Assembly (NCBI GenBank): GCA_021735045.1
Contig: JAIPHU010000013.1
Span: 2,109-34,108 of the forward strand
DNA length: 32,000 nucleotides
Direction of reading: 5' to 3'
Source of the DNA: Candidatus Omnitrophota bacterium
GTDB lineage: Bacteria; Omnitrophota; Gorgyraeia; Duberdicusellales; 4484-171
In this document: piece after piece, positions 1 through 32,000 of the stretch
Position numbering within the stretch: position 1 is the first letter of the stretch
How the letters are laid out: every line of letters starts with the position of its first letter
Translations under genes and position numbers: made by a program
Notes under the pieces: generated by a model
The model's input: only the letters and a program-made list of their open reading frames with translations
What the model was told of the DNA's origin: nothing
Databases searched by the model: none

Positions 1-101
1 GCATGATTTTGTTATGGAATATGGTGTTTCTTGTATATTTCTTCCGACCTAAAATAAGAAGATATTTTGAAGAGGGTGAGAAGCAATTTGGAGGAACATA
101 G
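1..101 (+). CDS. 3' end of an upstream CDS cut by the window edge (hydrophobic C-terminus, function unknown)
   Basis: The frame starting at position 3 is open from the window edge to TAG at 99-101 (..MILLWNMVFLVYFFRPKIRRYFEEGEKQFGGT*). Only 33 codons are visible and I recognise no homology. Confidence 0.3.
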   Translation, partial: MILLWNMVFLVYFFRPKIRRYFEEGEKQFGGT

Positions 102-132
102 AAGTAAAGACAATAAAGGCACCTAACCAATC

Positions 133-202
133 GCTGAAGCCAATCGGGAACTCGCGCATTTTTTAAGCCAAATACCGCTTAGACCGTTCCCTCTGGCTTA
201 GC
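133..202. repeat. two-block imperfect inverted repeat upstream of the hydrolase gene
   Basis: GCTgAAGCCA-atc-GGGAAC (133-151) pairs with GTTCCC-tc-TGGCTTAGC (186-202). The spacer is GC-richer than its surroundings. Confidence 0.5.
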
Positions 203-212
203 TCTATATGCT

Positions 213-905
213 ATGTATAAATTAAAAAAAATATTTATTACGTTTACAGTAACCTTATTAGCTTGTACTGTTTTATCTCAATCAAAGATTCTTTCTGCTG
301 AAGTCGATTTTTTAAAATATGACAACGAAAGAGTACAGCTTGATATATATAATCCCGGCAAAAGCTATTGCCCTGTTGTAATCTTAATTCACGGAGCAGC
401 TGGTATAGAAGGAGACAGAGCTATTCGATATAAAAGATTCGCTACTGATCTTATGAAAAAGGGAATTATTGCAATAAATGTCCATTACTTTGACAGCAGT
501 AAAAGAAGTTGGCTCAAAACGATTGCCAAAACCATTGATTATATTAAAAATATTCACAATGCTAATCCAAGAAAAATCGGATTAATAGGGTACTCTCTAG
601 GGGGGACCATTGCCCTTAAAGTAGCATCGTTGGATAATAGAATAAAATTACTAGTGATTAATTCAGGCTATATGCCTAGAAATTTTACTAAAAAAGATGC
701 AGTAAATTTGCCTGAAACCTATGTACTAGCCGGAACCAAAGATAACGCTATTAATACTTTATATCAATTACAAAGGTGGTTTAAGGAGTTTAATAAACCT
801 TTTACAGCTAAAATTAATAAAGGATACGGGCATAGCATCCCGCTAGCAATGTTTTGGGACAATTGGGAAACAATTGTATCATTTGTAGCTGATAGATTTA
901 GATAA
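213..905 (+). CDS. exported alpha/beta-hydrolase (dienelactone hydrolase / esterase-like)
   Basis: N-terminal signal-like hydrophobic segment. Has 'VVILIHGAAG' (HG oxyanion region), nucleophile elbow 'GYSLGG' (G-x-S-x-G), and later 'GTKDN' and 'GYGHS', consistent with a Ser-Asp-His triad. Confidence 0.7.
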   Translation: MYKLKKIFITFTVTLLACTVLSQSKILSAEVDFLKYDNERVQLDIYNPGKSYCPVVILIHGAAGIEGDRAIRYKRFATDLMKKGIIAINVHYFDSSKRSWLKTIAKTIDYIKNIHNANPRKIGLIGYSLGGTIALKVASLDNRIKLLVINSGYMPRNFTKKDAVNLPETYVLAGTKDNAINTLYQLQRWFKEFNKPFTAKINKGYGHSIPLAMFWDNWETIVSFVADRFR

Positions 906-918
906 AATATTAATAAAT

Positions 919-1018
919 ACATAACAACTCACTCCAGCGGACCCAACTTCGCCCTAGATGGAGTTGGGGACAGTTCCTACGAGCTACGTAGGGCAGCTCA
1001 ATTCAAAGGTTATGTGTA
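919..1018. repeat. intergenic repeat element, copy A
   Basis: 5' box ACATAACAACTCACTCCAGCGGA (919-941) and 3' box GCTCAATTCAAAGGTTATGTGTA (996-1018). Internal hairpins are CCCAACT/AGTTGGG (942-948/962-968) and CCTACG/CGTAGG (976-981/987-992). Confidence 0.7.
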
Positions 1019-1044
1019 TAAAATTGAATAAATAGGGGAAGAAA

Positions 1045-1884
1045 ATGAAAAGAATAGTGAGTTTAGTTTTAATACTTAACATAACCTTGTCTGTTTTTTG
1101 TACAGATGGTTTGGACAAGCAGTTGTTAGAAGTAGCCAAACAGGGAAATATCGCAGCGGTGAAAAAATTATTAGCTAACGGCGCAGATGTGGATGCAAAA
1201 ACTAAAGAAAATGTGACAGCATTGATGTGGGCAGCAGGAAAGGGCTATACTGAAACCGCTAAGATTTTATTAGCTGAAGGAGCAAACATCAACGCTAAAG
1301 ATCAATATGGTTTAACAGCCTTGATGGGGGCAGCACTTGGGAATGATCCTAAAACTGTAAAGGTTTTATTAGCTGAAGGAGCAAATGTTAATGCTAGAAC
1401 TAAAGAAGACCTGACAGCATTGATGTTGGCAGCAGGAAAGGGCTATACTGAAACCGCTAAAGTTTTATTAGCTGAAGGAGCAAATACTAATGCGAAAAAT
1501 AAAAACGATGTGACAGCCTTGATGCTTGCGACACTTCGGGGTCATCCTGAAACCGCTAAGGTTTTATTAGCTGAAGGAGCAAATGTGAATGCGAAAGCTA
1601 AAAATGGTAGAACAGCCTTGATGGGGGCGGCACTTAATGGTCATACTAAAATCGTCAAGATTTTGCTTTCCGAAGGAGCAAATGTGAATACCAGAACTAA
1701 AAATGATGTGACAGCCTTGATGCAGGCAGCATTTGGTGGTCATCTTGAAACCGCTAAAGCTTTGTTGGCCAAAGGCGCAACTGTTCACATAAGAGCTAAA
1801 AATGGTAAGACAGCATTAATGTGGGCAGCAGCTAAAGGACATATAAAAATAGTAAACTTACTCAAAAAACACGGGGGCCCATAA
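1045..1884 (+). CDS. ankyrin-repeat protein with N-terminal signal peptide
   Basis: Signal-like N-terminus MKRIVSLVLILNITLSVFC, followed by about 7-8 units of the 33-aa ANK consensus (..TALMxAAxxGHxExAKxLLAEGANVNAK..). Confidence 0.9.
   Translation: MKRIVSLVLILNITLSVFCTDGLDKQLLEVAKQGNIAAVKKLLANGADVDAKTKENVTALMWAAGKGYTETAKILLAEGANINAKDQYGLTALMGAALGNDPKTVKVLLAEGANVNARTKEDLTALMLAAGKGYTETAKVLLAEGANTNAKNKNDVTALMLATLRGHPETAKVLLAEGANVNAKAKNGRTALMGAALNGHTKIVKILLSEGANVNTRTKNDVTALMQAAFGGHLETAKALLAKGATVHIRAKNGKTALMWAAAKGHIKIVNLLKKHGGP
1168..1860 (+). repeat. 99-bp periodic coding repeat (ankyrin units)
   Basis: The string TTATTAGC(TGAAGGAGCAAA) recurs at 1168, 1267, 1366, 1465 and 1564, exactly 99 bp apart. 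Degenerate copies sit near 1663 and 1762. This is coding periodicity, not a CRISPR or satellite. Confidence 0.85.
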
Positions 1885-1942
1885 ACAGAAGTAGGGATAG
1901 TTTTCTATTGAATAGGAACAATAAAAGGAAGAAAAAATAACC

Positions 1943-2030
1943 ACACAACAACTCACTCCAGCGGATCTAAAACCGCGGCCTTTTAGGCTTGCGGACGGTT
2001 TTCGGCCGCTGAGTTCGAATGTTATGTGTA
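1943..2030. repeat. intergenic repeat element, copy B
   Basis: 5' box ACACAACAACTCACTCCAGCGGA (1943-1965) is 22/23 identical to copy A. 3' box GCTGAGTTCGAATGTTATGTGTA (2008-2030) is 19/23 identical. The interior is unrelated in sequence but GC-rich and self-complementary. Confidence 0.7.
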
Positions 2031-2057
2031 AGAAATAAATAAAAAAGGAGGAGATGA

Positions 2058-2633
2058 ATGAGTGAAACTCAGAAAAAAACTTTGGGCATGGCAATAGCTA
2101 GTTTAGTTTTTGGATGTTTGATTCTTATCCCTATTTTAAACATACCCTTTGCTATAACTGCTATTATCTTAGGAATTATTGCTTTAAATAAAATTTCTAG
2201 TAATAAAGATACTTTAAAAGGTAGAGGTTTAGCCATCTCTGGCATTGTTCTTGGTGGTGTAGGAATTGTTTTAATTCCCATAATTGCAATGCTTGCTGCA
2301 ATAGCTATACCAAATCTTTTAAGGACAAGGATGAATGCCGGTGAAGCCAACGCAAAAGCAACCCTACGAATACTTTCAACAGCTGCTGAAAGTTATGCTG
2401 CAGCCAACAATGGAGAATATCCTTTTTCTGCATACAGTTTAACCTCAGCAGAACCACCATACCTTAATGAAAATTATACATCCGGCACCCATCAAGGATA
2501 TAAGTTTAGTTGTGAATTTGACTCCAATAGTTATGAATGTGTAGCTATTCCTGAAAATTGTGGTACTACAGGAACTGAAATATATACTATAGAAAAAGGA
2601 GGAATACTTTCAGAAACTGATTGTGCAAATTAA
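2058..2633 (+). CDS. membrane protein: DUF4190-like double-TM anchor fused to a type IV pilin / pseudopilin-like domain
   Basis: AAGGAGG lies 6 nt upstream of the ATG. The N-terminus 'GMAIASLVFGCLILIP..AIILGIIALNKI..KGRGLAISGIVLGG' is DUF4190-like. It is followed by 'AMLAAIAIPNLLRTRMNAGEANAKATLRILSTAAESY', typical of the pilin alpha-1 helix. The C-terminal part has 4 Cys. Confidence 0.7.
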   Translation: MSETQKKTLGMAIASLVFGCLILIPILNIPFAITAIILGIIALNKISSNKDTLKGRGLAISGIVLGGVGIVLIPIIAMLAAIAIPNLLRTRMNAGEANAKATLRILSTAAESYAAANNGEYPFSAYSLTSAEPPYLNENYTSGTHQGYKFSCEFDSNSYECVAIPENCGTTGTEIYTIEKGGILSETDCAN

Positions 2634-2656
2634 TAAAAAAATTATAAATAAACCCA

Positions 2657-2821
2657 GATAACAACTCATTCGGGCGAACTGAACTAAGGGGACGTTTCCC
2701 TCGTTTACAACCCTTTACCGGCCAATGAATTATAAACTGGCATTTTACACTATTTGCGAAAAACACTGTTTTATAAGTTATTTATTTGCAGTGACTTATA
2801 ACAGAGGGAAACGCCCCCTCT
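2657..2821. repeat. intergenic element with related 5' box and its own 16-nt long-range inverted repeat
   Basis: ATAACAACTCA (2658-2668) is shared with copies A and B. AGGGGACGTTTCCCTC (2687-2702) versus GAGGGAAACGCCCCCT (2804-2819) is 15/16 complementary, with 101 nt between the arms. Confidence 0.5.
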
Positions 2822-2861
2822 TGATCGATTATAGATGCATAATGAATAAATTTAGATAAAA

Positions 2862-3299
2862 ATGAAAGTATTAATTAATCGAATAAATAAAGGTAAAGTA
2901 GAAGTAGCAAAAGAAGTTATTGCTTCGATCGATAAAGGTTTGGCCGTATTTGTGGGGATTGAAGCTGGTAATACCGAATCAAACCTTGTTACTGCTGCAA
3001 AAAAGATTGTAAATATAAGGATATTTGAAGATAAAACTGGTAAGATGTCTAGATCGGTTAAACAAGCAGGGCTCCCGGTGCTTTGTATCCCTAATTTTAC
3101 TCTTTGTGCTTCAACAGAAAAAGGAAGGCGGCCATCTTTTGAAAAAGCAATGAAACCAGAAAAAGCCAAAAAATTATTTGATAAATTCTTAAATTTACTT
3201 CATAATGAATTAGATAATATTCAGTCGGGAATATTTGGAGCCCATATGGATATAAAGTTAGAACTCGATGGCCCAGTAAACATTATATTAGAAATATAA
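2862..3299 (+). CDS. dtd: D-aminoacyl-tRNA deacylase
   Basis: Family-typical length of 145 aa. Motifs: 'MKVLINRI', 'GLAVFVGIE', 'NIRIFEDKTGKM', 'NFTLCASTEKGRRPSF', and C-terminal 'GIFGAHMDIKLELDGPVNIILE'. Confidence 0.9.
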   Translation: MKVLINRINKGKVEVAKEVIASIDKGLAVFVGIEAGNTESNLVTAAKKIVNIRIFEDKTGKMSRSVKQAGLPVLCIPNFTLCASTEKGRRPSFEKAMKPEKAKKLFDKFLNLLHNELDNIQSGIFGAHMDIKLELDGPVNIILEI

Positions 3300-3308
3300 T
3301 AAAAGCAC

Positions 3309-3383
3309 CGAAGGACGAAGAACGACGGATGAAAAGACGAAATCGTCTATCGTCTTAGCGAAGCGAACGTCTCTCGTCTCTCG
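3309..3383. repeat. GC-enriched spacer with GACGA / TCGTCT repeats in inverted orientation
   Basis: GACGA-type words at 3314, 3322 and 3336 face TCGTCT-type words at 3343, 3350, 3368 and 3374. For example, AAGACGA (3334-3340) pairs with TCGTCTT (3350-3356). Confidence 0.35.
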
Positions 3384-3404
3384 GAACAAAGCTAAAAACC
3401 AGAT

Positions 3405-4157
3405 ATGCATCCGATCCTTTTTAAAATTGGCCCAATCACAATTTATACTTATGGATTTTTTATATTCCTGGGAGTATTATCCGGCTATCTTGTTTCTAAA
3501 AAAAGAGCTCAAGAAGTTGGTATAAAAAAAGAATTTTTTTCTAATATATTTTTCTGGACATTAATCATCGGCTTTCTGGGAGCAAGAATTTTTTATATTT
3601 TTGTTAACTGGCAAATTTTTATCAAAGCTCCTTTGACCATAGCTTTAAGCCGAAGTGGATTTGTTTTTTACGGAGGAGTGGTCTTTGGCCTACTTAGCAT
3701 CTTTGTTTTTGCTAAAAAATATAAAATTGAATTTTTAAAAATTACCGACATCTTTGCATTAATTATCCCCTTAGCTCACAGCCTGGGAAGATTGGGATGC
3801 TTTTTTTATGGTTGCTGTTACGGATTGCCCACTCAATCATTTTTAGGAATTAAATTCCCTATTGAATCACCAGCTGGCAGATTAGAAACAACGGTCATAC
3901 CAACTCAATTAATTTCAGCTGGTTTTTTATTTATTTTATTTTTATTTTTGTTTACATTCAGAAATAAAATAAACAAAATTGGTAGCCTCAGCAGTTATTA
4001 CCTTTTGATCTATTCTTCATTTAGATTTATTATCGAATTCTTCCGAGGTGACCCAAGAGGATTCTTCCTTATTTTTTCAACTTCTCAATGGATATCTCTT
4101 ATTCTAATTTTTTTAGCAATCATAATTTTAGGCAAAAAACGATCAAACTATAATTAA
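3405..4157 (+). CDS. lgt: prolipoprotein diacylglyceryl transferase
   Basis: Polytopic membrane protein. Has N-terminal 'GPITIYTYGFFIFLGV', 'ARIFYI' and 'GRLGCFFYGCCYG' (an Lgt signature variant), and is of Lgt size. Confidence 0.8.
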   Translation: MHPILFKIGPITIYTYGFFIFLGVLSGYLVSKKRAQEVGIKKEFFSNIFFWTLIIGFLGARIFYIFVNWQIFIKAPLTIALSRSGFVFYGGVVFGLLSIFVFAKKYKIEFLKITDIFALIIPLAHSLGRLGCFFYGCCYGLPTQSFLGIKFPIESPAGRLETTVIPTQLISAGFLFILFLFLFTFRNKINKIGSLSSYYLLIYSSFRFIIEFFRGDPRGFFLIFSTSQWISLILIFLAIIILGKKRSNYN

Positions 4158-4165
4158 TTTTTAAA

Positions 4166-4540
4166 ATGAAATTCGCTACTTCAATTCATTGCATGGACGG
4201 AAGGATACAAGAACCAATAATACAATACTTAAAAGATAGCTATAAAATACCCTATATTGATACAATAACCGAGCCAGGCCCTTGTAAAATTATTGCTGAT
4301 AATATTGATAAAACAACAATCAACTCAATTATTAAACGAGTTGATATCTCGATAAATAGACACAACTCCAGACTAATAGCTATATCCAGCCACTATGACT
4401 GTGCCGCAAACCCATCTAGCGAAAAAACAAAAAAAACACAAATCAAAATATCTGTTGAATTTATTAAAAAAAACTACCCTCAAATTAAAGTAGTAGGGCT
4501 ATGGATCAACAAACAGTGGAAAGTTGATCAATACTTCTAA
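4166..4540 (+). CDS. small hypothetical protein with beta-carbonic-anhydrase-like Cys-x-Asp-x-Arg / His-x-x-Cys motifs
   Basis: 'HCMDGR' (C9, D11, R13) and 'SHYDC' (H76, C79) match the beta-CA zinc-ligand pattern and approximate spacing. At only 124 aa, the functional call is weak, but the CDS itself looks real. Confidence 0.45.
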   Translation: MKFATSIHCMDGRIQEPIIQYLKDSYKIPYIDTITEPGPCKIIADNIDKTTINSIIKRVDISINRHNSRLIAISSHYDCAANPSSEKTKKTQIKISVEFIKKNYPQIKVVGLWINKQWKVDQYF

Positions 4541-4552
4541 AACTACTATTGC

Positions 4553-4580
4553 TTGAATAAACTCCTAAATTAAGTATAAT
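4553..4580 (+). promoter_or_regulatory. sigma70-like promoter candidate upstream of nadE
   Basis: TTGAAT (4553-4558), 16-nt spacer, TATAAT (4575-4580). The ATG at 4590 has no Shine-Dalgarno sequence, so the transcript would be nearly leaderless. AT-rich background makes chance matches likely. Confidence 0.3.
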
Positions 4581-4589
4581 ATTTTTACT

Positions 4590-6191
4590 ATGATAAAAAT
4601 AGCTTTAGTTCAAATTAATCCTATTGTTGGTGATCTTAGTGAAAATGCTAAAAAAATCACCGAATCTATAAAAACAGCTAAGAAAAAGGGCACAAATTTC
4701 ATAGTTTTTCCTGAATTAGCCTTAACCGGCTATCCTCCTGAGGATCTTTTACTAAAAGATTACTTTATCAAAGAAAATATCAAATTCCTAAACAAAATAA
4801 AAAAAGAAACTACTGGTATTACAGCAGTCTTAGGTTTTGTGGATAGAAATAAATCTAAAACTTATAACAGCTGCGCCATAGTTCAAGATAAAAAGATAAT
4901 CGATATTTATCATAAACTTTATTTACCTAATCATGGCGTTTTTGACGAAAAAAGATATTTTAAGCCCGGAAAAACTTTACCTATTTACGAACTTGGCAAT
5001 AAAAAATTTACTGTAACTATTTGCGAAGATATTTGGACAAAAAAACACCAACATAGACTAAAAAGTGAAAACCTTGATTATATTATAAATATTTCCGCCT
5101 CACCTTTTAGCATCAGAAAATTAAAACAAAGAAAAAAGATTTTATCTTCTGTAGCCAAGTTTGCAAAAAGCTTTGTCTTTTATTGTAACCTCGTCGGAGG
5201 ACAAGATGAGATAGTCTTTGACGGAAGAAGCTTAATTTACTCACCAAAAGGGAAACTTTTAAAACAAGCCAAAAAGTTTTCAACTGATATACTTTATTTT
5301 AACCCGGACAAATACAGGCAAAAATCGGTTAAAATAAAATCAAATAAAATTGAAAATATTTATTCGGCTCTCTCTTTGGGGATAAAAGATTATATGCACA
5401 AAAATAATTTCCAGAAAGCTATCCTGGGATTAAGCGGGGGGATCGATTCCGCTGTAACTTTAGCAATTGTTGCAAAAAGCATTGGTTCAAATAAGGTAAA
5501 TGCTTTAATTATGCCCTCTTGTTACTCATCTCAAAAAAGCTTAACTGATGCTGTCAAAATTTGTAAAAATTTAGGCATAAAATACTATAAAATAGAGATT
5601 GATAATATCTTTAATAATTTTAACAAAAACCTAAAGCCCCATTTTAAGAATCTAGCAACCGATAACACCGAAGAAAACCTCCAAGCCAGGATCAGAGGAA
5701 ATTTACTTATGGCTTTTTCAAATAAATTTGGCCATTTAGTTGTAACTACTGGTAACAAAAGCGAGATTTCCTGTGGTTATTGCACCCTTTATGGAGATAT
5801 GGCTGGAGGATTTGGAATTCTAAAAGACGTATACAAAACATCTGTTTATCAACTGGCCCGTTTTATTAATAAAAAAAACTCTAAAAATATAATACCAAAA
5901 TCAATAATAACTAAAGCCCCGTCAGCAGAGCTAAGACCTAACCAAAAAGATACCGATAACTTACCAAGGTATAGCTTGCTAGATAAGATATTACATCTAT
6001 ATATAGAAAACAATCTAAACTTACAGGAAATTATTCAAAAAGGATTTGATCAAAAAATAGTTAAAAAAATTATTAAAATGGTAGATTCTTCTGAATACAA
6101 AAGAAGACAATCTCCAATTGGAATAAAAATCAGCGAACGAGCTTTTGGTAAAGATCGAAGAATGCCGATAACAAACAACTTTACGGGTTAA
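4590..6191 (+). CDS. nadE: glutamine-dependent NAD+ synthetase
   Basis: The N-terminal CN-hydrolase domain has a Glu/Lys/Cys context ('VFPELALTGY', 'HKLYLPN', 'TICEDIW'). The C-terminal NAD synthetase domain has the PP-loop 'GLSGGIDS'. Confidence 0.9.
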   Translation: MIKIALVQINPIVGDLSENAKKITESIKTAKKKGTNFIVFPELALTGYPPEDLLLKDYFIKENIKFLNKIKKETTGITAVLGFVDRNKSKTYNSCAIVQDKKIIDIYHKLYLPNHGVFDEKRYFKPGKTLPIYELGNKKFTVTICEDIWTKKHQHRLKSENLDYIINISASPFSIRKLKQRKKILSSVAKFAKSFVFYCNLVGGQDEIVFDGRSLIYSPKGKLLKQAKKFSTDILYFNPDKYRQKSVKIKSNKIENIYSALSLGIKDYMHKNNFQKAILGLSGGIDSAVTLAIVAKSIGSNKVNALIMPSCYSSQKSLTDAVKICKNLGIKYYKIEIDNIFNNFNKNLKPHFKNLATDNTEENLQARIRGNLLMAFSNKFGHLVVTTGNKSEISCGYCTLYGDMAGGFGILKDVYKTSVYQLARFINKKNSKNIIPKSIITKAPSAELRPNQKDTDNLPRYSLLDKILHLYIENNLNLQEIIQKGFDQKIVKKIIKMVDSSEYKRRQSPIGIKISERAFGKDRRMPITNNFTG

Positions 6192-6192
6192 A

Positions 6193-6606
6193 ATGACAGA
6201 TGTATTTATAGGTCTTGGCTCAAACCTTGGGAACAGAAAGAAAAATATAAAAAAAGCTATTAAAGAAATAGACTCTGTAGAAAAAACACAAGTTAAAAAA
6301 ATATCTTCTTTAATTGAAACAAAACCCCATCAAGCTCCTGGGCCCGATTACTTAAATGGCGCAATAAAAATAGATACCGGTTTAGCACCAGAAAAGCTAC
6401 TTGATGAATTAAAAAAAATAGAGAAAAAATTGGGAAGAAAGCCTAGCTTTAAAAATGCACCGCGCATAATTGATCTAGATATATTACTGTATAGTGATAA
6501 AAAAATAGAAACCAATAAACTAACAATACCTCATCCCAGGCTAAAAATCAGAGATTTTGTTAAAAAATCTTTATTCGAAATTAAACCAAACTTAAAATTA
6601 CCTTAA
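6193..6606 (+). CDS. folK: 2-amino-4-hydroxy-6-hydroxymethyldihydropteridine pyrophosphokinase (HPPK)
   Basis: Motifs 'IGLGSNLGNR', 'PDYLNGAIKIDT', 'PRIIDLDILLY', 'LTIPHPR'. Collinear with E. coli FolK as I remember it. Confidence 0.9.
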   Translation: MTDVFIGLGSNLGNRKKNIKKAIKEIDSVEKTQVKKISSLIETKPHQAPGPDYLNGAIKIDTGLAPEKLLDELKKIEKKLGRKPSFKNAPRIIDLDILLYSDKKIETNKLTIPHPRLKIRDFVKKSLFEIKPNLKLP

Positions 6607-6607
6607 A

Positions 6608-7456
6608 ATGATTACCACAAAAAGCATTAAAAAAATAAGAAAGTCTGTAAGCAAGGCTAGAAATAATGGGAAAATAATAGGTTTTGTACCTACCATGGGG
6701 GCCTTGCATAAGGGCCACCTTTCTTTGATCAACAAAGCAAAAAAAGAAAGTGATTATCTGGTGGTAAGCATCTTTATAAACTCTTTACAATTTAGCCCTT
6801 CAGAAGATTTCAAAAGCTATCCTCGTAAAATAAAAATAGACAAAAGGATTTTGGAGAAAAAAAAAGTTGACCTTTTATTTTATCCTCAAGCTGATAAAAT
6901 GTATGGTCCTGATTTTTCTAGTTTTGTTGAAGAAACTAGATTAAGCAAAAAGTTATGCGGAAAATCTCGACCCGGTCACTTTAAGGGCGTTACCACAATA
7001 GTCGCAAAACTTTTTAATATAGTTCAACCAGATCTTTCTTTTTTTGGTCAAAAAGATTATCAACAAGCTTTAATTATAAAAAAAATGGTAAAAGATCTAA
7101 ATTTCGCTATAAAAATAAAAACTTCTCCAACGATAAGAGAAAAAGATAAACTAGCTTTAAGCTCACGAAACTTATATCTTAACCAAAAGGAACGAAAAGA
7201 AGCAAAAGCAATATACGAGGCTTTGTCCCAAGCAAAACAAATGATTAAAAATAACAAAAGAAATCCAAAAAAAATAATCGCTGAAATGAGAAAAATAATA
7301 GAAAAAAGGCCTAGAGCCTCAATCGATTATATCGAAATTCGTAATGCAAACAATTTAGAAAAAATTAAAAAGATAGAAGGAAAAGTTTTTATTGGAGTGG
7401 CTGCTTATTTTGGCAAAACCCGTCTTATTGACAACATTATCGTTAACAAAAATTAG
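6608..7456 (+). CDS. panC: pantoate--beta-alanine ligase
   Basis: Motifs 'GFVPTMGALHKGHLSL', 'RPGHFKGVTTIV', 'FGQKDYQQ', 'ALSSRN'. Confidence 0.95.
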   Translation: MITTKSIKKIRKSVSKARNNGKIIGFVPTMGALHKGHLSLINKAKKESDYLVVSIFINSLQFSPSEDFKSYPRKIKIDKRILEKKKVDLLFYPQADKMYGPDFSSFVEETRLSKKLCGKSRPGHFKGVTTIVAKLFNIVQPDLSFFGQKDYQQALIIKKMVKDLNFAIKIKTSPTIREKDKLALSSRNLYLNQKERKEAKAIYEALSQAKQMIKNNKRNPKKIIAEMRKIIEKRPRASIDYIEIRNANNLEKIKKIEGKVFIGVAAYFGKTRLIDNIIVNKN

Positions 7457-7506
7457 CGTTTATTTGTATAATATTAGCTATTTGCATTTAAAAAGGAGCT
7501 TAAAGA

Positions 7507-8310
7507 ATGAAAAAAATAGGAATAGTCGGCTGTGGTACCATTGGAGAAGGTATCGCTTTATTTATTGATAAAAATTTATCTAAGCAAGCTACTATTACGG
7601 CTTTAGCCGACAAAAAGAAAATAGCAGCAACTACTCTTAATAAAAAATTAACAAAAAAAGCTAAAATTAAAACCATAGAAAACTTGGTTAAGGAAGTAGA
7701 TTTAGTAGTTGAAACCGCCTCACAAACTGCTGCTTATCAAACAATAAAACAAATTTTAATTTATAAAAAAGATATAATTATCTTAAGTGTAGGGGCTTTA
7801 ATAAAAGAACCAAAGATCTTAAAAGAAGTTCAAATAAAAAATATAAATATGTATATACCTTCAGGCGCAATTTCTGGGGTAGATGGCCTAGGCGCTCTGG
7901 CTAAAGGTAATATAAAAAAATTAACTATTACAACCTCAAAACCTCCAGCTGGATTAGCTGGCGCAAAATATCTAAAAAGCAAAAATATCGATATAAACAA
8001 ATTAAAAAAACCTACTACTATCTTTTCCGGAGGAGTTAAAGAAGCTATAAAATATTTTCCTAAAAATATCAATGTAGCTGCAACTTTACTTTTTGCTTCT
8101 AAGTTCAATAAAGTTAAGGTAGTAATTAGACTAAACCCTAAGATCAAAAGAAATATTCATAAAGTTGAAGCTGTAGCAGATGAAGCTAGGATAAAAACAG
8201 AAGTTGAAAATGTTTCTTCAAAAATAAACCCTAAAACAAGCGCATTGACAATTCTTTCAACCCAAACATTACTTGAGAAAATTTTTTCTTCCGTAAAAAT
8301 AGGAAGCTAA
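7507..8310 (+). CDS. nadX: L-aspartate dehydrogenase
   Basis: Rossmann motif 'IGIVGCGTIG', plus 'PSGAISGVDGL', 'FPKNINVAATL', 'NIHKVE', 'NPKTSALT'. Collinear with Thermotoga aspartate dehydrogenase from memory. Confidence 0.85.
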   Translation: MKKIGIVGCGTIGEGIALFIDKNLSKQATITALADKKKIAATTLNKKLTKKAKIKTIENLVKEVDLVVETASQTAAYQTIKQILIYKKDIIILSVGALIKEPKILKEVQIKNINMYIPSGAISGVDGLGALAKGNIKKLTITTSKPPAGLAGAKYLKSKNIDINKLKKPTTIFSGGVKEAIKYFPKNINVAATLLFASKFNKVKVVIRLNPKIKRNIHKVEAVADEARIKTEVENVSSKINPKTSALTILSTQTLLEKIFSSVKIGS

Positions 8311-8319
8311 TACAACAAA

Positions 8320-8407
8320 CAAGGTTCAAGGAAAAAGGATAAAGGGTAAAATGAAAATAATTAAAAATAAAATCTCTTTAACCTTCAACCTTGAACCTTT
8401 ATCCTTA
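8320..8407. repeat. pair of inverted 7-nt-periodic arrays in the uvrA leader
   Basis: Left array is CAAGGTT CAAGGAA AAAGGAT AAAGGGT (8320-8347). Right array is AACCTTC AACCTTG AACCTTT ATCCTTA (8380-8407). AAGGTTCAAGG (8321-8331) is the exact reverse complement of 8389-8399, and AAGGATAAAGG (8335-8345) of 8396-8406. Confidence 0.5.
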
Positions 8408-8415
8408 TATTAACC

Positions 8416-11205
8416 ATGTATAATTACATAACAGTAAAAGGTGCCAAAGAGCATAATCTTCAAAATATAAATGTTAAGATCCCTAAAAATAAAATAACAG
8501 TAGTTACTGGTCTTTCTGGATCAGGAAAATCATCGTTAGCATTTGACACTATTTATGCTGAAGGCCAACGCCGTTATGTAGAAAGTTTATCTAGCTATGC
8601 CAGACAATTCTTAGAACAACTTCAAAAACCTGATATAGAGCATATAGAAGGGCTTTCGCCGGCAATTGCCATTGAACAAAAAAAAGCTGGCGGCTCATTA
8701 CGCTCAATCGTTGCCACCCAAACCGAAATATATGATTACCTGCGTCTTTTATACGCAAGAATCGGTAAACCCCGCTGCCCTAAATGTGGCCGGCAAATAT
8801 CCAAACAAACACCCCAACAGATAATCGATCAAATATTAAAATCATCTAACGGTGATAAGATTTTTATCTTATCACCGATCATCCGCGGTAAAAAGGGAAC
8901 CTATCAAGCCTTATTTGAAAAACTTCTAAAAGAAGGGTTTTCCCGAATAAGAGTTGATAAACAGATCTACAATCTGGATGAAAAAATAAAGATCAACCGT
9001 TATAAGATTCATGATATCGAAATTTTAGTCGACAGAATAAAAATATCAAAAAAATACGAAAAAAGAATAGCTTCTTCGGTTGAAACAGCACTCAAATATT
9101 CAGAGGGTTATCTGTTAATTTATAATTTAACTAAAGACAAAGAGTTTTTATTCAACACCCATCTAAATTGTGCTTACTGTCAAATATCTTTCCCTAAACT
9201 TGAGCCCAGGCTTTTTTCTTTTAATTCTCCTTACGGAGCTTGTCCTGCTTGTAATGGACTCGGAATCCGACTTGAGTTTGACCCTGATTTAATCATACCC
9301 AATAAAGATAAAAGCTTAGCTCAAGGAGCTATTGAACCCTTTAGAAGAGGCAGTAGAGGATCTATGATGTACTACCGTGCGCTCCTTAAGGAATTAACCT
9401 ATGAACTTGACATTTCAATGGATACTCCATTTAAAAAACTTAGCAAAAAAATACAAAAAACTATTCTTTATGGAAATAACGATATTTACGTCTGGTCAAA
9501 ACCCTACGAAGGAGTTATTCCTCATCTAGAGAGAATATTTAATAAAACTGAATCTCAATATCGCAAACACGATATTGCAAACTACATGTCAAAGCTGTCT
9601 TGCCCGATTTGCAAGGGAATGCGACTAAAAAAAGAAGCTCTTTCGGTGTTTGTGGGAAAATATAATATTTGGGAAGTAGTTCAAATGAATATCAAAACTG
9701 CTTTTAATTTTTTTTCTCAATTAAAGCTTACAAACTCAGAAGAAAAAATTGCCCACGAAATAATAAAAGAAATTAAAAAAAGACTACAATTTTGTTTAAC
9801 TGTGGGCCTTTCCTATATTTGTCTTGATCGGCTCAGATCTACCCTTTCAGGAGGAGAAGCACAAAGGATTAGATTAGCCACACAAGTTGGTTCTGCATTA
9901 TCAGGAGTTATCTATATTCTTGATGAACCAACTATTGGACTTCATCCCCGCGATGATAAAAATTTGATTAAAACTCTAGAAAAATTAAAAAGATTAGGAA
10001 ATACAGTAATAGTAGTAGAGCACGACAAACAAATGATTCATGCTGCTGATCATATTATTGATTTAGGTCCAGGGGCCGGAGTCGATGGAGGAAAAGTAGT
10101 TTATTCCGGAAAAATAAACGGTATCAAAAAATCTAAATCCTTAACTGGACAATATTTAAGCCAGAAAAAAGAAATTAAAACACCAAAAAAACGAAGAGAC
10201 TACAAAAATAAATCCTTCCTAGAAATAAAAGGTGCTTCTGAACATAATTTAAAAAGAATAAATATAAAATTTCCTCTAGAAAGTTTTATCTGTGTAACTG
10301 GTGTTTCTGGATCAGGAAAATCTACTTTAGTTGATGATATACTTTATCGAGCTTTAGCAAAAAATATTTATAATTCACGCCTTAAGCCGGGCAAATTTAA
10401 AAAAATCAATGGATTAAAAAATATCGATAAAGTAATTATTGTTGACCAATCACCAATTGGCAGAACACCTCGCTCCAACCCTGCTACCTATACCGGAGTA
10501 CTTACCCCAATCAGAGACCTTTTTGCTAAACTACCAGAAGCACGGGCTAGAGGCTTTAAAAAATCTCGTTTTAGTTTCAATCTTTCCGGTGGCCGCTGTC
10601 AAGCTTGCCGGGGTGAAGGAACCAAAAAAATCGAAATGCATTTCTTACCAGATATCTATATCCCTTGCGAAGTTTGTCAAGGCAAGCGCTTTAATAAACA
10701 AACCTTAGAAGTAAAATATAAAGGAAATGATATATCTAATATACTAGATATGGATATAGACCAGGCTTATCAACTCTTTCACAGTATCCCCTCAATAACT
10801 AATATCTTAAAAACCGTTAAAGATGTTGGCTTAGGTTATATAAAATTAGGTCAGCCAGCTACAACCTTATCTGGCGGAGAAGCTCAAAGAATAAAATTAG
10901 CATCACAATTGCGCAAAAAAGCAACTGGAAAAACTCTTTATATTCTTGATGAACCTACCACTGGCTTGCACTTTGAAGATATAAAAAAACTACTTTTTGT
11001 TTTGCAAAAACTAGTTGATAAAAAAAATACAATTTGTGTGATAGAACACAATCTAGATGTGATAAAATGTGCTGACTATATTATTGATTTAGGCCCAGAA
11101 GGTGGAGAAAACGGCGGTAAACTAGTTAGCTCTGGAACTCCAGAAAAAATATCTAAATCTAGAAAATCATATACAGGAAATTTTTTAAAAAAAATACTTA
11201 ATTAA
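8416..11205 (+). CDS. uvrA: excinuclease ABC subunit A
   Basis: Two ABC modules with Walker A 'GLSGSGKSS' and 'GVSGSGKST' and signatures 'LSGGEAQR' x2. Zinc-finger Cys pairs are present (CPKCGR, CAYC..CPAC, CQACRGEG..CEVCQG). Confidence 0.97.
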   Translation: MYNYITVKGAKEHNLQNINVKIPKNKITVVTGLSGSGKSSLAFDTIYAEGQRRYVESLSSYARQFLEQLQKPDIEHIEGLSPAIAIEQKKAGGSLRSIVATQTEIYDYLRLLYARIGKPRCPKCGRQISKQTPQQIIDQILKSSNGDKIFILSPIIRGKKGTYQALFEKLLKEGFSRIRVDKQIYNLDEKIKINRYKIHDIEILVDRIKISKKYEKRIASSVETALKYSEGYLLIYNLTKDKEFLFNTHLNCAYCQISFPKLEPRLFSFNSPYGACPACNGLGIRLEFDPDLIIPNKDKSLAQGAIEPFRRGSRGSMMYYRALLKELTYELDISMDTPFKKLSKKIQKTILYGNNDIYVWSKPYEGVIPHLERIFNKTESQYRKHDIANYMSKLSCPICKGMRLKKEALSVFVGKYNIWEVVQMNIKTAFNFFSQLKLTNSEEKIAHEIIKEIKKRLQFCLTVGLSYICLDRLRSTLSGGEAQRIRLATQVGSALSGVIYILDEPTIGLHPRDDKNLIKTLEKLKRLGNTVIVVEHDKQMIHAADHIIDLGPGAGVDGGKVVYSGKINGIKKSKSLTGQYLSQKKEIKTPKKRRDYKNKSFLEIKGASEHNLKRINIKFPLESFICVTGVSGSGKSTLVDDILYRALAKNIYNSRLKPGKFKKINGLKNIDKVIIVDQSPIGRTPRSNPATYTGVLTPIRDLFAKLPEARARGFKKSRFSFNLSGGRCQACRGEGTKKIEMHFLPDIYIPCEVCQGKRFNKQTLEVKYKGNDISNILDMDIDQAYQLFHSIPSITNILKTVKDVGLGYIKLGQPATTLSGGEAQRIKLASQLRKKATGKTLYILDEPTTGLHFEDIKKLLFVLQKLVDKKNTICVIEHNLDVIKCADYIIDLGPEGGENGGKLVSSGTPEKISKSRKSYTGNFLKKILN

Positions 11206-11217
11206 TAAAACCTATAT

Positions 11218-11245
11218 TTGACAGAAATTTAATAAATGATACTAT
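11218..11245 (+). promoter_or_regulatory. sigma70-like promoter candidate for the TPR/ExbB/ExbD operon
   Basis: Perfect -35 TTGACA (11218-11223), 16-nt spacer, TACTAT (11240-11245). It lies in the 76-nt gap after uvrA. Confidence 0.35.
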
Positions 11246-11281
11246 TTGTTATCCCAATTTTTCACCAGCTAAACTTATAAT

Positions 11282-13720
11282 ATGAGCAAAATTATAAAAA
11301 TTACCTTAGTATCTTTTCTAGTAGTTTCTATTTTTTCACCTTTTACTTTTGCTAAAGATGATAGTTTAGCTCAAGAAAAATTTCAAATAGCATCAGGAGC
11401 TTTCTCTGATGAATTTTATCAAGCAGCATTATCTTTATTTAAAAATTTTATTAAACAGTTCCCCCAAAATCCATTAACTCCAAAAGCCAAGCTTTATATC
11501 GCTAAATGCTTTTATCATCAACAAAAGTATTCACAGGGTTTAGCTAAATTAAAAGAGCTAAAAAAAGAACAGATTACCGAATTAAAAGATCCAATTGACT
11601 ATTGGTTAGCAAAAATATTTTTTGAAAAAAAGGACTTTTCAAACTGCTTAAAATATATCAAAAAAATAACAGAAAATAGTCAATCAAAACTTTATCAACA
11701 AGCAAAATACCTTCAATCATTAGCTTATATCAAAACAAAACAATTAAAAAAAGCAAAATCAAGTCTAGAAAAAATTATTAAAGAATCGGAAAAACAAGAT
11801 CTAGTTGATGCTTCTTACCAAAGCCTTCTTCAAATTTATAGCGAAAACAATAATTTTTATAAAATAATTTCGTCCACAAAAACATATCTAAAAAACAATC
11901 CTCAAACAGAAATAAAAGACCGCATATATTTTTACCTAGCAGATGCTAATCGCAAAAAAAACAACCTTAAAGAAGCATTAGGCCACTACAAAAAAGCTTT
12001 GGCTACAACTACCAACACCCATTTACGTGATCTTATCTATCGAGGCATGGGGCTAACTTTCTTAGCACAAAAAAACCTTACTCTGGCTAAACGGACTATT
12101 GATAAGATAGTTGATGACCAGTTAAGGCTATTTTTGCAAGGACTATATTATTTTAACATAAACGATCAAATCCAGGCTCTAGAAACTTTTAGTTTTTATC
12201 TTGACAAATACCCACAAGGAAAGTTTTTGGCTCAAAGCTACTTAAAAAAAGGAGATATCTTATATGAAATGGGAAGAATTAATGATTCCCTTTCAGCTTA
12301 TAGTGCTGTCTTAAAAAAATTTTCAAAACCAGGTTATTCTGATATAAGAGATAAAGCTCATTACGGCCTAGCTTGGTGCTATTTAAAAAACAATAACTTT
12401 AAAAAAGCCATAGCTGAATTTAAGGAAACTTTAGAGTATAGTGATGATCCGGCAGTTAAGATGAGTTCTCGGATCCAAATGGCTGATGCCTATCAAGAAT
12501 CAAAACAATACCAAAAAGCTTTAGATATTTACAACCAAACAATAAAAGACTACCCCAATACTTTATATGCCGATTATATTCAATTTCAAATTGGAATGAT
12601 TTTTATAAAAAAGAACATCTTAGATAAAGCATTGTTAGCTTTTCGTAATCTTACTAAAAATTTTCCCAACTCAAAATTGATCCCTGAAGCAGAATATTAT
12701 TTAGCTGTTGGTTATTTTTCACAAAATAAATATAAAAAAGCAGAAGGCCTACTCAATAACCTTATAAATAAACATCCTAATTCAGGAATAATCCCAGAAG
12801 CTGAGTATCTTTACGCAAAATGCCTCTTTAATCAAAAAAAATATAATCAAGCCTTAGAAATTCTTCAACAAATTACAAGAAAATATAAAAATTTAGATAT
12901 TTCTGAACTTGTTTATATTGATATTGGCTTAACTTACTTAAATTTAGAAAAATTTGATAAAGCTAAAGACACCTTTCGTAAATTTTTAAAAATTTATCCT
13001 AATTCTGAATATACTAATACAGCCAATTTTTACCTCGGCGGAATATGTGAAAAAGAAACTAACTTTAAACAAGCAGAAAAATACTACAGAAAAGTGATTG
13101 AAAACCCTAGAACTAGCTTCACAAACCAAGAAGCGCTGTTAGCCTTAGGCCATCTTGCTTGGAATCAAGGAGACTTAAATAAAGCTAAAGAATATTTTAA
13201 AAAAGGAGCAAAATATCAAACATCTTTTGGCTTAAAAAGTAAGCTATATCTTGCTAAAGTCTACCAACAAGATCAACAAACAGACAAAGCCCTAAAATTA
13301 TACCAGCAACTAATTGATTCTCAATCTAACATAGCTAGAATTGCTTTAACAGATAAAGCATTCTTATTAAAAGAAGAAAAAAAATACCAAAAAGCTATTC
13401 AAACTTTTAAGCAAGCTATCAAAGCAGGAATAAACTCTCCTAAGATAAGATTTGCTTTAGGAATTTGTCTGGAAAAAAAGGATCTAGACCAAAAAGCCAT
13501 GCAGCAATACTTTAAACTTATTTACACCTATCCTAAAAACCCTAAAGATGACAGTGGAGCAAACTACAAAGTAAAGGCTTATTTTCGAATAGCTAAAATC
13601 CATGAAAACAAAAATAATTTAGATCAAGCTAAAAAAGTCTATCAAAAAATTATAGATTTAGGGATTAAAGAATCAAAAATTGCAAAGGTACGGTTAGAAA
13701 AATTAAAAGATAACCACTAA
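11282..13720 (+). CDS. large exported tetratricopeptide-repeat (TPR) protein
   Basis: Signal-like N-terminus (IKITLVSFLVVSIFSPFTFA) followed by many 34-aa TPR-like units (..A.Y.LA.CY....Y..A...F...I..YPNS..). Sits immediately upstream of ExbB/ExbD-type genes. Confidence 0.85.
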   Translation: MSKIIKITLVSFLVVSIFSPFTFAKDDSLAQEKFQIASGAFSDEFYQAALSLFKNFIKQFPQNPLTPKAKLYIAKCFYHQQKYSQGLAKLKELKKEQITELKDPIDYWLAKIFFEKKDFSNCLKYIKKITENSQSKLYQQAKYLQSLAYIKTKQLKKAKSSLEKIIKESEKQDLVDASYQSLLQIYSENNNFYKIISSTKTYLKNNPQTEIKDRIYFYLADANRKKNNLKEALGHYKKALATTTNTHLRDLIYRGMGLTFLAQKNLTLAKRTIDKIVDDQLRLFLQGLYYFNINDQIQALETFSFYLDKYPQGKFLAQSYLKKGDILYEMGRINDSLSAYSAVLKKFSKPGYSDIRDKAHYGLAWCYLKNNNFKKAIAEFKETLEYSDDPAVKMSSRIQMADAYQESKQYQKALDIYNQTIKDYPNTLYADYIQFQIGMIFIKKNILDKALLAFRNLTKNFPNSKLIPEAEYYLAVGYFSQNKYKKAEGLLNNLINKHPNSGIIPEAEYLYAKCLFNQKKYNQALEILQQITRKYKNLDISELVYIDIGLTYLNLEKFDKAKDTFRKFLKIYPNSEYTNTANFYLGGICEKETNFKQAEKYYRKVIENPRTSFTNQEALLALGHLAWNQGDLNKAKEYFKKGAKYQTSFGLKSKLYLAKVYQQDQQTDKALKLYQQLIDSQSNIARIALTDKAFLLKEEKKYQKAIQTFKQAIKAGINSPKIRFALGICLEKKDLDQKAMQQYFKLIYTYPKNPKDDSGANYKVKAYFRIAKIHENKNNLDQAKKVYQKIIDLGIKESKIAKVRLEKLKDNH

Positions 13721-13736
13721 AAGTAAAGGAGGTCTC

Positions 13737-14378
13737 ATGGAAGAACTTATTTTAGGCAACAAACAATTACTTTGGCTTATGTCGCCGATAATTCTCTGTT
13801 CTATATTTTCATTAGCAATAATACTGGAAAGAATCTTTTTTTATCTATCAATTCGGACCAATAAAAGTTCAATAATCTCGCAAATAATCGAATTAACCAA
13901 AAAAAGCAAAATAACTGAGGCAATTGAGCTCTGTCAGGAAAAACCATTTTATGGCACTAATATTTTAAAAGCAGGCTTGGCTCAAAATCAAAAACCTAAA
14001 AAAGCTATAGAGGAAGCTATGGAAAATGCTTCTTTGTATGAAATACCTAAATTAGAAAAAAATCTAAATTTCTTAGGCACTATAGCTCACATCACCCCTT
14101 TGCTTGGTTTACTGGGTACCGTTATCGGTATGATAAGTTGCTTCTATACCATAGAACAAGTTACCCAAACTGCTGGCATGGTTAATCCAACCGATTTAGC
14201 GGGAGGGATCTGGACAGCTTTAATCACAACTGCTGCCGGCCTTTCTGTAGCGATCCCAACCTATATCATGTATAACTACTTTATCCACAAAGTAAGGCTG
14301 CTAACATTAGTAGCAGAAAGAGCTTCTACGGAACTACTAGAAATATTAAGTGGAGGAGGCTACTCTGATGAAGTTTAA
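13737..14378 (+). CDS. MotA/TolQ/ExbB-family proton channel protein
   Basis: AAGGAGG upstream. Three TM segments. Family signature region 'LGTIAHITPLLGLLGTVIGMI' and 'TALITTAAGLSVAIP'. Confidence 0.85.
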   Translation: MEELILGNKQLLWLMSPIILCSIFSLAIILERIFFYLSIRTNKSSIISQIIELTKKSKITEAIELCQEKPFYGTNILKAGLAQNQKPKKAIEEAMENASLYEIPKLEKNLNFLGTIAHITPLLGLLGTVIGMISCFYTIEQVTQTAGMVNPTDLAGGIWTALITTAAGLSVAIPTYIMYNYFIHKVRLLTLVAERASTELLEILSGGGYSDEV

Positions 14379-14769
14379 AAGAGAGAGCAAAATAAATGCC
14401 GGCCTAAAGCAGATGGACATTGTGCCTCTAGTAGACTGTGTATTTCTTCTTCTTATATTTTTTATGCTTTCGGCAAGTTTTGTTGCTGTACCGGGAATAA
14501 ATATAAAACTGCCTAAAGCAATAAGTTCACAAAAAATTAACACAAAGCCTTTAACATTGATAATATCTTCAGAAGATATTATTTATCTAGAAGGAGAGCC
14601 CTATCCAGCCAAAGAAATAGAAGACCACCTTCGTCAAGAAAAGATAGAATCTATTTTTATTAAAGCAGATAAAGGGGCTAGTCTGGGAACAGTTGTCACT
14701 ATTTGGGATATTTGTAAAGATTTAGGAATCAACAAAATCGGGATTGCAACAACTCCCCAAAATCAATAG
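14368..14769 (+). CDS. ExbD/TolR-family biopolymer transport protein
   Basis: 'MDIVPLVDCVFLLLIFFM' is the typical single TM. I prefer the ATG at 14368 (GGAGGAGG at 14352-14359) over the track's GTG at 14350. The gene overlaps the ExbB stop. Confidence 0.8.
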   Translation: MKFKRESKINAGLKQMDIVPLVDCVFLLLIFFMLSASFVAVPGINIKLPKAISSQKINTKPLTLIISSEDIIYLEGEPYPAKEIEDHLRQEKIESIFIKADKGASLGTVVTIWDICKDLGINKIGIATTPQNQ

Positions 14770-14787
14770 TTTATTCTAAATAAGCTG

Positions 14788-15339
14788 ATGAAAATAAAAA
14801 AAATATTTATTATCTTTGTTTTATTTTCAACTTTTTTCCATATCTTATTTTTTTCTCAAATCAATCTTACGCTCCCAAACAAACAAAATCCATACATCAA
14901 TGCCTGGCCCAACCTTCTCAATAAAGAAGATTTGGTAGCAAAATCACAGATAGCTAAATTACCTAAAGAAGTAAATTTTTCGACCGCAAAAATAAGAAAA
15001 GCATACTTTTCAAAACCTTTACCTGAATCTAGCTATGAATATATTTTTAACCAAGATTTAAACAACTATTTAAAACCTAAAAATATACTCAAAAAATACA
15101 CAAAAAGCAACAACCACATCTTCTTTTTGTGGGAAAAAGAACCTCAACCGACTGCGAAAAAAAAATCGATATCTTATCGAGCTTTAGTTTCTCCTTATGG
15201 CAAGATTATATTACTTTATCCCAAAAAACTCGTTTTAGATTCTCATAAAAATATATCTAGTTATAACTATCTTAAAGAATCTGCTTATTTTTTAGAAAAA
15301 AAATTTTTCTGGACAAAATTTGACGTTTTAGTAAAATGA
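14788..15339 (+). CDS. N-terminally membrane-anchored hypothetical protein in the position of TonB/TolA
   Basis: Single N-terminal TM (IFIIFVLFSTFFHILFF) and a location directly after ExbD. No Pro-rich spacer, and I cannot confirm a TonB C-terminal fold by eye. Confidence 0.4.
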   Translation: MKIKKIFIIFVLFSTFFHILFFSQINLTLPNKQNPYINAWPNLLNKEDLVAKSQIAKLPKEVNFSTAKIRKAYFSKPLPESSYEYIFNQDLNNYLKPKNILKKYTKSNNHIFFLWEKEPQPTAKKKSISYRALVSPYGKIILLYPKKLVLDSHKNISSYNYLKESAYFLEKKFFWTKFDVLVK

Positions 15340-15560
15340 TAGATGTAGACCTTTCAGTAGTTATAGGATTTCTGCTTGATAGTTCAATATTGATTTGTTT
15401 TATTTTATATTGGCTAAATAACATCTGGTTTATCAAAAAAGAAAAAAATATAAACTTACAAAAGAAAAAATGTGAAATATGTGAAATTTTTTCTTTTGTA
15501 AATAGTCGAGATGGATATTGGAGATGTCCTAACTGTGAAAGTTTAAATAGAGGTGAGTAG
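15336..15560 (+). CDS. small membrane protein with C-terminal zinc ribbon
   Basis: ATGA start/stop overlap with the preceding gene. Has a TM segment 'VVIGFLLDSSILICFILYWL' and then 'CEIC..(14)..CPNC'. Confidence 0.55.
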   Translation: MIDVDLSVVIGFLLDSSILICFILYWLNNIWFIKKEKNINLQKKKCEICEIFSFVNSRDGYWRCPNCESLNRGE

Positions 15561-15776
15561 ATGGTCACTCAAATAGGGATTGTAGCTGGTGAAATTTGGA
15601 ACTTCTTAGACGAACATGGAGAAACTACTTTAGCTCAAATCACAAATGGTATAGATAAACCTGAAAAACTAATACTTATGAGTCTAGGTTGGTTGGCTAG
15701 AGAAAAACACATAGTGGTTGCAGAAAAAAATAACACCTACCACATAAATTTGAATCAAAAAAAACAAAAAGCATAA
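15561..15776 (+). CDS. small winged-helix protein (DUF2582-like)
   Basis: Its start abuts the previous stop (TAG-ATG). 'AGEIWNFLDEHGETTLAQI......LILMSLGWLAREKHI' matches my memory of the DUF2582 winged-helix family. Confidence 0.55.
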   Translation: MVTQIGIVAGEIWNFLDEHGETTLAQITNGIDKPEKLILMSLGWLAREKHIVVAEKNNTYHINLNQKKQKA

Positions 15777-15827
15777 TATAAAACCACTAAAATAAGTTTA
15801 GATTCAAAAAACTAAATTTTATCAATA

Positions 15828-16133
15828 ATGAAAAAAGGATTTGTTTTAATTGTTATTTTTGGGGTTTTAATTGTGATCTCTTTACTTGCCGTAGCTGCAA
15901 TAAATCTTATGCGCCAACAATCTAGGGTAACTGAACACAGAATAAAAAGAAAAAAAGGGATACTTGCAGCTCAAGCAGGAATGATTCACGCCATAGAAGA
16001 ACTAAGAAAAAACAACGATCCTAGCGGAAATAACGCTCTTACTATTAATGGACTAAACGTAGATATTGATTATACCGATGATAATTCTGGGCCCAAAGGA
16101 ACTGATCCAGTAACAATAACTATTAGTTATTAA
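15828..16133 (+). CDS. PilX-N / minor-pseudopilin-like small protein
   Basis: 'KKGFVLIVIFGVLIVISLLAVAAINLMRQQSRVTEH' resembles the PilX N-terminal hydrophobic helix plus polar follow-up. There is no classical G/FTLxE cleavage motif. Confidence 0.4.
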   Translation: MKKGFVLIVIFGVLIVISLLAVAAINLMRQQSRVTEHRIKRKKGILAAQAGMIHAIEELRKNNDPSGNNALTINGLNVDIDYTDDNSGPKGTDPVTITISY

Positions 16134-16257
16134 AGAACAAACGTCTTTTTTTTTCTTGCCTATTTATCTCTGCCTTAAATTTTTCTTTATTTGTAAAAAA
16201 ATATCTCTATAATAATAAAAAACAGCTAAACTTAACATAATAACATAGTGACATGCA

Positions 16258-17001
16258 ATGAAAAGAGTACGATTTTATATAAAACCAGAGTTGATAAAGA
16301 AAAAAATTAAAATTGTTAATAACAATACACTACACAAAATCAAAAATGTCCTTCGTTTATCAAAAAATCAAAATATTTACATTTTTGACGGAAAGGGCAA
16401 GGAGTGGAAATATAAAGTTAAAGAAATTAAAAAAAATGAGATATCAATCAATGAAATAAAAAAAACTAAAGACAAAAAAGAAAAAAAACCGTTGTTAACA
16501 CTAGGATTTCCTTTAACTCAAGAAAAAAAAATAGACTTTATTTTACAAAAATCTACTGAATTAGGAGTTTCGGAATTTACTCCTTTTATTTCATCAAGAA
16601 GTAGGGGCGCCTCGCGAGCCGCCCCTACTGATTCAAAAATAAAACGTTGGCAAAAAATAATCATTGAGGCTTGCCGACAATCAGAACGATTATGGATTCC
16701 TAGGATAAACCAGCCGCTTGCACTTGACCAACTAATTAAAAAAAATGCTGATTTAAAGATAGTAGGGGCGCCTCGCGAGGCGCCCCTACACGAGCCACCC
16801 CTACCGTTATTGATCAATACCTATAAAACAAAAAATATTCTTTGTATTGTAGGACCAGAAGGCGGGTTTTGCGAAAAAGAGATTAATAATCTCAGACAAA
16901 ATAACTGCAAACCGATAAAATTGTCCCTAAATATATTAAGAACTGAAACTGCAGCAATATTTATATCCGGCCTGATTAGATACAAATATTTAATAAACTA
17001 A
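16258..17001 (+). CDS. rsmE: 16S rRNA (uracil1498-N3)-methyltransferase
   Basis: Motifs 'FILQKSTELGVSEFTP', 'RWQKIIIEACRQSER', 'IVGPEGGF', 'ILRTETAA', and a length of 247 aa. Carries two in-frame GC-rich palindromes (see repeats). Confidence 0.85.
   Translation: MKRVRFYIKPELIKKKIKIVNNNTLHKIKNVLRLSKNQNIYIFDGKGKEWKYKVKEIKKNEISINEIKKTKDKKEKKPLLTLGFPLTQEKKIDFILQKSTELGVSEFTPFISSRSRGASRAAPTDSKIKRWQKIIIEACRQSERLWIPRINQPLALDQLIKKNADLKIVGAPREAPLHEPPLPLLINTYKTKNILCIVGPEGGFCEKEINNLRQNNCKPIKLSLNILRTETAAIFISGLIRYKYLIN
16601..16628. repeat. 28-nt GC-rich palindrome, copy 1 (inside rsmE)
   Basis: GTAGGGGCGCCTCGCGAGCCGCCCCTAC, 27/28 self-complementary. Encodes ..RGASRAAPT.. in the rsmE frame. Confidence 0.9.
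16762..16804. repeat. 28-nt GC-rich palindrome, copy 2, plus partial duplicate of its right arm (inside rsmE)
   Basis: GTAGGGGCGCCTCGCGAGGCGCCCCTAC (16762-16789) is a perfect palindrome with 22/28 G+C. It is followed by CGAGCCACCCCTAC (16791-16804), 12/14 identical to the right arm. Confidence 0.9.
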
Positions 17002-17003
17002 AA

Positions 17004-18251
17004 ATGCGTATAAAAATTAAAACTTTAGGTTGTAAAGTAAATCAATACGAAAGTCAGGCAATTGCAGAACAATTCGCTTCATTGGGGCATCAAATAACTG
17101 ATAAAAAGGCTGATCTATATATAATTAACAGTTGCACCGTAACCAAAATAGCTGACAAGAAATCACGAAAAAATATTTTGCAAGCAAAAAAAGAAAATCC
17201 AAAAGCTAAAATTGCTGTTTGCGGCTGCCTAGCAGAACTAAACAAAAACTATATAAAAAAAACAGGGGCCGACTATATTATTACCCAAAGAGATAAACAA
17301 AATTTAATAAATATAGTTTTAGGCAAAAAAGATTTTTTCCCTTTATCAAAAAGCCCTTGGAAGCTAAAAATTAAAAATTACCCTCATAAAAGAGCTTTTG
17401 TAAAAATACAAGATGGTTGTAATAATTTTTGCAGCTTTTGCAAAATACCTTATCTACGCCCTAGGCCCACTAGCCGTAAAAAAAAAGATATTATTAATGA
17501 AATTAAACGGCTCTCTTTAAAACATCATGAGATTGTTTTATCAGGAATAAATCTCAACTTATATGGACAAGACCTAGGCCTCAAAGATACTCTATCGAAC
17601 CTGACAGAAGAAGTTCTTAAACTTGCTTGCTTAGGACGATTACGTATCAGCTCGCTTCAACCATCACTTATTGATGATAAACTTATTAGCTTAATTTCTC
17701 ATCCTAAATTATGCCCTCATTTGCATCTTTCTTTTCAATACGGCCAAAACTCTATTCTTAAGGCGATGAATAAAAAAGAAACTGTAGAGATCTATTTAGA
17801 AAAAGTAAAAGCAATAAAAAAAGTTTCTCCAAATGCAGCAATAAGTTGTGATATAATAGTTGGTTTTCCGGGCGAAACTGAAAAAACTTTTCAACAAACG
17901 ATTAGCTTTTTAAAAAAGGTAAAACCAATGCGTATCCATATTTTTACTTTTTCGCCAAGAGAAAAAACCCCTTTGGCCAATAGTAGTTTAGTGGATAAAG
18001 ACAAAGTAAAAAAAAGATATAAAATTCTCGATAAAATGGCCAAAGATTTTTCACTTAGTTATTCCAAATTTTTCCTTAATCACCAGCTTGAAATGATTGC
18101 TGAAGAAGAAAAAAATGGTTACACTACAGGTTATAGCCAAAATTACATAAAAGTTAATCTAAAAGATAAGATAAAGCTTGGTTCAGCAGCAAAAGTAAAA
18201 ATAACAAAAGTAGACAAAAATAACAAGGTTTTTGCTAAACTTATAACTTAA
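17004..18251 (+). CDS. mtaB: tRNA methylthiotransferase (MtaB-type radical SAM MTTase)
   Basis: N-terminal 'IKTLGCKVNQYES', radical SAM 'GCNNFCSFCKIP', and a C-terminal TRAM-like segment (..AKVKITKVDKN..). MtaB versus MiaB/RimO is judged from the N-terminal motif only. Confidence 0.75.
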   Translation: MRIKIKTLGCKVNQYESQAIAEQFASLGHQITDKKADLYIINSCTVTKIADKKSRKNILQAKKENPKAKIAVCGCLAELNKNYIKKTGADYIITQRDKQNLINIVLGKKDFFPLSKSPWKLKIKNYPHKRAFVKIQDGCNNFCSFCKIPYLRPRPTSRKKKDIINEIKRLSLKHHEIVLSGINLNLYGQDLGLKDTLSNLTEEVLKLACLGRLRISSLQPSLIDDKLISLISHPKLCPHLHLSFQYGQNSILKAMNKKETVEIYLEKVKAIKKVSPNAAISCDIIVGFPGETEKTFQQTISFLKKVKPMRIHIFTFSPREKTPLANSSLVDKDKVKKRYKILDKMAKDFSLSYSKFFLNHQLEMIAEEEKNGYTTGYSQNYIKVNLKDKIKLGSAAKVKITKVDKNNKVFAKLIT

Positions 18252-18281
18252 AACTTGTGACTTGTATCTTGTAACTTTATT

Positions 18282-19025
18282 ATGCGCCTTAATCAATATC
18301 TGGCTAAAAGTGGAATTGCTTCTCGGCGAAAAGCCGAAGAGATAATAAAAAAAGAAAAAGTGACTATCAATGATAGATATGTTGATAAGCCTTACTATCA
18401 GGTAAATAACACAGATATTGTAAAAATTAATAATAAAAAAATAAAACCAGCAGAAAATATATACATATTGGTCAATAAACCAAAAGGAGTTACTACCACC
18501 TGTTTTGATAAATTTGCAAAAACTACCATCTTAGACTTAATCCCTAAACAAATTATTAACTTTATTAAAGGTCCCGGCAAAAAAAGAATATACCCTATCG
18601 GAAGATTGGATAAAAACTCAACTGGATTGATAGTATTAACCAACAATGGAGATTTTTGCTACAAGGCAACTCATCCTAAATTTGAAATAGAAAAAGAATA
18701 CATTATCCAGTTATCAAGGCAACTAAAAAAAGTTGACTATCAAAAAGCAAAAATCGGCGTCCTGGATCAAGGAGAACTGCTTAAAGTTAAAAAAATAAAA
18801 AAAGTAAAAAATAGTGGCTGGCCAAAACTTCCTCCTGGGCTTAAAGTAACTATAACTGAAGGTAAAAAAAGACATCTCAGGCGCTTATTTAAAAAACTAG
18901 GTTGTCCAATAATTTCTCTTAAAAGGATAAGCATCGGTAATCTTAGGCTCAATGAGTTAAAAGAAGGGGAGTGTAGGGTAATCTCTTCTTCTGAAATACA
19001 AAAAATATTTAAAAAAAATGGCTAA
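18282..19025 (+). CDS. rluB: pseudouridine synthase, RsuA/RluB family
   Basis: S4 domain 'MRLNQYLAKSGIASRRKAEEII' and catalytic 'GRLDKNSTGLIVLTNNG' with 'KEY'. The exact paralog assignment is uncertain. Confidence 0.7.
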   Translation: MRLNQYLAKSGIASRRKAEEIIKKEKVTINDRYVDKPYYQVNNTDIVKINNKKIKPAENIYILVNKPKGVTTTCFDKFAKTTILDLIPKQIINFIKGPGKKRIYPIGRLDKNSTGLIVLTNNGDFCYKATHPKFEIEKEYIIQLSRQLKKVDYQKAKIGVLDQGELLKVKKIKKVKNSGWPKLPPGLKVTITEGKKRHLRRLFKKLGCPIISLKRISIGNLRLNELKEGECRVISSSEIQKIFKKNG

Positions 19026-19569
19026 AGTAGTTTTCCTAGACAGAGATGGAGTATTAAATCAATATCCGGGTGATGGCAACTATGTAACTTGCCTCAAAGA
19101 GTTTAAGTTACTCCCTGGAACTATAGAATCTATAAAAAAGCTTAAAAAAGCCGGCTTTAAAATTTTTATTACCTCAAACCAATCTGGAGTGGCAAAAGGA
19201 AAATATTCTAAAAAAACATTGAGACAGATAGACAGAAAACTAAAATTTAAGCTCTGGCTTCATAGAACTTCAATTGACGGCATATATTATTGTATCCATA
19301 GCGACCAAGATAACTGTTTATGCCGAAAACCTAAAACTGGTTTATTAAATAAAGCGATAACAAGCTTAAAAGAAAAAGTGGAACTATCTTTTTTTATCGG
19401 AGATTCTTTTACTGACATAAACACTGCTAAAAATTTTGGCGCGCAATCTATACTTTTATTGTCAGGCAAAGAAAACCTCAAAAACAGAAAAAATTGGGAT
19501 TTTGAGCCAGATTATATATTTGATAATTTACTCTTAGCATCTAACTTTTTACTTAACAATTATGCCTAA
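19018..19569 (+). CDS. gmhB: D-glycero-D-manno-heptose 1,7-bisphosphate phosphatase (HAD-IIIA)
   Basis: Motifs 'VFLDRDGVLN', 'ITSNQSGVAKG', 'IDGIYYCIH....C.CRKPKTGLL', 'FIGDSFTDINTA'. Collinear with E. coli GmhB from memory. Confidence 0.8.
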   Translation: MAKVVFLDRDGVLNQYPGDGNYVTCLKEFKLLPGTIESIKKLKKAGFKIFITSNQSGVAKGKYSKKTLRQIDRKLKFKLWLHRTSIDGIYYCIHSDQDNCLCRKPKTGLLNKAITSLKEKVELSFFIGDSFTDINTAKNFGAQSILLLSGKENLKNRKNWDFEPDYIFDNLLLASNFLLNNYA

Positions 19570-20626
19570 AATAATAATTGTTCATGCAAGCTTTGGGCAG
19601 GGCCATAAACAAGCGGCCTTAGCTATTAGTTCTCATCTTAAAGCCCCTTGCTACGATTTACTTGATTTTACTTTTGGCTTTGTCAAAAAAATACAATCAG
19701 CTTCTTATCTCTGGATTACAAACAATTTTCCTTTCCTTTGGAAGCTACTCTTTAACATATCTCAACATAAAACAGTTATTAGTATTTTAAACATTTTTAA
19801 TCTTGTTACTTATTTTTCTTTTATCGGCTATGTTAAAAAAACAAAACCCGATATCATAATCACAACACATTTTTTTCCACCTCACCTTGTAAATATTATT
19901 AAAAAAAGATTAAAAATAATGCAAATTTCTGTAGTAACTGACATAAAACCTCACCGCCTTTGGGCTAATAAAGGAGTAGATAAATTTCTTGTTGCCACAA
20001 ACCAAACTAAAAAATGGCTAACTGAACTAGGAATCAGTAAACAAAAAATCATCCCTGGGTATGTATCAATTAGAAAAGGGTTTTTGAAAAAAGAATCTCG
20101 GGAAAATCTATATAAAAAATTTAACTTAGAAACAACTAAACAAACTATTCTTTTTGTATCTTCAGCTAGTGGCAACTTTGGATTTTTAGAAAAAGCCCTA
20201 AAATCTCTTAACCAAAAATTCAATTTATTGATAATTTATGGAAAAAACAGCAAATTAAAAAAATATTTAGAAAAAGCTGAACTTAAAAATGTAAAATTCT
20301 TCCCTTTTTATCAAAAAATATGGGAACTAATTAGCTTATCTGCTCTGATCGTGACAAAACCCGGCGGTCTTACTGTATTTGAAGGCGGCTATAAAAAAAA
20401 ACCTTTTGTTTTTACTCATTTTATTCCCGGCCAAGAAGAAGACAATATGATCTTTTTGAAAAAAAGAAAAATAGCTGAAATCGCTTTTAACCAGCAAACT
20501 TTAGTTGAATCTATTAATAAACTAACAAAAAAAGCAGAAAACCTAAAAAACAATTACCCACTAGATTTTCAAGATATTCGTAAGCCTTTAGATAAAATCA
20601 TTAACAACTATGACAAAAATAGCTAA
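19562..20626 (+). CDS. MGDG-synthase-like glycosyltransferase (GT28 / diacylglycerol glycosyltransferase-like)
   Basis: N-terminal 'IIIVHASFGQGHKQAALAI' and C-terminal 'VTKPGGLTVFEG' resemble the MGDG synthase/UgtP family. Confidence 0.6.
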   Translation: MPKIIIVHASFGQGHKQAALAISSHLKAPCYDLLDFTFGFVKKIQSASYLWITNNFPFLWKLLFNISQHKTVISILNIFNLVTYFSFIGYVKKTKPDIIITTHFFPPHLVNIIKKRLKIMQISVVTDIKPHRLWANKGVDKFLVATNQTKKWLTELGISKQKIIPGYVSIRKGFLKKESRENLYKKFNLETTKQTILFVSSASGNFGFLEKALKSLNQKFNLLIIYGKNSKLKKYLEKAELKNVKFFPFYQKIWELISLSALIVTKPGGLTVFEGGYKKKPFVFTHFIPGQEEDNMIFLKKRKIAEIAFNQQTLVESINKLTKKAENLKNNYPLDFQDIRKPLDKIINNYDKNS

Positions 20627-22412
20627 AATTACACTTCCTTTAACTATCGATAAAAAATTTGACTACAAGATACCTCCTGGGGAAAAACTAAAGCCTGGGA
20701 TGAGAGTACTAGTTGACTTTAACCGCAGAGAAAAAATGGGAATAGTTAGCTCTTTATCTAGTAAAACAAAAATTAATAGTTTAAAGTCAATAGATAAAAT
20801 TATTGACTCAAAACCTGTCCTCACAACTAAACATTTCAAGTTTGCCGATGAGCTTAGCAACTATTACCCTTATCCTAGCTCAAAGTTTTTATTTATGATG
20901 CTTCCGCCTCAGTTACGAAAAAAAGGTAAGCAAAAAATAAATTTAACTTTAAATGATAATAAAAATAGCTTAACAAAAGAAAAAACAGAGTTCATTAAAT
21001 CCGATTTTTTCTATGACCGTTATTCGGTTTGGAAAAAAGAAGTCAAAAAAGCATTGAAAAAGGGCTCAGTCATTATCTGCCTGCCTCAACTTACTTTTTT
21101 AAAAAAAATAAACAAAATGCTTAAAGAAGATTTTCCGCATCAAGTTTTTAATTTTTTTAGCAAACAACCAAATAAAGATCTACTTAACAATTGGATAAAC
21201 TCAAGACAAAAATCTCTAATTATAGGAACAAGATCGGCCCTTTTTTACTTTCCCGAAGATACAAGGTTAATTATAATAGAGGAAGAAACCAGTCCTTATT
21301 ATTTCCAAGAAGTACAACCATTTTATCATCTTCGCAAAGCCTCTCTTATTTTAACCAAACAGCTAAAAAACAAATTAATATTCTCTGGAGCTTATCCTTC
21401 TTTGTATACATATGACAGAATTAACAAAGGGCAAACAAAATTAATCAAACCAGAAAGAACAAAAAAAGGCCCAGAAATAGAAGTAGTTAACCGCAATCAC
21501 TTCACAAAATATAAATATATTAATCCTATTTTTCTAGAATTAATTCGCAAAACTATTTCAGAGAATAAAAAAGGAGTGATTATTTGGAATAAAAAACATT
21601 TCTGGAGAGTGGTATCTTGCAATAATTGCGGTCATGCTTTAGTTTGCAAGCATTGTTCAAGTTTTCTGCAACAAGAAGAAAAAAATAAAGATGAACTCTT
21701 ATGCCCCTACTGTCAAAAAAAATTTCCTTATCCAAAAATTTGTCCGGAATGTAAAAAAGGGTATCTTAAAGGCAAAGGGATGGGAGTTGGAAAATTAGAA
21801 GAAATATTAACAAAATTTTTTCCAGAAATAAAATTAAAAAATATTGATAATTATACTGATAAAACACAACTGATTATCTCTACTTCTAAAATTTTAAATC
21901 TTCTTTACCAGCAACAGTCTTTTGATAGGGGATTTATTTTAGACGCCGACTCTTATCTTAGCCAGTTTGATTTCGATATTACCTTTAAAACTTTTATTTA
22001 TCTTCAAAAATTAGCATTGTTATTTAAAGAAAAACTATTTGTTTTTTCAAGCCGGCCTAACTATTATTTATTTGAGCACCTTAATCAGAATTGGACTAAA
22101 TTTTACAATAAAGAGCTTCAGCTAAGAAAACAAATGGAACTACCCCCTTTTGTAAAAATAATAAAAATAATACTAAGACATAACAATCAAGAGAAGGCTT
22201 TAAAAAATGGAGAAAAGCTATACAATATATTAAAGAAGAAGAACTATGATAGTTTTGGTCCTTTTAAAGAATCTCCTCATAAACTTAGAGAAAAATATCG
22301 TTATAGTATAATAACAAAGATTAAAGATAAAATTAATTCTGATAAACCAATTTATTTTGAACTTAACAAAATAAAAAGAAAAGGAATCCAATCAGCAGTA
22401 ATAGTAAGTTAA
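20610..22412 (+). CDS. priA: primosomal protein N' (PriA) homolog with degenerate helicase motifs
   Basis: N-terminal 'FDYKIP..G.RVLVDF..R...GIV'. All four CxxC pairs of the PriA zinc region are present (CNNC, CKHC, CPYC, CPEC). 'IIGTRSALF' is retained, but no GxGKT is present and 'IIEEET' replaces DEEH. Confidence 0.7.
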   Translation: MTKIAKITLPLTIDKKFDYKIPPGEKLKPGMRVLVDFNRREKMGIVSSLSSKTKINSLKSIDKIIDSKPVLTTKHFKFADELSNYYPYPSSKFLFMMLPPQLRKKGKQKINLTLNDNKNSLTKEKTEFIKSDFFYDRYSVWKKEVKKALKKGSVIICLPQLTFLKKINKMLKEDFPHQVFNFFSKQPNKDLLNNWINSRQKSLIIGTRSALFYFPEDTRLIIIEEETSPYYFQEVQPFYHLRKASLILTKQLKNKLIFSGAYPSLYTYDRINKGQTKLIKPERTKKGPEIEVVNRNHFTKYKYINPIFLELIRKTISENKKGVIIWNKKHFWRVVSCNNCGHALVCKHCSSFLQQEEKNKDELLCPYCQKKFPYPKICPECKKGYLKGKGMGVGKLEEILTKFFPEIKLKNIDNYTDKTQLIISTSKILNLLYQQQSFDRGFILDADSYLSQFDFDITFKTFIYLQKLALLFKEKLFVFSSRPNYYLFEHLNQNWTKFYNKELQLRKQMELPPFVKIIKIILRHNNQEKALKNGEKLYNILKKKNYDSFGPFKESPHKLREKYRYSIITKIKDKINSDKPIYFELNKIKRKGIQSAVIVS

Positions 22413-22425
22413 AAAAAATAAAAAT

Positions 22426-23361
22426 ATGGATAAGATTGTTTATTTTGGAAGCTCTAATTTTTCGAAAAAAATATTACAAGCTCTTATAGAGGCTAAGATT
22501 AAACCTCTATTGGTTGTGACCAAGCCTGATGCCCCTAAGGGCAGGGGCCTGAAACTTTACCCAACTCAAGTAGCTAAAGTTTCAGAAGACAATCATATTG
22601 AAGTTACAAAGCCCAGTAATTTAAAAACTATTAAATTTTTAGATAAAATATCTAAGATTAACCCCAACTATTTAGTTGTCGCTGACTACGGAAAAATTAT
22701 TCCAAATTCACTACTGTCGATACCGAAAATTTTACCGCTGGGGGTTCACCCATCACTCTTGCCATTTTATAGAGGGCCTGCGCCAATCGAAAGAACTTTA
22801 ATTGATAACAGAAAAATAACCGGCGCCACAATTTTTAAACTAGATAAGGGTATTGATACCGGGCCTATAGTTTTACAGAAAAAGATAAAAATTGAATCAA
22901 ACGACACCTACTTTAGCCTTTCAAAAAAATTAGCAACTTTAGGCACAGAAGCTCTTATTGAAACTCTCTATCAACTAAAAGATAACCCGCCAAAATTAGA
23001 AAAACAAGATAGAAATAAAGCTACTTTTGCACCTAAACTATCTAAACAAGATGGAAAAATTAATTGGGAAAATAACGCTGAAAAAATAAAGAACTTAATT
23101 AGAGCAACCCTGAATTGGCCTACTGCCTATACTTACTACAGGAATAAAATATTAAAAATAACAGAAGCAGAAAGCCTAGAAGATAAAAACGAACAAAAAC
23201 CGTCAACAATTATAAAAATAGACAAATCTGGAATCTATGTAGCTACAAGTTTTGGCATATTGAAAATAAAAAAAGTGAAACCTGAAGGAAAAAAAGAAAT
23301 GCCGGCATGGTCTTTTGTTTGCGGCCACAAAATTCAAGAAGGAGACCGTTTTAAATTATGA
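22426..23361 (+). CDS. fmt: methionyl-tRNA formyltransferase
   Basis: Motifs 'IVYFGSSNFS', 'VVTKPDAPKGRG', 'GVHPSLLPFYRGPAPI', and a C-terminal beta-barrel domain. Confidence 0.9.
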   Translation: MDKIVYFGSSNFSKKILQALIEAKIKPLLVVTKPDAPKGRGLKLYPTQVAKVSEDNHIEVTKPSNLKTIKFLDKISKINPNYLVVADYGKIIPNSLLSIPKILPLGVHPSLLPFYRGPAPIERTLIDNRKITGATIFKLDKGIDTGPIVLQKKIKIESNDTYFSLSKKLATLGTEALIETLYQLKDNPPKLEKQDRNKATFAPKLSKQDGKINWENNAEKIKNLIRATLNWPTAYTYYRNKILKITEAESLEDKNEQKPSTIIKIDKSGIYVATSFGILKIKKVKPEGKKEMPAWSFVCGHKIQEGDRFKL

Positions 23362-23630
23362 GAAAACAATATCACTTATTTTTTTCTGGTACGGTTCAAG
23401 GGGTTGGTTTTCGTTTTACCACCCGGGCTTTAGCCCAAAAACATAAAGTGAAGGGCTGGGTTAAAAATTTATCCGATGGGCGGGTTGAGCTTATTGCTGA
23501 AGCCGAAAAAGACAATTTAGATAATTTTCTCGCAGAATTAAAAGAAAGGTTTAAACACAATATCTCTGATTTAGAAAAAGAAGAAAATAAACCCACAGAG
23601 CATTATCAAGACTTTCAGGTAACCTTCTGA
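23358..23630 (+). CDS. acyP: acylphosphatase
   Basis: 90 aa. Motifs 'SGTVQGVGFR' and 'GWVKNLSDGRVE'. Shows ATGA overlap with fmt. Confidence 0.85.
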   Translation: MRKQYHLFFSGTVQGVGFRFTTRALAQKHKVKGWVKNLSDGRVELIAEAEKDNLDNFLAELKERFKHNISDLEKEENKPTEHYQDFQVTF

Positions 23631-23637
23631 AAAAAAA

Positions 23638-25632
23638 ATGGCAACAAATAAAATTAAATCACAAATTAGAGGTCTTCGTGAAAAAATCAGAGAAGCCGAT
23701 TATCATTATTACGTACAAAATGACCCTCAGATATCTGATAAAGAATATGATGACCTGCTAAAAAATTTAAAATCTCTAGAAAAAAAACACCCTCAACTAA
23801 TAACTCCTGATTCTCCCACTCAAAGAGTAAGTGGCGGGCTTCTAGAAGAATTCCCTGCAGTAAAACATAAAACAAAAATGCTTTCTTTAGATAATACCTA
23901 TTCAATTGAGGAACTGAAAGAATGGGAAAAAAAGATGAAAAGGATTTTAAAAAAAGATATAACCTTTAGCTACATCTGCGAGTTAAAAATTGATGGGATT
24001 AGTTGTTCACTTAACTACCAAAACGGCCGCTTAGCTAGGGGGTTAACTCGAGGCGATGGCCAAAAAGGCGAGGACATAACTCCCAATATAAAAACTATCC
24101 CTTCAGTTCCTTTAAAATTGCGCAAAAATCATCCTAAAAACTTAGAAGTTAGAGGTGAAGTCTATATTAGCAAAAAAGATTTTGAAAAATTAAACCAACA
24201 GCGTCTAGAAAAAAGTAAAAATCCTTTTGCTAACCCCAGAAATGCTGCCGGCGGTTCACTAAAACTTCTTAACCCGAGCCTAGTTGCTAAACGAAATCTA
24301 AAATGTTTTATTCATTCTTTTGGCTGGATAGAAGGTTATAAATTTAATTCACAACAAGAATTCTTTAAAAAAATAACCAAGTGGGGCCTAAGAACCCAAA
24401 AAGAAAATAAACTTTGCAAAAACCTAGAACAAGTTATCAACTACTGCAGAACTTTCCAGCAAAAACGGGATAGCCTCAACTATGAAGCAGACGGAGTAGT
24501 AGTCAAGGTTAATGATCTAGATTTACAAAAAAAATTAGGTTCTACTCAAAAATCACCACGCTGGGCAGTAGCTTATAAGTTTCCCGCAATAAGAAAAACT
24601 ACTAAAATAAAAAAAGTAGAGTTCGGAGTAGGCCGCACCGGAATTATTACCCCGGTTGCAATTCTACAACCCGTCCGTTGCGGAGGTGCAACTATAAAAC
24701 GAACAACCCTGCATAATTTTGATGAAGTTAAACGGCTTGGTGTAAAAATTGAAGATACAGTTTTAATTGAAAGAGCCGGTGATGTTATACCTAAAATCAT
24801 TAAAGTTATCAACTCAAAGCGTAATGGCAAAGAAAAACCAATAACTGAGCCAAAAAAATGTCCAGTTTGTGATGGAGCAGTGGAAAAAGAAGAAGTCTAT
24901 CTCTTTTGCCTTAATCCAAACTGTCCCAGCAAGCTTAAACGCTCTTTAGTTCATTTTGCCAGCCGCGGGGCAATGGATATAGAAGGAATGGGAGAAAGCC
25001 TAATTGAAGAACTGGTTAATAGAGGGCTTATTCATAATATTTCAGATATATACAAACTAACTAAAAAAGACTTACTAACTTTACCGTTATTTAAAGAGAA
25101 AAAAGCAAACAATATAATAAAATCAATTTCAAAAAGTAAAAATCAATCTTTAAGCAATCTTTTGTTTGGCTTAGGCATTCCTCATGTTGGAAAAAAAGCT
25201 GCTAATACTTTAACTGACCATTTCAAATCCCTTGATAAAATTATTCACTTAAAAGAAAAAGATTTAGAAAAAATAGATGAAATTGGGCCAGTTATGGCTA
25301 AATCAATTGTAAAGTTCTTTGCACAAAAATCTGTTAATAAAACATTAAAAGAATTTAAAAGATTAGGGCTATCACCAAAAAAAGAAGAGGGTAAAAAATC
25401 TGATCGGCTAAACAAAAAAACTTTCGTTTTTACCGGCCAACTTAACAACTTCAGCCGTAATCAAGCCCAAAAGAAGGTGGAGGAGTTAGGAGGGAGATGG
25501 TCATCATCGATAAGCAGCAAAACCGACTTTCTAGTCGCTGGCAAAGACCCTGGTTCTAAATATAGCCAGGCAAAAGAAAAAAAGGTAAAAATTCTTTCAG
25601 AAGATAATTTTCTGAAATTGGTTGGCATTTAA
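23638..25632 (+). CDS. ligA: NAD-dependent DNA ligase
   Basis: Adenylation site 'CELKIDG', plus 'GEVY', the OB-fold, a 4-Cys zinc finger (CPVC..C..PNC), HhH repeats, and a C-terminal BRCT domain ('FVFTGQL..'). Confidence 0.97.
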   Translation: MATNKIKSQIRGLREKIREADYHYYVQNDPQISDKEYDDLLKNLKSLEKKHPQLITPDSPTQRVSGGLLEEFPAVKHKTKMLSLDNTYSIEELKEWEKKMKRILKKDITFSYICELKIDGISCSLNYQNGRLARGLTRGDGQKGEDITPNIKTIPSVPLKLRKNHPKNLEVRGEVYISKKDFEKLNQQRLEKSKNPFANPRNAAGGSLKLLNPSLVAKRNLKCFIHSFGWIEGYKFNSQQEFFKKITKWGLRTQKENKLCKNLEQVINYCRTFQQKRDSLNYEADGVVVKVNDLDLQKKLGSTQKSPRWAVAYKFPAIRKTTKIKKVEFGVGRTGIITPVAILQPVRCGGATIKRTTLHNFDEVKRLGVKIEDTVLIERAGDVIPKIIKVINSKRNGKEKPITEPKKCPVCDGAVEKEEVYLFCLNPNCPSKLKRSLVHFASRGAMDIEGMGESLIEELVNRGLIHNISDIYKLTKKDLLTLPLFKEKKANNIIKSISKSKNQSLSNLLFGLGIPHVGKKAANTLTDHFKSLDKIIHLKEKDLEKIDEIGPVMAKSIVKFFAQKSVNKTLKEFKRLGLSPKKEEGKKSDRLNKKTFVFTGQLNNFSRNQAQKKVEELGGRWSSSISSKTDFLVAGKDPGSKYSQAKEKKVKILSEDNFLKLVGI

Positions 25633-25633
25633 T

Positions 25634-25678
25634 GTAGGGGCACATTGCAATGTGCCCCTACATGCAATGTGATGTGCC
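25634..25678. repeat. 28-nt palindrome, copy 3, plus partial right-arm duplicate; possible ligA transcript-end hairpin
   Basis: GTAGGGGCACATTGCAATGTGCCCCTAC (25634-25661) is a perfect palindrome starting 2 nt after the ligA stop. TGCAATGTG (25646-25654) is repeated at 25663-25671, and ATGTGCC (25650-25656) at 25672-25678. Confidence 0.9.
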
Positions 25679-25715
25679 TCTTGATTTTTTAACAATATCA
25701 TCTATAATAATTGAA

Positions 25716-26255
25716 ATGTCGCCTAAACAGTTACATCTCTTTGGAACCAAAATAGACAAAGGAAAGAAACTCCAAAGAGAAGGAATAGTTGTGCCCATTG
25801 ATACAACTATTTTGCTTGTAGTTGTAATTATCCTTTTATTTATCATTGCTTTCTCCTGGGGAGTCGAAAGAGGAAGAAGGTTAACATTAAAAGATTTGTC
25901 AATAGAAGCTAACTCTGAGGAAAAAAATATTGTAGCCAAAAACGAACTCGATCACGAAACAATTAAAGAAGTAAAAGAAAAAGAAGCCGAAAAAATAGAA
26001 GAAACAAAAGAAGAAAATAAAATAGTTGAAGCCAAAAATCCTTTATACAGAATACAAGTAGCCTCTTTTCGAAAACTTAGTAGCGCCAACCAAGAGGCTG
26101 AAAAATTGAGAAAAAAAGGTTATCCTGTAAAAATTAAAGAAAAAGGAAAATATTCAGTGGTTTATGCGGGAAAATTTGAAAACAAAAAGGAAGCTAAAGA
26201 AGATTTGAAAAAACTAAAAAAAATCTATAAGGATTGTATATTAAGGAGGTTATAA
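25716..26255 (+). CDS. SPOR-domain membrane protein
   Basis: TM segment 'ILLVVVIILLFIIAF', an E/K-rich linker, and a C-terminal SPOR-like 'YRIQVASFRKLSSANQEAEKLRKKGYPVKI..YSVVYAGKFENKKEA'. I moved the start to ATG 25716 because the track's first 22 codons are read out of the palindrome. Confidence 0.7.
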   Translation: MSPKQLHLFGTKIDKGKKLQREGIVVPIDTTILLVVVIILLFIIAFSWGVERGRRLTLKDLSIEANSEEKNIVAKNELDHETIKEVKEKEAEKIEETKEENKIVEAKNPLYRIQVASFRKLSSANQEAEKLRKKGYPVKIKEKGKYSVVYAGKFENKKEAKEDLKKLKKIYKDCILRRL

Positions 26256-26527
26256 TGGGACTGCATCCATCACTAAAAAGAGGCCAAAAACTTGGCGGAG
26301 AACGCTCAGTGTTAAAACGTTCAGAAAGAATCAAACGCCTTATCGAAGAAGATAAATGGGAAGAAGGCGATTCTGTTTTAGGTCTGCCTAAGGTAAAAGT
26401 AGTCAAGATGAAGGCGATGAAGAAGGAAAAACCTAAAGAAAAAGAAGAAGACCAAGAAACTGCTGAAACTTCAGAAAAAACAGAAGGCCAACCGAAAGAA
26501 GCGGAAAAGAAAAAGCCTGAAAAATAA
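26255..26527 (+). CDS. 'small basic protein' family member with K/E-rich tail
   Basis: AAGGAGG (26243-26249) lies 5 nt before ATG 26255, which overlaps the previous stop (TAATG). 'SLKRGQKLGGERSVLKRSERIKRLIEEDKWEEGDSVLGLPKVKV' matches my memory of the small basic protein family. Confidence 0.55.
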   Translation: MGLHPSLKRGQKLGGERSVLKRSERIKRLIEEDKWEEGDSVLGLPKVKVVKMKAMKKEKPKEKEEDQETAETSEKTEGQPKEAEKKKPEK

Positions 26528-26529
26528 CA

Positions 26530-27249
26530 ATGGATTTTATAAAAATATCCTTATTGTTTATTTTTATAACTACCGGTTTAGTGTTAACTAATCCCGCTTT
26601 TCCAAAAAATTATAAAGCCAAAAAAGAAAAAGTTAATATCCGTATCGACTCAACAACTTCATCTAAATCAATTGGAAATTTAAACAGCCAAGAAATAGTT
26701 GAAGTAGTTCAAGAAAAATATAATTGGTACAAAATAAAACTTCCTTCTAGACTAAATTGCTGGGTCTGGTCTGATCTAGTAAAAAAAATTAACAAAGATA
26801 AAGGCATAGCAGAAGGAACCAATATAAATATTCGCAGCAAGCCTTCTCTTGATGGAGCAATCATTGGATCATTGGATAAAAATAATGAAGTTATAATTAG
26901 AAATGAGAACAAGGATTGGCTGCAAATAAATTGCCATCCTTATGCCTGTGGCTGGGTCCACAGTAAACTGCTAGAAAAAGTTACCCCAAAAGAGGAAAAA
27001 ATTAATCCTTATAAAAAGATTACAAAACTTTCTAAAAAAGGCAAAAACAACCCCGAATTAATTTCTCACTTCTTTGCCCAAGCAAAATCAGATTCTTTCA
27101 AAAATTCGGCCCTTTATCTTGATGTATTACAAAATATTATCTTAGAATATTCTCCTAAACTACCTTTTTATTACTTAGCTAAAAAAAATAAACTTTCTGA
27201 TGATATAATACAAAAAGCTTATACTTTTTTAAAAAATTCATACAAATAA
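26530..27249 (+). CDS. exported protein with two bacterial SH3-like domains
   Basis: Signal/anchor 'ISLLFIFITTGLVLT'. Two units of 'VNIRxxxxxxSxxIGxLxxxxxVxxxxxxxxWxxI' (residues about 35-70 and 98-135). Confidence 0.6.
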   Translation: MDFIKISLLFIFITTGLVLTNPAFPKNYKAKKEKVNIRIDSTTSSKSIGNLNSQEIVEVVQEKYNWYKIKLPSRLNCWVWSDLVKKINKDKGIAEGTNINIRSKPSLDGAIIGSLDKNNEVIIRNENKDWLQINCHPYACGWVHSKLLEKVTPKEEKINPYKKITKLSKKGKNNPELISHFFAQAKSDSFKNSALYLDVLQNIILEYSPKLPFYYLAKKNKLSDDIIQKAYTFLKNSYK

Positions 27250-27260
27250 GATAAAAACAA

Positions 27261-27875
27261 ATGGAACTTATTTTTTCTATTTTACGTATTGCAATTCTTG
27301 TTTTTTCGTTATGCTTTCATGAATATTGTCACGGCTGGGCTGCATCTAAACTAGGAGACCCTACACCAAAAGAATCGGGACGATTAACCTTAAACCCTTT
27401 AGCACACATTGATCTATTTGGAACAATAATTTTACCTATTTTATTAGCAATGACGGCTGGATTTCCTATCGGTTATGCTAAACCGGTACCGATAAATCCT
27501 AATCATTTTAAAAATCCAAAAAAAGACATCAAATGGATAGGCTTATCTGGGCCAATGGCCAATATGTTATTATTACTCGTTTTCATTATCCTTATAAAGA
27601 TAAACTTTCCTTTTAAGCCTTTTCTTATATATGGATTAATCATAAACCTAATATTTGCAACAATAAATCTTATTCCTATCCCACCTTTAGATGGGTCGCG
27701 AGTTGTTGCTTCTTTTTTACCTTACAAATTATCACGCTCATATCTTAAAATAGAGCCTTACGGAATTATTCTAGTTATTATTTTAATAATTATCTCATTC
27801 AAAACTGGTATATTTAGAAAATTTATTTTAATTTCAATGAAAGCCATTTTTAATTTATCTAATATAAATATTTGA
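27261..27875 (+). CDS. site-2 protease family (M50) membrane metalloprotease
   Basis: HExxH motif 'HEYCHGWAA', a polytopic membrane profile, and 'NLIPIPPLDGS'. Confidence 0.75.
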   Translation: MELIFSILRIAILVFSLCFHEYCHGWAASKLGDPTPKESGRLTLNPLAHIDLFGTIILPILLAMTAGFPIGYAKPVPINPNHFKNPKKDIKWIGLSGPMANMLLLLVFIILIKINFPFKPFLIYGLIINLIFATINLIPIPPLDGSRVVASFLPYKLSRSYLKIEPYGIILVIILIIISFKTGIFRKFILISMKAIFNLSNINI

Positions 27876-27877
27876 TT

Positions 27878-28957
27878 ATGAAAAAAATAAATTTAAAACT
27901 CAAAAACAATCCCTACCCAATAATTATAGAATCTAACCTAAAAGATAATTTATTAACGCATATAAAAAAAGCTAAATTAGGAAATCTGGGTTTTGTGATC
28001 ACTTCCCCTAAAGTTTATCAATTTTATCAAAAAACAATTAAGAAAAATTTTCCCAGCAAAAACTTTAAAATAATTATTACTGCCGATGGAGAAAAAGCTA
28101 AATCAAAATCTTGGCTGTTTAAAATAATTAAAACAATTCTTAAATTCGACAAAACAAACAAAAAACCGTTTATAGTTTGCTTGGGTGGCGGGACAATCGG
28201 AGACCTCGGCGGTTTTATAGCTTCGATATATAAAAGAGGCATTCCTTATGTACAAATTCCTACCACCCTAATCGGCCAAATTGATTCTAGCATCGGCGGT
28301 AAAACTGCAATCGACCTGCCGGAAGCAAAAAATATAGTCGGTTCCTTTTATCAGCCAAAAGTTGTGTTGATTGATCCTAACTTTTTAAAAACCTTAACAA
28401 AAAAAGATTTTAAAGAAGGGTTAGCAGAAGCAATAAAATATGGCTTAATCAAAGACCAGGACTTATTTTATCTTATAAAAAATAACACCAAAAAGATAAT
28501 GGCCCTAGATCCAGCATTGATTAATAAAATAATATATAAGTCAGCTAAAATAAAAGCAAAAATTGTCGAAGAAGACGAAAAAGAAAAAAAAGGAATTCGT
28601 ACCATCTTAAATTTTGGCCACACCTTTGCCCATGGCCTAGAGGCAGCTTCTCGATATAAAAAGATATCACACGGAAGAGCAGTCGCAATCGGCATGCTTT
28701 ATGCCGCATACCTTTCAAAACAACTAGGTAAATGTTCAGAAAAAGAAATAGAGGAGATTAAAACCATATTAGAACTATACAATCTTCCCACCAAAATTCA
28801 ATTTGGCCCCAAAGAGGTTTTAAGATCTATTAGTTACGATAAAAAATTTACTGCTGGTAAAATCCGAATGGTCTTAATCCGAAAAATAGCCAAAGTAGAA
28901 GTTTCTGACAAGGTAACAGTTCAAAACCTAAAGAAAAGCTTTAAAAAAATTAAGTAG
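27878..28957 (+). CDS. aroB: 3-dehydroquinate synthase
   Basis: Motifs 'GGGTIGDLGGFIA', 'QIPTTLIGQIDSSIGGKTAID', 'NFGHTFAHGLE', 'HGRAVAIGM'. I prefer ATG 27878 over the track's TTG at 27872. Confidence 0.9.
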   Translation: MKKINLKLKNNPYPIIIESNLKDNLLTHIKKAKLGNLGFVITSPKVYQFYQKTIKKNFPSKNFKIIITADGEKAKSKSWLFKIIKTILKFDKTNKKPFIVCLGGGTIGDLGGFIASIYKRGIPYVQIPTTLIGQIDSSIGGKTAIDLPEAKNIVGSFYQPKVVLIDPNFLKTLTKKDFKEGLAEAIKYGLIKDQDLFYLIKNNTKKIMALDPALINKIIYKSAKIKAKIVEEDEKEKKGIRTILNFGHTFAHGLEAASRYKKISHGRAVAIGMLYAAYLSKQLGKCSEKEIEEIKTILELYNLPTKIQFGPKEVLRSISYDKKFTAGKIRMVLIRKIAKVEVSDKVTVQNLKKSFKKIK

Positions 28958-28961
28958 TTTA

Positions 28962-28990
28962 TTGACTTACCCGTATAAATGTGTTATATT
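28962..28990 (+). promoter_or_regulatory. sigma70-like promoter candidate upstream of the first PilZ gene
   Basis: TTGACT (28962-28967), 17-nt spacer, TATATT (28985-28990), followed by GGAGGAG (28999-29005) and ATG 29009. Confidence 0.4.
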
Positions 28991-29008
28991 TTATAATTGG
29001 AGGAGAAG

Positions 29009-29341
29009 ATGGTAGACGAGCGACGTAAATACCCTAGATTTGGTGTATCATTTCCTGTTGAATGTACTACTTTACCTTCAAGAAAATATTTTTACACTGT
29101 AACAAAAGATTTAAGTTTAGGAGGAGCAAAAATAGTTTCAAATAACTTTTTACCAAAAAAAGAATCTTTTAAAGTTAATGTAAACCTAATAGATAAAGTA
29201 ATTGATTTAGAAGCCAAAGTAGCTTGGTGTAAAGAAGAAAGAAGACAACAAAGATATTCAGCAGGACTAACATTTCAAAATCTAAATCAGGAAAACAAAA
29301 AAGAACTTTCTCACTTTATCCAAAGCATATATAACGCCTAG
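29009..29341 (+). CDS. single-domain PilZ protein (c-di-GMP receptor type)
   Basis: 'RRKYPR' (RxxxR) and 'DLSLGG' (DxSxxG). I prefer ATG 29009 over the track's TTG at 28997. Confidence 0.8.
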   Translation: MVDERRKYPRFGVSFPVECTTLPSRKYFYTVTKDLSLGGAKIVSNNFLPKKESFKVNVNLIDKVIDLEAKVAWCKEERRQQRYSAGLTFQNLNQENKKELSHFIQSIYNA

Positions 29342-29371
29342 AAACATCTCCAAATAAAAAAAAAGGAAAAT

Positions 29372-29551
29372 ATGAGCAAAAGAGCTGAAGCAAAAAGAAA
29401 AAATTGTCTTAACTGCAATAAGTCATTACGCCGAGTTGACTGGTACTACAGAAACAACGGTTATTTTTGCAATAAATCTTGTTTCAATGCTTTTCAAAAA
29501 AAGAAACAAGCTGAACAAGAGTCTAATAAAGAAAAGGCAAAAAAAGCTTAA
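29372..29551 (+). CDS. 59-aa basic zinc-ribbon protein (CxxC..17..CxxxC, FCS/TRASH-like); not in the supplied ORF track
   Basis: Hand translation gives MSKRAEAKRKNCLNCNKSLRRVDWYYRNNGYFCNKSCFNAFQKKKQAEQESNKEKAKKA*. AAGGA lies 5 nt upstream of the ATG. It fills the gap between two + strand genes. Confidence 0.55.
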   Translation: MSKRAEAKRKNCLNCNKSLRRVDWYYRNNGYFCNKSCFNAFQKKKQAEQESNKEKAKKA

Positions 29552-29565
29552 AGGCAATAAAAATA

Positions 29566-29940
29566 ATGAAAGAACGGCGTAGATATCCCCGTTTAGAAAA
29601 AAGCCTCCCAATCAAGCTTAAACAAACCCCTGATAAGGATTTTGATATATCAACTGAAACCACCAATATCAGTGCAAGCGGTGCCTATTGCGCAGTTACA
29701 AAATCAATTAAACCAATGACTAAGCTAAAGCTAGTCATTCTTATCCCAATACATAAAGCAAAAACAAAAAAAGTAAGAAAGATTGACTGCCAGGGAGTTG
29801 TAGTCAGAAAAGAAAAAAATGAAAATAATAAAAAATTTCCTTATCGAATTGGTATCTTTTTTAACGAAATTGATAACCAAGACAGAAAATTCTTGCGCTC
29901 CTATATAAACTCATTTTTTCAAAAAAGCCAAACCAATTAA
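29566..29940 (+). CDS. single-domain PilZ protein (c-di-GMP receptor type)
   Basis: 'RRRYPR' (RxxxR) and 'NISASG' (NxSxxG). Confidence 0.8.
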   Translation: MKERRRYPRLEKSLPIKLKQTPDKDFDISTETTNISASGAYCAVTKSIKPMTKLKLVILIPIHKAKTKKVRKIDCQGVVVRKEKNENNKKFPYRIGIFFNEIDNQDRKFLRSYINSFFQKSQTN

Positions 29941-29985
29941 CTGGCTACACCTGCCATCAGAATCAAATGAAAATCAAAAAAGCCT

Positions 29986-30516
29986 ATGCTTAAATTAAAC
30001 TTTCCAAAACCGGTCAAGTTTGTCTCTGCCTTTATCTATAGTAACGAAACCACTTACAATAAAGTTAAAAAAAGATTTACTAAAAAATTTGGAAAAATTG
30101 ATTATGAATCTGATAAGCTTAATTTTGATTCTACAAACTATTACCGACCTGAAATGGGTAAACCATTATTTAGAAAATTTATTTCTTTTCAAAAGCTAAA
30201 GGATCCGGCTCAATTTATTAAAATTAAGTTATTTTGTGTAAAATTAGAGGAAAAATTTGCCCAAAATAATAAACGCACTATTAATATTGATCCGGGCTAT
30301 ATCCACCAAGCAAAATTAATCCTAACCACAACCAAAGACTTTGCCCACAGAATCTATTTGGGAAAAGGAGTTTATGCGGAAGTCACTCTTTTTTATAAAG
30401 ATGGTCATTTTCAGCATTTACCAACAACTTTTCCTGATTACAGAACCGATACTTATAAAAATATCTTTAAAAAAATAAGAGATATTTATATCGAACAAAA
30501 TAACAACGAATTATAA
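29986..30516 (+). CDS. DUF4416-like protein
   Basis: 'INIDPGYI..AKLILTTTKDFAHRIYLGKGVYAEVTLFY' and 'FPDYR' match my recollection of the DUF4416 family. Not verified. Confidence 0.5.
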   Translation: MLKLNFPKPVKFVSAFIYSNETTYNKVKKRFTKKFGKIDYESDKLNFDSTNYYRPEMGKPLFRKFISFQKLKDPAQFIKIKLFCVKLEEKFAQNNKRTINIDPGYIHQAKLILTTTKDFAHRIYLGKGVYAEVTLFYKDGHFQHLPTTFPDYRTDTYKNIFKKIRDIYIEQNNNEL

Positions 30517-30557
30517 TCTATTTTGAACACTCAAATAATCTACAAGTTTGGAGAATT

Positions 30558-30615
30558 CTGGAGAGGTCTAACCTCTCCAGATATAAAGAAGCGCCTGTCT
30601 GCTTACCGGCAGACA
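30558..30615. repeat. two short perfect hairpins
   Basis: CTGGAGAGGT-cta-ACCTCTCCAG (30558-30580, 10-bp stem) and TGTCTGC-ttaccg-GCAGACA (30596-30615, 7-bp stem). Confidence 0.7.
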
Positions 30616-30628
30616 ATCTTTCTATGGT

Positions 30629-30698
30629 GTCATCCTGAGCCCAAAGGGCGAAGGATCTCATTTATCATAGAGATTCTTCGGCTTCGCCTCAGAATGAC
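30629..30698. repeat. 70-nt imperfect palindrome of the 'GTCATyCTGAG..CGAAGrATCTC' type
   Basis: Left arm is GTCATCCTGAGCCCAAAGGGCGAAGGATCTC (30629-30659). Right arm is GAGATTCTTCGGCTTCGCCTCAGAATGAC (30670-30698). Outer and inner blocks of about 11 bp pair, and each arm has its own mini-hairpin (GCCCaaaGGGC, GGCttcGCC). Confidence 0.8.
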
Positions 30699-30710
30699 AT
30701 TAAAATTGCT

Positions 30711-31649
30711 ATGAACCCAAAAACCAAAATAAAAGTTATTGATAAAATTTACCCCGAGCTTTTAAGAAAACTAGAAAGCTGCACGCTTTGTCCCCGAAAC
30801 TGCCATGTTAATCGTCTAAAGGACGAAAAAGGTTATTGTGGCCAAAATAAGAATCTAAAAATCTACAGCTCATTTCTTCACTTTGGTGAAGAACCACCAA
30901 TTTCAGGAAAAGGAGGCAGTGGCACAATATTTTTCTCTGGATGTAGCCTAAGATGTATATATTGCCAAAACTATAAATTCTCCCAATTAGACAATGGCAA
31001 AATAATGGAGGAGAAAGAACTTGCAAAAGTTATGCTTGATCTAGAGAAGAAAGGAGCCCAAAACATAAATTTGGTAACTCCGACTCATTTCTTACCTCAA
31101 ATATTAAAGGCTCTAAAAATAGCTTTTCAGGGCGGACTAAACCTGCCGATTGTTTACAATAGCTCAGGATATGAAAAAAAAGGTATAGTTAAAGTTATCG
31201 AACCAATCGTCGACTGTTGGCTCCTAGATTTTAAATATATTAATCCAAAAACTGGCCTAAATTACTCCAATTCGCCTAAATATCCGAATATTGCTAAAGA
31301 GGTAGTCTTATACCTCTATAAACAAAGAAACGGCCCAAATAAGCTAAATAGAGGCCAAATAACCCCCATAATTATTCGTCATTTAGTCCTTCCTAACCAC
31401 ATTGAAGAATCAAAACAGTTAATTCTATGGCTTAACGAAAATACTCCTAATATACCGATAAGCATTATGTCTCAATACCAGCCATACTATAATGCAAAAA
31501 ACTTTTCTAAAATTAATCGTTCCTTATCCTGGGAAGAATACAATCAAATCAAAAAAATAACAGAAGATCTAGAACCAGATGGCTGGTTCCAAGAGTTTAG
31601 ACCTCAAGAAAATCTAGCCGGAATTTACCTAAAAGAAAATGATAGATAA
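30711..31649 (+). CDS. radical SAM protein, PflX-like (pyruvate formate-lyase activase homolog family)
   Basis: N-terminal 'CTLCPRNCHVNR...GYCG', 'HFGEEPPISGKGGSGTIFFSGCSLRCIYCQNY' (CxxxCxxC). Size and layout match the COG1313-type proteins I remember. Confidence 0.75.
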   Translation: MNPKTKIKVIDKIYPELLRKLESCTLCPRNCHVNRLKDEKGYCGQNKNLKIYSSFLHFGEEPPISGKGGSGTIFFSGCSLRCIYCQNYKFSQLDNGKIMEEKELAKVMLDLEKKGAQNINLVTPTHFLPQILKALKIAFQGGLNLPIVYNSSGYEKKGIVKVIEPIVDCWLLDFKYINPKTGLNYSNSPKYPNIAKEVVLYLYKQRNGPNKLNRGQITPIIIRHLVLPNHIEESKQLILWLNENTPNIPISIMSQYQPYYNAKNFSKINRSLSWEEYNQIKKITEDLEPDGWFQEFRPQENLAGIYLKENDR

Positions 31650-32000
31650 AACTATCTTTTAGCCTAGTCAATAAAAAAGCCATTTTTTTCATGCAACTGA
31701 CCTTTTAAAATTTTAAAACTCCTTTATTGTTTTTTCTAAAAAAATAGTTACTAGGGGAGAGCAAAAAAATAATAGGTTAGGCCTTCCTTAAGAATAATTT
31801 ATCAATAGATAATAGTTTATATCAAACCAATATAAAAACTCTATAAATTAGTCTATAAGTAACTAAACAATGCCAAAAGTAAGTAAGAATTGAGCAATTC
31901 ACAGGTTTTTTAATAAACTTTATAACTCATTGATTCCCTTACAGATAACCCCTATTTCAAATACTTATAAAAGTTAACATAAGATATATTATCGGAAGTT

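Follow-up and report, generated by a model that had tools for sequence, protein, structure and literature searches.

In-frame GC-rich palindromes in the rsmE gene of a Candidatus Omnitrophota bacterium are probably GTAG-tagged REP copies

The Y1/HUH transposase TnpA of IS200/IS605 elements works on hairpins of single-stranded DNA that have a conserved tetranucleotide beside them. RPE-1, the main family of Rickettsia palindromic elements (RPE), measures roughly 100-150 bp and is not known outside Rickettsia. The short repeats found inside R. conorii genes, RPE-4 and RPE-6, are members of the CGTC superfamily, a group without a linked transposase (PMC3733652). REPtrons of GTAG-REPs have been described (Nunvar 2010, PMC2817692; Di Nocera, De Gregorio & Rocco 2013, PMC3733652); the repeats are GC-rich palindromes of 20-40 bp with a terminal GTAG that is unpaired and present at one end only (PMC3733652). 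GTAG- and CGTC-REPs also occur within genes, sometimes two per gene, the hosts including RNA-modification and DNA-repair genes; a CGTC-type REP dimer occupies residues 191-220 of RsmE from Erythrobacter (E. litoralis) (PMC3733652). A REPIN consists of two inverted REPs plus spacer and is extragenic; these REPs are replicated by single-copy, vertically inherited and long-persisting RAYTs (Bertels & Rainey 2011, PMC3116915; PMC5581495).

We analyzed a 32,000-nt stretch of DNA (the window) from an AT-rich Candidatus Omnitrophica MAG with 32% GC. The ORF hosting two palindromic elements was identified as rsmE by matches to Pfam PF04452 (E 2.9e-45) and PF20260 and to RsmE structures in the PDB (E down to 5e-26); furthermore, its product is 100% identical to a protein that NCBI lists as RsmE in a Candidatus Omnitrophica MAG. 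A sequence-only reading of the window had reported two palindromes in this gene, and their coordinates and sequences were all correct on recheck. The frame is open across both in the ORF list, as had been claimed, and comparison with Pfam and with orthologs revealed that the RsmE motifs are unbroken despite both elements.

Site 1 (GTAGGGGCGCCTCGCGAGCCGCCCCTAC) is self-complementary at 27 of 28 positions, with a single C.C mismatch at positions 10/19, and together with the flanking A/T it forms a 30-nt palindrome. Site 2 (GTAGGGGCGCCTCGCGAGGCGCCCCTAC) has 22 G+C in 28 nt. The two are single 28-mers, 161 nt apart and of different age; their RNA hairpins were calculated at -20.2 kcal/mol (z -3.9) and -26.2 kcal/mol (z -4.7), respectively. 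Both map to loops of a confident AlphaFold (AF2) model of the protein (mean pLDDT 86), site 1 between strand 106-111 and helix 125-142, and site 2 in a coil of low confidence that connects strands 166-170 and 193-198. The additional right arm noticed after site 2 (16791-16804, CGAGCCACCCCTAC) indeed matches the site-2 right arm at 12 of 14 positions; it agrees with that of site 1 at 13 of 14, and at 14 of 14 in the related locus L003. Similar partial-arm duplications occur in many RAYT loops and also beside a copy at ligA.

This ligA copy had been missed by the sequence-only reading. It was found by searching the window for the pattern GTAGGGGC-N12-GCCCCTAC with up to 3 mismatches, which gave 3 matches as compared to 0.00 expected from 100 shuffles; its core, ACATTGCAATGT, is unlike those of the rsmE copies. 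The antisense ORF claimed opposite the elements exists as well (Table 1). It is a by-product, because a palindromic sequence leaves two frames free of stops and these are the same on either strand; GTAG yields the stop TAG in just one of three frames per strand.

Table 1. Positions of the palindromes and of neighboring features in the window
Feature	Position	Strand	Remarks
rsmE (16S rRNA U1498 N3-methyltransferase)	16258..17001	+	247-aa ORF; hosts two elements
Antisense ORF, 99 aa	16518..16817	-	By-product of palindrome; ORF list
Site-1 element, 28-nt palindrome	16601..16628	.	Read S-R-G-A-S-R-A-A-P-T, aa 115-124
Site-2 element, perfect 28-nt palindrome	16762..16789	.	Read V-G-A-P-R-E-A-P-L, aa 169-177
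Extra partial right arm, A + CGAGCCACCCCTAC	16790..16804	+	GGCTCG/CGAGCC variant; read H-E-P-P-L-P
ligA (NAD-dependent DNA ligase)	23638..25632	+	ORF; Pfam families of syntenic genes
Third family member	25634..25661	.	One base past ligA stop codon; pattern search
Degenerate partial arm ATGCAATGTGATGTGCCTC	25662..25680	+	In window, not in L001
Promoter-like TTGATT-N16-TATAAT, downstream SPOR-domain gene	25681..25708	+	10/12 matches

Some further candidates were rejected. The half-sites at 7789 and 21703 are isolated 8-mers, and the stretch 22529-22550 lies inside the fmt gene, where it presumably represents an ordinary Fmt coding motif. A CRISPR-like array was discarded as well, since copies are single or paired and never regularly spaced.

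The family has fixed outer arms and a variable, self-complementary 12-nt core; therefore, each strand reads 5'-GTAG and then a hairpin. The inner 12 nt are fully palindromic in 79 of 146 copies and pair at 5 of 6 positions in 33 more. Discrete cores recur across the family. As in GTAG-REPs, the repeat is a short GC-rich palindrome that forms a stem-loop (28 nt, within the range of about 20-40 bp), its subfamilies differ by complementary stem changes, and Y1/HUH RAYT genes are flanked by it. Published GTAG-REPs lie mostly at gene 3' ends with a minority in-frame; here one copy follows ligA and two are in-frame in rsmE. Unlike the published definition of GTAG-REPs, the 28-mer carries the tag on both ends, base-paired with CTAC into a perfect palindrome whose stem of 12-14 bp is almost loop-less. 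It also differs in that the same exact 28-mers occur across phyla, in its high intragenic share in AT-rich genomes, and by a copy inside the RAYT coding sequence. GTAGGGGC was absent from those supplementary files of PMC3733652 that were available, and a literature search for it returned only unrelated primer or sequence matches.

Other systems are less similar. The closest known class is not RPE, which the sequence-only reading had used for comparison, but GTAG-tagged, RAYT-associated REPs, for which in-frame copies are published. RPE likewise are in-frame palindromes in functional genes that add a surface peptide (as described in PMC3733652), but the present repeat is set apart from the descriptions of RPE by its 28-nt length, GTAG type, RAYT linkage and cross-phylum occurrence. 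Unlike a REPIN, the repeat consists of one self-complementary 28-mer; copies paired closely, at distances of 48-76 nt, were seen at just a few GC-rich loci. The associated RAYTs match PF01797 and thereby share the Y1/HUH enzyme family with TnpA of IS200/IS605, but the 28-mer lacks a transposase flanked by two ends, and a model of insertion 3' of a target tetranucleotide was not supported.

The earlier proposal of a repeat was borne out by very many copies beyond the window, in other contexts and genomes. At least 120 loci with the family pattern were found in viral contigs, and the rsmE-type subfamily gave at least 120 matches in species-representative genomes. Many copies per genome were present in Chloroflexota, Acidobacteriota, 'Deltaproteobacteria', Fibrobacteria and a CPR genome among the matches listed; no Omnitrophota genome was among the first 120 genome matches listed. 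REP-rich genomes sampled contained 6-19 copies per MAG in 40-113 kb; the density at the source is low, with 3 copies in the 32-kb window, two of them in one gene. The core GGCTCGCGAGCC, which corresponds to site 1, and to the extra arm at site 2, in perfect form, dominates in every REP-rich genome sampled. Comparison with the cores of these genomes did not reveal the site-2 core, GCCTCGCGAGGC, outside the source lineage. The exact ligA-type 28-mer occurred 63 times in metagenome contigs, and identical 28-mers were present at hundreds of other loci across phyla.

In sources with <45% GC, 39 of 69 copies were located within ORFs of ≥100 aa (about 12 in RAYT genes, 9 in rsmE orthologs) and 30 at ORF ends or in intergenic regions. 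For this family, the statement that REPs are normally extragenic holds only loosely: at AT-rich loci about 40% of the non-RAYT copies are read in-frame within genuine genes, frequently as two copies in the same gene. Intergenic space is still enriched for copies relative to its share of the genome. Two copies each were found in genes encoding FeoB and a SpoIID-like protein; further hosts are ATP synthase a, MTHFR, YfiH, a DNA methylase and a Ser/Thr kinase. In-gene copies invariably use just two of the reading frames, giving VGAxxxxPL or RGxxxxAPT.

The family is associated with RAYTs. Locus L181 is a REPtron, a Y1 transposase gene with 28-mers at both ends and one inside; the protein matches Pfam PF01797 with 27 bits (cutoff 23) and NCBIfam REP_Tyr_transpos with E 1.5e-15. 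A RAYT homolog was present in 28 of 92 metagenome loci chosen solely by the ligA-type 28-mer, which lies inside the RAYT coding sequence in 24 of them and within 150 nt in the other 4. The source names are 'REP element-mobilizing transposase RayT' or 'REP-associated tyrosine transposase', and the linked RAYTs contain the motifs PNHxH and (R/N)YYEH. NF047646 was the top family match, and the sole one for three of four RAYT proteins, at E 1e-14 to 1e-20; its scores of 54-72 bits are below the curated NCBIfam equivalog cutoff of 80 bits, and its alignment to the RAYTs is split by the element-encoded loop. Apparently, the hairpin forms the post-HUH loop, in either frame, in every one of about 120 close RAYT homologs examined, the best of a clade numbering at least some 8,000 proteins. 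No loop-less RAYT was found among them, nor was an element copy within a RAYT coding sequence reported in the literature searched.

Examination of the window and the eight syntenic loci L001-L008 by tblastn with three RAYTs revealed no RAYT homolog, and no Omnitrophica name occurred among the best 120 RAYT homologs; the copies of the source lineage may be relics without an active mobiliser. P0135, encoded on a 183.7-kb contig, was rejected as the RAYT of this lineage; it comes from the sample that also yielded L006, but from another organism.

It is conceivable, though we rather doubt it, that the 28-mer family and this RAYT clade constitute a REP system of a separate type, with one copy of the repeat residing in the RAYT gene itself. 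If so, the embedded copy could be a master or template copy or a cis-regulatory site. It would explain the persistence of identical 28-mers across phyla as well as the perfect GC-rich stems of in-gene copies in a genome with 32% GC, and the double GTAG/CTAC, stop-free in both usable frames and strands, would make the element unusually fit for life in coding sequences. A RAYT clade with its own in-frame substrate offers a handle for biochemistry and for tracing REP-RAYT co-evolution; to our knowledge, the mode of REP copying and the persistence of single-copy 'domesticated' RAYTs are still open questions.

The orthologs of rsmE were compared. Site 2 was present only in the three closest genomes (window, L001 and L003), with identical sequence in L001 and L003; it was absent from L004-L008, where the other orthologs have unrelated sequence that is 6 aa shorter. 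Site 1 was present in five genomes (window, L001, L003, L004 and L005) with variant or compensated stems. It is AT-decayed in the next relatives L006-L008, the decayed site of L008 folding no better than shuffles (z -0.07), and more distant orthologs have shorter loops. The orthologs show site 2 to be a lineage-specific gain common to three genomes, and site 1 is the older of the two. Relatives without the segments thus exist, and gain, decay and loop location agree with the suggestion of the sequence-only reading that a hairpin-forming repeat has colonized and partly replaced loops of RsmE. Its caveat that residues may have been replaced rather than simply added was justified: site 1 aligns gap-free to P. 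aeruginosa RsmE, and site 2 amounts to a net gain of 6 aa.

Between the window and L001, element bases are identical at 72 of 75 positions as compared to 75% identity in the remainder of rsmE. Where the residue is identical, the same codon is used in 22 of 24 cases within the elements vs 99 of 154 elsewhere (p 0.004); the same comparison with L003 gave p 0.001. Compensated stem pairs were observed at site 1 (L004 vs L005) and at the ligA copy (L006 vs window), and the copies of L005 and L007 that have no GTAG or TAC still keep the inner stem. The nucleotide conservation of the elements exceeds protein constraint and is accompanied by compensated stem changes. Such excess synonymous conservation is not expected of a purely neutral passenger.

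The ligA copy forms an RNA hairpin of -27 kcal/mol and has orthologs in L001, L006 (with a compensated core) and L007. The gap between the flanks of this slot is 47 nt in the window vs 28 nt in L001, and the promoter-like sequence that marks its 3' boundary is kept in all syntenic loci. In L001, L006 and L007 the stem directly adjoins a T-rich run, TTGATTTTTT, and may there be a terminator feature. A terminator scan made no intrinsic-terminator call at the window copy, because the 19-nt degenerate arm separates its stem from the T-run.

We consider it likely that the palindromes are GTAG-tagged copies of RAYT-class REPs which landed in the RsmE loops and the ligA slot of an Omnitrophota ancestor and have been inherited since. 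Mobilised by a RAYT as single-stranded hairpin DNA, they would have entered two variable surface loops of RsmE and the intergenic slot between ligA and the SPOR-domain gene, partly replacing local sequence. We propose two reasons for their survival: GTAG...CTAC contains no stop in the two frames to which it is restricted within a gene, and the loops put up with a Gly/Ala/Pro/Arg-rich peptide, which would comprise about 10 residues, or 15 at site 2 with the extra arm. The copies would then have been inherited vertically, with stems presumably maintained by hairpin selection, through conversion by copies located elsewhere or through templated repair within the hairpin, and with encoded peptides that would be near-neutral for RsmE.

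There is a smaller chance that the hairpins serve the host as RNA or DNA structures in rsmE and after ligA, with the stem under purifying selection and the mobile origin secondary; possible roles are those of an mRNA stabiliser or processing site, a translational pause separating structural elements of the protein, a transcription terminator or attenuator, or a protein-binding site. The strong conservation of synonymous positions despite AT mutation pressure, the compensated stem changes at site 1 and the ligA copy, and the high stability of the RNA hairpins (-20 to -27 kcal/mol, z -3.9 to -6.1) would fit such a function, as would the intrinsic-terminator-like arrangement in L001, L006 and L007; furthermore, Di Nocera et al. 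argue that many REPs are RNA elements (PMC3733652). However, the same 28-mers are present in dozens of unrelated genes and intergenic sites of many phyla and therefore reveal nothing particular to rsmE, the gene shows no sign of harm from the decay of site 1 in L006-L008 or from the absence of site 2 in most relatives, and in the window the ligA copy is 19 nt away from the T-run. The compensated variants (GGTTCGCGAACC and similar) recur elsewhere in the family, and replacement or conversion by another copy explains them equally well as selection in situ.

It is very improbable that the Gly/Ala/Pro/Arg-rich peptides themselves are selected, for example as basic loops aiding contact of RsmE with rRNA, with palindromy being incidental. 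The inserts do bring extra Arg to an RNA-binding enzyme, and the peptides are identical among the three (site 2) or five (site 1) closest orthologs, but the same DNA is read in two frames in unrelated proteins and also occurs in intergenic regions, conservation reaches synonymous positions, site 2 is in an apparently disordered loop, and most orthologs have no such peptides. Although the window stems from a MAG, it is unlikely to contain an assembly artefact here, because the same elements occupy the same sites in at least five assemblies that were made independently in different projects (GCA_021735295.1, GCA_021735115.1, GCA_046484225.1, GCA_021735345.1 and a JGI contig), and with the number of chance matches expected and the hundreds of identical 28-mers given above, the idea of assembly or binning artefacts, or of local chance or convergence without a repeat family, is effectively refuted.

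The elements in rsmE, which we take as probable REP copies, are a finding of a known kind, because in-frame GTAG-REPs have been published, including the REP dimer in Erythrobacter RsmE (PMC3733652). Possibly new are the double-tagged perfect palindrome, the occurrence of identical 28-mers across phyla, the nucleotide conservation beyond protein constraint with compensated stems, and the copy in the post-HUH loop of apparently every sampled RAYT of the clade. The rsmE case mainly adds Omnitrophota, and an AT-rich genome in which the elements stand out sharply, to the known range of intragenic REPs; the wider pattern of cross-phylum 28-mers, intragenic share and RAYT-internal copy is more useful. 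Furthermore, the elements yield spurious antisense ORFs and odd peptides (VGAxxxxPL, RGxxxxAPT) which pollute protein databases.

A model in which 24 nt are inserted 3' of an existing GTAG, always adding 8 codons, was also considered. The empty site 2 of L004 and L006 has a GTAG, and the site-1 loop of L007/P0009 is exactly 8 aa longer than that of P0011. The model was not supported, since in the only filled/empty pair found (L253/L325 vs L326) the empty site lacks a GTAG; this pair, in which the 28-mer stands in place of 14 unrelated bases, fits no simple cut-and-paste model. As compared to solved homologs, the net length differs by +4 in MTHFR and +6 to +8 in YfiH, and by 0 at site 1 and +6 at site 2 of RsmE.

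Both 28-nt palindromes that the sequence-only reading had reported in rsmE were recovered with the sequences and coordinates it had given. With 27-40% GC per kb, the window is rich in AT, and the pattern GTAGGGGC-N12-GCCCCTAC with ≤3 mismatches matched three times in it as compared to 0.00 matches expected by chance. The third copy, located one base after the ligA stop codon, had gone unremarked. The partial arm following site 2 resembles the site-2 right arm, as had been noticed, but is nearer to that of site 1. The left arms of both sites are identical, and that of site 1 is unlike the site-1 left arms of the syntenic Omnitrophota loci L001, L003, L004, and L005; the one C.C mismatch in site 1 could therefore have arisen when site 2, at a distance of 161 nt, converted part of it. 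A stretch in fmt looks like element half-sites; it was dismissed as a family member, since we read it as an ordinary motif of the coding sequence (D-A-P-K-G-R-G).

Repeat elements, host gene and related features (coordinates of the window unless a locus is named)
Feature	Position	Sequence	Properties
Site 1	16601-16628	GTAGGGGCGCCTCGCGAGCCGCCCCTAC	28 nt, 27/28 self-complementary
Site 2	16762-16789	GTAGGGGCGCCTCGCGAGGCGCCCCTAC	28 nt, perfect palindrome, 22/28 G+C
Left arms of sites 1 and 2	16601-16614; 16762-16775	GTAGGGGCGCCTCG	identical
Extra arm	16791-16804		14-nt partial right arm; 13/14 to site-1, 12/14 to site-2 right arm
Third copy	25634-25661	GTAGGGGCACATTGCAATGTGCCCCTAC	
rsmE	16258..17001		PF04452 (E 2.9e-45) and PUA domain
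Stretch in fmt (22426..23361)	22529-22550	GCCCCTAAGGGCAGGGGC	
AT-rich palindrome	15456-15501	TTACAAAAGAAAAAATGTGAAAT / ATGTGAAATTTTTTCTTTTGTAA	23-nt arms, 87% complementary, no spacer
RAYTs with in-frame 28-mer	L181:2470-3180; L341:10001-10537; L254, L278, L286, L310, L313, L320, L322, L336, others		

By sequence, the host ORF is RsmE: apart from its domains, it matched solved RsmE homologs with E-values down to 5e-26, and its product is 100% identical to an NCBI protein from a Candidatus Omnitrophica MAG. As compared to P. aeruginosa RsmE, site 1 brings no insertion and site 2 adds six residues. In an AlphaFold model (mean pLDDT 86.4, pTM 0.85), site 1 lies in the loop joining strand 106-111 to helix 125-142, and site 2 in a long coil, modelled with low confidence (pLDDT about 52), that separates strand 166-170 from strand 193-198. 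These predicted loops and the ortholog comparison agree with the earlier proposal that a hairpin repeat occupies loop regions of RsmE and has partly replaced sequence there.

Orthologs were compared in seven distinct syntenic Omnitrophota loci (L001 and L003-L008; L002 is a second copy of the L001 region), and the DNA was read at the sites. Site 2 and the extra arm are identical in the window, L001, and L003, whose RsmE proteins are 73-75% identical. Site 2 is absent from L004-L008; the segment found there instead is unrelated, AT-rich, and shorter by 18 nt, and encodes V-G/A-L-P-x-K-N-x. Judged from this distribution, site 2 was gained within one lineage, in part replacing sequence and in part adding to it. 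Versions of site 1 are present in the window, L001, L003, L004, and L005, AT-shifted remnants of similar length in L006-L008, and the loop is 3-5 residues shorter in distant RsmE orthologs; by the same comparison, site 1 is older than site 2. On its 5' side the third copy has the ligA stop codon, and on its 3' side a conserved promoter-like TTGATT-N16-TATAAT; versions of the copy occur downstream of ligA in the window, L001, L006, and L007, the last without the terminal TAC. The slot between ligA and the SPOR-domain gene looks like an insertion hot spot; in L003-L005 it holds unrelated inserts of about 190 nt (L003:10680-10870, L004:10278-10418, L005:12267-12406). Those of L004 and L005 have TIR-like ends (AAATACGAAATACGAA ... 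TTCGTATTTCGAATTT, 88-94% complementary, about 95 nt between them), which suggests a MITE.

Where genomes share the elements, these are conserved far more strongly than the surrounding gene. Between the window and L001, 72/75 bases are identical in the elements and 498/660 in the rest of the gene; codons for the same residue are unchanged in 22/24 versus 99/154 cases (Fisher p 0.004). For L003, the values are 72/75 and 487/660 bases, and 22/24 versus 88/149 codons (p 0.001). Changes in the stems tend to be compensated, as in site 1 (GGTTCG.CGAACC in L004, GGCTCG.CGAGCC in L005) and the ligA copy (ACAGC..GCTGT in L006, ACATT..AATGT in the window). RNA folds of intact copies reached -20 to -27 kcal/mol (z -3.9 to -6.1); the L008 copy, which has decayed, folded no better than shuffles (z -0.07). 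The compensated variants also recur elsewhere in the family; another copy replacing or converting the element would therefore explain them as well as selection in situ does. Perfect stems may be kept up in a genome of 32% GC by selection acting on the hairpin, by conversion with other copies as donors, or by repair templated within the hairpin.

The general pattern GTAGGGGC-N12-GCCCCTAC identified at least 120 loci with at least 146 copies in viral contigs; among the copies listed, the inner 12 nt, which the motif leaves unconstrained, are perfectly palindromic in 79/146 and form 5/6 pairs in 33 more. An rsmE-subfamily pattern gave at least 120 matches in species-representative genomes, those listed including many contigs per MAG in Chloroflexota, Acidobacteriota, 'Deltaproteobacteria', Fibrobacteria, and one CPR genome. 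In every REP-rich genome sampled, the commonest core was GGCTCGCGAGCC, which site 1 has in its perfect version, seen in L005, and the extra arm in its own, seen in L003. One identical 28-mer, GTAGGGGCGGCTCGCGAGCCGCCCCTAC, dominates in MAGs of Acidobacteriota, Chloroflexota, and 'Deltaproteobacteria' (contigs L129-L248), with 6-19 copies in the 40-113 kb sampled from each genome. As a rule, REP families are confined to one lineage; this identity across phyla may reflect horizontal spread of REP and RAYT (REP-associated tyrosine transposase) or strong constraint from the RAYT. The ligA-type pattern yielded 92 metagenome loci in all (34 to 60% GC) with 63 occurrences of the exact third-copy 28-mer.

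Location within genes is not unusual for this family. Among 69 copies from sources <45% GC, where ORF calls are reliable, 39 lie in ORFs of ≥100 aa, 12 at gene 3' ends, eight at 5' ends, and 10 are intergenic. Without nine rsmE-ortholog and about 12 RAYT-internal copies, 17-18 of about 45 are in frame in ordinary genes, among them FeoB and a SpoIID-like protein with two copies each, ATP synthase subunit a, MTHFR, YfiH, a DNA methylase, a Ser/Thr kinase, and secreted proteins. Only two reading frames are used, as the third would contain the TAG stop codon of GTAG. Two copies per gene, as in rsmE, are a recurring pattern. AT-rich metagenome genes at L261:1412-2581, L285:1214-3043, and L266:16-1838 hold two members each or one per adjacent gene, and paired copies may differ in core (ACCACATGTGGT and ACATTGCAATGT in L285). 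Two putative phage contigs (L037:4660-5409, L049:172-921) encode a 250-aa ORF with two in-frame members (…GEKFFAPTKP… and …VGANNYSPLH…); the family thus also occurs in coding sequence of contigs classed viral.

A link to RAYTs was provided by an Anaerolineaceae MAG (L181), in which a Y1/HUH transposase gene has a 28-mer at each end and one in frame inside (PF01797, 27 bits, cutoff 23; NCBIfam REP_Tyr_transpos, E 1.5e-15). Homologs occur in 28 of the 92 ligA-type metagenome loci; the 28-mer lies within the RAYT coding sequence in 24, always just after the HUH motif, and ≤150 nt away in four more. In L341 (33.8% GC), a perfect GC-rich copy resides in an AT-rich RAYT gene. A protein database search with one RAYT gave at least about 8,000 matches, with source names such as 'REP element-mobilizing transposase RayT' and 'REP-associated tyrosine transposase'. 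In essentially all of the best 120 of these, the post-HUH loop is an element-derived peptide, VGAHCNVPL-like in one frame and GRGTMHRAPT- or CRGTLQRAPT-like in the other. The loop copy may be a degenerate or duplicated 28-mer, and in many loops part of an arm is duplicated in the way seen for the rsmE extra arm. Matches of these proteins to the curated RAYT model fall into two stretches that break exactly at the element loop, scoring 54-72 bits, under the 80-bit equivalog cutoff. The REP/RAYT literature searched, whose analyses treat extragenic flanks, yielded no report of a REP within a RAYT coding sequence. No RAYT was found in the window or L001-L008; the copies there may belong to an active system or be relics.

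GTAG- and CGTC-tagged REP superfamilies are known from >80 species, together with 'REPtrons', RAYT genes flanked by their REPs (Di Nocera, De Gregorio and Rocco 2013; PMC3733652). The same authors catalogued REPs wholly within genes, sometimes two per gene and many in repair and RNA-modification enzymes, including a CGTC-1 REP dimer in E. litoralis RsmE (residues 191-220 of 276; Additional file 3), roughly the region of site 2. The kind of event seen in rsmE has therefore already been published, and in-gene REP insertion itself is a known phenomenon. The palindromic, in-frame hairpin repeat was correctly recognized by the sequence-only reading, but its nearest family is GTAG-type REP/RAYT and not the Rickettsia palindromic elements. 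The 28-mers differ from the published REPs by a tag at both ends, paired within a perfect palindrome, by identical sequence across phyla, a high intragenic fraction, and a copy resident in the RAYT gene. What is added lies at the family level: identical 28-mers across phyla, a RAYT clade with an in-frame repeat, and excess synonymous conservation.

The best-supported explanation is that RAYT-associated REP hairpins landed in tolerant loops and have been passed on vertically since. By analogy with known HUH/Y1 enzymes, the RAYT would mobilise them as single-stranded DNA. A fixed addition of 24 nt 3' of a pre-existing GTAG, always giving +8 codons, is unsupported, as the empty site in L326 lacks GTAG and its 14 nt are replaced by the 28-mer in the filled sites.

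Homologous intergenic sites of related metagenome contigs (L253:1850, L325:4883, and L326; L290:307, L307:2475, and L337:4199) differ in their element junctions. L326 has an unrelated 14-nt stretch where its relatives have the 28-mer plus one base, and the 3' junction of filled sites varies by GTAC, present in L290 and absent in L307 and L337. Additionally, the AT-rich palindrome of the window, without kinship to the GC-rich family, lies within a small ORF (15336..15560) upstream of a DUF2582 gene.
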